A stretch of 63,989 bases of DNA, counting the filler, from an uncultured bacterium (GTDB lineage: Bacteria; Hinthialibacterota; Hinthialibacteria; Hinthialibacterales; Hinthialibacteraceae), in the NCBI GenBank assembly GCA_964449065.1. It is 8 parts of 8 records of this genome, joined end to end, with 100 filler letters (N's around TTAATTAATTAA, not from the genome) between each part and the next. Parts side by side here need not be neighbours in the genome. Positions count along the whole stretch, not along the records: positions 58,117 to 63,989 come from CAYVAZ010000326.1; 7 more parts are not named here. One strand, given 5' to 3'. Every line of letters begins with the position of its first letter. Within the stretch, counting starts at the first letter, position 1. Below, piece after piece: positions 1 through 63,989 of this stretch. The notes under the pieces are model-generated. The model did not search any database. It saw nothing but the letters and a program-made list of their open reading frames with translations, and had not been told where the DNA came from. Made by a program: the position numbers and the translations under genes.

Positions 1-263
1 GGATTTTGGAAGTTTTTTGAATTTGAATGACCAGATTAAGCTGGATGCAAAACCCATAGCAGAACTGTTTATTAAGGAATGTAACCTTAACGAATTTAAC
101 GATTTGATCTTAGAATTTGTAAAAAAAGATGCTCAAGGAAAGCCTATGTATAGGTTTATTTGTCATTATAGTGAACTATTGGGATAAGAATGGAAAGCTA
201 CGGAATATCCAACATAAAAAGATTACCATATAAAAATATAGCCATGAAATCCTCTGGGGCTTT

Positions 264-614
264 TTATTTAACCATTCTAAGGTTCCTGATCCTGGAAGAT
301 TTACGGCTACTATGAATAATCCCCAGGATAACGATCTGTGAGGCCTTGACTGTGTAAATAATGATCCATCTCATGCAGACAGCCTGCCGGTAGATTTTTG
401 TTTTGGTTGGGATCTCCCGGCACTCCCGAAATGACAAAGGATTTTTCTCAATGCGGTCGATGGTCTCGAATATTTTATCACCGACACGAATTGCCGTAAG
501 AGGCTGGTGTTTGATATAAGCGATATAGCCGGTAATATCGTCTATATTCCGGAGCACATTATCGGAAATCCTTATCGAGTAAGCTTCTGGAGTTTTTTCT
601 TTTGAGTGGCCCAT
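264..614 (-). CDS. RelE/ParE-family type II toxin
   Basis: 116 aa with ParE-like pattern (YSIRISDNVLRNIDDITGYI...WIIIYTV...IVILGIIHSSR); overlaps the upstream small gene. Confidence 0.85.
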   Translation of the reverse strand: MGHSKEKTPEAYSIRISDNVLRNIDDITGYIAYIKHQPLTAIRVGDKIFETIDRIEKNPLSFRECREIPTKTKIYRQAVCMRWIIIYTVKASQIVILGIIHSSRKSSRIRNLRMVK

Positions 615-823
615 CGTTGTTTGGCTTCAGAAAGACTTACCGTTGGAGTGTTTTCTGCATACTCGATCCATTTTCTAAAATCTTTCACTGAGACAGGTTC
701 TCCCGGTAGAGAAAAAGAATTTACATCCGGTTCATTGACGATCCTGATCATGTGTTTTTGCTCCAATTCTTGCAGTGCCTTAAGTGAGTTGTTATCTGTA
801 AGTTCTATTGTTACTGTTTGCAT
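572..823 (-). CDS. putative antitoxin of the ParE-like toxin
   Basis: 83 aa, directly upstream of and overlapping the toxin; C-terminal SLSEAKQRW helix typical of such antitoxins. Confidence 0.65.
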   Translation of the reverse strand: MQTVTIELTDNNSLKALQELEQKHMIRIVNEPDVNSFSLPGEPVSVKDFRKWIEYAENTPTVSLSEAKQRWATQKKKLQKLTR

Positions 824-834
824 AAGGTAGTTTT

Positions 835-1173
835 TTACATTGTATAAGCCTGCCTTGCTTTGGCATCCCTTAAAAAAGTATCAATCACAAAGTAAAGCTT
901 TGATTTAGTGTCTGAATCAAGCTTTTCAATATCTTCTAAGCGTTTAATATCATTTTGATTGTACTTTGCAAAAGCACTTTTGCCTAAAAGATAATCCACA
1001 GTTACCCCAAACACATCAGCTATTTTTTGAGCCATCTCAATAGAAGGGGCATTTTCGTTACGTTCGTACTTCCCAATAATATCTCGTGAAGCATTAACCG
1101 CTTTGGCAAGGTCTGCTTGAGACCATTTATTTTGCTTACGCAGCTCTGTTATTTTACTTCCAATGTTTAACAT
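835..1173 (-). CDS. XRE-family HTH transcriptional regulator
   Basis: IGSKITELRKQNKWSQADLAKAV...IGKYER...PSIEMAQKIADVFGVTVDYLLG is an HTH_3 pattern. Confidence 0.9.
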   Translation of the reverse strand: MLNIGSKITELRKQNKWSQADLAKAVNASRDIIGKYERNENAPSIEMAQKIADVFGVTVDYLLGKSAFAKYNQNDIKRLEDIEKLDSDTKSKLYFVIDTFLRDAKARQAYTM

Positions 1174-1230
1174 ATATCACAAAAGTATATCATTTGTTAA
1201 TAATCAATGCAAATATAGTGAATAATGTTC

Positions 1231-2530
1231 ACTAGTGATGCGTTAATTTTTAAAATATTTTATAAAATATATCAATAATTTACAAGCGTTCTTTGATTTT
1301 TTGATTTGATTTGAGAAGTAGCTTTATAGGTTTAAATGTAAAGCTATGAATTCTGGTAAATATGTTTTTTCTCAGTTGCTTCAATTTATTCCAAGGTATG
1401 AATTTGAAAAATATGTATCCCTGTACAAAGGCGATTACAGAACCAGAGAATTAAATTGCTGGAATCAATTTATCCAATTATTCTGTGGTCAATTAACATC
1501 AAGGCATTCTCTTAGAGATATTTGCACATGTTTAAAGGCTCATAGAAACAAATTGTATCATTTAGGCATTAAACAATATGTAAATCAATCTTCGCTTTCA
1601 AGAGCAAATGAACGCAGGGACTATCGAATATTTGAAGACTTTGGCAATTACCTCATTCAACAAGTAAGACCATTGTATTCTAAAGAACCAATTCCTGATG
1701 TTAATATTGACAATGAAGTTTTTGCATTGGATTCAACAACGATATCTTTGAGTATAAAGTTATTTAGTTGGGCTCCTGGCAAATATTCAAGAGGTGCTGT
1801 AAAAATTCATACATTACTTGATTTAAGAGGAAGTATTCCTTCTTATATCTTGATTACAGATGGTAAATATCATGACAGCAATGTTCTTGATATACTAACT
1901 CCGATTGCAGGTGCAATCTATATCTTGGATAAAGTATACATTGATTTTAAAGCTTTATTTCAGTTGCATGAATCAGGTGCTTTCTTTATCTCACGAGCGA
2001 AGAATACGATGGATTATTCGGTGATTGAAAGCAATTTCAATATTGATGAAAGCACAGGATTAAGAAGCGATTCGGTCATTGAACTCAATGGATATAAGTC
2101 AAAACAACTTTATCAAGACCAAATAAGGTTAGTTGAATTTTATGACAACGAAAATGATATAATCCTTTCTTTTGTAACCAATAATTTCGAAGTGTCAGCA
2201 CTTGAAGTTGCAAACTTATACCGGAACAGATGGCAAATTGAGGTGTTTTTAAATGGATAAAACAAAATCTAACCATTAAAACACTTTGGGGACACTCTGA
2301 AAATGCTGTAAACATCCATGTTTGGATTGCAATTTACACTTATCTGATAGTAGCCAAAGTCAAACATAGTTTGAAAAGCAATCTTTCGATTTATGAAATA
2401 TTGCAGATTTTAAGCATCTCTGTTTTTGATAAAACCTCAATTAGAGAGTTACTCACAGAATTTCAAACAAACCAAAATGTCAAAGAACAAAGAAATTTAT
2501 TTAGTGACTAATTTTTAACGCATCAGCAGT
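1231..2530 (+). mobile_element. IS4-family insertion sequence (1300 bp)
   Basis: Terminal IRs ACTAGTGATGCGTTAA (1231) and reverse complement ACTGCTGATGCGTTAA (ending 2530), 14/16 match, enclosing a DDE transposase. Confidence 0.85.
1346..2511 (+). pseudogene. IS4-family transposase (DUF4372 + DDE), frameshifted
   Basis: ALDSTTI and YRNRWQIEVF motifs; one T missing at ~2246-2250; reading continues in the -1 frame (KWIKQNLTIKTLWGHSENAV...) to TAA 2509-2511. Confidence 0.85.
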
Positions 2531-2539
2531 AATATTTTA

Positions 2540-2935
2540 TTGTTAATAGTAAATAGTTGTTTAATCTCTTTTGGGCAAATAGATAATTCAATGTTAAAAA
2601 TGCGCGTTGAGCTAAATGACTATAAAACAACATGCTTAAAAGAAGGATTTAAAGGCTGTCTGTATATTTCTAATATAAGCAATCAGAAACTCAAACTTCC
2701 AAAGCACTTTGACCTTGGATATTATTTATTAGATAATCAATACAATAAGCTTCCATACAGAAAGAATGCAATGTATGAATATGCTTTAAAAATTAATCTT
2801 GATAAAAGATTAATCAAACCAAATGATACCATTAAAGTACATTTCTTTGAATCTCTTGTCCAATTGTTTGACTATGCCCATTGCTCCATCGTTATGTGTA
2901 TAAATGTATCTCATAACGATGTTATTTTCAAATAA
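2540..2935 (+). CDS. hypothetical secreted protein, probably 5'-truncated by the IS
   Basis: In-frame NILLLIVNSCLISFGQ begins immediately at the IS right end and resembles a signal peptide lacking its Met. Confidence 0.4.
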   Translation: MLIVNSCLISFGQIDNSMLKMRVELNDYKTTCLKEGFKGCLYISNISNQKLKLPKHFDLGYYLLDNQYNKLPYRKNAMYEYALKINLDKRLIKPNDTIKVHFFESLVQLFDYAHCSIVMCINVSHNDVIFK

Positions 2936-3162
2936 AACTGGATTATTTTGTAAATAATCAGGAATTTACATGATTTTTAGGCCTGATAACTCGTTAGGTG
3001 TTTCGGGAATGCAGGTGAAATGGAAGCGATAGTTTAAGTGTCTCATTTGTATTGATCATGCAAAGATTAAGGCATGAACTTTTGGAATGGGCTTGTCATC
3101 TGTTTTTCCTGGTGTAATAACTAACTTTTGCTCTGATAATAAATAGGCTAACATTCAATAGA

Positions 3163-3196
3163 AAAGTCCGGCCATCTTTTCAAAGGACCGGACTTT
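3163..3196 (-). terminator. rho-independent terminator
   Basis: AAAGTCCGG...CCGGACTTT hairpin just downstream of the T9SS gene. Confidence 0.7.
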
Positions 3197-3220
3197 CAAA
3201 TGAAAAATGATCAAGAATGC

Positions 3221-4891
3221 TTATTTAATTACAATCATTTTATGAACCTGGTAGAATTTTCCAGCCTTCAGTTGACAAAAATAAAGCCCTTCAGAAAGTT
3301 CACTGCTGTCAAACATAATTTCATGCTGACCGATTGTTTGATTCTCATTGACCAGCGTGGCCACTTCAGATCCAGAAATATTGTATATCTTCATCGTTAC
3401 ATGACTACTGGATGGAAGATCATAACTAATGCGTGTTAGGGAGTGGGATGGATTTGGATAGTTACTCAGGCCAAGTTCGGCTTTAACTCCGCGCTCAATC
3501 ACAGAATTCGGAAAGCCATTCTTCCATGCTTTAACCACATCTTCACCGAACCAGTTCAGGTCTCCGAGCGGGTAACCATCCGTAGCAGCATTCATGAGAG
3601 CTTCGGCTGTGGGTGTAAAATCGAACGGTAACGGCCAGATGAAATCCTTCTGCTCCGCGCCATCAGGACGCCAGGCGATTTCATGGTCCGGAATCGATGG
3701 ATTCATGCGATCTATCCGCTGCGCCCAGGAGGCCTCAAAGGCTCCTTCCGGAATCTCACCCATCTCGAACAGAGGATCATATGAATTATTATCTGCTGTA
3801 TCCTGAGTAAAGTTTGGACTAATGGTCCATCCATTTTCTGCAGCCCTGGTTCTCATCCCCCATGCTAAAAATGGCTGCGTGGTTACATCGTGCGCTTTAT
3901 GCCAGTCCAGTACGCGCGGTTCGTTATATTTCAGGTTGTTTGTAATAATAACAAAACGGTCATCTGATTCCACAGAATCAAGCACGTGAGGGAAGACAGC
4001 ACAATCACCATTAAGAGTGTCTCCCAACTGTCTGTAGCTGACATAGTCACCGTTCCAACGTAATGTATCAGTACCATTGATCCATTCACGCGGACCCACG
4101 TAACCTCTTAAATGTGTATTGAAAAAAATAGAATTTGTTACCTTAAAACCATCCATTTTACTCTTGTGCATAGACTCGGCCCAGGTGTTAACATAGGTGC
4201 AATGATCAGCTTTCTGCCAGCCGGTTGGACCTGTACTGCTGGAAAGATGAATTTTTCCACCAACAAAATAGGTACAGTTATAGGTGTGGTTGGTACAGCT
4301 GTCTCCGCCGTATCCAATTCCGCCCCAGCCATTAAAATTATCCCAGCCAGTGGTGCTAATATTGTAATGGATATTGTCATGCAGGATGAAGTCAAGTCCT
4401 GCAAATCCATCTGTATTAAACCATCTTTGACACCCTTGCAGAATACATCCGAATGCTTCATAGTTGAGACCTCTTTTCGCTGTGTTCACTACACCTTGAA
4501 TCTGTACATTGTCGTAGGTAAAACCTATAAAACCTAAATTTATTAAGGTTAGATCTGCACCTGCCAGAAACAGATAGAAGTTGGCTTCCTCACCGGGATC
4601 CGGAGCGCCTCTTACCACTGCGGGAGGATCGCCTGAACCCTCATACTGGGAATATGCCTCTCCCATGATTACAGTAGGTTGAGTATTCTCGACCGATTCG
4701 CTTACTACATACTCTTTTCCTTTTTGAAGTATCAGTGTATCTCCGGGATTTGCTGCCATTGCCGCCTGGATTGTATTCAATCCGGGGTTAACAATCACGG
4801 ATGATTGAGCAAATAAAACAGCGCTGGTCATCATCAATAAACCAGCTGCCAGCAACATGCTTTTGTTAAATGATTGTAAAACTCTTTTCAT
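3221..4891 (-). CDS. secreted protein with T9SS type A C-terminal sorting domain
   Basis: Signal peptide; C-terminal NYPNP...T.ISYDL...V.MKIYNISGSEVATLV...LSEGLYFCQL...KMIVIK; YPLGDLNWF motif. Confidence 0.85.
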   Translation of the reverse strand: MKRVLQSFNKSMLLAAGLLMMTSAVLFAQSSVIVNPGLNTIQAAMAANPGDTLILQKGKEYVVSESVENTQPTVIMGEAYSQYEGSGDPPAVVRGAPDPGEEANFYLFLAGADLTLINLGFIGFTYDNVQIQGVVNTAKRGLNYEAFGCILQGCQRWFNTDGFAGLDFILHDNIHYNISTTGWDNFNGWGGIGYGGDSCTNHTYNCTYFVGGKIHLSSSTGPTGWQKADHCTYVNTWAESMHKSKMDGFKVTNSIFFNTHLRGYVGPREWINGTDTLRWNGDYVSYRQLGDTLNGDCAVFPHVLDSVESDDRFVIITNNLKYNEPRVLDWHKAHDVTTQPFLAWGMRTRAAENGWTISPNFTQDTADNNSYDPLFEMGEIPEGAFEASWAQRIDRMNPSIPDHEIAWRPDGAEQKDFIWPLPFDFTPTAEALMNAATDGYPLGDLNWFGEDVVKAWKNGFPNSVIERGVKAELGLSNYPNPSHSLTRISYDLPSSSHVTMKIYNISGSEVATLVNENQTIGQHEIMFDSSELSEGLYFCQLKAGKFYQVHKMIVIK

Positions 4892-4994
4892 TTTTATTCG
4901 ATTTTAATTGTTTAAAATAATGTAGATCAATAAGAATAATTACTTTTTGTAGTGTACCACCACACCTCCTTTCTTAGATTATATGATTCATTGA

Positions 4995-7856
4995 TTAAAA
5001 CTTGTATCTGACTCCAATATCACCGGAGACACCATACACCTCTTCTCTCGCAATTTTATCGGGATAGTAGGTCATTATCCTCCGATCCGTATTATTGGTC
5101 ATGTTGTTTATATTCACGTAGAATACCAGTCCTGGTACTTTTTTAAGTTTTTGTGAGAGTTGCATATCCAGTCTCATCAGCGCATCATTATCCTGATCCA
5201 ACGATTTATTATTGGCCTGCGCAGTGGTGATGGTTTTACCCTGATAATAGGCGGAAATTCTTCCCGAAAAACCTCCCAATTCATATCCCAGCGATACATT
5301 GGCGATCATATCGGGCATTCCAATGATGGTGTTCACTCTGCTGTCATGCTTACCTATATTTCTCACATAAGGTGGTTCATCAAGATACTCTTTGTAAAAA
5401 CTATAAAAGGGGTAACGGGTTTCCGATTGCATATAGGTCAGGTTCATGTTCAGCAAAATACCGTTAAAAGGTTTTGGGAGGAACGAAAATTGCGTTTGCC
5501 AGTCAACCTCCAGACCCTGCACATAACCCGGCCATCTGTTATTCAAGGGTTGTATGTATTGCTTACCTTCATAAATCCGATCAAGTCCATACTCTTCCTC
5601 TGCATTGATAATCGTTCTTTCGTAATTCAACACCTGATCGGTCAGCTTCTTGTAGAATGCTCCAATGGTGAACAGCCCTGTCTTGCCGGTGTAAAAGGAG
5701 AGATAAATATCATAATTATAATTGGTTTGTGGTTTCAGCCAGGGATTACCCAAAGACTGTGTAAGTTGTTTATTACGATAATACCTGGGGCTCATCAAAG
5801 TGAAACTTGGACGGGTCAATGTTTTGGTCGCTGCCAGACGAATATCAAACCAATCGGTCGGATGGATCTTCAGATGGATCATCGGGAAGAAATCCTCTCT
5901 GAAGTTACTCGCTGTAGTATCCCCAATTTGACCCTGAATATCATAGGGCCCATAGCCTTCACCCGGAACAAACCATTTGGCGGTAGTACTGTAATCATAT
6001 TTTTCATAACGCACCCCGGGGATGAAGGTGATGACCTCTCCAATGTCAATTCCCGCCATGATATAAGCGGCATAGTTTTGCTGGGAACTGGTATAGTCAT
6101 CTTTGTCCGCAGCCATATTCTCAAACAGCATATCATCGCACACCTCCAAAACATATTCCAGCCTATCAAAGTCAGTCCGAAACCAGCTCTGAGCGCCCAG
6201 AAGGGAGAAATCATGGGCATAGGGTTCCTGTGCAAAAGGTTTAAAACCAAATTCAATATTGGGAGTATATTGCCATCCGAAATCAGGTAGTCTGGCAACA
6301 GCACTATCGCCTAACATCTCGCCGGAGTGTCTGCCGAAACTTGAGCCTTTTTGCCAATTATCATATCCATGGTTAATATCACGCAACTTCCCTCCGAATT
6401 TCAGAAAACCGTCGATTTTATTTCCCAGGCGAAAAGGTACCTCCACATCCAATCTGGTGGCCAACTCCGTTGAATATTGCTCTTTTCGTCCATAGTAGGC
6501 GCTGCTTGCCTGTGTAAAATCTATATCATGAGTAGCGTAACTCATGAATTCATTGATGGTTGTGGAGCTGTCATTACTAACAGCTCCGGCATTATTTCCG
6601 GATGGATTATATACACTTAAAGAGAGGCTTGAAGGCACATCGTCATTAATGCTTGACATAGAAACGTTCCAGTCTACTTTCGCACCCAGAAAGGTGTGCT
6701 CTCCACCAGCGCCATGTAAAAAACTCCTATTAATCCCCTGTGAACGCGATGAGCTGTAATTCGTGGAGGATTGACCATAGCCATTATTATAGGTGACATT
6801 TTCTGAATTGCGCTGACTGAAGAATGCCTGGTAATAGAGCTTTCCATTTTTTAACTGATAATCAGTATAGATAGTGGACCCGAAACGTTGGTTCAGATTT
6901 TCGATATGGTTCAAACCTACGCCAGAAATTTCAATGGGCTTTATATCCTCAGATCCTGTCTCTGAAGCTTTGTAGGTTCTGTAACTAGCTGTTAATATAT
7001 CCCTACCCCGGTTTTTTTGGTCGTAGTTCAGACTCAGCATTACCCCCAACCTGTCATCGAAAAACCGATTACTCATCAGAACCGATATATCGTTCATCTT
7101 GAAAGAATTCGTAAAATTGTTATATCCGGTTCTTATCCAAATGTCTTTTCTGAAGCCAGGTAGCGCCTCCCGCATCTTAAAGTCAACATTGCCGCCCAGT
7201 ACATCCGCATCCTGGTCGGCCATAAATGACTTGCTCAGTTCAATACCCCCGATCATGGAGGGACTGATGGAAACCAATCCGCTACCCAGGCGCATCCCGT
7301 TCACAAATAGGGTGTTGGAAGAGACACCGCGTACCTTGATCTCAACAGCCTCGCCACCACTCCTGATCACCGAAACACCGGGAAGTCTGGCCAATGCTTC
7401 AGCTGCATTGGCGTCGGGAAGTTCCCGGATCTTCTGTTCCGAAACCACATTTTTAATGTTCCTGGCCGCAATTTGTGTATTGATGGCCTTCGCTTGTCCT
7501 CGGACCATGGCGGTAACGACCGCCTCCTCTCCCTGTATGGAAGTTATTGTCAGTCGGAAATCGATGGTGGACACTTCTCCGGCCGATACCTGCACAGTTA
7601 CTGTATGCTCAGAATACCCTATGAAAGTTGCCCTGAGATCATATGTTCCCGGAGTAACCCGGTTAATGGAATAGAACCCTTTGTCATCAGAGATTGAACC
7701 AATGGGTGTTCCTATGATGTGCACATTTGCGTAGCCCATAGGCTTTCCTGACTCATCGTAAATGTAGCCCTGTATCTCACCGTTTACCTGAGCGTTTAAT
7801 GCTGCTGAAATCGTAATCAAAACCAGTGTGAAAATTCCTTTAAGAGTGATATTCAT
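4995..7856 (-). CDS. TonB-dependent receptor
   Basis: Signal peptide, carboxypeptidase-regulatory-like N-domain, plug (LPDANAAEALARLPGVS), barrel motifs (GNPWLKP), C-terminal GVRYKF. Confidence 0.92.
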   Translation of the reverse strand: MNITLKGIFTLVLITISAALNAQVNGEIQGYIYDESGKPMGYANVHIIGTPIGSISDDKGFYSINRVTPGTYDLRATFIGYSEHTVTVQVSAGEVSTIDFRLTITSIQGEEAVVTAMVRGQAKAINTQIAARNIKNVVSEQKIRELPDANAAEALARLPGVSVIRSGGEAVEIKVRGVSSNTLFVNGMRLGSGLVSISPSMIGGIELSKSFMADQDADVLGGNVDFKMREALPGFRKDIWIRTGYNNFTNSFKMNDISVLMSNRFFDDRLGVMLSLNYDQKNRGRDILTASYRTYKASETGSEDIKPIEISGVGLNHIENLNQRFGSTIYTDYQLKNGKLYYQAFFSQRNSENVTYNNGYGQSSTNYSSSRSQGINRSFLHGAGGEHTFLGAKVDWNVSMSSINDDVPSSLSLSVYNPSGNNAGAVSNDSSTTINEFMSYATHDIDFTQASSAYYGRKEQYSTELATRLDVEVPFRLGNKIDGFLKFGGKLRDINHGYDNWQKGSSFGRHSGEMLGDSAVARLPDFGWQYTPNIEFGFKPFAQEPYAHDFSLLGAQSWFRTDFDRLEYVLEVCDDMLFENMAADKDDYTSSQQNYAAYIMAGIDIGEVITFIPGVRYEKYDYSTTAKWFVPGEGYGPYDIQGQIGDTTASNFREDFFPMIHLKIHPTDWFDIRLAATKTLTRPSFTLMSPRYYRNKQLTQSLGNPWLKPQTNYNYDIYLSFYTGKTGLFTIGAFYKKLTDQVLNYERTIINAEEEYGLDRIYEGKQYIQPLNNRWPGYVQGLEVDWQTQFSFLPKPFNGILLNMNLTYMQSETRYPFYSFYKEYLDEPPYVRNIGKHDSRVNTIIGMPDMIANVSLGYELGGFSGRISAYYQGKTITTAQANNKSLDQDNDALMRLDMQLSQKLKKVPGLVFYVNINNMTNNTDRRIMTYYPDKIAREEVYGVSGDIGVRYKF

Positions 7857-8258
7857 TGAATGATATATTTTAAAAATTCAAATTTTATGAATTTGAGTTA
7901 AAATTTCATTGATTCTAATAATACCGTGGTAATTTGAGAGATTGTTATCAACTGTCAGCCTTCGCAGTATCTTCAATTAGCAGTCTATGCAGTTTTATTT
8001 GCCTGGGTAAATATTGTTAATTTGCCTGGTATTTCAACACTCAACTTCAAGATTTAAAGAAGAATTAAAAAGCTAAAATTTATTTAAAATTGAAGCTCTT
8101 GGATTTAAGGAAATAGTGATATTAAGGTAAGCTGGAATTAACAGTCTGCTATTGTAAAATTTGATTTATTTAATATTTGGCCCATTCTTACCGGATTAAT
8201 TGTTTTCCTGACTTGTCCACTTTAGTGCGGTAATTTCAGAGATTTGAGGTATCCTAAA

Positions 8259-8358
8259 NNNNNNNNNNNNNNNNNNNNNNNNNNNNNNNNNNNNNNNNNN
8301 NNTTAATTAATTAANNNNNNNNNNNNNNNNNNNNNNNNNNNNNNNNNNNNNNNNNNNN
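8259..8358. other. artificial contig spacer
   Basis: N44-TTAATTAATTAA-N44; also at 16606-16705, 24932-25031, 33216-33315, 41497-41596, 49763-49862, 58017-58116. Confidence 0.98.
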
Positions 8359-8386
8359 AAGCGGACATTCCATATTTCTTTTGGTA

Positions 8387-9730
8387 TTATACATCTTCGG
8401 GCAATTCAGAGTCTTTGGTTTCCGGCGCCCAAATCAGCGCAACGATCCCCAATAAGAATATGGAACACATAATAACACCCGCCCAGCGGAATGATTCTTC
8501 AATACCGGATGACAGCAGATAACTATTCATCATCATGAGCATTGGAGGAAAACCGGCCGCTAAATAGCGTACTGTGTTGTAGCAGAAACCGACCCCGGTT
8601 CCGCGCAAGCGGGTGGGGAACAGTTCCGGGAAATAGATGGAGAATCCCCCAAATACCGAGAGTTGAGCAAAGCCCATTAACGGAAGCATCCAAAGCGCGT
8701 CCATACCGGAATTCAAGTTCAAGAAAACAAACGCAGTTGTGATAATGCATAAAATATACGCGAAGAAGAAAGCAATCCGCCTTCCAATATAGGTTGCGAC
8801 AAAGGTGAAACACATCATGCCAAAAAAGGCCCCAACATCCTGCATGGCGGTACCGTAGCCGCGGAAGGTATCAATCACTTCCTGCGATTCGCCTTCGAGC
8901 GCGGTTGAGATGAGTTCCGGCGAGAAGAAGCCGATGCCCCACAAGCCTGCCATGCCGGACAGCCCTAAACATACACCGACCAGGGTGTTGCGGCGCCAAG
9001 TGGGATGTTTAAACAAGTCCGGGATGGAGCCTACATGTTTTGAAGCGCCGATACCGCCTTCGTCGATTTTTTTCTTGGCTTCCTTCCACGCTTCCGGCTC
9101 CCGTAACACAAAGATAATGGGAATAACCAATATGGCGGGAACAATCCCCACAAAAAAGATGATGCGCCATCCGGCCATGCCGAACATGGATTCGGCCTGT
9201 CCCGGTTGTATTTCGGTGCTGATGAGAGAGCCGATAATATTCCCCATCGCGGAGAGCGCTTGTAAGGAGCCTAAAGCCATCGAACGGAAGTTGCTCGGTA
9301 CGCTTTCAGCAACCAAGGTTGTGGCGGCGCCAAACATTCCGCCGACACCAAGTCCAACCAAGAAACGGTAGAATAAGAAGTCGTAAATGCCTTGGGAAAT
9401 GCCGGACAAACCGGTAAACCCCGAATAAATGAGCAAGGTGATCACCATGGTTTTCACCCGGCCCAATTTATCGCTCATCATTCCAAACACGATGCCGCCG
9501 GTGGCCCATCCGAACATCATCATGGTGGTGGCCCACCCCCCGATATTTTTGATGGTATCACTGGTCGTGCCGGCGCCCATCAATTCTTTGATGGCCGGTT
9601 CGCGGGCGAGAACAAAGATGCGTTGATCCATGCAGTCAAACAGCCAGCCGCTGGCGGCAATCAATACCACCACCCAATGATAATACGTAACCCCTTCCAA
9701 CACACTCTTCCTTGGCAGAATTTGATTCAC
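8387..9730 (-). CDS. MFS transporter
   Basis: ~12 TM segments; GMMSDKLGRVK motif A; ELFPTRLRGTG. Confidence 0.92.
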   Translation of the reverse strand: MNQILPRKSVLEGVTYYHWVVVLIAASGWLFDCMDQRIFVLAREPAIKELMGAGTTSDTIKNIGGWATTMMMFGWATGGIVFGMMSDKLGRVKTMVITLLIYSGFTGLSGISQGIYDFLFYRFLVGLGVGGMFGAATTLVAESVPSNFRSMALGSLQALSAMGNIIGSLISTEIQPGQAESMFGMAGWRIIFFVGIVPAILVIPIIFVLREPEAWKEAKKKIDEGGIGASKHVGSIPDLFKHPTWRRNTLVGVCLGLSGMAGLWGIGFFSPELISTALEGESQEVIDTFRGYGTAMQDVGAFFGMMCFTFVATYIGRRIAFFFAYILCIITTAFVFLNLNSGMDALWMLPLMGFAQLSVFGGFSIYFPELFPTRLRGTGVGFCYNTVRYLAAGFPPMLMMMNSYLLSSGIEESFRWAGVIMCSIFLLGIVALIWAPETKDSELPEDV

Positions 9731-9932
9731 GATACTTTTCTCCTATTGCCTGATTTTAAAGTTATATCCTACAGGCAGCCTGTTGATACCAAACCATTCT
9801 GACGAATGCATGTATCGACTGTCAAGCACAGCAAACGCAACGGAAGAAAATCCCTAAGAAGCAGTTGGGTCACATGAAATCACGCATGGTTTTGTGTATA
9901 CTGTCTGGAATTCGTCTAAGGAATGTGTACGC

Positions 9933-10745
9933 ATGAGCGAAATCAAGCAAAATAAAGAACATTATTTGGAAATTCAATTTCAGCGTATCGCGGATGCGCT
10001 GGTTTACGTTGCCCGACTGTGGTTTTTGTTTCAATCCGCCATGTTTTATGCGTTTATCATGCCGTTTCGCAATTTCCGCATCATCCGGCGGGAGGCGACT
10101 TCCAATATGATGTTGGAAACGGGCTTTAATTCGCTGCCGATTTTGTTGTTAATCAACTTTTTGGTCGGTGTGATTCTTGCCATGCAAAGCGCGTATCAAT
10201 TAAAAGCATTCGGCATGTCGGAATTGGTCTCCGGATTGGTGGCAGTGACGATTTGCCGGGAAATCGGGCCATTAATTACCGCGATTGTGATCTCGGCGCG
10301 GGTGGGGGCGGCCATCACGGCTGAATTGGGCACAATGGTAATCGGCGAAGAAATCATGGCGCTGCAGACCATGGCGCTTCGTCCGGTCCCGTTTTTGGTG
10401 GTGCCGCGGCTCATTGCTTTAACACTCATGATGCCGTGTGTGGTGATCATCGCGGATTTTGTCGGCATGTTTGGCGGCTTTGTCATCGGTGTGTTTAATT
10501 TGGATATGGCTGCGATGCAGTATGTGAATGGGACGGTAAATACGCTCAAGTTGATGGATGTGTATTCCGGACTGGCAAAGAGTGTCGCGTTTGGGATTGT
10601 GATTGCCATCGTATCCTGCCATGAAGGCTTGTCGGTCAAGGGCGGTGCCGGCGGAGTGGGAATCGCGACGACGCGCTCGGTTGTGCTTTCGATATTGCTG
10701 ATCGTCGTAACCGATTTAATTTTTACAGCGGTTTTCTTTTTTTAA
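9933..10745 (+). CDS. mlaE: MlaE-family ABC transporter permease
   Basis: REIGPLITAIVISARVGAAITAELGTM...EEIMAL, LVVPR, GVGIATTRSVV. Confidence 0.9.
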   Translation: MSEIKQNKEHYLEIQFQRIADALVYVARLWFLFQSAMFYAFIMPFRNFRIIRREATSNMMLETGFNSLPILLLINFLVGVILAMQSAYQLKAFGMSELVSGLVAVTICREIGPLITAIVISARVGAAITAELGTMVIGEEIMALQTMALRPVPFLVVPRLIALTLMMPCVVIIADFVGMFGGFVIGVFNLDMAAMQYVNGTVNTLKLMDVYSGLAKSVAFGIVIAIVSCHEGLSVKGGAGGVGIATTRSVVLSILLIVVTDLIFTAVFFF

Positions 10746-10757
10746 ATTAAATCCAAC

Positions 10758-10871
10758 TAGCGCATTTCAGAGTTGGATAGACAGAATCTGTCGTTGTTCC
10801 CCTCCTTATTAAGGAGGGTGGAGGAGATCAAAGGCGATCTCTTTCTATCTACGCAAACCTGAGTTGCTCTA
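10758..10871 (+). repeat. MITE-like element family A
   Basis: Ends TAGCGCATTTCAG...CTGAGTTGCTCTA; central CCTTATTAAGG hairpin; close copy at 16159-16273. Confidence 0.8.
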
Positions 10872-10909
10872 TCCTTCGATTATATGCGAATAAATCACGG
10901 AGACTTCAA

Positions 10910-11245
10910 ATGGAATCGTTGCTGGAACCTGTATGGACAAATTTGATGGAAAAGATAAACGAAGTTTTTTCAAAAGGCTTCACGGTTTGGACCCTTGTAG
11001 GATTTTTGGGCGCGGTGATGTTTTTCTCACGGTTTTTTGTGCAGTGGATTGCATCCGAGCGCCGTAAAGAAAGTGTGATTCCGATTTCGTTTTGGTATTT
11101 GAGTATCGTGGGCAGTTTGTTGCTGTTGGCGTATTCGCTGCACAAGGCGGATATCGTGTTTATCTCGATGTATATCGCCAATTGTTTGATTTATTTTCGC
11201 AATCTGCAGTTCATTTATAAGAAGAGGCCGATGGAAAATGCCTAA
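10910..11245 (+). CDS. lipid-A-disaccharide synthase N-terminal (LAB_N) domain membrane protein
   Basis: GFLGAVMFFSRFFVQWIASER..KESVIPISFWYLSIVGSLLLLAY...YFRNL. Confidence 0.88.
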   Translation: MESLLEPVWTNLMEKINEVFSKGFTVWTLVGFLGAVMFFSRFFVQWIASERRKESVIPISFWYLSIVGSLLLLAYSLHKADIVFISMYIANCLIYFRNLQFIYKKRPMENA

Positions 11246-11251
11246 TCGCGA

Positions 11252-12910
11252 TTACGGCTGAGAAGGGGTTTCAACCGATTGAACTTCATAAATTTTGAAA
11301 GTTTCTAAACCGGTATCTTGAAAGAAGCGGTAGGGAATATTGTTGCCGCCCCAATTGTTTATGATCGCGTAGAATGATGCCCCCTGAAAATTCATGACGG
11401 CAATGGGAATGGAGGGTGGATATGTGACTTGGTCAATATAAGCCGTTCTTCCAGAGAAGGATTCATTGGGAACGATTTGCGGCTGAACCAAAAGATCTCC
11501 CGGCTGCGGAGGCCACTCTCCTTTTTGGATGTACCGGTATCCTGCACGATTCATGTAATACTGCCAGCCCCAATGTCCGTTGAACCAAACGGGCTGATCT
11601 TCATTCTTCCATCTCTCTATATCTTCCCGCGCGAATTTTCTGTACACATCGGCCATTTCATAATCCGCGTACTGCACGCCTAATGTAATGAACAGTTGGA
11701 ACAAAAGCAATCCATGGGCAAGCGGCTTCCATGTGGAAGACGAACCGTGTTGCAGGATACGGAATGAGATCAAAGTGAGTGGAGGAATCGCCAGTATCAA
11801 GTGCCTCACGGCCTGAAACGGGACGAAAATAATACTGAACAGAAACGGCGCCATGAACCATGCAAATAAGAACAACTCATCCGAAGCCGCTTTTGCAAAC
11901 GATTGGTCTACGAAAGATTTGGCGGCTTTGGCAGCGTTCATGACGGCGAATGTGGTGAAAATACACCCTCCAATTGTCCAAAATATCACCTGAGAATCCG
12001 CTTCGCCGGAGAAATAATTTTGGACGCCGGCAACACTGAAACCTGCGGCACATACAACAATGACCGCTTCCAGCCACTGCCGGTTCGTGAGTTGTTTCCA
12101 GAGCAAAAGAGGGAAAAGATACAAGGAGGCGGAAAGTATGATCAAAGCTCCCCACCATTTATCCTGCCAGCCGATGCCTTCTTCCACGCTGCGCTCCATG
12201 AGCAAATATACCATGTGGATCGAGCCATGAACGATTAAATTTTGGATACACCATCCAATCAACAACGCCAACATCGGCCATGCGTAAAGGCAAAACCGCC
12301 ATTTCTTTTGGAACAATGGGTACAACAGCAATACTGGAAGCGTGACGGCACAGGAGTATTTTGTGAGCAAGGAGAGGCCGCACAGCGCGGCACCCCATCC
12401 CGCCGCCGCGGGTTTCGAATCATCCGTGCCTTTGATAAAGAAAGCGATGCCTGCGGTGGCAAGCGCCGCGGCGGGGACATCGCGCATGAGATTGCCGGAG
12501 ACCACGACCGCCGTGCTGCTCATGACAAACGACGCCATCAGATACGGATGACGGCAAAAGCGGTTCCCAAGCATGACGGAAGCACTAGCGAACATTGCAT
12601 AAAACAATATGACAGCTGCGTGCATTGCAATTTCAGACTGATTGGAAATCCAGGCAAATGGTGCCAAGTAATAACTCATCAAGGGTGGATTGGTTGTCGC
12701 CTCAAAAATCGGGTCTTCTTGCCCAAACCAGTTGAAGGTTCCGGCAAAAGGATCAAAGGGATTCCGCGTGACGTTTTCTGCTATGCGCAGGACAAAGGGA
12801 TCGTCAATGTGAACCGGTTTATCTAGGAACGGCAGCGTTGTGACGGCTACCAGCAACGAAAGCGTAACAAGAGAGTTATTCCAGCGTATCTTCATGATCA
12901 AGCATTTCAT
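11252..12910 (-). CDS. ArnT/PMT-like (GT39/GT83) membrane glycosyltransferase
   Basis: Polytopic; HIDDP, NPPL, LLTKYS, RHLILAIPP; overlaps the GT2 gene; start uncertain. Confidence 0.75.
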   Translation of the reverse strand: MKCLIMKIRWNNSLVTLSLLVAVTTLPFLDKPVHIDDPFVLRIAENVTRNPFDPFAGTFNWFGQEDPIFEATTNPPLMSYYLAPFAWISNQSEIAMHAAVILFYAMFASASVMLGNRFCRHPYLMASFVMSSTAVVVSGNLMRDVPAAALATAGIAFFIKGTDDSKPAAAGWGAALCGLSLLTKYSCAVTLPVLLLYPLFQKKWRFCLYAWPMLALLIGWCIQNLIVHGSIHMVYLLMERSVEEGIGWQDKWWGALIILSASLYLFPLLLWKQLTNRQWLEAVIVVCAAGFSVAGVQNYFSGEADSQVIFWTIGGCIFTTFAVMNAAKAAKSFVDQSFAKAASDELFLFAWFMAPFLFSIIFVPFQAVRHLILAIPPLTLISFRILQHGSSSTWKPLAHGLLLFQLFITLGVQYADYEMADVYRKFAREDIERWKNEDQPVWFNGHWGWQYYMNRAGYRYIQKGEWPPQPGDLLVQPQIVPNESFSGRTAYIDQVTYPPSIPIAVMNFQGASFYAIINNWGGNNIPYRFFQDTGLETFKIYEVQSVETPSQP

Positions 12911-13847
12911 TTATGTAATAAGACGGCTCATAGCGGCTAAAGAAATAGACGATATATTCCGTCAGTATACCCACTAAGATGAGATGCCCCCCGATCAAGC
13001 CGGTCCCGATACATAGAAAAAAGAAAATAAGACTGCTTAACAAAGACGAATACCAAACGGAACTCATCCCCAGCATGAAAAAGACAAAGGTAAACACCAA
13101 ACTAATAAGACCAATGGTATTAAAAAAATGAGAGGGACGTTCGCGGAAAATGGTTAAGAACCATACGGTACAAAAGTCAAAAAAACCGCGGGGAATACGG
13201 CCCCATCCGTACTTGCTCCGCCCGGTGGTGCGTGGATGGTGCTTGACCGGAATCTCCGCGATCCGAAAGCCGTACCAATTCGCGATGACGGGGATAAAAC
13301 GGTGCATTTTGCCGTAAAGATGCAGTTGCTCTATCACTTCACGGCGGTAACACTTGAGGCCGCAGTTGATGTCGTGAAGAGGAATGTGAGACGATTGGGA
13401 TACTAAGAAATTGAAAATTTTCGATGTCAGTACCTTAAACCTGCTGTCATAACGCTTTTTCTTCCAGCCCGAAACCAGATCGTAGCCTTCATCCAATTTC
13501 ATCAGCATATTGGGGATTTCGTGGGGGTCATCCTGCAAATCCGCATCCATGGTAACAATAACCTCTCCCTTCGCGTGATGAAAGCCGGCAGAAAGGGCGG
13601 CGGATTTCCCCTGATTTTTGTGAAAGTGGATGACACGAACGCGTGTATCTTGCTCGTGCAGTTTGCGCATTTCATCGTAGGTGCCGTCGCGGCTTCCGTC
13701 GTCAATGAAAATGATTTCGAAGGGAACATTAATGGGTTCTACCGCGTCAATGATTTGTTGGTACAATGACGAAATCACCGGTTCTTCATCCAAAGCCGGC
13801 GAGATAATCGTAAGCAACGGTACTTCTTGGCAAGAAATCGCTTTCAC
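12876..13847 (-). CDS. GT2 polyprenyl-phosphate glycosyltransferase (ArnC/DPM-like)
   Basis: IDDGSRD, MDADLQDDP, VSGWKKKR, two C-terminal TM helices. Confidence 0.9.
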   Translation of the reverse strand: MKAISCQEVPLLTIISPALDEEPVISSLYQQIIDAVEPINVPFEIIFIDDGSRDGTYDEMRKLHEQDTRVRVIHFHKNQGKSAALSAGFHHAKGEVIVTMDADLQDDPHEIPNMLMKLDEGYDLVSGWKKKRYDSRFKVLTSKIFNFLVSQSSHIPLHDINCGLKCYRREVIEQLHLYGKMHRFIPVIANWYGFRIAEIPVKHHPRTTGRSKYGWGRIPRGFFDFCTVWFLTIFRERPSHFFNTIGLISLVFTFVFFMLGMSSVWYSSLLSSLIFFFLCIGTGLIGGHLILVGILTEYIVYFFSRYEPSYYINEMLDHEDTLE

Positions 13848-13946
13848 TCCATCAACAACAGAATGTTATGACAAGAGTAATGCGAACCGGGGAATTTTTC
13901 AACAACCCCACCACCAAAAACACTGAAATATTTACAGCAACGAATG

Positions 13947-14438
13947 CTACTTACGAATATATTTTCCGCGGCCTTTGCTTTGAATGATGCCTTTTTTGGC
14001 TTGTTTGTTCAGTTCCATATACAACAACCGTTTGGGATTGCTGGAGGTGGTTTGGTAGCCATTTTCTTGAATCGCTTCCATGATTTCCGGCACACCTTTT
14101 GGCTTTTTATTCAAGACATCCAATATATATTCCGCTAAAGATTTCTCATTTTTCGCGCGTTTTCTGGACGATTTTTTTGCGGTGCTTTTTGTCCCGGACC
14201 CTTTGGGTCTGCCGGGGGATTTTTTGGCGGAACGTCCGGGCGGACGGCCTAGCGGGCGGCCAACGTGGGATGGAATTATTGTGGTTCCCCCAACCATTTC
14301 ACTTATGGCGCTGAGCTTTTGCTGTACCGCCGCCAATTGGTTTTCCCTCTCTTGTTTGGCACTCTCTTTTGCCAAATCCAATAGTTCATCATGACTATAA
14401 AACTCTAGAATAGAAGTTCGACTGGGTTTTGCTGCCAT
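13947..14438 (-). CDS. basic DNA-binding protein (coiled coil, GRP repeats, winged helix)
   Basis: Helical N-terminus, GRPLGRPPGR/PGRPKG Lys-rich linker, C-terminal SLAEYILDVL...GRGKYI. Confidence 0.65.
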   Translation of the reverse strand: MAAKPSRTSILEFYSHDELLDLAKESAKQERENQLAAVQQKLSAISEMVGGTTIIPSHVGRPLGRPPGRSAKKSPGRPKGSGTKSTAKKSSRKRAKNEKSLAEYILDVLNKKPKGVPEIMEAIQENGYQTTSSNPKRLLYMELNKQAKKGIIQSKGRGKYIRK

Positions 14439-14610
14439 CATTAGTATCCTTACTGATGTGATTTTTTTTACCAGTATAGATTGTAAAATCACTTTGTCTA
14501 CAGCCTGACAACTAAAATTTTACAGAGTGTAATTGAAACTAAGAAGGCCCCCCTTTTATTACGGGTAACACCAGGCAGCAAAAGAAAGTGAGTTATTCCA
14601 TTTTTATTTT

Positions 14611-14668
14611 GTAGAGGTAACCCCTGGTTACCCCACAGCAGGGCAGCCACGGGGGGGCAGTCTCTACA
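14611..14668. repeat. paired GTAG-type REP-like palindromes
   Basis: GTAGAGGTAACCCCTGGTTACCCC...GGGCAGCCACGGGGGGGCAGTCTCTACA; related copy at 49593-49654 with shared flanks. Confidence 0.7.
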
Positions 14669-14776
14669 AGAGTAAAGCAATGAATCAATAACATTTTTAC
14701 GGCAACTTTGTATGATAGAAACAAATAAGTTTAAACCACTAAGTTAACAACAGTGGGTTAAGAGAGGGGCATCGGC

Positions 14777-14920
14777 CAGCGCAATTGACTTAATTAAATT
14801 CCGGGCGATTTGTGTAATAAAATAAGTGATTGCGTTCTTCACACCGCCCTCTGTGTCTCCCCCAAACTTGGGGAGAAGAGATGGCGTTTTCAAGCTGGAT
14901 TGCTTCAATCCATGACATTG
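14777..14920. mobile_element. MITE family B with 10-bp target-site duplication
   Basis: Ends resemble CAATGTCATTGAYTTAA; GGGCATCGGC flanks both sides (14767-14776 and 14921-14930); related pieces at 31023-31156, 35865-35925, 36340-36487, 42770-42853. Confidence 0.75.
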
Positions 14921-15157
14921 GGGCATCGGCTGCCAGCCGGCAAATAGATATGCATCGAAACCTCTACGCAAACTTGAATCGTTCCTACTTCCTAAACGCG
15001 TGAACGCACAAGCAAACAGATTGTCTTCAAGCAACCGGAGAGCCCTTCGAAGTTGTTTACCACCCAAAGTGAAAAATGAAGATGGAGTTGATACATCAAG
15101 CGCGGCACCCGTTCTCTATCCCCATGGTATTGGCTTGAGCCGTTTACTTCAACAAAC

Positions 15158-16123
15158 TTAAATGTTTTCAAAAGGAGAGAAGATGACGCTGATGGATTCG
15201 CCATTGTGGATGCGGCGGATGGCTTTGGCAAAAATTTCGGCCACCGAAAGGACTTTGATTTTATCAATCTTTTTTGGGCCTTCTACCGGGATGGTGTTGG
15301 TAACCACCACTTCGCTGAGTTTTGACTGTTGAATACGCTGCACGGCCTCTCCGCATAAGATGGGATGGACGACTCCCGCGCGGATATCGGTTACGCCTTC
15401 TCCAATTAAAATATCGACCGACCGCAATAACGAACCGCCGGTGCTGATTTCATCGTCAAAAATAATGGCGCGCTTGTCTTTCACATCGCCAATAATGTGT
15501 TTGGCCACGGCATTGTCGTCGTTTCCGTGGCGGCGTTTATCAATGATTGCAAGGGGCAGATTTAACAACCGCGCGTATTTATCGGCGCGTTTGGCGCTGC
15601 CGGCATCCGGTGCGACCACAACGGAATTTTCCACATTGGTTTTTTGGAAATAATCCACCAGAACCGGAGTCGCCAGTAAATGGTCGGTGGGGATACGGAA
15701 AAAACCTTGGATTTGGAAGGAGTGCAAATTCATGGTTAAGACACGGTCGGCCCCGGCGGCTTCGATGAGATCCGCCATCAAGCGTGCCGCGATGGAAATG
15801 CGGGGTTGATCCTTTTTGTCGGAGCGCACATACGGAAAGTAAGGAAGCACAGCCGTGACACGGGCGGCGGATGCGTGTTTAAGCGCGTCAACCATGATTA
15901 ATAATTCCATGATGTTGGTATTGACCGGGCTGGTGGAGGTTTGAATGACAAAGACATCGCATTCACGCACATTTTCACCGATCCGCACGAAATTATTTTC
16001 GTTTTGAAATTGGATCAAATCGACGCTTCCCAGTTCAATATCTAAATTATCACAAATTTCTTTTGCCAGTGCCGGGTTGGAACTTCCGGAAAAAACTTTC
16101 ATCATTCGACCAGGACGTTGCAC
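15158..16123 (-). CDS. prs: ribose-phosphate pyrophosphokinase
   Basis: KVFSGSSNPALA, PYFPYVRSDKK, VVAPDAG, DDEISTGGS. Confidence 0.96.
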   Translation of the reverse strand: MQRPGRMMKVFSGSSNPALAKEICDNLDIELGSVDLIQFQNENNFVRIGENVRECDVFVIQTSTSPVNTNIMELLIMVDALKHASAARVTAVLPYFPYVRSDKKDQPRISIAARLMADLIEAAGADRVLTMNLHSFQIQGFFRIPTDHLLATPVLVDYFQKTNVENSVVVAPDAGSAKRADKYARLLNLPLAIIDKRRHGNDDNAVAKHIIGDVKDKRAIIFDDEISTGGSLLRSVDILIGEGVTDIRAGVVHPILCGEAVQRIQQSKLSEVVVTNTIPVEGPKKIDKIKVLSVAEIFAKAIRRIHNGESISVIFSPFENI

Positions 16124-16158
16124 AATGTTCTCCCTACTTCATTAATTTATATATAGAT

Positions 16159-16273
16159 TAGCGCGTTTCAGAGTTGAATAGACAGTATCTGTCGTTGTTT
16201 TCCCCCTTATTAAGGGGGGTAGGGGGGGATCAAAGACGATCTCTTTCTATCTACGCAAACCTGAATTGCTCTA
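16159..16273 (+). repeat. MITE-like element family A
   Basis: Close copy of 10758-10871. Confidence 0.8.
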
Positions 16274-16284
16274 ATACACGTGAT

Positions 16285-16605
16285 TTATTGACTAAGTTTT
16301 TCATACGCCGCTCTTGCGACGATGAGTTCTTCGTTTGTTGGGATTACCCAAATGGATACAGGGCTGCTTTCTTTAGAGAGTTTCATTTCGTCTCCATTGC
16401 AGGCTTCGTTTTTCTCTTCATCCAATTCGATGCCGAGATGCTCAAGATGCGAACACACCGCGGACCGCAGGCGTTTTCCCCGCTCTCCAATACCGCCGGC
16501 AAAGGCCAACACATCCATTTTACCCAATATCGCATAATAGGAACCGATAAATTTTTTGATACTGTAAGCAAAGGCGTCAAATGCCAAGCGGGCATCGTCG
16601 TTGCC
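16285..16605 (-). CDS. ackA: acetate kinase, C-terminal part (truncated by contig end)
   Basis: KFIGSY, FAGGIGE, VIPTNEELIVAR. Confidence 0.92.
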   Translation of the reverse strand, partial: GNDDARLAFDAFAYSIKKFIGSYYAILGKMDVLAFAGGIGERGKRLRSAVCSHLEHLGIELDEEKNEACNGDEMKLSKESSPVSIWVIPTNEELIVARAAYEKLSQ

Positions 16606-16885
16606 NNNNNNNNNNNNNNNNNNNNNNNNNNNNNNNNNNNNNNNNNNNNTTAATTAATTAANNNNNNNNNNNNNNNNNNNNNNNNNNNNNNNNNNNNNNN
16701 NNNNNGGCATTACCCACAGGGATATGATTGCGAAAGAATTTTTAATGATAATTTAAAAGATCCTTTGGCGGAGTAAAAATAATATGAAACGTCCATGATA
16801 AAATAATTATGATTTTAACACACACGAGCATGATTATTTTATCATGGTAAGTTCCATCTGACCACTAAAAATTAAAAATAAACAG

Positions 16886-17095
16886 ATGAAAAACATAAAA
16901 CTGGTTTGTTTCGAAAAATTACCTTCAAGAATTCAATATTGCAAGGAGGGATATGTTGATTTTATCATTGACCAGAATGCGGAGCAACTTGGGTTTCAGT
17001 CCCTGCAAAACATGAATGAATGGATTTATTACGACAATAAAAAAACAACAGAAATACGAACACCACTTCAAATCTATGTTAAAGAAAACTTATAA
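16886..17095 (+). pseudogene. C-terminal fragment of a periplasmic-binding/LacI-type sugar-binding domain
   Basis: KEGYVDFIIDQNAEQLGFQSL...KENL; upstream frame broken by stops. Confidence 0.45.
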
Positions 17096-17098
17096 ACA

Positions 17099-18274
17099 AT
17101 GACAGGAAAAGAACGATTTTTAAGTGTATTCAGCGGCAACATGCCCGACCGGGTTCCGGTAACATTATTCATTGTGGAACAGGGTCATTTCATTACCCAG
17201 ATTTACCCGGATGTGGATCCTTTCAACTACAAAACCATGCAGCTAAAAATCATCGAATTTCAGAAAGAAATGGGGTGCGATGTTTTTGTCAGGCTGGTAT
17301 TCGGTGCCAATGATCCCATTTCAATCCATTACGGCGGATTAAAAACCAATGCGCAAAATGAAAATTGGGAAGTAAAAACCACCAAACAGCAAAGTGGCGA
17401 CACCACCGTTTATCATTCAGAGATAAAAACACCGGAAGGATTGCTTTATCAGGATTTTTCAGCCTACCGGCTTCGTCCCGGCACATTCATGTATTCATGC
17501 ACGGTTCCACCAATAAAAACCCGCAAAGACCTTGACCTCGCCATCAAATACGAACCCAAAATGGATTCTGCATTTCCTGAACAAGTAACCGCATGGATAA
17601 AAGACATTAAAAACGCTGTTGGAGAGGATGGAATTGTGGGAACATGGTCTCCGCACGGGCCTTTTAACAATGCTTCCATGCTCATTAACCAAAATGATTT
17701 ATACAGCTTGTACCTCTTTGACCCTGAATTCTATGATAAACTGATGATTTTTGCCATGGACAGAGTAATTCCTTATGCAAAAGCAATTGACCAGGCAGGC
17801 CCTGATGTTCATTGCGTGGGAGGAAATGCTCCCGGTGGTTTTCTTGGTGCCGATGTGTATGAAAATTACATCCTCCCTTATGAGAAAAAATACATCAACA
17901 TCTTGCAGCAAAACGGCATACCCGCCATGTACCATAATTGCGGAGAAATCATGTCACTAATCAACTCATACAAAAAACTGGGAGCACGCATAATTGAACC
18001 TTTCTCTCCTCATCCTTTGGGCGATGCAGAACTGTCCAAAGCAAAAAAACAGGTTGGAAACGACTATGTTATCCTCGGTGGAGTGGATCAGGTAAACGTA
18101 ATCCAGAAAGGAAATATTGAACAAATAAAGAAAATAACACGAGAAACAATGGAAAATGGAAAACCCGGCGGGAATTTCATCATACAATCTGCCGACTTCC
18201 TGGAATACGGAACACCTGTTGAAAATGTGCGGGCTTTCGTTGATACAGCCATTGAAAATGCCTGGTACAAATGA
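17099..18274 (+). CDS. uroporphyrinogen decarboxylase-family (MtaA/CmuA-like) protein
   Basis: MTGKERFL...PDRVPV, YHNCG, LGGVD, GGNFII, GTPVENV. Confidence 0.85.
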   Translation: MTGKERFLSVFSGNMPDRVPVTLFIVEQGHFITQIYPDVDPFNYKTMQLKIIEFQKEMGCDVFVRLVFGANDPISIHYGGLKTNAQNENWEVKTTKQQSGDTTVYHSEIKTPEGLLYQDFSAYRLRPGTFMYSCTVPPIKTRKDLDLAIKYEPKMDSAFPEQVTAWIKDIKNAVGEDGIVGTWSPHGPFNNASMLINQNDLYSLYLFDPEFYDKLMIFAMDRVIPYAKAIDQAGPDVHCVGGNAPGGFLGADVYENYILPYEKKYINILQQNGIPAMYHNCGEIMSLINSYKKLGARIIEPFSPHPLGDAELSKAKKQVGNDYVILGGVDQVNVIQKGNIEQIKKITRETMENGKPGGNFIIQSADFLEYGTPVENVRAFVDTAIENAWYK

Positions 18275-18342
18275 TAAACCAAACGAATCGAAACGCAAAA
18301 AAACAACCGCTTTCAGCACTAGAAAAATAAAAAAATGTAATT

Positions 18343-18768
18343 ATGGAAAAAAAAATACCCGGATATTTACTGGAAACAGGCGAATCGTTTGAGCAAAAAT
18401 ATCAGCCTGTCCTCGATTTTGAAGGTTGGAGAATTGCCATGTTGCGACACTCAGCTGAACATGATAAAAACCATCTGGAAAAAGTGGAAAGACACAACGA
18501 AACGAACGAGGTCTTTATCCTTACAGAAGGAGAGGCAGATATGATTATTTGCGAAAATGGCAATACGCCAGATGAGACCTATATTTTCCCAATGAGAAAA
18601 AATGTGGCATACAACATTCAAAAGGCAGTATGGCACAATGTGGCAATGTCTCCCAATGCGCATATTATTTTGGTAGAAAAGACAGATACCACAGTAGAAA
18701 ATTCAGATTATTTCTTTTTTTCAAATGAGGAATCAGGGCTGATAAAAGAAAAATGCAGGGATTTTTAA
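18343..18768 (+). CDS. cupin-fold protein (ureidoglycolate lyase-like)
   Basis: ERHNETNEVFIL and YNIQKAVWH cupin motifs. Confidence 0.65.
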   Translation: MEKKIPGYLLETGESFEQKYQPVLDFEGWRIAMLRHSAEHDKNHLEKVERHNETNEVFILTEGEADMIICENGNTPDETYIFPMRKNVAYNIQKAVWHNVAMSPNAHIILVEKTDTTVENSDYFFFSNEESGLIKEKCRDF

Positions 18769-19060
18769 TGATAACCTGCTCGATCCTCTGGCGGAATAAA
18801 TCAGGAGATGCCTTATGGGCAATGCCTGCAACTGGCACATGCCGCTGCCTGGCACAACCTGAAATGCGAGAACAGTACAGATGGGGCGGTAAGTACAGAT
18901 ATACTGAAACAATTTATTAAAAATCATAAAAAATGCAACCTCATGAATGGTTTTTGAAACGTAGTGAATAGTATTTAATGGATATAAAACATATTTTTAC
19001 CGACACACACCTACCTATGTTTTTAATATCAACTGGTTTACATTTATAAAATAAAATCGT

Positions 19061-20704
19061 ATGAAATCACATTTGACAACAAAAATCAGTTTATTTTCCT
19101 TAGTAGGGCTTGGTTTAGCTGCCTGCAACAACACCAGTAAGTCATCCAATGACTTAAAGTCATCGGATGACTATGCCGGTAAACGCCCAAATATCATCAT
19201 CATCCTGGCCGATGATATGGGCTATTCGGATATTGGCTGCTATGGCAGCGAAATCCCCACTCCCAACATCGACAAACTGGCCGAAAACGGTTTACGCTTC
19301 TCCCAGTTTTACAATACCGCCCGCTGCTGCCCTACCCGCGCCAGCCTGATGACCGGTCTGCACCCACACCAGACTGGCATAGGGCACATGACAAAACCAC
19401 CCGAAAAACCCAACGAATACGACGAGTGGGGCACCGAAGGTTACATGGGATACCTGAACCGCAACTGTGTTACCATGGCCGAAGCTTTGAAACAGGGAGG
19501 ATACAGCACCTACATGACCGGCAAATGGCACCTCGGATTTCACGATAAGAGTCGCTTGCCACTGCAACGAGGCTTCGATAAATTCTACGGTATTTTTTCC
19601 GGAGCCAGCAGTTACTTTGAACCATCGGGATTACGGGGCTTAAGATATGGCAACGATACCCTGCCTGCCCCATCGCAACCCTATTACACCACCGATGCCT
19701 TTACCGATAGTGCCATAGCTTTTGTAAACCAAAACCCTGAAAACCAGCCGTTCTTTCTGTACCTGGCATACAATGCCCCACATTGGCCCCTACATGCTAA
19801 AGAAGAAGACATTGCAAAGTTCCGCGGCATTTACAAAGAGCTGGGCTGGGACAAAATGCGCGAAAACCGGCTGAAAAAACAGATAGAATTGGGAATTTTT
19901 CCTCAGGGCACTAAGCTCTCGGAACGCGACACCATTGTAAGGCCCTGGGACGAAGTGGACAAAAAACAAAAAGACGAATCGGATTACCGCATGGCCACTT
20001 ATGCTGCACAGATATACTCCATGGATTACAACATTGGAAAACTGGTAAAAGCACTCGAAGCATCAGGACAACTCGATAACACCATCATCGTGTTCCTATC
20101 CGACAATGGCGCTTGTGCCGAACCCTACAACGAGTTTGGGGGTCAGGACATCTCGCAGATTAACGAGTTCAGGGTGTGGTGGAATGTTTCTATCGGTACC
20201 GGATGGGCCAATGCCTGCAACACACCGCTTTACAAATACAAATCAATGACACACGAGGGGGGGATAAGAACGCCTCTTGTAGTGCACTGGCCGGCCATGA
20301 TAAAAGAACAGGCAGGAAAAATAAGCGATGCAAAAGCATACCTGATTGACTTAATGCCAACTTTTTTAGACGCTGCCAAAACAGATTACCCCACCACTTT
20401 TCATAATGGGAACAACATACACGCTAATGAAGGGATCAGCCTGCTTCCCGTTTTCAAAACCGGAACTGGTGAAGCGCATGAATACATGTACTGGGAACAT
20501 CAGAACAATTGCGCCATACGTTGGGGTAACTGGAAAGCAGTGAAAAAAATCGATGATGAAAAATGGGAACTATACAACATCGCCAGCGACCCCATCGAAG
20601 CCAATAACCTTGCCAATACACATCCCGAAATTGAGAAACAGCTAAACGATAAGTGGTATGAGTGGGCAGAAAGCCATTATGTTTTACCGAAAAAAATACA
20701 GTAA
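19061..20704 (+). CDS. arylsulfatase (Cys-type), lipoprotein
   Basis: LAAC lipobox; RPNIIIILADDMG; CCPTRASLMTG; GKWHLG. Confidence 0.93.
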   Translation: MKSHLTTKISLFSLVGLGLAACNNTSKSSNDLKSSDDYAGKRPNIIIILADDMGYSDIGCYGSEIPTPNIDKLAENGLRFSQFYNTARCCPTRASLMTGLHPHQTGIGHMTKPPEKPNEYDEWGTEGYMGYLNRNCVTMAEALKQGGYSTYMTGKWHLGFHDKSRLPLQRGFDKFYGIFSGASSYFEPSGLRGLRYGNDTLPAPSQPYYTTDAFTDSAIAFVNQNPENQPFFLYLAYNAPHWPLHAKEEDIAKFRGIYKELGWDKMRENRLKKQIELGIFPQGTKLSERDTIVRPWDEVDKKQKDESDYRMATYAAQIYSMDYNIGKLVKALEASGQLDNTIIVFLSDNGACAEPYNEFGGQDISQINEFRVWWNVSIGTGWANACNTPLYKYKSMTHEGGIRTPLVVHWPAMIKEQAGKISDAKAYLIDLMPTFLDAAKTDYPTTFHNGNNIHANEGISLLPVFKTGTGEAHEYMYWEHQNNCAIRWGNWKAVKKIDDEKWELYNIASDPIEANNLANTHPEIEKQLNDKWYEWAESHYVLPKKIQ

Positions 20705-20706
20705 TT

Positions 20707-21828
20707 ATGAACAGACGAAACTTTTTTAAGCAATCAACAGCAGCCGGACTTGGAATGGCCGGTGCGCCGGTTTTAATAAGTTGCAACACAACTGAAACCA
20801 AAGCGGTAAACGAGTACCAACCCATAAAACCTGCCATTGATGCGCCCAACGGAGCCATTTACATCCCTGCAAAAGCGTTTAACGTCTGGCAGCAATGGAA
20901 AGATTATAACCACGAAGAAGCAGAACGCGACCTTGGTTATGCTGCCAGTATCGGACTTGACAGCCTTCGCATTTGGGTGAGCTACGAATACTGGGAAGCC
21001 GATCCAAAGCATCATGAAGAATGCCTGGAACATTTCCTGAACACCGCAAAAGCACAAAATATCAAAATCATGCCATCGCTTTTTGACAGTTGCGGAGTGG
21101 ATGACAATCCCGAAATACGCGAAGACCGCAACCCGGAAACTGCCGTCGCCATCTGCTCTCCCGCCTGGGCTATTCACCGTGACAGGAGCCGCTGGAAAGA
21201 AACCGAAAAGTTCGTGAACCGCTTTATGGAGCAACATGCCAACGACCAGCGACTATTAGCCATTGAAATTATGAACGAACCGTATTTGGTGGACAACCGC
21301 ATGGCTTTTTCGAGGCAGATGTTTAAAACAGCAACCGAAAAACGAGGCGCTGTTCCTTTAACTGTTGGCACCAGCCGTAACATGGAAGGATCTGTTTACT
21401 TTATGGATCTGGGATTGGATATTTTACAATCGCATTATAACTTTCCGGCTTCCATAGAAGATTTTGAAAAACACTTAGAAAAAGAAAAAATGATGGGAGC
21501 AACCCTCGAACGCCCCATTTGGCACACCGAATGGCAGCGTTTGCGTCCTGTTGGCGACCCTCCCTCCAAAGAAGTACCACCCGAGCAGCGCACACCCGAC
21601 TATGCCAGTCTTGCTCCAAGTGTTTTCAAATCGGGACTCGGTCATTTCTGGTGGTCGCTCATGCTCAAACCGGCTTACCTTATTTTTCATCGTAAATCGG
21701 GGGTAATCAACGGACTGTTCCACGAAGACGGCACTGTTTATAGTCTTGCTGATGCAAGGGCTGTTTCGCAAAACCCGGCTTTGAAAATTGAAGAAAGAAG
21801 AGAGCTGCCTGAAATAATGAAAATATAA
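20707..21828 (+). CDS. Tat-exported clan GH-A (GH5-like) glycoside hydrolase
   Basis: MNRRNFF twin-arginine signal; IMNEP acid/base; HTEW nucleophile region. Confidence 0.75.
   Translation: MNRRNFFKQSTAAGLGMAGAPVLISCNTTETKAVNEYQPIKPAIDAPNGAIYIPAKAFNVWQQWKDYNHEEAERDLGYAASIGLDSLRIWVSYEYWEADPKHHEECLEHFLNTAKAQNIKIMPSLFDSCGVDDNPEIREDRNPETAVAICSPAWAIHRDRSRWKETEKFVNRFMEQHANDQRLLAIEIMNEPYLVDNRMAFSRQMFKTATEKRGAVPLTVGTSRNMEGSVYFMDLGLDILQSHYNFPASIEDFEKHLEKEKMMGATLERPIWHTEWQRLRPVGDPPSKEVPPEQRTPDYASLAPSVFKSGLGHFWWSLMLKPAYLIFHRKSGVINGLFHEDGTVYSLADARAVSQNPALKIEERRELPEIMKI
21282..21757 (+). repeat. ~476-bp near-identical direct repeat (second copy 24326-24801)
   Basis: Colinear at constant offset 3044 with only scattered substitutions. 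Confidence 0.93.
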
Positions 21829-21903
21829 ATCAAATAGAACAACAGACTTCCTTATACAAACTTATTTGCAAACGCTGAAAATACACAAATAAAAACAAAG
21901 AAT

Positions 21904-23289
21904 ATGAAAAAGAACATCCTGCTTTTATCGTCGTTAACTGTTATTGCTTGTTGCCGAAATGCAGAAAAGGCAATTGAAAAACCTAATTTTTTGATTATCT
22001 ATACTGATGATCAGCGTTTTGATGCTGTTGGCGAAAATGGAAATGAAAATATTATTACTCCAAATATGGATAAGCTGTTTTCGCAGGGTGTCAATTTTCA
22101 ACAGGCTTGTGTGGTCACTTCCATTTGTAGCCCTAGCAGGGCTGCTATGCTTACAGGTAGGTATGGTACTGCAAATGGTGTATTAACGGTAGGACATGAT
22201 ACATTTAGGGAAGGAGAGGTCTTTTTGCCGGAATTAATGAGGGCAGGAGGATATTCAACTGCTCAAGTTGGTAAATGGCACCTTGGCACATATCCTTCTG
22301 AGGTTGGATTTGATTATTACCGGTACATCAATTCAAATGGTTCCTTCTATGAAAGGGATGTTTTTACCAATTCAGGTGAAGTGAAGATGAATAAGTATAT
22401 TGAAGAGTTTATTGCTGAAAATTCTATCGACTTAATTGATAGCTTGATGCAAATTGGAAAACCATGGTTACTTTGGCTATGTACCCAGGTTCCGCACATG
22501 GATCATACCTTCGACTGGGATGTAAGAAATGAGACGCTTGAAAAATATAAAAACGTGAATTTTCAAGTCCCTGATAGCTGGTCGGATGATTTATCAACAA
22601 AACCAGACTACCTTAAAACCAATCGCAGTCACCTTCGTGCTATTGACATCTATGGATATGACGATAAAGATTCTCTTATTAATCATATTAAACGTTATCA
22701 TGCTGCGGTTACAGAAATGGATGAGCAGTTGGGTCGGGTGTTGGATTATATTAAAGAGAAGGGGCTCGATAAGAATACTTACATTATTTTTATGGGTGAC
22801 AATGGTTGGTTTAACGGAGAACACCAGTTTACAAGTAAAGTGCTGGCCTATGAAGAGTCGGTTAGGGTACCTTCTGCTGTTAAAGGTCCCGGGATAAAAC
22901 CTGTAAAAAATAATGAACTAATACTGAACATTGATATTGCACCTACTGTTTTGGAGCTTGCGGGCTTAGAAATACCACCAAAGATGCACGGAAAAAGTCT
23001 TAAGCCCATTTTATCCGGAGAATCAAAGGGATTGAGGGATGATATTTTTTACGAAGCTCCCGTTACCCAACTGGGCAGTTATCCCCTTTTTGCTATCAGA
23101 AGCAATGAATGGAAATACATACAGACCTACGACAACATCAATCAGGATAGCTTAATATATCAGGAATTGTATCACCTGAAAACCGATCCTTTAGAAATGA
23201 ATAACCTTGCATTGAAGGAAGATTATTCCGAAAAATGTAAAAAATTCTCTGTGAGTTTAAAAGAATATCGCAAAAAATATAAAAAATAG
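21904..23289 (+). CDS. sulfatase (Cys-type)
   Basis: KPNFLIIYTDDQR; CSPSRAAMLTG; GKWHLG. Confidence 0.93.
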   Translation: MKKNILLLSSLTVIACCRNAEKAIEKPNFLIIYTDDQRFDAVGENGNENIITPNMDKLFSQGVNFQQACVVTSICSPSRAAMLTGRYGTANGVLTVGHDTFREGEVFLPELMRAGGYSTAQVGKWHLGTYPSEVGFDYYRYINSNGSFYERDVFTNSGEVKMNKYIEEFIAENSIDLIDSLMQIGKPWLLWLCTQVPHMDHTFDWDVRNETLEKYKNVNFQVPDSWSDDLSTKPDYLKTNRSHLRAIDIYGYDDKDSLINHIKRYHAAVTEMDEQLGRVLDYIKEKGLDKNTYIIFMGDNGWFNGEHQFTSKVLAYEESVRVPSAVKGPGIKPVKNNELILNIDIAPTVLELAGLEIPPKMHGKSLKPILSGESKGLRDDIFYEAPVTQLGSYPLFAIRSNEWKYIQTYDNINQDSLIYQELYHLKTDPLEMNNLALKEDYSEKCKKFSVSLKEYRKKYKK

Positions 23290-23411
23290 AAAATAGTAAA
23301 AAATATATCCTAAATGGATGCAATATATTGCAAATATTGAGGAATTTAGCGGAAATAAGTATGAATATATTTGAATAGCGTACTTATATTTAATTATTTA
23401 TTTTAAACTCA

Positions 23412-24869
23412 TTGGTCAAGAAATATCAATTATTAATTCTGATTTGCTCAATTACTTTTTCCTGTAATTCTCCTTCATCAAAATCCGGGACTGAGAAAGC
23501 CTGTGTGACGCAAGACCATCCGAAACGTTTTTTTAGCGATGATAGTTTTTGGAATTTACCCATAGATGAAAATGCCGAGGCTGACCCCAAAAGCGACTAT
23601 TGGATAAGTCTGCTCCAACGCGACCCAAGCGGTGAAAACATAGGACTCAACATAAAAAGTTATACCATACCTATTTATGAAGTAAACAGTAAAGCGATTC
23701 CTTTTCAGAAAATTGAACAAATAGAACACTACATAGTTGACGGAAAAATACATACCCATTATGGTCACGAGCCTGTATTTGACAGCTTGGGTGTTCCTGT
23801 TCCCATCAATATGAAACCATCTCCCGGTGGTGATATGCATGTGGCAATTATTGATTGGAAGGCCAACCTGGCATGGGACATGTTCTTTGTAAAACAAAAG
23901 GAAGACGGCTCATGGGAAAGTGCAACCGGCATGGTGTATCCCTTAGATGGATCGGGCGTTTTTGATTCCGGAGAATTTAATGTGAAACCAAACGAATCCA
24001 TTCATGGACATGGTCCCGGTGTTGCTGCCGGTATGCCCATTATTGCGGGAGTAATAAGATACGATGAGGTAATGTCGGGAGAAATAAGACATAAATTATG
24101 CGGAGCACTCAGGTACGTAGCTTTTCAGGAATATGTTTATCCGGCAACCTGGACCGATGGTAATTTTGAAGGAGGCATACCAGAAGGTGCTGTTATTCAA
24201 CTCGATCCTCAACTGGATTTATCACTGTTCGACCTTACCAAAGAAGAATTGGTTGTGGCCAAAGCATTGCAGCAATATGGTTTTGTAATAAATGATTTCG
24301 CTGCCGGTTCTACTGTTCGTGCAGAGTATTTGGTGGACAACCGCATGGCTTTTTCGAGGAAGATGTTTAAAACAGCAACCGAAAAACGAGGCGCTGTTCC
24401 TTTAACAGTTGGCACCAGCCGTAACATGGAAGGATCTGTTTACTTTATGGATATGGGATTGGATATTTTACAATCGCATTATAACTTTCCGGCTTCCATA
24501 GAAGATTTTGAAAAACACTTAGAAAAAGAAAAAATGATGGGAGCAACCCTCGAACGCCCCATTTGGCACACCGAATGGCAGCGTTTGCGTCCTGTTGGTG
24601 ACCCTCCCACCAAAGAGGTACCATCCGAGCAACGCACACCCGACTATGCCAGTCTTGCTCCAAGTGTTTTCAAATCGGGACTTGGTCATTTCTGGTGGTC
24701 GCTCATGCTCAAACCGGCTTACCTGCTCTTTCATCGTAAATCGGGGGTAATCAACGGATTGTTCCACGAAGACGGTGCTGTTTATAGTCTTGCGGATGCA
24801 AAGGCATTGTCAAAAAATCCAAATTTTAAAGCAGAAGAAAGAAAAGAGAAGCCGGCATGGTTAAAGTAA
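23412..24869 (+). CDS. chimeric lipoprotein: unknown N-domain fused to the C-half of the GH5-like enzyme
   Basis: FSC lipobox; sequence from YLVDNRMAF onward duplicates 21282-21757. Confidence 0.7.
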   Translation: MVKKYQLLILICSITFSCNSPSSKSGTEKACVTQDHPKRFFSDDSFWNLPIDENAEADPKSDYWISLLQRDPSGENIGLNIKSYTIPIYEVNSKAIPFQKIEQIEHYIVDGKIHTHYGHEPVFDSLGVPVPINMKPSPGGDMHVAIIDWKANLAWDMFFVKQKEDGSWESATGMVYPLDGSGVFDSGEFNVKPNESIHGHGPGVAAGMPIIAGVIRYDEVMSGEIRHKLCGALRYVAFQEYVYPATWTDGNFEGGIPEGAVIQLDPQLDLSLFDLTKEELVVAKALQQYGFVINDFAAGSTVRAEYLVDNRMAFSRKMFKTATEKRGAVPLTVGTSRNMEGSVYFMDMGLDILQSHYNFPASIEDFEKHLEKEKMMGATLERPIWHTEWQRLRPVGDPPTKEVPSEQRTPDYASLAPSVFKSGLGHFWWSLMLKPAYLLFHRKSGVINGLFHEDGAVYSLADAKALSKNPNFKAEERKEKPAWLK

Positions 24870-25205
24870 TTGATAAAAATAACAACAACATGAATACACA
24901 AAGAATACTGATACTTTCGGGATGTTTGCTANNNNNNNNNNNNNNNNNNNNNNNNNNNNNNNNNNNNNNNNNNNNTTAATTAATTAANNNNNNNNNNNNN
25001 NNNNNNNNNNNNNNNNNNNNNNNNNNNNNNNATCATTGATTGCGTAACATCAGTTATTTAGTGACTATCAAAACGGATTTAAATCTCGCAAAAATACCTA
25101 CCGTATAGAATTTTGCGTACCATGAGTTCAGTAAATTACAGACAAGTTTACCCATAGTTCCGGCGGGTTAAAGCGCTGTACCAAAAGATACCCCAAAACG
25201 GATTG

Positions 25206-25730
25206 CTACCTTGTGGATTGCAACTGTTGATTCCACACATCCACAATCAGTGCTCCGGATTCTTCTAGCGTGTTTTGATCGGTACGAATCACATGATCAG
25301 CCGCTCTCTCATACAACGGAATTCTCCGTTCCAAAACCTCCAATATTTCATCCGCGGGATCTTTCTTATTGGTCAATGGAGGGCGGTTCGGATCATTTTT
25401 GATAAAGCGGGTAATGTATTCCGGATCGGCATGAAGCCATACAAGAAATCCGTTGCGCTTCAGCCAAGTAATGTTTTCGTCCCGTTCCACAACCCCGCCG
25501 CCGGTGTCGATGATAAGGTTATCCATCTCGGCAAGTTCTTCCACCAAAATGCTCTCTTCTTCCCGGAACGAATCCCAGCCGTATTCCGCCACATAATCCG
25601 CGATTCGTTGTCCCAGCCGTTCTTCCAGCCGCTCATCCATGTGGCAAACATCCATCCGCAGTTCCAAATGAAGCCAGTCGCTGATTGTCGATTTTCCGGT
25701 TCCTCTATATCCGATTAACACAAGATTCAT
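25206..25730 (-). CDS. aroK: shikimate kinase
   Basis: MNLVLIGYRGTGKST, DTGGGVV, RPPL. Confidence 0.93.
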   Translation of the reverse strand: MNLVLIGYRGTGKSTISDWLHLELRMDVCHMDERLEERLGQRIADYVAEYGWDSFREEESILVEELAEMDNLIIDTGGGVVERDENITWLKRNGFLVWLHADPEYITRFIKNDPNRPPLTNKKDPADEILEVLERRIPLYERAADHVIRTDQNTLEESGALIVDVWNQQLQSTR

Positions 25731-26584
25731 GTTTGCTCCAATGCGTGTATAACGGCCGATTCCATCACCGCCAGCGGTGCGGGTTCGCCGGTCCAAAGTT
25801 CAAATTGCTTGGCCCCCTGGTGTACAAACATCGGTACACCATTAATCACTTCACAGCCACACGATTCTGCGCGCTGTAATAATAGTGTTTTACCCGGATT
25901 GTAAATGGTGTCAAAGATGACTTGCTCTTTTTGAAACCAGTCTTTCGGGATCAAACATTCGTCTACATTCGGATACATACCGACAGGGGTGCAGTTAATG
26001 ATGATATCTGATTCTTGAAATGCCTTAAAGAACGATTCATCTTCAAATGAGGTAACCTGCATTCCTGTTGTAGTATGTGGTTGTAAATCAGAGAGTAACT
26101 CTTGCGCTTTTTCTGTTCGTCTCGCTGCTAATGATAATTGTTTCGGATGCCGTTCGCAAACCAATCCGAAGGCAATCGCCCGTGCGGCGCCGCCCACGCC
26201 AAGCAGCAAAATGGTCTGGTCTTCAATCGCGCATTTTGTTTCCAAGGCCTTTAAGGCGCCATAACTATCTGTGTTGGTCCCCACCAATTTTCCGTTCTCA
26301 TTGGATAGAGTGTTCACGGCGCCAATTGTTTTGGAAAGGTCATCTATTTCATCCAAATAGGGGATCACAGCGGTTTTATGCGGAATGGTCACGGAAAGCC
26401 CCCGGATGTTGAACCCGGTCATACCTTGGATGGCCTTTTCGATATCGCTGACTTGAAAAGCCACATAAACAAAGGGAAGGTCTTTCTCACAAAACGCGGC
26501 GTTGTGCATGCACGGAGACAGGCTGTGTTCAACCGGATTCCCAATAACGGCACACACGTTTGTCTTCCCATCGATAGAACGCAT
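25727..26584 (-). CDS. aroE: shikimate dehydrogenase
   Basis: GNPVEHSLSP.MHN, SVTIPHK, GAVNT, NTD, GVGGAARA. Confidence 0.95.
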   Translation of the reverse strand: MRSIDGKTNVCAVIGNPVEHSLSPCMHNAAFCEKDLPFVYVAFQVSDIEKAIQGMTGFNIRGLSVTIPHKTAVIPYLDEIDDLSKTIGAVNTLSNENGKLVGTNTDSYGALKALETKCAIEDQTILLLGVGGAARAIAFGLVCERHPKQLSLAARRTEKAQELLSDLQPHTTTGMQVTSFEDESFFKAFQESDIIINCTPVGMYPNVDECLIPKDWFQKEQVIFDTIYNPGKTLLLQRAESCGCEVINGVPMFVHQGAKQFELWTGEPAPLAVMESAVIHALEQT

Positions 26585-26692
26585 TTCCAGACTCCGCATT
26601 TTGATAGATGCAATAATAGATGCAATCATAGCAACGACGTTTTTACCGGTGAATGTCTCGTTCTCTGAAATAATGAAATAGAATGAAAAAAA

Positions 26693-26721
26693 AACCGGAT
26701 CGCTTCTCTCACGACCCGGTT
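26693..26721 (-). terminator. rho-independent terminator after rpoD
   Basis: AACCGG...CCGGTT stem followed on the minus strand by a T run. Confidence 0.6.
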
Positions 26722-26746
26722 GGATAGATGGAAATCAAACGAAATC

Positions 26747-28510
26747 TCAATCGATATAATCGCGCAACTTTTGACTGCGCAGCGGATGACGCAATTTCCG
26801 CAGAGCTTTCGTCTCGATTTGCCGTACCCGTTCGCGGGTTACTCCAAAGCGGCTTCCCACTTCTTCCAACGTTCTTGAGTATCCGTCGGCGATACCGAAA
26901 CGAAGCCGCAATACGGTTTCTTCCCGCTCGGTAAGCGTTTTTAAAACGCCTTCCAAACTAGTGCTCATCATTTCGTTTGAGGTGGTATCCGATGGGGAAG
27001 CGGTTTTCTTGTCTTCAATAAAGTCGCCAAATTGGGTATCGCCCTCTTCTCCTACCGGGGTTTCCAATGAAATCGGCTGCTGTGCGATTTTAAAGATGCT
27101 GCGTACTTTATCGAGTGGTAAGTCGATTTCTTTCGCTACTTCTTCCGGAGATGGTTCGCGTCCCAACTCTTGTACCATTTTGCGCGAAAGCCGGTTGATC
27201 TTGTTTATGGTCTCAATCATGTGCACTGGAATACGAATGGTTCGTGCTTGATCGGCAATCGCGCGGGTAACTGCTTGGCGAATCCACCATGTCGCGTAGG
27301 TGCTGAATTTATAGCCCCGGCGGTATTCAAATTTCTCCACCGCGCGCATCAAACCGATATTGCCTTCTTGAATTAAATCCAAAAACTGCATCCCGCGGTT
27401 GGTATAATTTTTCGCGATCGAAACCACCAAGCGAAGATTGGCTTTCACAACATCCATCTTGGCTAGATAAGCAATGTTTTCGCCGTTTTTTACATGCGCG
27501 ACGATCGATTGAAGCTCCGGAAACGAATCGAGCGATTGCTTTCGCCATTTCTCCAATGTTTCCATGCTTCGAATTAAGCCTTTACACGTCTGTACCAATT
27601 CTTCGCGCGGCAAACCGGTGCGCTTTTCCAACTCGCTGCGGCCGAAGGTGGTGTATCGCAGCTTTTTGTAGAGCTGCTTGAGTTCCCGCGACTTGATACC
27701 CAACCGGGTTTCGACGCGCTTAATCTCTTCCTGGCAGTCTATTATTCCGTTGTGCAAATCGATGATCCTTTTTGCGACTTTTCCGGTCACCTCATGATCA
27801 ATCTTCATGCCGATCAGTGTCTTGCCCATTTTCACTTTTAATTCGGCAATCTGTTTGCTGCTGGAACGGGTATTTTGTTGGCGGAGTTTATCGATTTCGG
27901 CGTGCAGTTTTTCCAATTGGTTGCGCTTGCGGGTGAGGTCACGTTGAATGTTTGTCTTGTCGGATTCGGTTAGTGTTTCATGGAATTCAAAGTTTTGCAT
28001 TACCTCTTCAAACCGCAACTTGCCGTCCTTTAAATTTTGAATCAATAGGGTGTATTCCTGCAAGGCGGTTTTGCTGAGCGCGAGTGACTGGCAGACTTTA
28101 AAGCGGCCTTCTTCAATTTGCTTGGCCAGATCGATCTCTTGTTCACGGTTAAGAAGGGGTACCCGTCCCATTTCACGCAAATACAAGCGCACCGGATCAT
28201 CGATTCGCTCGCGTGACTCTTCTTCAATGACTTCGGGCTCTTCCGGCTCTTCCATCACGGTGACCACTTCTTCTTCCGCGGCCACCTTCAATTTCGGCTG
28301 ATCGTTCTCTTCCACCACTTCGATATCCAAATCTTGCAGTGTGGATAAAAGTTCATCCATGTCATCCGAAACATTTTCACTGTTCATGAACTCCGTGTCA
28401 AAATGCTTGTGAATCTCTTCGTACGTTAACTTTCCGTTTTTCTCTCCCAGTTCAATGAGTTTTTTCAATTTGGCGTTTTGAGGGTGATCTACTACACAAT
28501 CTTTTTCCAT
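26747..28510 (-). CDS. rpoD: primary sigma factor sigma-70
   Basis: Region 1.1, [50 protein letters not shown]. Confidence 0.96.
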
Positions 28511-28910
28511 GGACAACATCTCCCTGATTAGCCGCTTGCAGGCATGGTTTTCGGAACGGTACCACGACCGAATCCGCCTCAACCGATAACAATGGATATA
28601 AACGAATCAAATAAAAACGAATAGTGTAAACGGAACGACGCAACACCGCGTGAATGGATGGGTGAGTGTTGGTACCGGTTTGGGATGGGACAGAAAGGTT
28701 CCTGTCGGATTGCATGGATATGCTGTTGACCGGATTGTTCACGCAACTCTCTCCATTCAACATAACAACTCAAATCAATAGAAATCACAACAAATTTTCA
28801 TAATCAAAAGTATAGACGGAAACGCGGACGGTGCAAGAGATTATTTTAGAAAATCATATTCTTCCGATTTTTCGATCTTGTTCTATTGTAGCGGGTAGTA
28901 TTGATGCGGC

Positions 28911-29005
28911 TAGAGCAATTCAGGTTTGCGTAGAGGTACAACGAGTACATCCATGTACCGGCTGGAAGCCGATGCTGCCCGGCTATTCATCTCTGAAACG
29001 CTCTA
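28911..29005 (-). repeat. MITE family A, inverted, with a different REP core
   Basis: Ends TAGAGCAATTCAGGTTTGCGTAGA and CTCTGAAACGCTCTA match family A; core ACCGGCTGGAAGCCGATGCTGCCC. Confidence 0.75.
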
Positions 29006-29261
29006 AAGTTTACCACACTCATTCGGTTTTCAATCCGTTTCATGAAATATGTCCATGGACTCTTGATTCTGTAGTATGGGGATATCCCATGTCCGCCAAT
29101 ACAAGAAATACGTACTTGCTGTGAAGATATAAACGGGCATAGATTATCAAACACCGGAAAGAAGTTGAACGCTATGAAGAATTAGAGAAAACGGAGATTG
29201 ATTGCCGCGAGTGTATTATGCTGCAATTTCGTTAAGTGTTGATCTGTCTAATTTTCAAGTA

Positions 29262-30509
29262 TTACTCCGACTTAGGGCATCGGTTAATCAATGCCAAAGC
29301 CTGCTCAATAAAGATCTCTCCCGTCATTTCGCCAAGGCTGGTGCGGCAAATGTATTCGTAGCGTTTATAACTATTGAAGTCTTCTTCTAACAGGATGTAT
29401 CCAAAAGCGTCGTTGGTTAGCCCCAGCAAAAAGTTATGTTCGCCGTGCATTTTACGTTTAAGGTAGTAGCCGATATTGGGGAGTGCTTCTCCTGGAATTG
29501 TCAGCATCTGGGCGTTGCCGATGTTTACGACCGCGACTTGGGTTGTGACGCTGCCGTCGGCATTATGGGGATAATCGAATTTGGCATTTTCGATCAAATA
29601 GCGGAAGACATTGTTGTCATTCGGGAAGGTAACCGGAATGGATGCGATGAAGAGTTCCGGATTTTCCTGCGTGGGTGCTTTTTGAATAATGCGTAACGAT
29701 TCTTCTGCCAGCAAGTGCCCAATCCGAACGGTTTCTTGCCACATGGCATCGTTGTCATCTTCCACGTTCCGGTTATCGGCGGTGACCATGCCTCCTTGGG
29801 CTCCGTTCATAAAAATACCGGTACCACCAGTTTTCTCTGCGATGCGGTCGTACAACGGTCCGACCATATCGGGGCTGAGAATGCCGCGGTTCGGCCCCAA
29901 CGCTTCGGGGTGAATGGCATAATTTACGAATGTCGCAAAGGCATTGCCATCTTTATCAATACATTGGAGGACGTTGCAGCGGGGATCATACAACTGTGGA
30001 GCATAGTAGTTAAAGGCGATTTTCCCTTTGGCCTCGCCGGTGTTGATTTTGACTGTACAGGGCTGGAGAGTTTCGACCGCTTCGTTGATTGCTTCAGCGG
30101 TTTTAGAGCAGACCATATCAATGTAATCAAGATCGACGTGGTAGTTGCCTTGTTCATCGGGAAAACCGTAGATATCCGGGGCGCTGTGGGTGTGGGTTGA
30201 GCCGATCAGAATGTGCTTGGGCGGGATGCCTTTCACCTGTGCGCGTACCCGGTCACACAGTACCGATGGGAACCCGATGAAATCGACGCTGACGATGGCC
30301 ATGCGGATGCCGTTGTTTTCCAGCACCAAAGCGCGGACGGTGAGGTCGCCTTTCTTTTCGAATGTCGGGTTGGCGGGGCCTAATCCACCGGAGACGGGGA
30401 GGAGGGGAGCGGGATTGACGTTGCGGACTGCAATGCCGGCTCTCATTTCGGCGAATGTATTTAAAGAAAGAATACAAATCAAAAGAGTTAGGATGGTTTG
30501 CTTTAGCAT
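29262..30509 (-). CDS. secreted neutral/alkaline ceramidase-like hydrolase
   Basis: Signal peptide; LTVRALVL, STHTHSAP, NYAIHP, NGAQG, PGEA. Confidence 0.75.
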   Translation of the reverse strand: MLKQTILTLLICILSLNTFAEMRAGIAVRNVNPAPLLPVSGGLGPANPTFEKKGDLTVRALVLENNGIRMAIVSVDFIGFPSVLCDRVRAQVKGIPPKHILIGSTHTHSAPDIYGFPDEQGNYHVDLDYIDMVCSKTAEAINEAVETLQPCTVKINTGEAKGKIAFNYYAPQLYDPRCNVLQCIDKDGNAFATFVNYAIHPEALGPNRGILSPDMVGPLYDRIAEKTGGTGIFMNGAQGGMVTADNRNVEDDNDAMWQETVRIGHLLAEESLRIIQKAPTQENPELFIASIPVTFPNDNNVFRYLIENAKFDYPHNADGSVTTQVAVVNIGNAQMLTIPGEALPNIGYYLKRKMHGEHNFLLGLTNDAFGYILLEEDFNSYKRYEYICRTSLGEMTGEIFIEQALALINRCPKSE

Positions 30510-30628
30510 ATTAGCTTCACCTTGTTGTTCATGAAATAGATTATAAATGCGGATGAAATGATCGTATTTTAAGGGCGTTTAAAGCAATGAGGAAGTGAGC
30601 TTGCCGCAGATCGCTTCATCTCAATCCC

Positions 30629-31156
30629 TAGAGCGTTTCAGAGTTGAATAGCCGGGTAGCACCGGCTTCCAGCCGGTAAATGCATGCGCAACCCTGGGAG
30701 GGCGAGGCTCCCGCCGAGCCAGCGTCACGCTATGCCTCCCCGATAATCCTAAATAAAACCGATGTGAAACTATAAGAACTGAGTATGCCTCCGCTGTCAT
30801 TCACGTGCATTCGCGTTCATTCGCGGTTGAAAAATGTAGTGCAGACTTCCAACCTGCAAAAGCCTTAGTCTCCCCCAAATCCTTTGGGGGAGATGTCCGA
30901 CGCCAGGAGGACAGAGGGGGGCNNNNNNNNNNNNNNNNNNNNNNNNNNNNNNNNNNNNNNNNNNNNNNNNNNNNNNNNNNNNNNNNNNNNNNNNNNNNNN
31001 NNNNNNNNNNNNNNNNNNNNNNGTGTAGACTTCCAACCTGCAAAAGCCATTGTCTCCCCCAAATCCTTTGGGGGAGACACAGAGAGGGTTGTGAAGAGCG
31101 CAATCACCTATTTTATTTCACAAAACGCCCGTAATTTTCTTAAGTCAATGACATTG
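30629..31156 (+). repeat. composite REP/MITE cluster spanning a 100-N scaffold gap (30923-31022)
   Basis: Family A left end plus palindromes GGGAGGGCGAGGCTCCCGCCGAGCC and CTCCCCCAAATCCTTTGGGGGAG; colinear with 36186-36487. Confidence 0.8.
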
Positions 31157-31250
31157 AGACTGGGGGAGTTAGAAGGGGGGGGGATGATCGAGCGGTCAAT
31201 CCCACCCTAATCCTCTCCAGTCTTGAAGGGGGAATTCGCATCACACAAAA

Positions 31251-33215
31251 TTAAATTGAAACCGAATAATTTCTTTGTATCTGTAAGATTTCATCCTCCA
31301 TACCGGACACCAATTGACATCGAATGCTTGTCCCGCGCTCCAGTTCGGATTCAATCGTCAACTCTCCCCCCAACTGGTTGGCGAGCGACGTCATGATCTT
31401 CATCCCCATGCCTTGTTCTGAGGGGATGCTGACAGGAATCCCTTGGCCGTCGTCTTGAATACAAACCGTTCGGCCATCCTCTGTTTGAGTGCAGGCAATG
31501 GAAATGCACCCCGCGTTGGCGTGCTTCAGCGCGTTGAACACCGCTTCGCGGATAAGGCGGTAGAGGATATCCGCCTCTTCATCGTTTTGAACTTGAAACT
31601 CCTCATCATACCGCAACGCAATTTTTGGGGGATAAATCCGCTGATACGATTCCAGCAAATCTTCCAACGCGCTCTTCAGTCCAAACTCGCCCATCTTGAC
31701 CGGATGCAGACCCATGCTCACCAGCCGGGTTTGTTCAATAGCCTTGCGCAAGAGCGTATGCATGGATTCCAGAATAGACTGGTAATCTTGTTCGGATTCA
31801 TAATCCTTCATGCACACCCGGTTATTCATATACATGATCGAAGAAAGCAGTTGCCCCAAGCCGTCGTGCAGTTCGCGCCCCAACTTCTCTTGCTCATACC
31901 GGCTCATGGCTGCCAACTGATCTTGCAGCTGCTTTTGCTCGGTATAATCCAGCACCACCAGTTCGGTATACTCTTTCTTTTGCATACCCGATACAAACGC
32001 GTAAAACGGCTGAGAAGACCGCAGCGTTGTTCCGCTTAGCATGATGTTGACCGGCTCGTCTTCATCTTGCACCGACCACACAAAACTTCTCCACGCAGAC
32101 GTATCCGCCCAGGTCTTCCAACCGGGAATCTCTTCCTCTCCCGCTTCAATCAGTTCCTTCATCGCGGGGTTCATATACACGATGTTCTGCTGTTCATCCA
32201 GGCGCAGAATACCCACCTGCGCGCGGTCGCAGAATTCTTGAAAGCTGAGTTTCTCCTGCATGAGGGCGGATTCCGCCTCGCGCTGCTGGGTGATATCTAC
32301 ACCGATTGCAAGAATTTCCTGCCGGCGTGAGGATCTGTTCTTCGAGGCGCGCAGAAACCACGAGATCCAATGGCGCTGGCCTTCCCGTTCGACTTGAATG
32401 GAGCAGTTCTGCTGGGTTTCCGGATGAGAGACCGCGCGCTGCACCGCCTGCTGGAAGCGCTCTTGTTGTTTTTCATCCGCGGTGATCCACGCATCGACCG
32501 GGGATTGTTGAAAACCGGGTTGGATGGCGCGGAAAAACGTTTCGGCGGCTTCGTTGCAGTACGTAAAGATGCCGCTTTCATCCCAATTGAGCACCAAGGT
32601 CACCGCTTCTTTATCCACCCAACGGCGGTAGCGTTCTTCTGAATGCTGCAACTTGATATAGTTGCGGTACCAGATCAGCAAAGCCAGTATGGCGATTAGC
32701 AGGGAGGTACTTACCGGAACAAGAAATGCAGGAGTCGTCCAAAAATAGGGCGCTACCGAGAAACTCGCAACCGCGGGCGTGACGGATGTATTGCGGCTTT
32801 TATCCTGCGCGCGGACTTCAAAACGGTACGCGCCCGGCTGCATGCGCTGAGTGTTGACCAGGGTTTGCGGGCTGTATGCCGACCAATCCCCCAGCGGCTG
32901 TCCGTCGCTTTCATTGACCACACGCCACGAATAGACCAACTCATCCTGTGGGGTTTCGTTCCACGCATCCCGCCCTTGAACTGAAAACACCGCGCGGTCA
33001 TTTGGATACACGTTTTTACTTCCCGCCTCGATTGCGGCATGCGGTGCTTGGCGTTCTGGCTGAAACTTGGTTATAGAATCAGCGTTCAAAATCCAAATCA
33101 CACCGCTTTGATCTTCATACAGCGAAATAACTGTGGTTTCCGGAGCGCCATCCGAGGCGTTATACTTTACCCAGCGTCCGTTTTTATAAGACATCACCCC
33201 GCCTGAAAACAACCC
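31251..33215 (-). CDS. sensor histidine kinase (Ig-like/Y_Y_Y, TM, PAS, HisKA_3, HATPase), 5'-truncated
   Basis: RELHDGLGQLL, EAVFNALKHA, DDGQG, GMGMKIM. Confidence 0.9.
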   Translation of the reverse strand, partial: GLFSGGVMSYKNGRWVKYNASDGAPETTVISLYEDQSGVIWILNADSITKFQPERQAPHAAIEAGSKNVYPNDRAVFSVQGRDAWNETPQDELVYSWRVVNESDGQPLGDWSAYSPQTLVNTQRMQPGAYRFEVRAQDKSRNTSVTPAVASFSVAPYFWTTPAFLVPVSTSLLIAILALLIWYRNYIKLQHSEERYRRWVDKEAVTLVLNWDESGIFTYCNEAAETFFRAIQPGFQQSPVDAWITADEKQQERFQQAVQRAVSHPETQQNCSIQVEREGQRHWISWFLRASKNRSSRRQEILAIGVDITQQREAESALMQEKLSFQEFCDRAQVGILRLDEQQNIVYMNPAMKELIEAGEEEIPGWKTWADTSAWRSFVWSVQDEDEPVNIMLSGTTLRSSQPFYAFVSGMQKKEYTELVVLDYTEQKQLQDQLAAMSRYEQEKLGRELHDGLGQLLSSIMYMNNRVCMKDYESEQDYQSILESMHTLLRKAIEQTRLVSMGLHPVKMGEFGLKSALEDLLESYQRIYPPKIALRYDEEFQVQNDEEADILYRLIREAVFNALKHANAGCISIACTQTEDGRTVCIQDDGQGIPVSIPSEQGMGMKIMTSLANQLGGELTIESELERGTSIRCQLVSGMEDEILQIQRNYSVSI

Positions 33216-33644
33216 NNNNNNNNNNNNNNNNNNNNNNNNNNNNNNNNNNNNNNNNNNNNTTAATTAATTAANNNNNNNNNNNNNNNNNNNNNNNNNNNNN
33301 NNNNNNNNNNNNNNNTGATATAAAGTATGAAGACCATTGGATGAATTGGCTGGCGACGGGGACACATCATGGCACAGAATGAGAAATGGATTTGTATAGA
33401 GATCGTGAACAGTAAAAACAATAAGACGATGAAACTTTATCATCCGCCAAAAGATGGTGCTGCTGGAGAAGATGTTGATCGGGATTGCTTTATCCCATAA
33501 AAAAACTCTTATAAAATCTCTCGTTATTACAACAAAACTCTTCGCATACCAACCTCCATGTTCATCCCGGGAAGTCATCCTTTCTGATTTTCACACCAAT
33601 CCGTCCGCTCGCGTGCACTAGAAAATAGGACTGGATAATATGAC

Positions 33645-33673
33645 TTGGCAATAACCACATAAGGTTATACCAT
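33645..33673 (+). promoter_or_regulatory. sigma-70 promoter with overlapping operator palindrome
   Basis: TTGGCA-N17-TACCAT; ATAACC-N6-GGTTAT at 33651-33668. Confidence 0.6.
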
Positions 33674-33678
33674 AACCT

Positions 33679-33945
33679 ATAAAATATGAAGTCAAAATCA
33701 AAAAGAAAATAAACCGCAGGCTGAAAACACTGCCTGTCGATGTGCAAAAACTTCTATTTTTACTGATTGAAGACCTGAAAGCTGATAGTCCGATTCAGAA
33801 AAGCTGGAGCAATTTTTCCCCCTTGGGTGATGACAAATACCATTGCCATTTAAATTACCGCTATGTGGCGTGCTGGACGTACCGGCAAGGGGAAATCGAA
33901 ATTGAGGTGTACTATGTTGGCTCTCGTGAAAAAGCCCCATATTGA
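33679..33945 (+). CDS. RelE/HigB-like toxin with ATA at the expected start
   Basis: Open frame (I)KYEVKIKKKINRRLKTLPVDVQ...YHCHLNYRYVACW...EVYYVGSREKAPY. Confidence 0.7.
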   Translation: MKYEVKIKKKINRRLKTLPVDVQKLLFLLIEDLKADSPIQKSWSNFSPLGDDKYHCHLNYRYVACWTYRQGEIEIEVYYVGSREKAPY

Positions 33946-34288
33946 GTTATCTCTTCAGGGAGAGAAAGTTGATGAACTAGTGGATTGGATTCGTCAAAAA
34001 TATGAAATTAGCATTCTCACCCCTGAGAATTCTGACAGCATATCGATTGAAGAAACGGACTTTTGGAAAGAGATGCAGTCAAACAGAATTGGCAATCTTC
34101 TTGTAGGCGCAAGACTGAAAGCAAATCTTTCACAATCGCAGCTTGCCGAAAAACTTGGTGTCCGCCAAAACATGATCAGCGATTATGAGAGAGGAAAGCG
34201 GAAGCTGTCTCCGGCAATGGCAAAACGGATAGCCGAAGTTCTTCAGATTAAGGTTGATAGAATCTCAGGATGCAAAAAAACGGCTTGA
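33914..34288 (+). CDS. HigA-like XRE-HTH antitoxin
   Basis: GAGGTG RBS; GARLKANLSQSQLAEKLGVRQNMISDYERGKR. Confidence 0.85.
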   Translation: MLALVKKPHIELSLQGEKVDELVDWIRQKYEISILTPENSDSISIEETDFWKEMQSNRIGNLLVGARLKANLSQSQLAEKLGVRQNMISDYERGKRKLSPAMAKRIAEVLQIKVDRISGCKKTA

Positions 34289-34516
34289 TCCGGCACCGGG
34301 AATTCAGTCAGAGTGAATGAAGGTTGTTCGCGATACCCATCATGACTTTTTTCATCCTTGTTATGAAATCAAACATTTTCATTGCAACTTGATTGAATAC
34401 AATACCGGTTTAATCAGTCAGTGGATATGACATAAGATAAGTCACTTGCTTTATGGGAGACCGAAACATCCCCAATCATTTCTATACAATTTGATTTTAT
34501 AAATGGGTTAAGCCGC

Positions 34517-35701
34517 ATGATTCCTGGATACCAACAACTGCGCCAATTAAAGATGGATAAGCCGGTATACGGCATCGGCCTTATGTCGGGGACATCCGTC
34601 GATGCGGTGGATGCGGCGTTGGTACGAATTCACACCAATGAATCACCGCCGTTGAAAATCGAAGCCTTTATCGAACACCCCATCGCGGATGCGTTGCGCG
34701 AACGCATCTTATCTTCCATGCAACCGGAACACTCGCATGTCGATACCATCTGTCAACTCAATTTTGAGATCGGGGAACAATTCGCGGGAGCCGCTCTGGC
34801 ATTGATACAATCTGCATCCATACCACAAAAGCAAATTGCTTTCATCGGTTCCCACGGGCAAACCATTTATCATATTCCGAAAGTGGATAACTCGCGAAAC
34901 TGGCATACGCCTTCCACGCTGCAAATCGGTGAGCCTGCCATCATCGCCGAACGAACCGGAATCCCTACCGTCGCTGATTTTCGCGTACGCGACATGGCGG
35001 CGGGCGGCACCGGGGCTCCGCTCATCCCCTTCTTCGATGCCTTCATGTTCGCGGATGATTCGCAAGATATACTCTGCCAAAACCTGGGAGGCATTGCCAA
35101 CTGCACCCTCATCACCAAGGATGCCAACATCACCGCCTTCGATTCCGGTCCCGCCAACATGGTGATGGATGCACTCATGCGCCATTTCTTTGTCAATAAA
35201 ACGCATGACAAAAATGGTGAAATATCCCGTAAGGGAACGGTGAATGAGGATAGACTTACGGAACTGCTGCAACATTCATTCTTCAAACTGCCTCCACCGA
35301 AAGCAACAGGACACGAAGACTTCGGCGATGCGTTCGTGAAAGACTTTCTCCAAATGACAGATTGGAAACCGGAAGACGCCCTCGCCACCGCCTGCGAACT
35401 CACCGCCCAAAGCATCACAAACGCTTACCGCGATTTCATATTCCCTCACGCGCGGCCAATGCGCGTAATATGCAGCGGGGGCGGAACGTTAAACCCCCAT
35501 CTTATGCGGCGCCTGCGAACGCGCTGCCCCGAAATGCATTGGAACACCATCGACGAATTCGGCATCTCCTCCACCGCCAAAGAAGCCGCGGGCTTTTCTC
35601 TTTTAGCTTTTGCCACTCTCAACCGGATCACATCCAATGTTCCATCCGTCACCGGAGCAAGACACGATGTTACGCTTGGTAAGATAGTAACCGCTATATA
35701 G
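34517..35701 (+). CDS. anmK: anhydro-N-acetylmuramic acid kinase
   Basis: GLMSGTSVDAVD, GSHGQT, DFRVRDMAAGGTGAPL, NLGGIAN, DSGPAN. Confidence 0.95.
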   Translation: MIPGYQQLRQLKMDKPVYGIGLMSGTSVDAVDAALVRIHTNESPPLKIEAFIEHPIADALRERILSSMQPEHSHVDTICQLNFEIGEQFAGAALALIQSASIPQKQIAFIGSHGQTIYHIPKVDNSRNWHTPSTLQIGEPAIIAERTGIPTVADFRVRDMAAGGTGAPLIPFFDAFMFADDSQDILCQNLGGIANCTLITKDANITAFDSGPANMVMDALMRHFFVNKTHDKNGEISRKGTVNEDRLTELLQHSFFKLPPPKATGHEDFGDAFVKDFLQMTDWKPEDALATACELTAQSITNAYRDFIFPHARPMRVICSGGGTLNPHLMRRLRTRCPEMHWNTIDEFGISSTAKEAAGFSLLAFATLNRITSNVPSVTGARHDVTLGKIVTAI

Positions 35702-35864
35702 TCGGCCGCAGGTTCGATCCAATTCCCGGTTGTAGACCAATCTTGAGATTACAATAATGTAAGACTGTACCATCGTTGCGTAACATCAGTCAGTAATCTA
35801 GTAGATTGTCAATCAAAAAATGACGGCTGGTCATCCGTTGTTTCTCCCCCCTTGATAAAGAGGG

Positions 35865-36487
35865 CAATGTCATTGATTTAAGGTATTAAACTTGAAAACG
35901 CAACATCATCTCCCCCAAATTTGCTAAGGTTTTCCCAAAAAAATTAGTAAATCACTTGCCATCGATATGTTCGTTGTGGGTAGCACTGGCTTCCAGCCAG
36001 TACGTCAAACTGTACAACTCAATGTGAATATACTTAAAAGAAGTCGTCCAAACAATGTTTTTCAAAAAGCGGTATTTTTGGGAGGGCGAAGCTCCCTCCG
36101 AGCCAGAAGCACGCTCCGTTGTTGCCCCCTTATTAAGGGGGGTTAGGGGGGATTCAAGAATCAACGCAGCCCATCCACTCACAAAGCGCAACCCTAGGAG
36201 GGCGAGGCTCCCGCCGAGCCAGCGGCACGCTTTCCTTCTCTGATAATCCTAAATAAAACCGGTATGAAACTCTAAGAACTGGGTATGCCCACGTTGTTAT
36301 TCGCACGCATTCGCGTGCATTCGCGGTTGAAAATATGGTGCAGGCTTCCAGCCCGCAAAAGTCTTTGTCTCCCCCAAAGCATTTGGGGGAGATGTCCGAC
36401 GCAAGGAGAACAGAGGGGGTTATGAAGAACGCAATCACTTATTTTATTAAACAAATCCCCCGAAATTTTTTTAAGTCAATGACATTG
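35865..36487. repeat. composite REP/MITE cluster
   Basis: CAATGTCATTGATTTAA left end, GTAGCACTGGCTTCCAGCCAG, GGGAGGGCGAAGCTCCC, CCCCCTTATTAAGGGGG, right end TTAAGTCAATGACATTG. Confidence 0.8.
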
Positions 36488-36754
36488 GAGTAAAGGGAAT
36501 TGACACCCGACATTCAATCGTTGACACAGTACGAGAATTTTCTCGTGTACCGAAAAAGTACAATCTGTTGATTTTCAGTCCGTTTATGCTAATATGCTTG
36601 TATACGCATAAACGCTTATTTTATTTTAATGAAGTCAATTAGAATTTTCCGTCTATTTTCTTATTGTCAAAAAGCGCCCCGCTAGTTCCCGCTGTATTTT
36701 TGCATTGCAATGTTTGATGTTTTTATGCTTTAAAATCTTGTTGAGAGGTGTGTT

Positions 36755-37927
36755 ATGTCTATGAATAAAAAACAAAATACGATCGAAACAAAACACTCTA
36801 ATGGAAATAAAAGAGTGAAATACATTCGTAAAATCGATCAAATCCCGAACATTCCAGAAAACGACCGTAAAATTCTTGAAGAAGTCTCAAAAACGTATGT
36901 TTTCCGTGCCAATGATTATTATCTAGGCTTAATCAACTGGAATGATCCTTACGACCCCATCAAGCAGCTCATCATTCCCCGCGCAGAAGAACTGCACGAT
37001 TGGGGCGAGTTGGATGCCAGCAACGAAAAAGCGGTTACCGTCGCCAACGGTGTGCAGCACAAATACACCGACACGGTTCTGTTGTTGTGTAACGAAGTTT
37101 GCGGTGCCTACTGCCGCTATTGCTTCCGCAAACGTCTGTTTATGGATGAAAACGATGAAGTCACCAACGATGTCTCTGCCGGAATCAACTACATCGCCAA
37201 CCATCCGGAAGTAAGCAATGTCTTGCTGACCGGCGGTGATCCGCTCTTAATGAGCACCCGCAAGCTGGTGGATATCTTTGAAGCTCTGCGTCAAATTCCA
37301 CATGTGAAAATTATCAGATTAGGCAGCAAAATGCCTGCCTTTAACCCTTGGCGTATTTTGAATGATGAAAAACTGCAAGAAGCCTTTCGAACCTATTCCA
37401 CCAAAGACAAACGCGTCTACTTAATGGCGCACTTCGATCATCCCCGTGAATTAACCGAACCGGCTATCGAAGGCATTGACTGTGCCATCCGCAACGGTGT
37501 CATCTGCATCAATCAAAACCCGCTCATTCGCGGAATCAATGACGACCCGGATGTCCTCGCCTCGATGTACAATAAGCTTTCCTACATCGGCTGCCCGCCC
37601 TATTACCTGTTCCAAGGCAGACCGACAGCCGGTAACGAACCGTATGAAGTACCGCTTGTCGAAGGATGGAACATCTTTCAGGAAGCCATCACCATGGGCT
37701 CCGGCTTGGCACGGCGGGCACGCTTCTGCATGTCGCACGAAACCGGAAAAATTGAAATCATGGCCGTGGATGAGAAATACATCTACACCCGCTATCATCA
37801 GGCGAAAGATACCCGAAACTATGGCCGTTTTATGATTTTCCACCGCGATGATGAAGCCTATTGGTTAGACCAGCTCGAACCGGTTAAACTTCCCGCTTTC
37901 AGTGAATTGGAATTGGAAAGAGTGTAA
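36755..37927 (+). CDS. KamA-family radical SAM aminomutase
   Basis: HKYTDTVLL, CGAYCRYCFRKR, LLTGGDPL, PYYLFQ. Confidence 0.9.
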   Translation: MSMNKKQNTIETKHSNGNKRVKYIRKIDQIPNIPENDRKILEEVSKTYVFRANDYYLGLINWNDPYDPIKQLIIPRAEELHDWGELDASNEKAVTVANGVQHKYTDTVLLLCNEVCGAYCRYCFRKRLFMDENDEVTNDVSAGINYIANHPEVSNVLLTGGDPLLMSTRKLVDIFEALRQIPHVKIIRLGSKMPAFNPWRILNDEKLQEAFRTYSTKDKRVYLMAHFDHPRELTEPAIEGIDCAIRNGVICINQNPLIRGINDDPDVLASMYNKLSYIGCPPYYLFQGRPTAGNEPYEVPLVEGWNIFQEAITMGSGLARRARFCMSHETGKIEIMAVDEKYIYTRYHQAKDTRNYGRFMIFHRDDEAYWLDQLEPVKLPAFSELELERV

Positions 37928-37949
37928 AAGGATATAGTGTATTCTTGAT

Positions 37950-38918
37950 TTACGTTGCAGCGGCAGGTTTGGTCTGCAAAAAGGCGTCGGCGAATATCTC
38001 TTTATTCGAGGCACCTTTGATAAATATCTTCTTCCGCATCGAAAACACCAAATCCGGATTCCCGCATAAATACGCGCGCCATCCGGCAAACGAATCCGCC
38101 ACGTTCATTGCCAATTCCTGCAAATCACCAATATGAATTTCATCGCTGTTTTCCCCATGCAACGCACAGGCTTGATAGTGAACATTTTCATGCCGCTGGG
38201 ACAGTTCGATCAACTCATTCACATAATACAACCGGTCCGCAACTGTTGATCCATGCAAAATATGGATATCACCCGTATGCTGATGCTGCAAAGCATCCCG
38301 CAATATTCCAAACAATGGTGCCAATCCGGTAGCAGTGCCCGCCAATAACAGCGGTTGATCCGTCTTGGCTTTTACATAAAAACATTCGCCAACCGGCCCG
38401 CGGATTTTAACGGCATCCCCCTCTTGCAGCGTGGTGAATATCCACCCGCTCATTTCACCCTGCGGCACCCGCTCAACATGCAGTTCGATATCCTCACCCG
38501 GCAGCGAAGCGATCGAATAACTGCGAATCACATTGTCTTCCCGCACCAACTGCAAATACTGCCCGGCCCGGAATTCAAAAGGGTCTTGCGGAGCCAATCT
38601 GAGCCGCATTACACTTTTATTCAACAGGTCTTTACCGGTTACCGTTGCGGTTACTTCACTATGCGCTTCACCGATTTCCAAATCCTCAGTAGGAACACAT
38701 TGACAAGCCAAAAAATACCCCTGTTCAATAAAGGTATCCTTCAACCCATGTTGAGAATTCGCGGGGGGATTCCCCTTCGTAGTACGCATCATGCACGCTT
38801 GACAGGCCCCGCTGCGGCAGGAATATGCGGCATCAATCTGATGCCGCAACAGTCCATCCAAAACGGTTTCATTCTCCAACAACTCAATGGTTTTGCTTTG
38901 ATAAATTACGGCTGGCAT
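37950..38918 (-). CDS. 2Fe-2S ferredoxin/FAD/NAD(P)H oxidoreductase
   Basis: CRSGACQAC...LACQ; RSYSIAS; GTATGLAP; YLCGNP. Confidence 0.92.
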   Translation of the reverse strand: MPAVIYQSKTIELLENETVLDGLLRHQIDAAYSCRSGACQACMMRTTKGNPPANSQHGLKDTFIEQGYFLACQCVPTEDLEIGEAHSEVTATVTGKDLLNKSVMRLRLAPQDPFEFRAGQYLQLVREDNVIRSYSIASLPGEDIELHVERVPQGEMSGWIFTTLQEGDAVKIRGPVGECFYVKAKTDQPLLLAGTATGLAPLFGILRDALQHQHTGDIHILHGSTVADRLYYVNELIELSQRHENVHYQACALHGENSDEIHIGDLQELAMNVADSFAGWRAYLCGNPDLVFSMRKKIFIKGASNKEIFADAFLQTKPAAAT

Positions 38919-38940
38919 ACAACACGTTTCCTATTCAACC

Positions 38941-39306
38941 TTACCGGTTCAAAACATCATCCCGGACACTTTCCGCAACGGCGGCCACCTCACCGATAGT
39001 TTCATCATCCACGCCCAACTCTTTTAACGTCGTGCCCAAATTCTCAATCACGGCATCCACGTGCGAATCATCCATGCCCCGTTCCACCAAATGCTTATGG
39101 CCTTCCCGCATATCCTTGCCGGTATAATTGTGCGGACCACCGAACGCCATTGTCAAAAAACTCTTTTGCTTGGCGATTTGTTGGTCCATGTCCACATCAT
39201 CAAAAAACCGGTTGATGCGGTCATCTGCCAGAACCTTGCGGTAAAAAATTTCAACTGCTTTTTCAACAGACTCTTGTCCACCCAAACGTTCATACAATGA
39301 AGCCAT
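38941..39306 (-). CDS. glbN: group I truncated haemoglobin
   Basis: SLYERLGG, FYRKVLAD.RI..FF, KQKSFLTMAFGGP..YTGKDM. Confidence 0.93.
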   Translation of the reverse strand: MASLYERLGGQESVEKAVEIFYRKVLADDRINRFFDDVDMDQQIAKQKSFLTMAFGGPHNYTGKDMREGHKHLVERGMDDSHVDAVIENLGTTLKELGVDDETIGEVAAVAESVRDDVLNR

Positions 39307-39321
39307 AATCTTCCTCCTTAA

Positions 39322-39348
39322 TAAAGATGTATATAATATACATCTTTA
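39322..39348. promoter_or_regulatory. NsrR operator
   Basis: Perfect 13-1-13 palindrome TAAAGATGTATAT-A-ATATACATCTTTA matching the AAGATG..CATCTT NsrR box, abutting the glbN RBS. Confidence 0.85.
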
Positions 39349-39450
39349 ATGGATTCGCGCAAGAGTTCAGTTCAAAATTCTTGGCACAAATTTATTTTTT
39401 ATGTATTATGTACTGTAAATATATAATATTCTAATCGCATCGGAAAGACT

Positions 39451-39897
39451 ATGCATCTAACCCACTATACCGATTATTCATTACGAACCTTGATTTTTCT
39501 ATCCATCCATCCGGAAGAAAAAGTATCCATCCAAGAAATCGCCGACTTTTTTGAGATATCCAAAGACCATCTTGTCAAAGTGGTGCACAACCTTAGCTGT
39601 TTGGGGTATATAAATAGCTTGCGGGGGAGACATGGCGGTATCCGTTTGAACGGCAAACCGGAAGATATCAATGTAGGCGAGGTCGTCCGAAAAGTAGAAC
39701 CCCATTTTCATTTAGTGGATTGCTTAAACCGGGAGGCACATTACTGCAAGGTTACCCCCGTTTGCAAACTCAAACACGTCTTAGAAGATGCCTTGGAGCA
39801 ATTCATCGCCGTCTTGGATCAATACACTTTGGCCGATATGGTCGAAGATCGCGAAACCGCCGTTCAACTCATAGGGATTGAACCGGTAGCGAATTAA
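39451..39897 (+). CDS. nsrR: Rrf2-family NO-sensing repressor
   Basis: MHLTHYTDYSLRTL, HLVKVVH.L, RGRHGG, three Cys in DCLNREAHYCKVTPVC. Confidence 0.9.
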   Translation: MHLTHYTDYSLRTLIFLSIHPEEKVSIQEIADFFEISKDHLVKVVHNLSCLGYINSLRGRHGGIRLNGKPEDINVGEVVRKVEPHFHLVDCLNREAHYCKVTPVCKLKHVLEDALEQFIAVLDQYTLADMVEDRETAVQLIGIEPVAN

Positions 39898-39900
39898 ATC

Positions 39901-40458
39901 TTACGATTTCAATTCCGGTTTCCAGATGACATCGAGTATATTGCAGCGATGGTTTTGCACCCGCGCCATTACAAAAAGCAAATCCGAAAGGCGGTTGACA
40001 AACCGCAGCAGGATATAGCCCTCCTGTTCGGCTTCCACCACATTCACAATCAACCGTTCCGCGCGGCGGCATACCGTCCGGGCTTGGTGCAAAAATGAAG
40101 AGGCTTTAGCCCCTCCCGGCAAAATAAAATTCCGCAATTCCGGAAGTTCGGCTTGCAGTTCATCAATCCACTGTTCCATTAGCGTGACATGAGAGTCTTC
40201 AATCCGGCTGGGTTTCCATCCCTCTTCGGTACGCGAAAACGCCAAATCGGCTCCCGCGTCAAAAAGCATATTCTGGATCACTTCCGTTTTTTCTTGCAGA
40301 CCCGCATCCAATCCAAACGCGGCCGCACAGCCCAGAATCGCGTTCAGTTCGTCAATCGTGCCGTATGCTTCCACCCGGTGGTCGGATTTCCGAACCCGGA
40401 TTCCTCCCCCAAGCGCAGTCGTGCCATCATCGCCGGATTTTGTGTAAATTTTTGTCAT
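39901..40458 (-). CDS. pduO: PduO-type cob(I)alamin adenosyltransferase
   Basis: KIYTKSGDDGTT, YGTIDELN, FILPGG, RTVCRRAER, NRLSD. Confidence 0.93.
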   Translation of the reverse strand: MTKIYTKSGDDGTTALGGGIRVRKSDHRVEAYGTIDELNAILGCAAAFGLDAGLQEKTEVIQNMLFDAGADLAFSRTEEGWKPSRIEDSHVTLMEQWIDELQAELPELRNFILPGGAKASSFLHQARTVCRRAERLIVNVVEAEQEGYILLRFVNRLSDLLFVMARVQNHRCNILDVIWKPELKS

Positions 40459-40857
40459 AATACCTCATGCCATTTGAATTTCCGAGTAAGCGCGGCGATA
40501 AGCCTCAGCGATAAGAAGACTTAGCAGTATCGATACTCAAGATTGTTAATGGTATTGCTATTTAACCATACCCAACATAAACAGTCACGCGCAGTCTACC
40601 CAAATCATACACGCATTCCACGGCAACAAAAAAATTGATTTGGAGAATGTGTAAGGGACATTGTTTTGCCGTCATACTAGCGAATTTCGGTATCACGTTT
40701 TGAATACTAATACCGTCTTTCGTTTGGATTGCAGCCAAAGCGCGGCGATAAGACCCAGCGAAAGAAAGACGTAACGGTTTTCTTTCACCGATGCGAATTA
40801 ATGGATTGTTTTTCGCGGGGAGTTGGCTACAATTTCCAATCCAAACGAAAATTGATT

Positions 40858-40926
40858 CGGGGTGTAGCGCAGCCTGGTAGCGCGCCTGCTTTGGGAGCAG
40901 GNNNNNNNNNNATCCCTCCACCCCGA
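40858..40926 (+). tRNA. tRNA-Pro(UGG), interrupted by a 10-N gap
   Basis: CGGGGTG/CACCCCG acceptor, D arm GCGCAGCCTGGTAGCGC, anticodon arm CCTGC-TTTGGGA-GCAGG; no encoded CCA. Confidence 0.9.
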
Positions 40927-41240
40927 TACTCATTTAACCGGGCTTACATTATCTCTTCAAAATCCATATGGTTAAAAAGTAACTATCGAGTAACTGCCGG
41001 AACATAGGTTTCAACGATTATGGTAGAAGTTCGCAATTTCGTTGAAATTCGTATGTTCGCAGGAAATTAACCCGCTATCTGGGAGTAGGGAAATAAAAAT
41101 TTCCAAATCAATTTCGAAATCAGTATTGATATAATGTGTCAATCTATTCTTGTTGCAAGAAGAACACCTGCCGAACTTCTTTTTGGTTTCAAGCCAAAAA
41201 AGATTAAATGCGGCAGTTTTTTTCTTTGTAGGGGTACAAT

Positions 41241-41496
41241 AGGCAATAGGAAAAACCACCCCTTACCTTTGAACAACAAGCAGACAACCTTCTCCAACGC
41301 GGCTTAATCGCCAACCGCAATGATCTAGTTTCCCGATTACAGCAAGTCAATTACTACCGTCTTAGCGGCTATTTATATCCGTTCCGCTTTCATGATGACC
41401 ACTATGCACCCGGAACGACATTGGAGAAGGTGTGGAACATTTATACCTTTGACTACAGGTTTCCGTTGATAGTAATGGATGCGATTGAGCGGATTG
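41241..41496 (+). pseudogene. Abi-family (Abi_2/AbiD-AbiF-like) remnant, truncated by contig end
   Basis: EKPPLTFEQQADNLLQRGL...VNYYRLSGYLYPF...YTFD...MDAIERI; first codons read AGG CAA TAG instead of ATG CAA TAT. Confidence 0.75.
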
Positions 41497-41676
41497 NNNN
41501 NNNNNNNNNNNNNNNNNNNNNNNNNNNNNNNNNNNNNNNNTTAATTAATTAANNNNNNNNNNNNNNNNNNNNNNNNNNNNNNNNNNNNNNNNNNNNCCCT
41601 TGTTAAGGGGGGCTAGGGGGGATCAATACCCGTCAATAAAACGTTGACACTTTAAAGGATTCAAACAAGGGAACCC

Positions 41677-42633
41677 ATGCCGGAACGAAATCAGCCACAT
41701 GACCGCTTTTTTACCAATATCTACGGCCAGCCGGATACCGCTGAAGATATGATGATCCATAACATCCCCGAACTGGCAGATGTTATTGTGCCGGGATCCA
41801 TAGAAGCCGTCGGAGGAAAGTTGGTGGATCAACAACTAAACTTGCTGCTTCCCGATCTATTGTTTAAAGCCCAGTTAAAAATTGGAACGTTAGGCTATTT
41901 CTATATACTTCTTGAACACAAGAGTTTCCAACAAACCCTAATGGCGTTCAACATGCTGGATTACATGATGCAGATTTGGAAACAAGCGATTCAAAATGGC
42001 GAACCGCTGCCGTTTATCTTTCCCATCGTTATCTATCATGGCCCGAAAGAATGGAACTCCGGTACCGGTTTTGCTTCAATGGTAACGTGTCCGCCGGGGA
42101 TGGAACGCTTTGTCCCGAATTTCGAATACTACTTGCTGGATTTGGCAAAACGCGATGATGGAGAGATCAAAGGGGCCATTCCAACACGGGTTGGACTATC
42201 AATCATGAAGCATATTTTCGCTCCAAATTTTAGTGAGCGCTTTGTAACGGCTTGCAAACCGTTGTCGGAATGGGAAGATAGAAAAGCCGCTTTAAATTAT
42301 TTACGGTATATAATAGAATATGTTGGTAACACCACAGATAAAATGACAGAAGAACAATTGCGGGAAGGCGTAATCCAAATCCTTCCAGAAGGAGAAAAAC
42401 TGATGCCGACATTGTTTGGAAATATTCGGGAAGAAGGACGCGGTATGGGATTGATTGAAGGGCTGCAAATGGGGATTCAAGTCTCCCTTGAGATTAAATT
42501 CGGTGAAGAGGGATTGGCCTTCTATAACCGTATCAATGAACTCAACGATATCAATACGTTAATGAATATCAAAGATGCGATCCGAACGGGATCATCCATT
42601 GCGGATTTGGAAAAGTACCTGGAAGAGAACTGA
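41677..42633 (+). CDS. Rpn/YhgA-like PD-(D/E)xK nuclease
   Basis: PHDRFF, PDLLF, YILLEHKS, LPFIFPIVIYHG..W, YYLLDL. Confidence 0.9.
   Translation: MPERNQPHDRFFTNIYGQPDTAEDMMIHNIPELADVIVPGSIEAVGGKLVDQQLNLLLPDLLFKAQLKIGTLGYFYILLEHKSFQQTLMAFNMLDYMMQIWKQAIQNGEPLPFIFPIVIYHGPKEWNSGTGFASMVTCPPGMERFVPNFEYYLLDLAKRDDGEIKGAIPTRVGLSIMKHIFAPNFSERFVTACKPLSEWEDRKAALNYLRYIIEYVGNTTDKMTEEQLREGVIQILPEGEKLMPTLFGNIREEGRGMGLIEGLQMGIQVSLEIKFGEEGLAFYNRINELNDINTLMNIKDAIRTGSSIADLEKYLEEN
42403..42633 (+). CDS. putative internal small protein (RpnS-type antitoxin), 76 aa
   Basis: In-frame ATG preceded by AGGAGA (42390-42395) at 7 nt spacing. Confidence 0.6.
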   Translation: MPTLFGNIREEGRGMGLIEGLQMGIQVSLEIKFGEEGLAFYNRINELNDINTLMNIKDAIRTGSSIADLEKYLEEN

Positions 42634-43069
42634 GGTTAAAGAGGTTAAAGAGTTTTGCAGAGTTTGTACCATTCGAAAAATGAAGTGACCTTTTTCGGTA
42701 CGTATGGTGAACTACCGGAGAAAAAGCAGCTCGATTTGATTCAGGCTTACACCCAACTTTAATCGTGGTAACACCCCCCTCTGTATCTCCCTCAACTTGG
42801 GGGAGAAAAGGCTTTGCGTTTTCAGACGGTTTGCCTTAAATCAATGGCATTGTCCCATAGCCCCCTCCTGAATGGCACATACACTTACAAATTGGAAGCC
42901 CATGCTCCCCACCCATTTGAAACAGACATTTTGATTTGCAAATGGTATTTTACACTTCAAATAAATAATGACTGATAAGCCCAGCGAAAGGAAGATGTTA
43001 TGTATTCAATATGCAGCCAATCTCAAATTGCATAGGTATTAACTAAGAAATCGTGATTTTAGTGCATTC

Positions 43070-43104
43070 AAAAAGGTCTGGCTCACAAAGAACCAGACCT
43101 TTTT
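43070..43104. terminator. bidirectional rho-independent terminator
   Basis: AAAAAGGTCTGG...CCAGACCTTTTT. Confidence 0.7.
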
Positions 43105-43232
43105 ATGTTAAGCCTGTAGGATGGACGCAAATTTATATTTCAAAGAACATCAACGTTACAAAGAGAGAAATAGGTTTGATTTTTCATTCTCTCTTCTTCC
43201 GGCGGCCTACCGGTCATACTCTTTCAACTGCC

Positions 43233-44549
43233 TTAAAATAACGACCATTCCGATACACTGCTGCCGCCACTACCTAAAATACGGAAGTTATCGAATCCCC
43301 AATACCAGCTGAAGGTTCCCATATACATAAACGCGAACTTTACGGATGATTGGTTATCCAGCCCCGGAAGACGGATCCGCTCAAAACGCTTGTTATCTTT
43401 AAAGCCGAGGATGTCGGTGTTTTCTTCAATGGTTGGGCGGATAAACGGAGCCATATCCTGGACGTTATCCACAAACCCGCGGGCAAGGGTGTAATCTTCG
43501 AAAAAGAAATCGGTACCATCAGCTAATTGGAATAACGTGAAGTCTGCATCAATACCGGATGAAGGATCGCCTTCCACGTTTGGTATGATATCGACCTCTT
43601 GCAAGTAGTAGAGCGCCGGATTCCACGTGCCTGTAATCATACGGTTGTCAACAAGACTATCAGTTCCGTTGAAGGATACCGTCCCGCCATCCAATGAATA
43701 TTCCATACTGGCAATGTTGTCTTGGTTTTGCAAATAATCGCTGTTGAAGGCCACTACTACATCGGAAACACCGGTAAGATCAATTTCCGGGGTAATGACA
43801 TATACCACATATAATCCGCCACCGTATCCGCCGGAATCGGCGTGCATAGACTTGTTCTCCACAATTGGAACACCAGTTTCGTAAGTTTCGGGAATTTGAT
43901 TGGGAGCGTCACCCAAGCCCAAATACCCCGGATAGTAGCGAATGGTATTCAAGAATTCCACTTCCTGTACCGACCAGTTGAAAAAATCGCTGCTGTAACC
44001 CGGACCGAAAGAATCGATCGGAGCCGGAATAAAGTTGGCAGTCTCCCAACCGGCAGGAATTTGACCAACCGGGGTGCTTTCAAAGGTTTCTTCATACACC
44101 GTGTTCAGGTTGCTGAAGGAGCTTAGGGTAAATTCCAACGGGTCTGACCATTCCGAAGCAACATCACCTTCGGATACATACTGCACGCGAATATTGATCG
44201 GCGTATCAAACGGAACCACAGAGTTGGGGATGGTCACTCCCGTGTTGCTGTCATTCGGGCGGGTAAGGCTGTCAAAAAGAGGGTAATCTACAGGAAAGGT
44301 GTATTCCCGGTAAACGGTTTCGCCATTGTTTGGATCGTTGATGAAGTTGGTATCAATATCCAACTGCCAATTGGTGCGGATATGCGGGGCGCTGCCGCTG
44401 TATGCGGATGCGGTTACCACAATGTCATCCAACCCTTGCGGATTGTCCGGAGAAATTTGCGTAATGGACGGTTTCGCCGGTTGCGCGAATGAAAAACCTG
44501 CAATGCTGGCAAACAATACGGCAATGCCAAATCGTTTTAATGAAGACAT
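43233..44549 (-). CDS. acidic secreted protein with C-terminal SSVSEWSLF motif
   Basis: GGGAG RBS, signal peptide (FSFA/Q), beta-rich body, Gly/Ser linker then terminal motif. Confidence 0.7.
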   Translation of the reverse strand: MSSLKRFGIAVLFASIAGFSFAQPAKPSITQISPDNPQGLDDIVVTASAYSGSAPHIRTNWQLDIDTNFINDPNNGETVYREYTFPVDYPLFDSLTRPNDSNTGVTIPNSVVPFDTPINIRVQYVSEGDVASEWSDPLEFTLSSFSNLNTVYEETFESTPVGQIPAGWETANFIPAPIDSFGPGYSSDFFNWSVQEVEFLNTIRYYPGYLGLGDAPNQIPETYETGVPIVENKSMHADSGGYGGGLYVVYVITPEIDLTGVSDVVVAFNSDYLQNQDNIASMEYSLDGGTVSFNGTDSLVDNRMITGTWNPALYYLQEVDIIPNVEGDPSSGIDADFTLFQLADGTDFFFEDYTLARGFVDNVQDMAPFIRPTIEENTDILGFKDNKRFERIRLPGLDNQSSVKFAFMYMGTFSWYWGFDNFRILGSGGSSVSEWSLF

Positions 44550-44718
44550 GGATACTCCCTTTCTTTTTATGGGAATTTGATGTAAATCCATTATCTCAAA
44601 AAAGGTTTAGATTTTCATGATTGTATTGTTATGATTTCATTAAATTTAAGGCGGCATGAAAAAGACAAGAAAATTAGACTATGATTTAACCATAAATCAT
44701 TCCATGAGATTTTTAAAA

Positions 44719-46563
44719 ATGAATTGTCCGAACAAAATGTTATTTTTATTTCTTATCGGGTTTCCAACTTTCTTTGGATGCGCGTATCAAAGCGGCAAAC
44801 CGGATTTCGCTTTCCCCAACCATTCGGTTTTACTCATCAGTATCGATACCTGCCGGACGGATTATGTAGAACCATTCGGCCGCAAGTCTTCCACTCCGTA
44901 TATAAACCAACTGGCAGAAGATGGTGTTTGGTTTTCCAACGCGATCACAACCGTGCCTTTAACCGTGCCTGCTCATGCTTCTTTGTTTACCGGATTGTAT
45001 CCGGTAGAAGTGGGGGTAAGAGACAACTACAAAGCGGTTCTGCCGTCAGGTGCGATCACGCTTGCCGAACACTTTCACGAAGCCGGGTACACAACCGCTG
45101 GCTTTATCGGCGCTATCCTGCTCTCCGAAAACTGGGGCTTCCACCAGGGCTTTGAAGTGTATGAGGATGAGTTCACAACCGAAGAGTACGAGGCGCAAGA
45201 ACATACTGTCGAACGCACCGCCGACAAAGTCAGCGAACTCGCCATCCAATGGATAAACAAATATGGCCAACAAGACGAACAAAACCCCTTTTTTTTGTTT
45301 CTGCATTATTACGATCCCCATTTGTCTTACATTCCACCGGAACCGTATCGCACGGAATATGCGGATGATCTGTATGCGGGAGAAATCGCCTTTACTGATG
45401 AGTGCATTGGCCGTGTATTGGATGCACTGCACGGACAGAATTTGTATGACGATACAATCATCGCCCTGGTCGGCGATCACGGCGAAGGCTTGGGAGAGCA
45501 TGGAGAAACCTCGCACGGACTCTTTTTGTATGATGAAACCATCCAAATCCCTGTGCTCATTAAATTGCCCAGCCAAGCCGATAGAAAGAATATCGAGAGC
45601 AGGCAATACATCAATATATGCGATTTGCCGCCAACCTTGCTGGACATAACCAAGACCGTTGCGCCGGATGATATCGTCACCTCCGGTATTTCGCTGACGC
45701 CCTGGTTATCCGGTGAGGCTTCGTTAGAAGACAGAGAGTTCATGCTGGAAACGCAGTATCCCACCGTATACAACTGGGCGCCTTTGTTCGCGTTGCGTAC
45801 GGAACACTGGAAATTTATCCAAGCCCCCAAGCCTGAATTGTATGATTTGCGTCACGATCCGGATGAATTAAAAAATGAGATGGAATCGAACGCGGCATTG
45901 GCGGGAGAGATGAAAACCCGCTTGGAGGATATGCTGCTGACGGCGTCATCCACACTCAAGGTGCAGCCAGGCGAAATGATATCCAGCAGCCGCAGTGAGC
46001 AGTTGGCCTCGCTGGGCTATGTCGGCGGCAGCTCACTCTCATCCAGCGATACCCCGGCAGACGAATTGCCCGACCCGAAAGACAAAATCGGCATCCACCG
46101 CCGCTTTGAAAAAGGCTTGGCTTACCTTGCCGAAAATAAATTGGAACCGGCCGAAACACTGTTTTTGGATTTGGCAAAACAAGACCCCAAAAATCCATCC
46201 ATCCATCATCATCTCGCCCATATTTATGTGGAACGCAAAGAGTGGGAAAAGGCCTATCAATCCGAAAGCAGAGCGTTAGAAATATCCCCGGAAAACTATA
46301 CCTATCAACTGCAGCTGGCTTGGATTCTTTTGCAGCAGAAACAATACGATGAGAGCCGAAAATGGCTCTTGCAGGTACTCGGCAAACAGTCCAACATCGC
46401 CGAAGCGCAATTTTTATTAGGCGTAATCGCCCTGGAACAAAACCAGCCCCGCCAAGCCATGAGTTACTTCATCCGCACCGAACGGCTGGCCCCCAACTAT
46501 CCGGGACTCGAACAAATTAAAGAACAAATGAAATCGATGATGCAGGCGTTGCAGCGGCACTAA
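44719..46563 (+). CDS. sulfatase-like hydrolase with C-terminal TPR repeats
   Basis: LLISIDTCR.D, PLTVPAHASLFTG, HYYDPH, GDHGE, LYDL..DP.E, LASLGY, TPRs. Confidence 0.88.
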   Translation: MNCPNKMLFLFLIGFPTFFGCAYQSGKPDFAFPNHSVLLISIDTCRTDYVEPFGRKSSTPYINQLAEDGVWFSNAITTVPLTVPAHASLFTGLYPVEVGVRDNYKAVLPSGAITLAEHFHEAGYTTAGFIGAILLSENWGFHQGFEVYEDEFTTEEYEAQEHTVERTADKVSELAIQWINKYGQQDEQNPFFLFLHYYDPHLSYIPPEPYRTEYADDLYAGEIAFTDECIGRVLDALHGQNLYDDTIIALVGDHGEGLGEHGETSHGLFLYDETIQIPVLIKLPSQADRKNIESRQYINICDLPPTLLDITKTVAPDDIVTSGISLTPWLSGEASLEDREFMLETQYPTVYNWAPLFALRTEHWKFIQAPKPELYDLRHDPDELKNEMESNAALAGEMKTRLEDMLLTASSTLKVQPGEMISSSRSEQLASLGYVGGSSLSSSDTPADELPDPKDKIGIHRRFEKGLAYLAENKLEPAETLFLDLAKQDPKNPSIHHHLAHIYVERKEWEKAYQSESRALEISPENYTYQLQLAWILLQQKQYDESRKWLLQVLGKQSNIAEAQFLLGVIALEQNQPRQAMSYFIRTERLAPNYPGLEQIKEQMKSMMQALQRH

Positions 46564-48440
46564 CTTGCCAGGACGGTAATCGCTTCTTCATGTTCTTTGG
46601 CGATGGTTTTAAATTGCTCTTCTACTTGCTCAAACGCATCAATGATAATGGGATCAAAATGGCTGCCTTTTCCTTCCAGAATGATTTCCCGGGCTTTTTG
46701 ATGCGGAAAGGGTTCTTTGTACGGCCGCCGGCTCACCAGCGCGTCATAGACATCGGCCACCGCCATCAGGCGTGCCGCAAGGGGAATATCCTCTCCCGCT
46801 TTGCCAAAAGGATATCCCGTTCCATCCCACCGTTCGTGATGATGATAGGCAATATCTCTCGCGATACGCAAAAATGAATCATATCCTAAAATGCTGTCGG
46901 CTTCTTTCAGGGCTTCTCCACCATACAACGTGTGTTTCTTCATATCGTCGAACTCTTCCGCTGTTAACTTACCCGGTTTAAGCAGAATCGAATCGGGAAC
47001 CCCCACTTTCCCGATATCATGCAAGGGGGTGGATTTGTAAATCTTTTTTATTATCCGATCGCCCAGCAGGTTGCTGTATTTGCTGTCTTGTTTGAGTTGA
47101 ATCGCCAAAACTTTTACATACTCTTGCGTCCGTTCCAGGTGGGCTCCGGTCTCGGTATCGCGAATTTCGGCGAGCTTTGCCAGGCTGAGAATTGTGACAT
47201 CTCTGGTGCGTTCAATTTTCTGCGTGCGGGCTTTAACCAGTTCACTTAAATTGTGGCTGATATTTCGGAGAAGCCTTTCTTTCGATTTCAGAGCGGTAAT
47301 ATCATGGCCGTGAACAATGACGGATTTCAAGCCGGGATAGGGAGTAAAGAGATATTGAATATACTTTGCCCCAATCTCGACTTCAACGTTGTCAACGACA
47401 CTGTTTTTGCTGGAACACTGTGCAATGATTTCTAAATAGTTTTGCGGGAGAATGTGGGAGTATTCATCTGATGTTAGTCCGGTTTCTTGCAATAGCGCTT
47501 GCGCGGAGGAATTCATATAGAGCAATTCACCAGTGAGATGAAAGCGGAAAATCGGCTGCGGGTCCGCTTCGGGAAACCGGGATAATATGGACGTTTTTTG
47601 AACGTATTCATTGGTTAAGGATTCGTAGTGCTCGCGGTCGTATTGCAGTGAGGCCATTGTTTTAATCAGATACCAGATTAACAAGGAAATCCAAATAAGA
47701 TTGAATGCCCCCAGAATAACCGCGGCGACGGGAAACCACGGAATGAGAACAAAAGGCAACAACATGCTGATAAATGCGGCAAACGTAACCCTGGGTGTAA
47801 CGGCTTCCAACACCCGGTGATCTTTGTATTTGGAATGCGTATTGAGGTAGCCTCGAACGGTCTTCGAAAAAAACAATTCGCAATAGTAGTAATGAATTTT
47901 GTAAACCGACGCGGATTTTTGAAGTTTTATGAGTGCGCAAAATTTATTCAATCCACCGGCGCTCATTGCTTGATAGAGAGCTTCGCCGCTCCATTGCGGG
48001 GCGATTTTTTTCATCCATTTTGAGTACCAAGGACATTCCTTGGCAAAAAACAGCAGCAGAAAGGTTTCGATCATTTGGCCGAATTCAAGATTGGTTGCCA
48101 AGTGAATTTCTTTTATTCCATGCGTTTGCATCCAGTTGGCAAACGCTGAACAATTGTTGAATTGGTAGGAATTGTTGCCGCTGAATCCTGACAGTTGCAT
48201 GGTATCAATCACCTTATGCGGCTTTAGAATTAAGGTGTTTTGAGAGAACTCCCGCAAATTGGGAAACAATTGGTTTTCCAAATACATGGTGAACGGACGC
48301 AGGTCTTTTACAAGCGGGTAGTAGTGCCAAAAAGATAATTTCAGTACCGCTTTACCCGCAAGATGATCAACCACAGCTGTTGCCAACCGCAAAAACGAGT
48401 TGTTTACGGCTTCAATCCTTGGTGATGTCGCCTGCGTCAT
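46560..48440 (-). CDS. membrane HD-GYP phosphodiesterase with PAS-like domain
   Basis: RDTETGAHLER, LHDIGKVG, HHERWDGTGYP, ADVYDAL..RPYK. Confidence 0.9.
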   Translation of the reverse strand: MTQATSPRIEAVNNSFLRLATAVVDHLAGKAVLKLSFWHYYPLVKDLRPFTMYLENQLFPNLREFSQNTLILKPHKVIDTMQLSGFSGNNSYQFNNCSAFANWMQTHGIKEIHLATNLEFGQMIETFLLLFFAKECPWYSKWMKKIAPQWSGEALYQAMSAGGLNKFCALIKLQKSASVYKIHYYYCELFFSKTVRGYLNTHSKYKDHRVLEAVTPRVTFAAFISMLLPFVLIPWFPVAAVILGAFNLIWISLLIWYLIKTMASLQYDREHYESLTNEYVQKTSILSRFPEADPQPIFRFHLTGELLYMNSSAQALLQETGLTSDEYSHILPQNYLEIIAQCSSKNSVVDNVEVEIGAKYIQYLFTPYPGLKSVIVHGHDITALKSKERLLRNISHNLSELVKARTQKIERTRDVTILSLAKLAEIRDTETGAHLERTQEYVKVLAIQLKQDSKYSNLLGDRIIKKIYKSTPLHDIGKVGVPDSILLKPGKLTAEEFDDMKKHTLYGGEALKEADSILGYDSFLRIARDIAYHHHERWDGTGYPFGKAGEDIPLAARLMAVADVYDALVSRRPYKEPFPHQKAREIILEGKGSHFDPIIIDAFEQVEEQFKTIAKEHEEAITVLAS

Positions 48441-48643
48441 GACTATATCTCCCTGTTATACAGTCTACGGCAGGCCAAAAGAAGATCAAAAATAAATGAT
48501 TGAAATATACATTTTTTACGTGTTCGTCAATTCCCTTTAGTCTGGTGTGGTACTTATGTAGGATGAAAAATTTGCGAAGGAAATATATTCTTAACAATTG
48601 AGTGAAATACTCCTTTAATTATCTGGAGGACGGTTAGATATCT

Positions 48644-49291
48644 ATGAAACAAGAAAACCACACAGGTTTCACATTAATCGAACTTTTGATCGTCGTCGCC
48701 ATTATCGGCATCCTGGCAGCGATTGCGGTCCCCAACTTTATGAACGCGCGCCTGCGGGCAACAGTGGCAAAAGTGCAGGGAGATATCAAAGCGCTGTCCA
48801 CCGCCGTTGAAATGTACACTGTCGATCACGGTGCCTACCCGGATGACGGTCAGGTTACCGGCGTGCCCTGGTGGATGAACAACCGCCATTTAACTACCCC
48901 AATCCCCTACATTGCCACAATCCCAACCGACCCGTTTTTGGAACGCTCTCCCGCCGGAGAAACCACCAACGGATTGCGCCAGTATTGGTACGCCTCGTAT
49001 GACGGCTACGGCTTGATGCGCAACCCCGGGAGACAGACAAGTGTTGCAGGCCGCAACAATGTGCGCTTGTTTGACCCCCCTCGCCAAAACTTCCGCTTTG
49101 CCTTCATCAGCCCCGGCCCCGACGGCTGTTGGGAGTGGGACCGCGGCAACGGGGTATCCGATTGTTATGCCGGAGACCGGCACATGGGCGATGTTTTTTA
49201 TTACGATATGTCCAACGGTCTAATATCGCAGGGCGATCTCTACTCGTACGGCCCGGGCAGCGCGTACAACCCACCCTCGGATTTTCGATGA
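48644..49291 (+). CDS. type IV pilin/GspG-like prepilin
   Basis: GFTLIELLIVVAIIGILAAIAVPNF; LTTPIPY...DPF; SPGPDG; YDMSNGLISQGD. Confidence 0.88.
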   Translation: MKQENHTGFTLIELLIVVAIIGILAAIAVPNFMNARLRATVAKVQGDIKALSTAVEMYTVDHGAYPDDGQVTGVPWWMNNRHLTTPIPYIATIPTDPFLERSPAGETTNGLRQYWYASYDGYGLMRNPGRQTSVAGRNNVRLFDPPRQNFRFAFISPGPDGCWEWDRGNGVSDCYAGDRHMGDVFYYDMSNGLISQGDLYSYGPGSAYNPPSDFR

Positions 49292-49592
49292 TGTATTCAA
49301 TGAAGGACTTGTTGGGCGCATATCCTCTTTCCTGGTAACTCACCTTACGCATACGTTATGAAACGCACGTTCTTCTAATCGTTCGCTGTGCCAATCGCCC
49401 TTGCCCAATGGGAGAGGGACGGGGTGATGGTTTCAGGAGACAATCCCCTCTAAGGACACGATTGCGTCATAGGGAACAATTGCTCTCTTCTCCCTCATCT
49501 CTTATTTTCTCCCAAAGGGAGAAAACGATAGACCTTGCGTTTGACTGATACCAGGTTGCAAAAAGAAAGTGGGTGTTTCCATCTTTTAGTTT

Positions 49593-49654
49593 GCAGAGGT
49601 ACCCCCCCCGTGGTTACCTCCAGCAGGGCAACCACAGGAGGGGTAGCCTCTACA
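49593..49654. repeat. paired REP-like palindromes
   Basis: Homologous to 14611-14668. Confidence 0.65.
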
Positions 49655-50025
49655 ATCGTAAGGCAATGTATAAACCTAAAAAAAGCAGTTGCTATTGAAA
49701 AGTATGCCATAACTTTTTGAATATAATATAATTATGAAATGCGGAGCAGTTGAAAAATAATCNNNNNNNNNNNNNNNNNNNNNNNNNNNNNNNNNNNNNN
49801 NNNNNNTTAATTAATTAANNNNNNNNNNNNNNNNNNNNNNNNNNNNNNNNNNNNNNNNNNNNCGCTCGGTGCTTCAATCCCTCCCCTAACCCCTCCCAAC
49901 TTTGGGAGGGGGAATTTCTCTTCAAGCGGCTGACCTATGACAATATTTCATACTCCTTGCCTTATCCCGCAAGTTCATGGCACAATGATAACGCAAGACA
50001 AATTGTGTATGAAAGGGCCTGTAAC

Positions 50026-51294
50026 ATGCTGCGCTTCATAGTCGTTCTTTCTTCTATTCTTCTTTCTTCTTTCGATGTTGCGTCTCAGCCGTCCGGTTTT
50101 AACTACGATGAGTCAAAGGTACCGGAGTATGAACTGCCGGATCCCTTAACCATGGAAGACGGTACCCCTGTAAAGGATGCAAAGATATGGGTCGAAAAAC
50201 GGCGACCGCAAATACTGCATCTATTCGAAACACAAGTATACGGCAAAACGCCGGAGGCCGCTTATGAAATCGCCTATCATGTTGAAACCGACAGGCACGC
50301 CCTTAACAACACCGCCATTCGCAAACAGGCAACAGTATATCCATTCGGGAAAGAGAAAGCGTTTTCGTTTGATATTCTCATTTATCTGCCCAAAGATACT
50401 TCCAAACCGGTTCCTGCGTTTGTCGGGTTAAACTTTGCGGGAAATCATTCCATCCATAAGGATCCGGAAATTAAACTCAATCCCGGTTGGATGAGAAACC
50501 GGGATGGAGTGGAAGATCACCGCGCGACGGAAGAGTCGCGTGGGGTATCCGCCAGCCGCTGGCCGGTCGATACGATTCTGAAGCGTGGGTATGCTCTCGC
50601 CACGATTTATTGTGGAGATCTTGATCCGGATTATGATGATGGATTTCAAAACGGTGTTCATCCTTTCTTCTATACGGATGGGCAAAGTAAACCGGCTGCT
50701 GATGAGTGGGGAACCATCGGCGCATGGGCCTGGGGATTAAGCCGTGCGTTGGATTATTTTGAGGAAGACCGGGAAATCGATGCGAAACGGGTTGCGGTAA
50801 TGGGGCATTCCCGATTGGGTAAAACGTCTTTGTGGGCGGGCGCGCAGGATGAGCGCTTTGCGATGGTGATCTCCAACAATTCCGGCTGCGGTGGCGCCGC
50901 GCTTTCGAGACGTGCTTTTGGAGAAACCGTAAAGCGGATCAACACCAGTTTTCCCCACTGGTTCTGTGACAATTTCAATCGATACAATGAAAACGAAAGC
51001 GCATTGCCGGTCGATCAACATCAACTGATTGCCCTCATCGCTCCGCGTCCTGTCTATATCGCAAGTGCCGCGGAAGATCAATGGGCTGACCCGCGCGGTG
51101 AGTTTTTGTCAGGGAAACATGCCGATCCGGTATACCGCTTGTTGACAGGTGTGGGATTAAACGCCAATGAAATGCCTGCTGTGGAAGAGCCGTCGATAGG
51201 ACGTATCAGCTATCACATCCGCTCAGGAGGGCATAATGTGACCGATTTTGATTGGGAGCAGTATCTCAAAACTGCTGATCGGTTTATGAAGTAA
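50026..51294 (+). CDS. CE15 glucuronoyl esterase-family protein
   Basis: NYDESKVP.Y.LPDPL, AWAWG, GHSRLGK, SGCGG, PVDQH.L.ALIAPRP, WADP.G. Confidence 0.9.
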   Translation: MLRFIVVLSSILLSSFDVASQPSGFNYDESKVPEYELPDPLTMEDGTPVKDAKIWVEKRRPQILHLFETQVYGKTPEAAYEIAYHVETDRHALNNTAIRKQATVYPFGKEKAFSFDILIYLPKDTSKPVPAFVGLNFAGNHSIHKDPEIKLNPGWMRNRDGVEDHRATEESRGVSASRWPVDTILKRGYALATIYCGDLDPDYDDGFQNGVHPFFYTDGQSKPAADEWGTIGAWAWGLSRALDYFEEDREIDAKRVAVMGHSRLGKTSLWAGAQDERFAMVISNNSGCGGAALSRRAFGETVKRINTSFPHWFCDNFNRYNENESALPVDQHQLIALIAPRPVYIASAAEDQWADPRGEFLSGKHADPVYRLLTGVGLNANEMPAVEEPSIGRISYHIRSGGHNVTDFDWEQYLKTADRFMK

Positions 51295-51300
51295 TTTCAC

Positions 51301-52641
51301 TTAAACCAACACTCCCGGTAATTTTCCAGTGCTGTCGGCAAAGCGTTCAACCGGTGTGCCGAAGGCATCCAACATGCTGACATACAGGTTCGACAGCGGA
51401 GTATCTTTTTCATATTTGAGGTGCTTGCCGGTATCGATTTTTCCACCGCCTCTGCCGCCTAATAGAACCGGCAGGTTGTGCGGCGAATGGCGGTCGCCAT
51501 CGTTTAGGTCTGAGATAAAGAGGACCATCGAGTTATCCAGCAGGGTGGATTCGCCCTCTTGAATTTGGCTCATGCGTTCCAGCATGTAGTTGTACTGCTC
51601 CACATGCCATTCGGCGATCCGTTGGTATTGTGTCAAATTCTCCTCTTTCTTTTGATGGTGCGAGACAGAGTGGTGTCCGCTTTTAACGCCATCCAGGAAC
51701 GAAAAGTTCTTGTTGCTGACTGAGTTGCCGAACATAAAGGTCGATATGCGGGTAATATCGGTTTGATACCCCAGGATCATCATGTCAATCATCAATTTGC
51801 AGTGATCCGCATGGTTGGCAGGGATTCCTTCATCCGGTTTGTCTGCCGGGTTGATATCGGATAACGGTTCCCAATGGTTTTGTTCCGGATCATTGGCGCG
51901 TTCGATGCGTTCTTCGATGGAGCGAACGGAATGGAGGTATTCATCCAATCGCTGTTTGTCGTTTGCTCCCAGCTTGCGGCTTAGTTGGTTGGCATCCTCC
52001 AACACGAGATCCAACAGCGGTTTGTCTTGTTTGGCTTTATCACCGGTTTGATTGGCGGCACGGAACAGTCGTTCGTAGACCAACCACGGATTGATTTCCT
52101 TGGCAAGCGGACTGGTGGGAGTACGCCACGCGATGTGCGCGCCGTATACACGAGTATAACCGACCGCCGCGTCAACGCCGGTGCGGACGGGTTCGGTTCC
52201 CAACTCAAGCGAAGGCAATGGGGTTTGCCCTTTGGTATGTTTTGCCATCAACTGATCGAGCGAGATTCCATTGCTGTTGATATCCATACCCACGGTTTTG
52301 TTGATCGTGGTGCCGGTTAACACACCGGCGGTTTTTACGTAGTGACCGTCGCCGGTGTTGCTGGCTTGGTTCCACAGGTTAGTGAGAACCAATGTGTTGT
52401 CTTTCATTTTGCCGAGTGGCTCTAAACACGGGGTGAGATCGTAATCCCGTCCTACCTTTTGCGGAGTCCAGTATTGAGGAAAGGTGCCGTTGGGCATAAA
52501 CAGCACACCAAGACGCACCGGGTATTTTTGGGCGGCAGCGGCGCGTGTCGGCATCATGGCTTCCAGCCAAGGCAGGGAGAGCGCGGCGCCTGCACCTTTC
52601 AATAGCGTTCTTCTGGAAAGTGGTTGAACGGATCGGCTCAT
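51301..52641 (-). CDS. DUF1552 (HXXSHH) Tat protein
   Basis: LSRRTLLKGAGAALSLPWLEAM; HHSVSHH; TLLDNS. Confidence 0.92.
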   Translation of the reverse strand: MSRSVQPLSRRTLLKGAGAALSLPWLEAMMPTRAAAAQKYPVRLGVLFMPNGTFPQYWTPQKVGRDYDLTPCLEPLGKMKDNTLVLTNLWNQASNTGDGHYVKTAGVLTGTTINKTVGMDINSNGISLDQLMAKHTKGQTPLPSLELGTEPVRTGVDAAVGYTRVYGAHIAWRTPTSPLAKEINPWLVYERLFRAANQTGDKAKQDKPLLDLVLEDANQLSRKLGANDKQRLDEYLHSVRSIEERIERANDPEQNHWEPLSDINPADKPDEGIPANHADHCKLMIDMMILGYQTDITRISTFMFGNSVSNKNFSFLDGVKSGHHSVSHHQKKEENLTQYQRIAEWHVEQYNYMLERMSQIQEGESTLLDNSMVLFISDLNDGDRHSPHNLPVLLGGRGGGKIDTGKHLKYEKDTPLSNLYVSMLDAFGTPVERFADSTGKLPGVLV

Positions 52642-52811
52642 CGGTATATTCTCCTTTGCAAAACACAGAGCGTAAACGCCCTTAAACCTATACTATACAC
52701 GCAAAGTATAGGGTTTGGCAAGCAGAAAAGTGAAGCCTTTTCTCCCCCAAGTTTGGGGAAGACACAGAGTTCACCTCCAAGTCGATACATCTTGCCGGGC
52801 GCACCGCCAAC

Positions 52812-52843
52812 AAAAAAGGCCTCTCTGAGGGAGGCCTTTTTTT
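52812..52843. terminator. rho-independent terminator
   Basis: AAAAAAGGCCTCTC-TGAG-GGAGGCCTTTTTTT. Confidence 0.75.
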
Positions 52844-52875
52844 AGTACTCTGCAAAAAACTTAAGCGGTGTAACA

Positions 52876-53535
52876 TTAGTCGCTTAGGTTTCCACCACCG
52901 GTCATATATACATCCCCGATACTTTGAAGACCGTTTGTAGTATTATACGGAATACCGCGTTCCGATGTAATACCGGAAGCGCTTCCTGCTATGCCGTCAG
53001 GGCCTAAACCAACCAAACCAAAATCGCCGGTTTGCATTGGCTGCAAGCCATTCTGTTCCGCAACGGGAGAATTGAATCCCGCGATCCCTTGGTTTCTTCC
53101 CGGAATCTTCGGATCAACATCGGCATAAATATAAGTGGTGTAACCACTACCAAACCCACGGCTGTCTTGATCAGTTAATTTCGATATAAACGGATCAATC
53201 GGCACAGAAGACATATAGGAAATCGGGCTGGTTAATACAGCCAAGTAATGGGTTGTCGTTCTCTCTGCTTCCGGAAAGTCTCCAACGCCGTTAAAGACAT
53301 CGGCAAGAATTTCGCGGCCTTCAGAGGTATCGTCATCCCACCCGTCAATCGGCAAATGGTTGGTATCCAATTGCAGCATCTTGACACTGGTCACGATAGA
53401 TTTCATGTCGGCAAAACTTCTCGCGACCTTTGCGCGTACCTGCGCGTTCAAAAAGTTCGGCACGGCAATGGCAGCCAAGATTCCAATAATGGCAACAACA
53501 ATCAACAATTCAATCAGTGTAAATCCTTTTTTCAT
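52876..53535 (-). CDS. type IV pilin/GspG-like prepilin
   Basis: MKKGFTLIELLIVVAIIGILAAIAVPNFLNAQVRAKV. Confidence 0.88.
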   Translation of the reverse strand: MKKGFTLIELLIVVAIIGILAAIAVPNFLNAQVRAKVARSFADMKSIVTSVKMLQLDTNHLPIDGWDDDTSEGREILADVFNGVGDFPEAERTTTHYLAVLTSPISYMSSVPIDPFISKLTDQDSRGFGSGYTTYIYADVDPKIPGRNQGIAGFNSPVAEQNGLQPMQTGDFGLVGLGPDGIAGSASGITSERGIPYNTTNGLQSIGDVYMTGGGNLSD

Positions 53536-53735
53536 ATTCCTTCCCCTTAAATTATATTTGTATTAATCATCATATCTTTTTTTGGAGAAAAGATATTGAT
53601 AGATCAGTAAAAAATACTACTTTTTACAATTGAACTCAATATCTACGCTTTGATCTCACAAAGAAAAGCATAAATAAACCATGCGAACGCATGGTCTTTC
53701 GATTCAATAACACATTTTCCATAATAAGTTATAAT

Positions 53736-54410
53736 CTAATCACTGAGATCCCCACTGCTCAACATATAGATATCACCCAGGCTGTTTAGACCGTTAGATG
53801 AATTGTAGGGTGTTCCCCGTTCTGACGTTATTCCCGCCGCGCTGCCGGCAATCGCATCCGGGCCCAATCCCACCAATCCAAATTCATTTTTCTGCATACA
53901 GGGGACACCGATTGTTTCACATACCGGCATCTCAAACCCTGCAATGTTCATGTTATTGCTATTGTTGGTTGTTGGAGGAACATGCGGGTCCCAATCCGCA
54001 TAGATATAGGTGGTATATCCGCTGCCGAAACCCCGGCTGCCTTGATCGTTCATTTTCGAGATGAACGGATCGACCGGTACGGATGACATATATGAAATCG
54101 GGCTGGTTAATACCGCCAAATAATGAGTGGTAGTCCGTTGCGCCTCCGGAAAATCACCAACACCGTTAAACACTTCTTTCAAAATATCACGGCCTTCAGA
54201 GGTATCATCATCCCAACCGTCAATCGGCAAGTGGTTGGTATCCAATTGCAGCATTTTCACACTGGTCACAACAGATTTCATATCGGCAAAACTCCTTGCT
54301 ACCTTTGCCCGAACCTGTGCGTTTAAAAAGTTTGGCACGGCAATAGCAGCCAAAATCCCGATAATAGCGACAACAATCAACAGCTCGATTAAAGTGAATC
54401 CCCGTTTCAT
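53736..54410 (-). CDS. type IV pilin/GspG-like prepilin, tandem paralogue
   Basis: Same N-methylation motif; nearly identical to 52876-53535 over the first ~140 aa. Confidence 0.88.
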   Translation of the reverse strand: MKRGFTLIELLIVVAIIGILAAIAVPNFLNAQVRAKVARSFADMKSVVTSVKMLQLDTNHLPIDGWDDDTSEGRDILKEVFNGVGDFPEAQRTTTHYLAVLTSPISYMSSVPVDPFISKMNDQGSRGFGSGYTTYIYADWDPHVPPTTNNSNNMNIAGFEMPVCETIGVPCMQKNEFGLVGLGPDAIAGSAAGITSERGTPYNSSNGLNSLGDIYMLSSGDLSD

Positions 54411-54524
54411 GTTTCTCCTCCCATCATAACAAAACGCCGTGGTAAAAAACTGAATTCTATAGATACAATTTAATTTTACAAAAAGTATGGACTGTTTTAT
54501 AGGGAGGAATAGGAAAAAATAAAA

Positions 54525-56453
54525 TTATAACGATAGAGATTCAAGTAAGATGGGAATTTCACCGGAATTGGTAACTTCATCGTCCGCGTTAATGCATTGT
54601 ATCTTAACCCAATACTGCCGGTCAGGTGTCAAGCCGGAAACCACGGCTTGATGGTAAATCACATTCCGTTCGTCACCATGAATAACCCGGTTGAACACAA
54701 TTGGACTCTCTGAAACAAATACCCGGGAATGAGAAGGCATGTCCGTCTGCCAATACAGCACCACTTCATCAGCATCAACCTGCTGCATACGGATACCGGA
54801 AATCCGGTTCCATTTCCGGGGCTCCTCCCCCAACAGCACATGTGGAAATTGCCCCCGTATTTCCGAGAGTAAAGATGCCGCTTTCTCTCTTTGCGCGGAC
54901 GCCACCCCACTCTGCTCCGGCTGCAGCAGCGCCTCCAATTTTTGAAGATGGGCTTCGAGATGCAGGGCTTCCCGTTCATCTTTCGTTTGTTTCCATAGCA
55001 AAAATCCCAACTGAGACTGAAGCGTATAATGACGGATGGTGGTTTGATCTTGTAAGATTTGAATACTGGAAATCAAATTCTCATAAATCTTCGGCCGCAT
55101 AACGGACTTCAAGGATTCTTCCGCTTGTGACAAAGAACGCCGGCACCATTCCACAATCTCGAAATGGTCTTGGGCCGTATCAATCAAAAGTTGTGTATCC
55201 GGATTGTTGAGTTTTAATTTTAAATAGCGTACGGTTTCCGGAGAAACATCCGCATCCACAGTTACCGTTCGAAGTTTTTCAACCGGGTCTTCTTCTAGCG
55301 AATGCCGCGTGCCTTCTTCCAACATCCGCCGCAGCATTCTGCCTTCATCAGAAACCGGCATAACGCTTAATGTGTCTTGCATCCAATCATCCCAAAAAGC
55401 GTCAATCCATTTCATTCCCGGCGACCAATTCACAAACGCCTTCCAGTTAACGCCATTCACGCTGCTCCAAATATACGCATCATCCGCCTGTGCCACATCT
55501 ACCAGCACGCCGGCATAATCCTCGCGGTTTACGGCCCGAAATGAAGTTTTTATGTCTTGAGAAAAAGCATAAAAGGGCGCCTGCTTGTAATCACCGGTTA
55601 AATCCGCCAACCAATAAACCGGTAGATCCGTCTGGAATAAATGAACGGCTCTGTTGGGTTTTGATGAGGTAAGGACGGCAATCCGGCTATCACGTAAAGA
55701 TTGAATGGCCTTGACAACAAAATCAGTTTCCGGCTTGGAAGAAGGAATATTCACTATTAATTGCTTACCGAATTCATCCACCACCACTTGCTGAATCATT
55801 TTAACCACAAACGCAATCCGCCCGGCAGAAGTAATTTGACGGGATTGAACGGTCGCGGCTTCCCACGGAGGAAGTGGCGCGTCATCAAAGGACAGAACGA
55901 TGCCGTCCAAATCCGGCACCCGGCGCATCAAATTACGGTACGCGGTTTGCCGGGCCGCCGTAGATGGAGCATCCGGTTCGAATACAAACATGGATCCTTC
56001 AACACTTAATTCCCGCGTCCATAAAAAAATATTGGTATTGTGATTGGTTGCGGTTTGTACCGCCCCCCGTAGATTTTGCAGTTGATCCGGATTATACAAG
56101 AGCATATCGACCGAACGCATATTTTGATCTTTCAATACAACCATATCGACCGATTGAAAACCGCTTTGTCCGGTCAACTCACGCATTGACTGGGGATGAA
56201 CGCGGTTCAAGACCACTCCTTTTTGAAACCGGTCAACCGCCGCGACTTCCGCGGGAGGGGTATCGGCGTCTTCATCCAAGCGGCTTGGCGGAATGGAAGG
56301 CGAAGGCTCTTGCGCGGCAGGATCGGTCTCCAAAGCGGAGGGTTGCCGTATATCTGGACGTTGGGGTGTACTGGAACAGGCCGTCAACAAAACGATAGCC
56401 GCCATCACCGGAACAAGAGTTTTATAAGGAAAATAAATTAAACGCCGTGTCAT
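54525..56453 (-). CDS. lipoprotein with C-terminal FN3-like domain
   Basis: LTAC lipobox; WQTDMPS...H.AVVSGLTP...Y. Confidence 0.65.
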   Translation of the reverse strand: MTRRLIYFPYKTLVPVMAAIVLLTACSSTPQRPDIRQPSALETDPAAQEPSPSIPPSRLDEDADTPPAEVAAVDRFQKGVVLNRVHPQSMRELTGQSGFQSVDMVVLKDQNMRSVDMLLYNPDQLQNLRGAVQTATNHNTNIFLWTRELSVEGSMFVFEPDAPSTAARQTAYRNLMRRVPDLDGIVLSFDDAPLPPWEAATVQSRQITSAGRIAFVVKMIQQVVVDEFGKQLIVNIPSSKPETDFVVKAIQSLRDSRIAVLTSSKPNRAVHLFQTDLPVYWLADLTGDYKQAPFYAFSQDIKTSFRAVNREDYAGVLVDVAQADDAYIWSSVNGVNWKAFVNWSPGMKWIDAFWDDWMQDTLSVMPVSDEGRMLRRMLEEGTRHSLEEDPVEKLRTVTVDADVSPETVRYLKLKLNNPDTQLLIDTAQDHFEIVEWCRRSLSQAEESLKSVMRPKIYENLISSIQILQDQTTIRHYTLQSQLGFLLWKQTKDEREALHLEAHLQKLEALLQPEQSGVASAQREKAASLLSEIRGQFPHVLLGEEPRKWNRISGIRMQQVDADEVVLYWQTDMPSHSRVFVSESPIVFNRVIHGDERNVIYHQAVVSGLTPDRQYWVKIQCINADDEVTNSGEIPILLESLSL

Positions 56454-56471
56454 GTTTTTTCTCTCCGGAAC

Positions 56472-57605
56472 TTACCGGTCTGGAAACAGTTGCCGTAAAT
56501 AAGAGTATAGATTTTCTGCCAAGACAGGCAATGAATATTTTTCTTCCACGGTTCGCCTGGCGTTTCTACCCAAAGAACCGCGCAACTCCTGCGAACGCGC
56601 CAAGCGGACGATCCCTTCCGCCATTTCACTTTCCGTGCGGATTAAATACCCCGAATGCTGATGATCGATCACGTGAGCCGCTTCACCAACCGCGGAAGCA
56701 ATCACCGGCAACCCGCTGGCCATATACTCAAACAGCTTGGTCGGACTCTTGCATTGCAGCCACATATCATTGCCCATCACCGGCAGCAAACCAATATCGG
56801 CGGATTGCAATATGGAAGGCATTTCTTGAGGAGACACCCATCCCGTCAATTCAATCGGCAAAGACGAATAATCGGAAGCGATTTTCTTCGACAGCCTATC
56901 CCATTCCGAACCACCGCCAACCAACAAAAGCCGCAGCGATTGAATTTCGGAATGAGCATACTCAAATGCTTTCAACAAGAACAACAGGTTTTGCAGGATG
57001 GGTTCTCCCCAAACCAACCCGTTCCAAAGCAAGGTAATACCATTTTGTGGTGTGTAATTCGGTTTGGGAGAAAAAGACGTAATATCCACACCTGTTGGAA
57101 TATAACAGACATTCTCATGCCGTGCCTTCATATAATCCAGTAGGACATGGCTAGCGGCCACACAGCCGCTCGCGTTTTCGATCAACCGGTGGGTAATGTC
57201 ATCCCACTTATTGGTACCGAAAAAGAGGCGGTTCCACACCCCCCGGTGAAAAAAATTGGATAGCGGAATATCAAAATCATCGTAATCAAAAATATAATTA
57301 GGCGCAAACCCAAGCCGGTGCAGTAAGTACATCGCGGCGGAATGGTAATGGGCTTTTTGCATATAAAGCACCGATTGCTTTTCGCCCAACAATCTCGCCA
57401 CTCCTTTTATGGTAAGTCGAAGCTTCGTCCGGTCCTTGAGATTGTACATATCGGCTTCACTACATTGAGGAGCGAGATCATCCCGGTAAGACAGCACCGC
57501 CGCTTCAATACCCGGCATCGTTGACAGCATTTTGGCAAAATGATAACAGCGCACCCGGGTGTGGGGATAGCCGTACCCGTTATGCCCTATGAAAACAATT
57601 CGCAT
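56472..57605 (-). CDS. GT4 glycosyltransferase
   Basis: IPTGVD, ADIGLLP, KSPTKLFEYMASGLPVIASAVG. Confidence 0.9.
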   Translation of the reverse strand: MRIVFIGHNGYGYPHTRVRCYHFAKMLSTMPGIEAAVLSYRDDLAPQCSEADMYNLKDRTKLRLTIKGVARLLGEKQSVLYMQKAHYHSAAMYLLHRLGFAPNYIFDYDDFDIPLSNFFHRGVWNRLFFGTNKWDDITHRLIENASGCVAASHVLLDYMKARHENVCYIPTGVDITSFSPKPNYTPQNGITLLWNGLVWGEPILQNLLFLLKAFEYAHSEIQSLRLLLVGGGSEWDRLSKKIASDYSSLPIELTGWVSPQEMPSILQSADIGLLPVMGNDMWLQCKSPTKLFEYMASGLPVIASAVGEAAHVIDHQHSGYLIRTESEMAEGIVRLARSQELRGSLGRNARRTVEEKYSLPVLAENLYSYLRQLFPDR

Positions 57606-57643
57606 ACCGCTACTCAGTCCACAAGAAAAAGCCGAACTTCATA

Positions 57644-58016
57644 TCAACCATCCCCTTCCCGGTTCACGGTGGGAGGATCACCCGGTTGAATAAACGTATC
57701 TTCCGGCACCACTGGGACCGTTTCGGTGACTGAACCGGTCCCTTCCGGTAATGGAATTTGTTCATAGGCATCCGGCAAACCGCTGTTATCAACGGGGTTT
57801 GTTTCATTGCTGGTGGTTTCAGCCTCTGGCACGGTAGAGGCCGCCTCAAAATATTGGGCATAATCCGGCCCCATCAGTTCTTTCACACGGGGGTCTCTCA
57901 AAAAGAATTCTTTCCAAGGCGCATTTAAATCGTGTTGAACAATTAAGTCTTTTAGATCATTTCCTTTTTGCCGAATCGCTTCCGCTACCACTGGAAACAC
58001 CTCATTCCAGGAATGA
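57644..58016 (-). CDS. C-terminal fragment of an unknown protein (truncated)
   Basis: Frame runs to the contig end; Pro/Glu-rich tail. Confidence 0.45.
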
Positions 58017-58145
58017 NNNNNNNNNNNNNNNNNNNNNNNNNNNNNNNNNNNNNNNNNNNNTTAATTAATTAANNNNNNNNNNNNNNNNNNNNNNNNNNNN
58101 NNNNNNNNNNNNNNNNCGAGATTTGTAATTTGTACTGTTTGTATC

Positions 58146-59855
58146 TTGTGTTTCATACCGTTTAGCGCCATAAACGCCGTAACAGATGACCTCAAAGAAC
58201 TCAAGAAATTGCTTCATGGCCGGATGGGCCGGGAAGCTACGGTGGTAACATTTATGGGAGTTTCATGCCCGGTATCCAACCGTTATGTACCCCGCTTGAA
58301 TGAATTGTCCAAGACTTATGGCAGCCAAGGGATTGCCTTCATTGGGTTTAACTCCAATCCGGGTGAAACGGCTTTAGAAACGGCTCTTCATGCGGAAAAA
58401 TACGATCTCCATTTTCCTGTCTATAAAGATGTTCATCACAACGCCGCGGATTATTTTGGCGCCCAAAAAACACCGGAAGTCTTTCTCATCGATAAACAGG
58501 GCGCGATTCAATACGAAGGGCGGATAGACGGGCAATACGGTGTCGGGCACGCCACGCTGCCGAAACAAGGACGTTATGACCTAAAGGTCGCGATCGATGA
58601 AGTGCTGGCGGGCAAAAAAGTCAGCCAGCCCAAAACACAAGCCATCGGTTGTGTATTGACCCGTGATTATGATTCACAACCCGAAATTACTTACAGCAAG
58701 CATATATCCCGCATCATGCAAAACAACTGCCAAACATGCCACCGGCCGGATGGCGTCGCCGAATTTTATCCCTGGATGGATTATGACGATGTGCGCGCTA
58801 TGGCAGGGATGATTAAGCAAGTTGTGATCGAAGAGCGTATGCCGCCTTGGCACGCCGACCCCCGGTACGGGGTGTTTTCCAATGACCGCAGTATGAGCAA
58901 GGAAGATAGAAACGCTCTCATCGCCTGGGTTGATGCCGGCAGCCCGGAAGGGGATACAGCCAATTTGCCGGAACCGAAAACCTACCCATCCCAACACTTT
59001 ACCATTGGTGAACCGGATCATATCATCAGGATGCCGCAAGAATTTGATGTCCCGGCGGACGGCGTTGTGGATTATCAATACTTCATGATTGAGCAAGAAG
59101 TGAAAGAAGATTTGTGGATTCAAAAGGCCGAGGCCATTATGGACAGCCCCGCCGTGCACCACATCATTTTGTTTTGGGTTCCGCCGGGTGGCGATCCCCG
59201 CAAAAACCGAAACATGTTAGTCGGTACCGCGCCCGGAGATATGCCGCTCGATTTGCCGGACGGCATGGCGATTCATGTCCCAAAAGGCTCACGGTTTTTG
59301 ATTGAGATGCATTACACGCCCATCGGCCGCCCCGTGACCGACCGTTCGTTTATCGGCTTGATCAAGGCAAAAGAAGAGGTTGACCGGGTTGTGTATGGCA
59401 ATCCGATGGGGAGACACGACTTTTCCATCCCCCCGGGGAAAGCCGATCATAAAGAAATTTCCAAATTCAACGTTCTGGAAGACATTGAAGTGGTTTCGTT
59501 TATGCCGCACATGCACGTTCGGGGCAAAAGTTGGAAGTACACGGCTCTCTATCCGGACGGCCGCGAAGAGGTTTTGCTGTATGTCCCCAACTACGATTTC
59601 AATTGGCAAAGCGTGTACATGTACGAAAAAAACCCGGTGCTGCCCAAAGGCACAACGATTGTTTGTGAAGCGGTATGGGATAACTCAGCGGAGAACCCCT
59701 ACAACCCCGACCCAGCAAAGACCGTACGTTACGGAGAACAAACTTGGGAAGAAATGATGTTCGGTTTTATGCAATATGTTCACGTGGATAAGAAGTTTCA
59801 AGACAACCGCGCCCTATCGAGGATGGATGGCAAAAAGAAAAGAAAGCGGTCGTAA
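58146..59855 (+). CDS. redoxin + c-type haem + copper type II monooxygenase-like fusion protein
   Basis: SCPVS, TPEVF, CQTCH, MPPW, VHHIIL, MPHMH.RGK, YDFNWQ, EMM; start uncertain near contig edge. Confidence 0.82.
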   Translation: MCFIPFSAINAVTDDLKELKKLLHGRMGREATVVTFMGVSCPVSNRYVPRLNELSKTYGSQGIAFIGFNSNPGETALETALHAEKYDLHFPVYKDVHHNAADYFGAQKTPEVFLIDKQGAIQYEGRIDGQYGVGHATLPKQGRYDLKVAIDEVLAGKKVSQPKTQAIGCVLTRDYDSQPEITYSKHISRIMQNNCQTCHRPDGVAEFYPWMDYDDVRAMAGMIKQVVIEERMPPWHADPRYGVFSNDRSMSKEDRNALIAWVDAGSPEGDTANLPEPKTYPSQHFTIGEPDHIIRMPQEFDVPADGVVDYQYFMIEQEVKEDLWIQKAEAIMDSPAVHHIILFWVPPGGDPRKNRNMLVGTAPGDMPLDLPDGMAIHVPKGSRFLIEMHYTPIGRPVTDRSFIGLIKAKEEVDRVVYGNPMGRHDFSIPPGKADHKEISKFNVLEDIEVVSFMPHMHVRGKSWKYTALYPDGREEVLLYVPNYDFNWQSVYMYEKNPVLPKGTTIVCEAVWDNSAENPYNPDPAKTVRYGEQTWEEMMFGFMQYVHVDKKFQDNRALSRMDGKKKRKRS

Positions 59856-59912
59856 ACCAAACGATGTAAGTTGAATCGTCTTGTCGTGAATAAGGATGAA
59901 TGTAGATCATTG

Positions 59913-60071
59913 GAAAAAACGCGGATCAAAGATTAGCGGATCAATATTCGGATGTCTTCCAGAGACTTGGCTTGTCTGCAAAGACAGGCAAACCGTTTTG
60001 GAATGCCCTACCAAACCTTGATATCCAGCGTGCTGCACCGCTACGTCACCGGGGATTTAAAAGAGAAGTAA
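59913..60071 (+). pseudogene. BrnA/CopG-like antitoxin remnant
   Basis: KD*RINIRMSSRDL...GMPYQTLISSVLHRYVTG with TAG at 59934-59936. Confidence 0.65.
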
Positions 60072-60178
60072 TTTTCCGGCCAATCTTAAAGGCAGACTTT
60101 GCTTGCCTTTGGCAGCCAAACAGCCTTCTTGAAACTTTCCAAATTTATCCACGTAATGGTTGATTTTGATCACACCAA

Positions 60179-61333
60179 CTACCGCAACTTCACCTGCTTC
60201 ATCAATTTCCGCAGGGATTCAAGGTTTTGCTTCCGCTCAGGATCAGCGAAATGCTCGCGGACGGGGGCGAGCAAGTCGATCAGGCTCTGCGAGACCGCCG
60301 CTTTTAAATCCATGGGGTGGAGTTCTTTCTTACCAAAGCAGTCGGTGAGTTCTTCGTAGGTCTCAAAAGTCAGGTTGCCGCCGTGTTCTTCCTTACGCTC
60401 AATATGCAGCGGGCCGCGGTGCAGCCCGAATACCATGCGCTTGGTCCAATCCAGTACCGGGTTGAAGCCCACTTCGCCTTCGGGGCAGAAGGCCTTTTTG
60501 ATTTTGCGCTTGATGTCGTCCGGCTCATCGGTGACAAACACAGCCGTATCCGGCTTGGATTTGCTCATCTTCATCTTGGCCAGCATGTCTTTAACCTTTT
60601 CAGGCTCAATCGGCCATACCGGGGGCTTGCCCAGCCCCACCAGCAGCGGGTGATGAATGGCGACCGGCGTGATCTTTTTGCCGTCGTGCGTCAGCGGCAG
60701 GGTTTTCATCTGGTTCGCCACATTGGTTGCCAGCACATGCGCTTTGCGCTGATCCATGCCCGCGTGCATGATATTCACCCCCAGCGCGTAGACATCGGCC
60801 ACCTGCATGGGCGGGTAGATCAACTTGGCGAAATCAACCGCGTCGCCTTCCTCACGTCCCATAATGGTAATCGAACGCAGAATCCGCTTGAGCGAAGTGT
60901 TCTTGCACACTTCAATAAACGCCGTCCAAAATTCGGGTTTGTTGTTGTAGAGTTCAGAGCCCAGCACGACATTAAGTTGCTCCGGGTCGCCGCCCAGCGC
61001 TTTTAAACAGGCTTTGAGGCCTTCGGCAAAATAGCCGTATGCCACGTTTCGAATGGTTTCAACATCGCCGCCCAGTTTGTCGTTAATCCAACTGTGGTAA
61101 TCGGCCAAAAACAGCGTGCATTCCACCCCCGCCTTTTGCAGGTTCGCCACCACCGACATGCATTGAATGCCGGTGCCGAGATGAATCTCGCCGGATATCT
61201 CAAAGCCGATGTAATGGCGCAGGGGAACATCTTTCTCCAAATACTCTTGCAGGCGTTCTTCGGTCAGAATTTCTTCGGTGAATTCTTTGATCAAGTCAAA
61301 GCGTTCTTGAGTGCTGATGGCCGTTGTTGTCAT
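60179..61333 (-). CDS. tyrS: tyrosyl-tRNA synthetase, archaeal type
   Basis: HYIGFEISGEIHLGTG, ADYHSWINDKLGGD, LIYPPMQVAD, AGMDQRKAH, KMSKSKP, AFCP, LHPMDLK; 384 aa, no S4 domain. Confidence 0.95.
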   Translation of the reverse strand: MTTTAISTQERFDLIKEFTEEILTEERLQEYLEKDVPLRHYIGFEISGEIHLGTGIQCMSVVANLQKAGVECTLFLADYHSWINDKLGGDVETIRNVAYGYFAEGLKACLKALGGDPEQLNVVLGSELYNNKPEFWTAFIEVCKNTSLKRILRSITIMGREEGDAVDFAKLIYPPMQVADVYALGVNIMHAGMDQRKAHVLATNVANQMKTLPLTHDGKKITPVAIHHPLLVGLGKPPVWPIEPEKVKDMLAKMKMSKSKPDTAVFVTDEPDDIKRKIKKAFCPEGEVGFNPVLDWTKRMVFGLHRGPLHIERKEEHGGNLTFETYEELTDCFGKKELHPMDLKAAVSQSLIDLLAPVREHFADPERKQNLESLRKLMKQVKLR

Positions 61334-61378
61334 CGGTGATCGCCGTCAAATGGGATTGGGTTTGTTAAAAAGATAAAG

Positions 61379-61461
61379 TCCAGGGGGTAGGATTTGAACC
61401 TACGTACTCGTACGAGAACGGATTTACAGTCCGTCGCCTTTAACCACTCGGCCACCCCTGG
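61379..61461 (-). tRNA. tRNA-Tyr(GUA) with C1:G72, A73 and long variable arm
   Basis: CCAGGGG TG GCCGAGTGGTTAAAGGC G ACGGA CTGTAAA TCCGT TCTCGTACGAGTAC GTAGG TTCAAAT CCTAC CCCCTGG A; no encoded CCA. Confidence 0.96.
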
Positions 61462-61496
61462 ATTTTGGATATGCCGGTTAAAATCCTGAAACAATC

Positions 61497-61525
61497 AGTA
61501 TATTTACAAAGCCTAAAAGTTTCAA
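61497..61525 (-). promoter_or_regulatory. sigma-70 promoter for tRNA-Tyr-tyrS
   Basis: TTGAAA-N17-TATACT on the minus strand, 35 nt upstream of the tRNA. Confidence 0.65.
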
Positions 61526-61600
61526 CTGGTGGAGTATTTTCTTTGGCAATCCCGGATTGTCAAGCCGAAGGTTTATCCAACGGCTTACGTGGCGGTTTAT

Positions 61601-61629
61601 GTGACAATCCGGGAATTGGTGACTATACT
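61601..61629 (+). promoter_or_regulatory. divergent sigma-70 promoter candidate
   Basis: GTGACA-N17-TATACT upstream of the NtrC-family gene. Confidence 0.5.
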
Positions 61630-61666
61630 GCCAGTAGATCCAAACCGAACGTGAAACGGCAACAAT

Positions 61667-63055
61667 ATGAGTAACGTAGACCGCGGAAAAATATTGGTCG
61701 TTGATGACGAAAAGGGCATGTGCCACATCCTGAACCGCATGCTGACCGACGAGGGCTATGACGTGCAAACCGCCGTTTGCGGCGAGGACGCGCTGAAGAT
61801 TTTGGAGAAAAACACCTTCGATGCCGCCATGGTGGATATCCGCATGCCGGGGATGAGCGGGCTGGATTTGTTGGAGCATATCCATAGGGATTCGCCGGAT
61901 ACATCGGTGGTGATGATGACCGCGTTCGGCACCATTGAAACCGCCGTCAACGCCATGAAACGCGGGGCGTATGAATACATCACCAAGCCGTTCAACAACG
62001 ATGAAGTCATTCACATATTGAACAACGCGCTGGAGCGCAAGCAGCTCATCGACCGCAACCGCTACCTCACCGAAACGCTGGAAGAACGGCATCAGCTTTC
62101 GGGGATCATCGGGCAGAGCGATGCCATGCAGTCCTGCTTCCGCATGGTGGAAAAGGTGGCCCCGACCGGCAGCACGGTTTTGATTCTGGGAGAAAGCGGC
62201 ACTGGAAAAGAACTCTTCGCGCGCGCGATCCATCAGCATTCCAACCGCAAGGATGAGAAATTCATGGCGGTAAACTGCGGCGCCCTGCCCCGCGACCTGA
62301 TCGAAAGTGAACTATTCGGGCATGAGAAGGGGGCGTTTTCCGGAGCGCATAAACGCAAGATCGGGCTAATGGAATCGGCGCATAAGGGGACCATCTTTCT
62401 GGATGAAATCGGTGATCTGCCGCTGGAACTGCAAGTAAAACTTTTGCGCGTACTGGAATCGCACGAAGTACGCCGGGTCGGCAGTGTGGAACCCATCACT
62501 ATTGACGCGCGCGTGGTGGCCGCCACCAACCGCGATTTGCAGGATGATGTGCAATCCGGCACCTTCCGTGAGGATTTGTTCTTTCGCCTGTCGATTGTGG
62601 ATATCAGCATCCCGCCATTGCGCGAACGGAAGGATGACATCCCGGTATTGATCGACTATTTTATCGAAAAATTCAATGACAAGATGAACCGCAGCGTGAC
62701 CGGGATATCCGAAGAGGTAATGCGTGCGTTTATGCAGCATCACTGGCCTGGCAATGTGCGCGAACTGGAAAATGTAGTGCAGCGCTGCATGGTGCTGCGC
62801 GAATCGGGAGTGGTTCAACTGGAAGATTTGCCGTCATCCATCAAAGCGTCGCAGGAAACCGAGGCCCCGCTGGACATTGACCCTCAAGCCATCTCGCTGC
62901 AGGAAGCGCGGGAAGCGTTTGAGAAGAAGTACCTCAAAAAACTGCTGGAAATGAATGATGGGAATGTCACGCAATCCGCCCAACTCGCGGGCATCAGCCG
63001 GCGGCACTTGCAGGAATTGATGAAAAAGTACGGTCTGCGCCCGAAAGATGAGTGA
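61667..63055 (+). CDS. NtrC-family sigma-54 response regulator
   Basis: REC (VVDDE, DIRMP), GESGTGKE, GAFSGA, FLDEIG, WPGNVREL, Fis-type HTH. Confidence 0.95.
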   Translation: MSNVDRGKILVVDDEKGMCHILNRMLTDEGYDVQTAVCGEDALKILEKNTFDAAMVDIRMPGMSGLDLLEHIHRDSPDTSVVMMTAFGTIETAVNAMKRGAYEYITKPFNNDEVIHILNNALERKQLIDRNRYLTETLEERHQLSGIIGQSDAMQSCFRMVEKVAPTGSTVLILGESGTGKELFARAIHQHSNRKDEKFMAVNCGALPRDLIESELFGHEKGAFSGAHKRKIGLMESAHKGTIFLDEIGDLPLELQVKLLRVLESHEVRRVGSVEPITIDARVVAATNRDLQDDVQSGTFREDLFFRLSIVDISIPPLRERKDDIPVLIDYFIEKFNDKMNRSVTGISEEVMRAFMQHHWPGNVRELENVVQRCMVLRESGVVQLEDLPSSIKASQETEAPLDIDPQAISLQEAREAFEKKYLKKLLEMNDGNVTQSAQLAGISRRHLQELMKKYGLRPKDE

Positions 63056-63059
63056 TGAA

Positions 63060-63473
63060 TTATGAACACCAGTTCTCAACTTGAAGGTTTGTAATGCGGC
63101 GAAAATGAGATTCGTTGTTTGTTACGATAACCAAATCATGTGTGATAGCAGTAGCGGCAATTAAAATATCAGCATCACCAACCAATTCACCTCTACGATA
63201 AAGATCTGAGTATATTTTGGCTGCTTCTATGATGGTGGAGTCGGACAAGGGTATGATGCGGCTTGTAGAGCATAATTTATCAAACAATTCTTGTTGTTTG
63301 ATTGCTTCTTTGGCAAGCAGCCCCCGGTAGATTTCGTATTTTGTAATAATGGAAAAAGTAAACCGGCTGTAATCGTTTAAATAGGATTGAGCATTGTCTA
63401 ATACAATGGGGTTTTTACGCATTACCAGCGACAAAATGTCCGTATCAAGCATCACTGGCGCAAGTTTTGTCAT
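63060..63473 (-). CDS. vapC: VapC PIN-domain toxin
   Basis: MLDTDIL, DILIAATA, VTNNESHF..I..L.VENW. Confidence 0.92.
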   Translation of the reverse strand: MTKLAPVMLDTDILSLVMRKNPIVLDNAQSYLNDYSRFTFSIITKYEIYRGLLAKEAIKQQELFDKLCSTSRIIPLSDSTIIEAAKIYSDLYRRGELVGDADILIAATAITHDLVIVTNNESHFRRITNLQVENWCS

Positions 63474-63712
63474 GGAGCAATCCTTTTGTCAAAGAAATTT
63501 TCACGCCTTTGAATATGTTGTTCAATCGCATCAATCTCATCTTCGCTGAGACCTTCATAAACTTGCGTGGCTAAAGAAAGTACATTGTCTTGTTTTTCCA
63601 ATGGTTCTACTACAATACGTACCTTTTGCCCTTCTTCAAGAGTGATACTCTCAGGAGTAACCGGGCGAAAACCACCATGCTCATAGACAGCTTCGATTGT
63701 TTCTGTTGTCAT
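63470..63712 (-). CDS. AF2212/DUF104-like antitoxin
   Basis: TIEAVYEHGGFRP...LEEGQKVRIVV; 4-nt overlap with vapC. Confidence 0.85.
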   Translation of the reverse strand: MTTETIEAVYEHGGFRPVTPESITLEEGQKVRIVVEPLEKQDNVLSLATQVYEGLSEDEIDAIEQHIQRRENFFDKRIAP

Positions 63713-63770
63713 TTTTTTACCTCATAATATTTAGATTATCCAGGCTAAACGACTTGAATCAAGAGATAAC

Positions 63771-63945
63771 TCACCGCTGGTAGACACATACTTTTCCCAC
63801 CATGCGCCGAGCCATTTCCTCTTTACTAAGGAGCATGTCCGACATCTTCTCACTGATGTGCAAAGCGAAGCAGCGCTTAACCGCCACAGCCGTCACCTCT
63901 TCCAAAACCCTTCCTCTTCAAGAAAATCATCGGAACGGAACGTGT
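63771..63945 (-). pseudogene. degraded XRE/HigA-like antitoxin remnant
   Basis: Frameshifted pieces DDFLEEEG / LEEVTAVAVKR...LSKEEMARRM. Confidence 0.5.
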
Positions 63946-63989
63946 CAAGAGTTATGAGACACCTCTTTGTCGAAATTAACGAGCAATTC

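Follow-up and report, generated by a model that had tools for sequence, protein, structure and literature searches.

An archaeal-type tyrosyl-tRNA synthetase beside a C1:G72 tRNA-Tyr in the bacterial family Hinthialibacteraceae

Introduction

The contrast between G1:C72 and C1:G72 in tRNA-Tyr is a textbook identity barrier between domains, and the orthogonal pair most often used for genetic code expansion is based on this split at 1:72. The tyrosyl-tRNA synthetase (TyrRS) and tRNA-Tyr of M. jannaschii serve as the standard orthogonal pair. One study (PMC1934993) ranks C1:G72 and A73 strongest among the identity elements of the M. jannaschii pair and names Arg132, Arg174, and Lys175 of the enzyme as contacting C1:G72.

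Archaeal tRNA-Tyr identity in CPR bacteria has already been published, as the original prediction noted (Mukai, Reynolds, Crnkovic, Soll 2017, Life 7:8; PMC5370408). The CPR groups reported there are Parcubacteria, Microgenomates, Dojkabacteria, and Katanobacteria only, and OLB16, Omnitroph-, Caldiseric-, and Planctomycet- are absent from its text. These bacteria combine an archaeal/eukarya-type TyrRS with a C1:G72 tRNA-Tyr that often keeps the bacterial variable arm, in which the authors see the adaptation of a bacterial tRNA to an enzyme of DPANN-like origin acquired by transfer (PMC5370408).

Here, we describe a similar combination in Hinthialibacteraceae (phylum Hinthialibacterota/OLB16), a large-genome, free-living bacterial family outside the CPR. 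Whereas the published cases are CPR bacteria, the hosts in this family are non-CPR with genomes of 4.2 to 8.4 Mb, and the switch is fixed, occurring in every one of the 20 species sampled. As the CPR case is already published, the novelty is a new lineage with archaeal-type Tyr identity rather than a new kind of switch. A Tyr switch outside the CPR was not found in the literature searched, which lay mostly outside subscription journals, and the paper describing the phylum mentions neither tRNA nor tyrosyl. It is very probable, in our judgment, that in the family ancestor a horizontally gained archaeal-type TyrRS took the place of the bacterial one and that the family's own tRNA-Tyr was re-keyed, the two genes likely being co-transcribed. 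Synthetase takeovers then also occur beyond the reduced, symbiotic genomes of CPR bacteria.

Results and Discussion

Genomic setting

The window, the whole stretch of 63,989 nucleotides that was analyzed, consists of eight contigs of a metagenome-assembled genome (MAG) joined by N spacers, and the tRNA-tyrS findings all lie on contig C326 (Table 1). The MAG comprises 515 contigs and is 86.7% complete, with 2.8% estimated contamination. As first proposed, the neighbors are bacterial: a sigma-54 activator and a redoxin/cytochrome fusion share this 5873-bp contig with tyrS, and VapC is also encoded there. The GC content of C326 is 49.8% versus 47.5% for the genome, and its tetranucleotide correlation to the genome (0.917) equals the median of 179 contigs of 4 to 8 kb. 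The sequencing runs listed were two DNA runs from a single study and one further run. Two metagenome runs gave contigs that match C326 with 0 differences, one piece bridging positions 61243 to 61668 (tyrS, the tRNA, and the start of the regulator); these run contigs are short and of low depth (~5x), the listed pieces omit 59976 to 60154, and none of them spans all of C326.

Table 1. Features of the tRNA-Tyr-tyrS locus and its contig, in window coordinates
Feature	Position	Strand	Size or location	Basis or remark
MAG contig C326	58117..63989	.	5873 bp	Window-to-contig mapping; sole window part bearing on the tyrS/tRNA finding
Redoxin/cytochrome fusion	58146..59855	+		On C326 with tyrS
tyrS, archaeal-type tyrosyl-tRNA synthetase	60179..61333	-	384 aa	ORF call, profile and structure matches
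T-rich trailer/spacer, tRNA to tyrS ATG	61334..61378	-	45 nt	No terminator-like hairpin
tRNA-Tyr(GUA), class II	61379..61461	-		ARAGORN 61378-61461; Rfam RF00005 61379-61461
Second promoter-like site, TTGAAA-N17-TATACT	61497..61525	-	35 nt upstream of tRNA	Scan, 10/12
Conserved sigma-70-type promoter, TTGACA-N16-GAAAAT	61536..61563	-	~75 nt upstream of tRNA	Scan, 10/12
Sigma-54 activator	61667..63055	+		On C326 with tyrS

The synthetase

Profile searches bear out the assignment of the tyrS product to the archaeal type. It matches NF006330/PRK08560 tyrosine--tRNA ligase over residues 8 to 370 with 405.6 bits (curated cut-off, 220), while the bacterial model TIGR00234 (TyrS/TyrZ) scores 107.4 bits, under its cut-off of 113.8, with the match confined to the catalytic model positions 8 to 231 of 406. 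The protein is also a TyrRS and not a TrpRS, as TIGR00233 gives 83.8 bits, under the cut-off of 176.75, and the genome's own TrpRS, a normal bacterial one, is encoded elsewhere on contig C197 (343 bits). Pfam reports tRNA-synt_1b alone, and the bacterial S4-like C-terminal domain that binds the variable arm was not found in the product by Pfam or TIGR00234. The class I motifs, a HIGH-like HLGT at residues 51 to 54 and KMSKS at 255 to 259, are invariant in our TyrRS alignment (A1).

The closest solved structures are archaeal TyrRSs, namely 2cyc_A (425 bits), 7fg6_A (371), 2cya_A (263), and 1j1u_A (186). The first of these we take to be a Pyrococcus-type archaeal TyrRS; its organism is reportedly that given by Kuratani et al. 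in 2006. The match to 2cyc_A (375 aa) extends over residues 9 to 369, and the two proteins are of the same length class, share the HIGH and KMSKS motifs, and are both without the S4-like C-terminal domain. They differ in that the Hinthialibacteraceae enzyme is encoded by a bacterium, its gene following a bacterial promoter, is set off by a long stem in the tree, and has a short basic C-terminal tail, ...KVKLR, common to the family. The Hinthialibacteraceae TyrRS belongs to the Pyrococcus-like subfamily, found today mostly in DPANN and Asgard archaea.

The M. jannaschii enzyme (1j1u_A) is of the same enzyme family, and its C1:G72-contact residues Arg132, Arg174, and Lys175 correspond to R153, R196, and K197, all three invariant in the TyrRS alignment; the mapping uses aligned coordinates, the 1j1u_A match pairing query 5-66 with chain 123-183. 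Judged from these residues, the archaeal-type TyrRS would charge C1:G72 tRNA-Tyr specifically, reading C1:G72 and A73 through the conserved Arg and Arg-Lys contacts.

The tRNA

ARAGORN, Rfam (RF00005, 65.1 bits, E = 2.4e-13), and direct reading of the sequence agree on a tRNA-Tyr(GUA) with C1:G72, as had been claimed. C1 is position 61461, G72 is 61380, and the discriminator A73 is 61379; the pairs C1:G72, C2:G71, and A3:U70 open an acceptor stem of CCAGGGG/CCCCUGG. The tRNA has a long variable arm, and its gene encodes no CCA. This stem with A73 recurs in 17 of 18 family loci, the remaining one having a compensated change of G7:C66 to A7:U66. The weaker second tRNA matches in family genomes are tRNA-Ser.

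Elsewhere, the acceptor stem is GGAGGGG/CCCCUCC in sister family f2, GGGGGGG in f3, and GGGGGGA in f5. The Hinthialibacteraceae stem is thus the f2 stem with its first two pairs flipped, positions 3 to 7 being identical. Mean identity of the tRNA body to the family's tRNA-Tyr falls from 0.85 (f2), 0.84 (f3), and 0.82 (f5) to 0.80 (unrelated bacteria) and 0.70 (CPR C1:G72 tRNAs with a variable arm), a gradient that is shallow because bacterial tRNA-Tyr is generally conserved, even to unrelated bacteria. The comparison suggests that the family tRNA-Tyr kept its bacterial body and descends from the family's own native gene. In that event, the native class II tRNA would have changed from G1:C72 to C1:G72 and from G2:C71 to C2:G71 with the remainder unchanged, as an enzyme that reads C1:G72 and A73 and is without the S4-like variable-arm-binding domain would favor.

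The sister families thereby provide a natural experiment: they pair a bacterial enzyme with GGAGGGG, Hinthialibacteraceae pair an archaeal-type enzyme with CCAGGGG, and the tRNA body is the same bacterial one. Since the bacterial system is retained in the sister families, what changed in the tRNA can be narrowed to two inverted base pairs, and the minimal change accompanying a synthetase takeover can be read directly. The tRNA-Tyr of M. jannaschii belongs to class I and its variable loop is short, whereas that of Hinthialibacteraceae is a full bacterial class II tRNA. The practical interest is a TyrRS/tRNA pair, a candidate for orthogonality in E. coli, that has a bacterial promoter and a tRNA already suited to the processing enzymes, EF-Tu, and ribosomes of bacteria. 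Because essentially only two base pairs set this tRNA apart from bacterial ones and it keeps every other bacterial feature, cross-charging by bacterial TyrRS is a real possibility and orthogonality is less certain than with archaeal tRNAs.

Distribution of the two TyrRS types

We compared 20 Hinthialibacteraceae genomes from 18 genera (82 to 99% complete) with relatives in the same class, all genomes being MAGs or species representatives. The archaeal-type TyrRS is present in 20/20 family genomes, in none of the six from two sister families, and in none of nine from the rest of the class. Bacterial tyrS shows the inverse pattern, with matches over the cut-off in 0/20, 6/6, and 8/9, respectively; the one rest-of-class genome without it is 68% complete. 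Where the original prediction left open whether the Tyr system had been replaced or supplemented, these counts indicate replacement, not supplementation, and together with the tRNA stems they support a transferred archaeal-type enzyme and a re-keyed tRNA in a lineage that genome size and the NCBI lineage (Hinthialibacterota) place outside the CPR. We propose that the common ancestor of Hinthialibacteraceae gained the archaeal-type TyrRS horizontally and that the bacterial TyrRS would have been displaced.

A fragment on contig C281, matching the C-terminal part of the bacterial model, was considered as a relic of the displaced tyrS and rejected, as it is a free-standing 58-aa S4-domain ORF. C281 has a GC content of 41% and consists of small, tightly packed ORFs.

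Gene order and transcription

In 18 of 20 family genomes, tyrS is preceded by the tRNA-Tyr gene, the contig ending at that point in the other two, and both genes are on the same strand in 17/17 loci. The gap in the window has the length first given, and the spacers of 17 family loci range from 21 to 210 nt (median, 55). The originally named promoter, TTGAAA-N17-TATACT, is present, but as a promoter it does not exceed chance by itself, with three promoter-like sites in 59800 to 61800 versus 1.7 ± 1.5 in shuffles, and its position is not conserved among relatives. The promoter conserved in the family is another one, further upstream. In 14 of 18 family loci, the 260 nt preceding the tRNA contain an exact TTGACA, followed after 16 to 17 nt by xA(A/G)AAT in 11 of those 14, and promoter-like sites upstream of the tRNA are seen in 11/17 family loci versus 2.1 expected from shuffles. 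Neither a T-box nor any Rfam family besides RF00005 was found in 59800 to 61900 (E up to 1).

From this arrangement, tRNA-Tyr and tyrS are likely transcribed as one unit, most likely from the conserved TTGACA-N16-xAAAAT promoter; RNase P and a 3' endonuclease would excise the tRNA from the joint transcript, and CCA would be added later. Separate transcription, with a T-run ending the tRNA transcript and tyrS starting on its own, is the less likely arrangement, though one with some claim. A T-rich run directly follows A73 in all 17 loci, and two genomes have spacers of 112 and 210 nt, which leave room for a promoter; the 45 nt of the window may be counted on the same side. However, 6 of the 17 spacers measure 21 to 39 nt, too short for a sigma-70 promoter, a leader, and a ribosome-binding site, no hairpin-plus-T terminator was called in the window's spacer, and the only conserved promoter is upstream of the tRNA.

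The conserved T-run after the tRNA, which could terminate or attenuate transcription, speaks against a joint transcript.

Origin of the enzyme and of the tRNA

In the TyrRS tree, the family clade has a long stem (0.72 changes per column) and is separate from the sampled CPR clades. The nearest TyrRS, with 62% identity and a support of 88/95 (not starred), is that of MAG L032, which carries the label Planctomycetota, and the nearest named relatives outside the family, L032 set apart, are from DPANN and Asgard archaea. The archaeal-type enzyme is the only TyrRS found in the sampled Chloroflexota and Dormibacterota. A quick tree suggested an origin separate from these; the tree constrained to one joint clade was 12.7 lnL units better than that quick tree. 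As the approximately unbiased (AU) test does not reject a single clade with the Chloroflexota/Dormibacterota TyrRS (p 0.67), we do not claim an independent archaeal origin.

Linkage of the two genes extends to other bacteria. The order tRNA-Tyr then tyrS is found in 10 of 30 other bacterial loci with this enzyme type versus 0/44 archaeal loci, and overall a tRNA-Tyr stands directly upstream of archaeal-type tyrS in 15/35 bacterial loci versus the same archaeal zero. The Chloroflexota/Dormibacterota tRNA-tyrS cassettes carry tRNAs with short variable loops. In two complete Chloroflexota chromosomes and in the L032 genome, BLAST searches with tRNA-Tyr queries matched tRNA-Cys, Thr, and Gln but no tRNA-Tyr.

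These data bear on whether tRNA and tyrS were imported as a ready-made cassette from a bacterium with an already re-keyed long-variable-arm tRNA-Tyr, the tRNA then being foreign, which we consider rather improbable. The adjacency of the genes in every assessable family genome, their order in other bacteria, the position of L032, and the unrejected joint clade are all compatible with import, and so is the lack of synteny: no ORF is common to the family tRNA-tyrS loci and the sister-family tRNA-Tyr loci (~1.5 kb, E 1e-8). As the tRNA flanks are unlike those of the sister families, they lend no support to insertion beside a native tRNA gene. The tRNA itself argues otherwise, its body being nearest the sister families (0.85; maximum, 0.92) and furthest from the CPR tRNAs, with acceptor positions 3 to 7 as in f2. 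Moreover, a similar variable-arm tRNA-Tyr was not found in the L032 genome with the query used, and the short variable loops of the Chloroflexota/Dormibacterota cassettes do not fit a donor of this kind.

A broader reading can be put forward tentatively, as a possibility somewhat short of even. Archaeal Tyr identity may recur in ordinary bacteria (Hinthialibacteraceae and lineages of Chloroflexota and Dormibacterota), and tRNA-tyrS may form a self-contained, bacterial-promoter-driven cassette for identity switching, whose linkage would be selected because its parts are useless or harmful apart during a takeover. If so, such a cassette could also spread between bacteria, and the Hinthialibacter pair would be a natural one owing its specificity to only two base pairs in a tRNA that is bacterial in all other respects.

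Neither a spare system nor contamination

The archaeal-type pair is neither contamination nor a spare system. That it is supplementary, beside an ordinary bacterial Tyr system missed by the assemblies, is very improbable. The incompleteness of the window's MAG would allow for such a system, bacterial and archaeal-type Trp systems coexist in some CPR bacteria (PMC5370408), and a G1:C72 tRNA-Tyr is present in the MAG on contig C410. Yet C410, the only place where the search found one, is compositionally foreign (GC 66%, tetranucleotide correlation -0.04) and a contaminant; no second tRNA-Tyr was found in the 19 relatives; and the 20 family genomes without bacterial tyrS include 98 to 99% complete ones and assemblies of 8 and 20 contigs. 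The search of the MAG and its relatives in the family for a second Tyr system, which the original prediction had proposed, returned no bacterial tyrS over the cut-off.

Archaeal contamination or a chimeric assembly of C326 is scarcely credible, for although the contig is short (5.9 kb), comes from a fragmented MAG with some estimated contamination, and carries a TyrRS whose nearest named relatives outside the family are archaeal, its composition is native, its neighbors and the class II shape of its tRNA are bacterial, contigs of two runs bridge tyrS, tRNA, and regulator start without differences, and the gene recurs in every family genome, once on a 1.85-Mb contig (genome L027). In sequence databases, TyrRS homologues 71 to 95% identical to the product carry the labels Candidatus Hinthialibacter sp. 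or Omnitrophota.

Locus and enzyme

Rather than one molecule, the window comprises eight contigs (C224 to C230 and C326) of a metagenome-assembled genome (MAG), linked by N spacers, so that gene neighborhoods are informative within single contigs only. The original prediction described a tRNA-Tyr with C1:G72, a 45-nt gap, an archaeal-type tyrS, and bacterial neighbors, all of which is correct; the neighbors, a sigma-54 response regulator and an AhpC/redoxin-cytochrome c fusion, both lie on C326, which also encodes a VapC toxin and its partner. The MAG comprises 5.22 Mb in 515 contigs (completeness, 86.7%; contamination, 2.8%). C326 has 49.8% GC versus 47.5% for the genome, and its tetranucleotide correlation to the genome, 0.917, is the exact median of 179 contigs of 4 to 8 kb. 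Metagenome contigs of two runs match C326 with 0 differences, one piece (61243-61668) covering part of tyrS and the entire tRNA and reaching the regulator gene's start; the MAG probably derives from these very runs, which makes the agreement a consistency check rather than independent support. The tRNA-tyrS locus is no artifact, and the possibility of a chimeric or archaeal contig, raised beforehand, was met with a native composition and identical metagenome pieces.

Features of the window
Feature	Position	Strand	Remarks
Contig C326	58117-63989		carries tRNA-Tyr and tyrS
Promoter-like site, TTGACA-N16-GAAAAT	61563-61536	minus	conserved in the family
tRNA-Tyr(GUA)	61461-61379	minus	ARAGORN and Rfam; one found
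tyrS ORF	61333-60179	minus	384 aa; 45 T-rich bases after tRNA-Tyr
AhpC/redoxin-cytochrome c fusion gene	58146-59855	plus	569 aa; convergent with tyrS
VapC-like PIN toxin gene and upstream ORF	63060-63712	minus	toxin 137 aa, under NCBIfam cutoffs
N runs	8259-8358, 16606-16705, 24932-25031, 33216-33315, 41497-41596, 49763-49862, 58017-58116 and others

In the fusion, an AhpC/redoxin domain is joined to a cytochrome c motif for heme binding and to a weakly matching copper-monooxygenase-C-like domain. A small 80-aa ORF upstream of the VapC-like gene overlaps it by 4 bases and presumably encodes the antitoxin.

The enzyme scores 405.6 bits with the NF006330 tyrosine-tRNA ligase model (cutoff, 220). 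It falls below the bacterial tyrS cutoff (107.4 versus 113.8), with catalytic positions alone matched, and a TrpRS identity, also considered in the original prediction, was checked and gave a trpS score of 83.8 against a cutoff of 176.75. Among solved structures, archaeal TyrRS chains match it best: 2cyc_A (425 bits), 7fg6_A (371), 2cya_A (263), and 1j1u_A (186).

Replacement across the family

Within the window's order, the genome collection includes 26 species. In the window's family (f1; 18 genera, 82 to 99% complete, 8- and 20-contig assemblies included), with genomes of 4.2 to 8.4 Mb, an archaeal-type TyrRS with 67 to 72% identity to the window's is present in 20/20 genomes and a bacterial tyrS over the cutoff in 0/20. 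For the two sister families (f2 and f3) these counts are 0/6 and 6/6, and for other families of the class 0/9 and 8/9, the miss being a 68%-complete genome. The earlier proposal that the lineage replaced or supplemented its Tyr system and re-keyed its tRNA is supported by this split between f1 and its sisters. TyrRS homologues are labeled "Candidatus Hinthialibacter sp.," "Candidatus Omnitrophota bacterium," or "bacterium," and a Hinthialibacter-labeled one shares 95% identity with the TyrRS of an f1 genome (G005); f1 probably corresponds to Hinthialibacteraceae in the phylum Hinthialibacterota/OLB16, which is not CPR.

When the MAG and its relatives were searched for a remaining bacterial system, no bacterial tyrS over the cutoff emerged in any of the 20 f1 genomes, and a G1:C72 tRNA-Tyr only on MAG contig C410 (L132, 1-351), in a Thr-Tyr-Gly tRNA cluster common in bacteria. 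With 66% GC and a tetranucleotide correlation of -0.04, this 4.1-kb contig is a foreign bin contaminant rather than the site of a second native system, although its cluster could mislead searches for one. No second tRNA-Tyr was found among the weaker matches in f1 genomes, which are tRNA-Ser(GCU). The sole other class Ic synthetase in the MAG is an ordinary bacterial TrpRS (TIGR00233, 343 bits). A minus-strand ORF on contig C281 (L004, 410-586) matches the bacterial TyrRS model (E = 3.7e-9) in the C-terminal region that binds the variable arm; it was rejected as a tyrS relic, being a free-standing S4-domain ORF of 58 aa on a phage-like contig (41% GC) with small, closely packed ORFs.

Probable re-keying of the tRNA

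Read directly, the window tRNA has the acceptor stem 5'-CCAGGGG/CCCCUGG-3', that is, C1:G72, C2:G71, and A3:U70, with discriminator A73, no encoded CCA, and the long variable arm of the bacterial class II shape. In 18/20 f1 genomes, tyrS is immediately preceded by a same-strand tRNA-Tyr; in the two remaining assemblies the contig breaks off at or within tyrS. All 18 tRNAs share these three pairs and A73, and 17 the entire stem, the remaining one having a compensated A7:U66. The f2 stem, GGAGGGG/CCCCUCC, is the f1 stem with the first two pairs inverted; f3 has GGGGGGG and class relatives (f5) GGGGGGA.

Outside the first two acceptor pairs, mean identity of the f1 tRNAs is 0.85 to f2 (up to 0.92), 0.84 to f3, 0.82 to f5, 0.80 to unrelated bacteria, and 0.70 to the C1:G72 tRNAs with a long variable arm from CPR bacteria. 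Most simply read, these sequences point to re-keying of a tRNA-Tyr native to the lineage. Import of tRNA and tyrS together as a bacterial cassette stays a minority option, because the identity gradient is shallow and flanking synteny with sister-family tRNA-Tyr loci was not found; against it, the f1 tRNA body is nearest to f2 and farthest from the CPR tRNAs. At the anticodon-stem base, 16/17 f1 tRNAs (L107-L123) have G31:C39, while the window's and those of all outgroup bacteria have A31:U39.

Re-keying of the first two pairs fits the enzyme's predicted C1:G72-contacting residues. In the published account of the Methanocaldococcus jannaschii complex (PMC1934993), Arg174 reads C1, as does Arg132 via water, and Lys175 reads G72; the absence of cross-reaction between domains is there attributed to C1:G72 versus G1:C72. 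In a search with window enzyme residues 140 to 215, query positions 5 to 66 align to 1j1u_A 123 to 183, and by aligned coordinates R153, R196, and K197 fall on Arg132, Arg174, and Lys175. All three are invariant in an alignment of 13 members, bacterial and archaeal. Lacking an S4-like domain, the enzyme has nothing to hold the variable arm and apparently tolerates it, like many of its CPR counterparts.

Promoter and likely cotranscription

The promoter originally proposed, TTGAAA-N17-TATACT, is present at 61525-61497 but is not conserved, and 3 promoter-like sites occur in the region versus 1.7 ± 1.5 expected. Conservation lies instead with an exact TTGACA, mostly preceded by CC, 80 to 224 nt 5' of the tRNA in 14/18 f1 loci, followed after 16 to 17 nt by xA(A/G)AAT in 11 of those 14. 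By the scan's rule, a promoter-like site lies ≤120 nt from the tRNA in 11/17 f1 loci, compared to 2.1 expected from shuffles. The tRNA-tyrS spacers of f1 measure 21 to 210 nt (median, 55), six being <40 nt, without space for their own promoter and leader; each opens with a T-rich run. The window's spacer contains no called terminator-like hairpin, and tRNA is the one Rfam family at the locus, with no T-box. These features make cotranscription of tRNA and tyrS from the conserved promoter likely. RNase P and a 3' endonuclease would release the tRNA from the joint transcript, and the T-run could attenuate read-through into tyrS. Flanking genes vary among f1 members while the pair stays together, which argues that the linkage itself is maintained. 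The -10 box upstream of the tRNA is unusual, CAAAAT rather than TATAAT (L008 and L107-L121), and may reflect the promoter consensus of the phylum.

Origin, precedents, and wider distribution

By sequence the enzyme is of archaeal type. The tree of 87 TyrRS sequences, a check proposed beforehand, is unrooted and includes no Thermococcales or other outgroup. In it the f1 enzymes group in one clade (100/100) whose stem is long (0.72). Nearest is the enzyme of a Planctomycetota-labeled MAG (L032; 62% identity; support 88/95, not starred), and the two share an unresolved branching point with an unclassified archaeon, a clade of Asgard archaea, and a large clade composed mostly of DPANN with a CPR clade inside it. 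A separate 100/95 clade groups 22 Chloroflexota, Dormibacterota, and one "Planctomycetales" sequence. The bacteria/archaea label changes 4 times on the tree (bootstrap range, 3 to 4), and an AU test does not reject f1 plus Chloroflexota/Dormibacterota as a single clade (P = 0.67). Acquisition from an archaeon directly and acquisition via another bacterium are both compatible with the tree. A "Caldisericia bacterium" TyrRS (P0050; 41 member sequences) is 91% identical to a Woesearchaeota MAG enzyme (L037) and probably stems from a misbinned archaeal contig instead of a further bacterial holder.

Archaea/eukarya-type TyrRS with C1-G72 tRNA-Tyr, often with a long variable arm, was described in four CPR phyla and presented as the first evidence that Bacteria can have archaeal Tyr identity (Mukai, Reynolds, Crnkovic, and Soll, 2017; PMC5370408), so the original prediction rated novelty too high. 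No report of such a switch outside CPR was found in the literature searched, which misses most subscription journals. Distinctive of f1 are a non-CPR host with large genomes, fixation of the switch in the entire family with sister families intact, a tRNA change reducible to two inverted base pairs, and a promoter that is conserved and bacterial. Since the tRNA differs from a bacterial TyrRS substrate at those two pairs only, the f1 pair would be a less safe candidate orthogonal pair than archaeal tRNAs.

Two complete Chloroflexota chromosomes and two Dormibacterota genomes (these four, G041-G044), as well as the L032 genome, likewise yielded archaeal-type TyrRS and no other, with a bacterial tyrS over the cutoff in 0/5; no paper on this for Chloroflexota/Dormibacterota was found in the literature searched. 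Among the best 80 loci (L027-L106), a C1:G72 tRNA-Tyr lies directly 5' of tyrS in 15/35 assessable bacterial versus 0/44 archaeal loci, kin not being independent and some bacterial upstream flanks being truncated. At least five lineages are represented among the bacterial loci (f1, Anaerolineae, Dormibacterota, and two CPR groups), and linkage seems characteristic of bacterial recipients. In contrast to the long arm of f1, the linked tRNA-Tyr of Chloroflexota/Dormibacterota has a short variable loop; in some of these relatives (L056-L106) such a C1:G72 tRNA-Tyr adjoins tyrS upstream.

Follow-up and report, generated by a model that had tools for sequence, protein, structure and literature searches.

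The pairing of tyrosyl-tRNA synthetase (TyrRS) with tRNA-Tyr is one of the standard cases of an identity rule dividing Bacteria from Archaea and Eukarya, and the orthogonal pair that is used most widely in genetic-code expansion builds on it. The tRNA-Tyr gene described here raises the question of how a bacterium charges a tyrosine tRNA whose body belongs to one side of this divide and whose acceptor stem belongs to the other. It is located in a stretch of 63,989 nt, henceforth the window, which comprises eight joined parts of the genome of an uncultured member of the Hinthialibacteraceae (phylum Hinthialibacterota; GCA_964449065.1).

ARAGORN places a single tRNA-Tyr(gta) call at 61378..61461 on the minus strand, and Rfam RF00005 matches positions 61379..61461 of the same strand over the full model (1-71) with 65.1 bits (gathering score, 29). 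Together with sequence reading, conservation and covariation, they define a class II tRNA-Tyr(GUA) gene of 83 nt (61379..61461). The acceptor stem pairs the 5' strand CCAGGGG (tRNA positions 1-7; 61455..61461) with CCCCTGG (positions 66-72; 61386-61380), and the discriminator A73 at 61379 completes the 3' element (61379..61386). The anticodon GTA occupies 61425..61427, and the 14-nt variable arm TCTCGTACGAGTAC (61404..61417) folds into a CUC/GAG stem with the loop GUAC, all on the minus strand. A preceding sequence-only reading had described this acceptor stem, A73 and the stem-forming arm, and the two programs and our own reading of the minus strand bear it out. CCA is not encoded; the 3' trailer reads CTTTATC... 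For many relatives ARAGORN chose a register that is one base longer, with T-1 paired to A73 and the anticodon at position 36; the position of U8 as well as the Rfam model favour the standard 7-bp acceptor register. When 60100-61700 was scanned with Rfam by E-value for T-box or leader RNAs, the tRNA was the sole match.

With its GUA anticodon, its discriminator A73 and a long variable arm that forms a stem, the molecule has the features of a bacterial-type class II tRNA-Tyr. Its first three acceptor pairs are C1:G72, C2:G71 and A3:U70, and the bacterial G1:C72 is replaced by C1:G72 in 19/19 sequences of the family. C1:G72, A73 and G34-U35-A36 together correspond to the archaeal/eukaryal identity set for tRNA-Tyr as listed in Table 1 of PMC9976931 and in PMC1934993. 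The body, with its 14-nt arm and 3-bp stem, is not that of an archaeal class I tRNA with a short variable loop.

The distribution of the two acceptor types was traced in an alignment of 29 tRNA-Tyr sequences (A1), 19 of them from the window's family (18 genomes and the metagenome locus L142) and ten from other families. Complete tRNA-Tyr genes are present in 18 of the 20 family genomes, the locus of the remaining two being interrupted by a contig end, and C1:G72 and C2:G71 were found in 18/18, or in all 19 if the metagenome relative is included. The ten aligned genes of the other families all start with GG and carry G1:C72 and G2:C71. Columns 1, 2, 83 and 84 accordingly distinguish the sets without exception (CG in 19/19, GC in 10/10), which substantiates the proposal that the pairs 1:72 and 2:71 have been flipped. 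Consistent differences between the two sets are limited to these two pairs: acceptors of the type GGAGGGG.../...CCCCTCC-A or GGGGGG(G/A).../...CCCCCC-A in the other families stand against CCAGGGG.../...CCCCTGG-A in the window's family, while mean column identity of the tRNA body between the family and its sister families amounts to 87% outside the flipped columns and A73 is invariant in 29/29. Standard pairs occupy 99.6% of the alignment cells and two-sided changes occur at 13 of 23 pairs, values that none of 500 shuffles reached. In the stem of the variable arm all three pairs show two-sided changes across the phylum, and 97.7% of the cells are paired. The search for intermediates across the phylum that had been suggested earlier showed the flips to be uniform by family; a tRNA-Tyr with only one pair flipped, or a coexistence of both systems, is absent among the 29 aligned sequences.

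The presumed partner enzyme of this tRNA is encoded next to it on the same strand. A T-rich spacer of 45 nt (61334..61378) separates the tRNA 3' end from the start codon of P0001 (60179..61333, minus strand), a protein of 384 aa that profile and structure-database matches identify as an archaeal/eukaryal-type TyrRS. Of the class I signature motifs it has both, HIGH in the form HLGT (residue 51) and KMSKS (residue 255). Its best PDB matches are archaeal TyrRSs (2cyc of P. horikoshii, E 2.4e-126; 7fg6; 2cya), residues 9-369 align end to end with residues 4-366 of 2cyc, and matches in the Protein Atlas are archaeal TyrRS clusters only. The model NF006330 (PRK08560) scores P0001 at 405.6 bits (cut-off 220), whereas the bacterial tyrS model TIGR00234 yields 107.4 bits and remains under its cut-off of 113.8. 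Pfam detects PF00579 alone (residues 36-355 of 384) and neither S4 nor any other C-terminal domain, as the sequence-only reading had anticipated for the partner enzyme; the TyrRSs of two sister genomes (G020, G021), by contrast, carry the SYY_C-terminal (PF22421) and S4 (PF01479) domains. P0001 is colinear with its DPANN homologues, and a comparison of the family TyrRSs with these homologues revealed no extra RNA-binding domain or insertion, the sole family-specific trait being three to four additional C-terminal residues (..VKLR). In the TyrRS of M. jannaschii, C1:G72 is read by R132, R174 and K175 (Tsunoda et al. 2007, PMC1934993). These residues map to R153, R196 and K197 of P0001 and are invariant in 19/19 family enzymes and 12/12 comparators.

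Homologues of P0001 are present in 20/20 genomes of the family and in 0/15 genomes from the remaining five families of the phylum. A bacterial-type TyrRS match was obtained in none of the 20 family genomes. Eleven of these have a completeness of 90% or more and a contamination of 5% or less. The archaeal-type TyrRS, plus a TrpRS-class match in 18/20, represents their whole PF00579 complement. The window genome itself (G000), a MAG of 515 contigs with 86.7% completeness and 2.78% contamination, has two PF00579 matches, P0001 and a TrpRS, and a bacterial-type TyrRS was not found in it. All 15 genomes of the other families contain a bacterial-type TyrRS match, which a family model confirmed in five, while the call in 13 of the 15 rests on PF00579 scores of 264-300 bits, a class that is absent from the window's family. 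TIGR00234 scores of other-family TyrRSs are 316 (G028), 228.7 (G023) and 424 bits (G031). Genome sizes in the phylum range from 4.1 to 8.4 Mb and are thus not those of CPR bacteria. Near relatives of P0001 bear the source names 'Candidatus Hinthialibacter sp.' and 'Candidatus Omnitrophota bacterium', which point to Hinthialibacterota/OLB16 as the probable phylum, and OLB16 was formerly assigned to Omnitrophota according to PMC9324843.

The linkage of both genes is conserved. The tRNA-Tyr gene lies directly upstream of the TyrRS gene in 18/18 family genomes with a complete tRNA-Tyr and, in one set of 12 loci, in 11, the twelfth being interrupted by a contig end. A terminator-like site was not found in the 45-nt spacer, and the two genes are probably co-transcribed. 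The promoter-like site TTGAAA-17-TATACT (61497..61525, minus strand), a consensus match only, has its end 36 nt ahead of the first tRNA nucleotide; the region contains three such sites, compared with 1.3 expected from shuffles. The contig that carries the pair in the window genome (C326) harbors genes for a sigma-54 activator and a PIN-domain protein and is bacterial. In relatives, the pair is flanked by an epimerase gene on one side and hisH/hisA-F on the other, on contigs that reach 1.85 Mb; where four of them have the epimerase gene and hisH, the window has the sigma-54 regulator and a thioredoxin/Cu-monooxygenase-like gene. Large-contig examples amid bacterial housekeeping genes are G009:C2 (1.85 Mb) and G007:C14 (582 kb).

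In the TyrRS phylogeny the family and L142 form one clade (SH-aLRT 100) that is nested among Micrarchaeota and Pace-/Woesearchaeota sequences; it lies among DPANN-type archaeal enzymes. P0001 shares 67-72% identity with the enzymes of other family members, compared with 64-71% for TrpRS (13 genomes), and its gene has a GC content of 53.9% and a GC3 of 69.1%, compared with 54.6% and 70.0% in the neighbouring sigma-54 regulator. These levels of composition and identity point to an old acquisition with vertical inheritance. The closest outgroup of the clade (L089, SH-aLRT 92) is located on a contig of 64% GC with bacterial-looking neighbours, and the direct donor of the TyrRS may therefore have been a bacterium. 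DPANN-type TyrRSs are also found on further high-GC, bacterial-looking contigs (L144, L154, L152 and L160). A search for a donor tRNA-Tyr with a 9-nt anticodon-loop pattern produced 89 matches in five genomes, and none of the 30 retrieved loci was a tRNA-Tyr. The same holds for all 37 RF00005 matches in a Micrarchaeota genome (G042) and for eight of the 30 RF00005 matches, six of them of class II length, in a 'Saccharibacteria' genome (G044).

The working tyrosine-charging system of this organism is very probably composed of a bacterial class II tRNA-Tyr with archaeal acceptor identity and an acquired DPANN-type TyrRS that replaced the S4-bearing enzyme. In this scenario a horizontally acquired archaeal TyrRS of the DPANN type would have displaced the bacterial S4-bearing TyrRS in a single event, in the ancestor of one non-CPR family, and the pair would have been inherited vertically ever since. 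Two transversion flips in the lineage's own tRNA-Tyr would be the simplest origin of the new acceptor. The flipped first pair would be read by R153, R196 and K197 of the enzyme, which should also read A73 and the anticodon and thereby charge this tRNA specifically. The long arm would merely be carried along, as the enzyme has no domain for it, and its retention presumably reflects a dependence of the class II core on it.

The alternative that comes closest concerns the origin of the tRNA. An already adapted tRNA-Tyr and the archaeal-type TyrRS could have entered the family ancestor together from another bacterium, CPR or other, followed by the loss of the native pair; present-day anatomy and mechanism are identical in both cases, and the two readings part only over where the tRNA came from. 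A joint arrival would account for the adjacency of both genes in every uncut family locus amid differing wider flanks, and for the lack of synteny with the sister families: family and sister tRNA-Tyr loci have no flanking genes in common within 1.5 kb (16 vs 10 loci) or within 10 kb (4 vs 4 genomes), although the sisters have none in common among themselves either. It is also compatible with the bacterial look of the closest TyrRS outgroup and with the tRNA sequence itself, since a sister-family tRNA-Tyr has 91-92% identity with the tRNA-Tyr of three genomes from outside the phylum, compared with 90% with the family's own. Against it, a candidate donor with an adjacent pair is missing: tRNA-Tyr adjoins TyrRS in 0/31 named archaeal or 'Saccharibacteria' loci and, among 80 metagenome loci, only in L142, a member of the family's own clade, and no tRNA is located within 5 kb on either side of the L089 TyrRS. 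The locus lacks integrase genes, repeats and composition breaks. Moreover, flipping pairs 1 and 2 in the stem GGAGGGG of the sister family f2, with A3:U70 unchanged, gives exactly the acceptor stem of the family. We therefore regard a joint import as quite unlikely. The earlier claim that the tRNA is native rather than imported stands in part: an archaeal import is excluded by the bacterial class II body, whereas similarity does not separate a native from an adapted foreign bacterial tRNA because bacterial tRNA-Tyr is too conserved.

It is very improbable that the pair is an auxiliary, specialised tyrosine system (for stress, antibiotic resistance or regulation) beside a standard one, as has been proposed for the TrpRS-A operons of some CPR bacteria. 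Bacterial and archaeal TrpRS/tRNA-Trp pairs do coexist in one CPR bacterium (Mukai et al. 2017, PMC5370408), and the window genome contains a second tRNA-Tyr gene with an ordinary G1:C72 on contig C410. With 66.1% GC, however, this contig is the third highest of the 515 (mean 47.5%, sd 3.9%), an outlier by 4.8 sd, and we read it as a probable contaminant of the bin, which leaves the C1:G72 tRNA as the sole GTA-anticodon tRNA of native composition. A second tRNA-Tyr is missing from all 19 other family genomes, where 7/7 weaker matches are tRNA-Ser, and the uniform lack of a bacterial-type TyrRS, including the 11 genomes of at least 90% completeness, also speaks against a duplicate system. A binning or assembly artefact, with C326 stemming from an archaeon or a CPR cell and the real system consisting of the C410 tRNA-Tyr and an unassembled bacterial TyrRS, has a negligible probability, since the fragmentation and contamination of the MAG, the short contig (5.9 kb) and the G1:C72 gene in the bin are outweighed by the native GC of C326 (49.8%), its sigma-54 activator, the deviating GC of C410, the missing bacterial-type TyrRS and above all the occurrence of the pair in 20/20 family genomes, including the two large contigs, a family-wide distribution that effectively refutes this reading.

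A broader interpretation goes beyond the single replacement favoured here. A self-sufficient two-gene identity cassette might spread among bacteria far beyond the CPR, ousting the native tyrosine system time and again, with C2:G71 serving as an anti-determinant against tRNA-Pro. This idea leans on the window's family, L142 and the five bacterial-looking contigs mentioned above (L089, L144, L154, L152, L160). C1-G72 and A73 of tRNA-Pro are determinants for ProRS in E. coli (PMC9976931), and the tRNA-Pro of the window genome reads CGGGGTG...A73. C2:G71 would be dispensable for the archaeal enzyme and would keep the C1:G72/A73 stem distinct from bacterial tRNA-Pro. Taken as a whole, we consider this interpretation rather unlikely.

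CPR bacteria have reduced genomes and live in close association with DPANN archaea. The hybrid tyrosine system itself has already been published for them (Mukai et al. 2017, PMC5370408). In the article texts searched, we found no report of such a pair in a non-CPR lineage with genomes of 4-8 Mb, and no publication that links TyrRS with OLB16, Hinthialibacterota, Omnitrophota or Caldisericia. The text of the Hinthialibacterota description (PMC9324843) contains neither 'tRNA' nor 'tyrosyl', and the passages of PMC9976931, PMC13433404 and PMC9437257 retrieved by term searches make no mention of a non-CPR case. The legend of Figure 2 in PMC5370408 names Roizman-, Davies-, Shapiro-, Wolfe- and Andersenbacteria and three 'orphan' bacterial genes, among which an unnamed non-CPR sequence could be hidden. 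The contribution of the present locus is incremental, a wider host range and a cleaner comparison without a new mechanism: the crossing of the identity barrier that was shown for CPR in 2017 is here fixed in a family of another phylum with genomes of free-living size. The difference of two base pairs provides a natural before/after pair for weighing the contributions of 1:72 and 2:71, and for asking if the long arm matters at all to an enzyme that has no domain to bind it. The tRNA would furthermore represent a natural class II scaffold that is presumably accepted by an archaeal-type TyrRS.

The closest known systems are those of CPR bacteria, in which an archaea/eukarya-type TyrRS without the S4-like domain, derived from DPANN-like archaea, serves a C1-G72 tRNA-Tyr (Mukai, Reynolds, Crnkovic and Soll 2017, Life 7:8, PMC5370408). 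Their published hosts are Parcubacteria, Microgenomates, WS6 and WWE3. The bacterial V-arm is retained in this tRNA-Tyr 'in many cases', which the authors take as a sign of its bacterial ancestry (PMC5370408). Here, too, a bacterial genome combines an archaeal-type TyrRS with a C1-G72 tRNA-Tyr, but the host belongs to a non-CPR phylum with genomes of 4.1-8.4 Mb, and the switch is fixed family-wide (20/20 genomes). The sister families keep the bacterial system, and the states before and after the switch can therefore be compared base by base. With canonical bacterial tRNA-Tyr (the T. thermophilus complex and the sister families) the window tRNA shares class II architecture, a 3-bp D stem, the long arm, A73 and GUA; it differs from the canonical pair in the inverted 1:72 and 2:71 and in a partner enzyme without the SYY_C-terminal/S4 domain, which binds the long arm in bacterial TyrRS (Tsunoda 2007, PMC1934993). 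Archaeal tRNA-Tyr is of class I and has a short variable loop (PMC5370408, PMC13433404). The archaeal pairs of M. jannaschii (1J1U) and P. horikoshii (2CYC) resemble the present one in enzyme fold, length class, HIGH/KMSKS motifs and C1:G72-reading residues as well as in C1:G72 and A73 of the tRNA, but not in the 14-nt stem-loop arm and the bacterial D-arm. Finally, the TyrRS/tRNA-Tyr pair of E. coli has reportedly been functionally replaced by an archaeal or eukaryotic pair in engineered strains (refs 17 and 18 of PMC5370408), the foreign tRNA being imported too, whereas in the family described here it is a bacterial-type tRNA body that carries the archaeal acceptor signal.

The only tRNA called by ARAGORN in the window is a tRNA-Tyr(gta) gene on the minus strand (61378..61461), which matches Rfam RF00005 at 61379..61461 with 65.1 bits (gathering score 29). 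Read 5' to 3' on the minus strand, it consists of an acceptor and D region (CCAGGGG, TG, GCC, GAGTGGTTAAA, GGC, G), an anticodon arm (ACGGA, CTGTAAA, TCCGT), a variable region of 14 nt (TCTCGTACGAGTAC; stem CTC/GAG, loop GTAC), a T arm (GTAGG, TTCAAAT, CCTAC) and the 3' acceptor strand CCCCTGG followed by the discriminator A73; the CCA end is not encoded. This minus-strand reading confirms the acceptor stem CCAGGGG/CCCCTGG with A73 and the 14-nt variable region forming CTC-GTAC-GAG that the sequence-only reading had described, and its interpretation is supported in all parts open to testing. A promoter-like TTGAAA-17-TATACT element precedes the tRNA and stops 36 nt short of it. P0001, a 384-aa TyrRS ORF, begins 45 nt downstream on the same strand (61333..60179), with no terminator-like site found between the two genes; their co-transcription is predicted and plausible.

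The partner enzyme is of the archaeal type. Among solved structures, archaeal TyrRS match it best: that of Pyrococcus horikoshii (2cyc; E 2.4e-126, residues 9-369 on 4-366 of 375) comes first, ahead of 7fg6 and A. pernix 2cya, in comparison with only 2.4e-5 for bacterial TyrRS 1h3e. It scores 405.6 bits on NCBIfam NF006330 (cut-off 220) and 107.4 bits on the bacterial tyrS model TIGR00234, under the cut-off of 113.8. The signature motifs HLGT and KMSKS are located at residues 51 and 255. PF00579 (residues 36-355) is the sole Pfam domain. The S4-less enzyme that the sequence-only reading had inferred thus adjoins the tRNA, and the only other PF00579 gene of the genome encodes a TrpRS (contig C197). 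P0001 is colinear with its archaeal relatives except for three to four additional C-terminal residues; this ..VKLR tail (window 60179-60193) ends all TyrRS of the family and is their only specific length difference from the archaeal homologues.

The phylum was sampled with 35 species genomes of one class and six families, 20 of them (18 genera) from the window's family and 15 from the others. A P0001 homologue is present in all 20 family genomes (67-72% identity) and in none of the 15 from the five other families; a bacterial-type TyrRS is found in none of the former and all of the latter. With PF00579 as query, every family genome yielded an archaeal-type match and 18 of the 20 a TrpRS-class match as well, and 13 of the 15 other genomes matched at 264-300 bits in frames 350-503 aa long, a score class absent from the family. 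For the two genomes that this score did not class, a direct check on TIGR00234 gave 316 bits (G028) and, for a contig-end fragment, 228.7 bits (G023); the TyrRS of G031 reaches 424 bits, and those of G020 and G021 bear SYY_C-terminal and S4 domains. The TrpRS, for its part, occurs in two forms within the family: identity to the window's bacterial-type enzyme is 64-71% in 13 genomes but only 35-36% in four (G004, G010, G013, G014; family f1). G028 of family f6 (C1:1183489-1184331) harbors a PRK12285-type TrpRS, plus one more PF00579 fragment that contains an in-frame TGA. Both observations may reflect a second synthetase replacement.

A complete tRNA-Tyr gene was obtained from 18 of the 20 family genomes (cut at contig ends in G015 and G017), and all 18 carry C1:G72 and C2:G71. 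Their alignment with the metagenome locus L142 and ten sequences from other families (mean column identity 87%) documents C, C, G, G at positions 1, 2, 71 and 72 in all 19 sequences of the family and L142 versus G, G, C, C in all ten others, in agreement with the proposed flips of both pairs. The family stem CCAGGGG/CCCCTGG differs from that of sister family f2 (GGAGGGG/CCCCTCC) by the inversion of pairs 1 and 2 and shares A3:U70 with it, and no intermediate with a single flipped pair occurs among the 29 sequences. The sole other near-consistent difference is pair 31:39, which is G:C in 18 of the 19 family sequences, whereas the window's gene has A:U like all ten others; together with the TyrRS tree, it suggests that the window's lineage represents an early branch of the family. 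In the cloverleaf, 99.6% of cells are paired and 13 of 23 pairs show changes on both sides, values attained by none of 500 shuffles, and pairing drops to 37-66% when the partner columns are slid. Covariation is also seen at all three pairs that form the stem of the variable arm; the long arm is thus under selection even though the family TyrRS lacks a domain for it. L142 is a 3.5-kb contig (GC 57%) with tRNA-Tyr (148-231) followed by TyrRS (266-1471); its acceptor reads CCGGGGG/CCCCCGG (3:70 = G:C), and its enzyme carries 18 inserted residues that the other family enzymes lack and falls inside the family clade.

According to Tsunoda et al. (2007, PMC1934993), Arg174 and Lys175 of the Methanocaldococcus jannaschii TyrRS touch C1 and G72, Arg132 reaches C1 via water, TyrRS comes to the tRNA from the side of the variable loop and the major groove, and bacterial TyrRS bind the long arm with their C-terminal domain. 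In alignments with 1j1u and by MAFFT, R132, R174 and K175 correspond to R153, R196 and K197 of P0001, and none of these three residues varies among the 19 family enzymes or the 12 comparators examined. Most simply, the family TyrRS would recognize C1:G72, A73 and the anticodon just as in archaea. The long arm would then project unbound from the enzyme, and it may have persisted since the class II core, whose D stem has 3 bp, relies on it.

A tRNA-Pro(TGG) at window 40858-40926 (RF00005, 36.8 bits; ten masked N at 40902-40911) starts with CGGGGTG, and contigs C56 and C92 of the genome carry tRNA-Pro genes that end with ..CACCCCG-A73. C1:G72 and A73 are thus common to tRNA-Pro and the flipped tRNA-Tyr, which the C2:G71 flip may help to distinguish. 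A tRNA-Arg(TCT) with encoded CCA (G000:C281:5388-5464; contig GC 41%) has the acceptor CCGCCAG/CTGGCGG and therefore also C1:G72 and C2:G71; another tRNA-Arg(TCT) is located on C332. A second tRNA-Tyr with ordinary G1:C72 lies outside the window in a Thr-Tyr-Gly cluster on C410 (locus L071, 1-1703). The GC content of C410 (66.1%) is the third highest among 515 contigs (mean 47.5%, sd 3.9%; 49.8% for C326, the contig of the pair), and no other family genome harbors a second tRNA-Tyr, all seven weaker matches fetched being tRNA-Ser. C410 probably represents contamination of the bin.

The closest named TyrRS outside the family belong to DPANN archaea (Micrarchaeota 58-59%, Pace-/Woesearchaeota 55-56% identity), and those of two 'Saccharibacteria' MAGs reach 52-53%. 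In a tree of 80 rows (IQ-TREE, LG+G4; 18 family, 31 named and six high-GC metagenome sequences plus every third remaining metagenome locus), the family and L142 form one clade (SH-aLRT 100) with L089 from a high-GC metagenome contig as sister (92), and this group is nested among Micrarchaeota/DPANN sequences (97). The L089 contig looks bacterial, given its FG-GAP/ASPIC, peptidase M28 and PALP-enzyme neighbors. DPANN-type TyrRS also occur on metagenome contigs of 50-70% GC in L089, L144, L154, L152 and L160, with bacterial-looking neighbors (FG-GAP/ASPIC, acyl-CoA carboxylase, GT87, luciferase-like monooxygenase) and no tRNA-Tyr within 5 kb; archaeal-type TyrRS may be in use in further non-CPR bacteria. 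Most DPANN-type loci have 26-40% GC. The P0001 gene is fully ameliorated (GC 53.9%, GC3 69.1% versus 54.6% and 70.0% for the neighboring regulator). The family's TyrRS divergence (67-72% identity) matches that of TrpRS (64-71% in 13 genomes), which fits a single old acquisition followed by vertical descent. An adjoining tRNA-Tyr is found in none of the 31 named non-family loci and, among 80 metagenome loci, only in L142; the adjacency is therefore a feature of this bacterial clade. Of the first 12 family loci, 11 have a tRNA-Tyr directly upstream of the TyrRS gene, and the remaining one is cut by a contig end.

The sequence-only reading took the tRNA to be native, and we consider this origin the more probable one by a moderate margin. 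The main competitor is the import of an already adapted tRNA-Tyr/TyrRS pair as a cassette from another bacterium, which would suit the tight linkage of both genes amid varying contexts, but no donor with an adjacent pair turned up, and the acceptor stem equals that of the sister family apart from the two flips. Overall identity is of little discrimination, as tRNA-Tyr of three other phyla are 91-92% identical to the sister-family gene and the family's own is 90% identical to it; flanking-gene synteny between family and sister loci gives no signal either way. An archaeal source of the tRNA is excluded by its class II body.

Within the window, eight contigs of one metagenome-assembled genome with N spacers (joins, paired runs of 44 N, at 8259-8358, 16606-16705, 24932-25031, 33216-33315, 41497-41596, 49763-49862 and 58017-58116; an additional 100-N run at 30923-31022), the pair is located on C326 (5,873 bp; 58117-63989). 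The other genes of this contig are bacterial, namely, a sigma-54 response-regulator activator (61667-63055), a thioredoxin/Cu-monooxygenase-like protein and a PIN-domain protein. The VapC-like PIN-domain ORF (63060-63473; GC 39% versus 50% for C326) and the 80-aa ORF directly upstream (63470-63712), a possible antitoxin, likely form a mobile toxin-antitoxin module. The neighbors of the pair on both sides differ from those in four family genomes (G009, G007, G004, G012; L240-L243), where the order is epimerase gene, tRNA-Tyr, TyrRS and hisH-like GATase; the epimerase gene is divergent and missing in G009, and hisA/F is also present in two.

A mechanism of this kind was already known. Mukai et al. 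(2017, PMC5370408) reported archaeal-type TyrRS with C1-G72 tRNA-Tyr, bearing a V-arm 'in many cases', for CPR phyla and proposed DPANN archaea as the source of the transfer. Their Figure 2 legend names three 'orphan' bacterial TyrRS genes, among which there could in principle be a relative. A search of paper texts retrieved no report of this tyrosine system outside CPR, and the text of the Hinthialibacterota description, according to which OLB16/Hinthialibacterota was once classed in Omnitrophota, mentions neither tRNA nor tyrosyl (PMC9324843). In contrast to the CPR systems, the host belongs to a non-CPR phylum with genomes of 4.1-8.4 Mb. This host and the clean contrast between family and sister families, which isolates two base pairs, are what is new.
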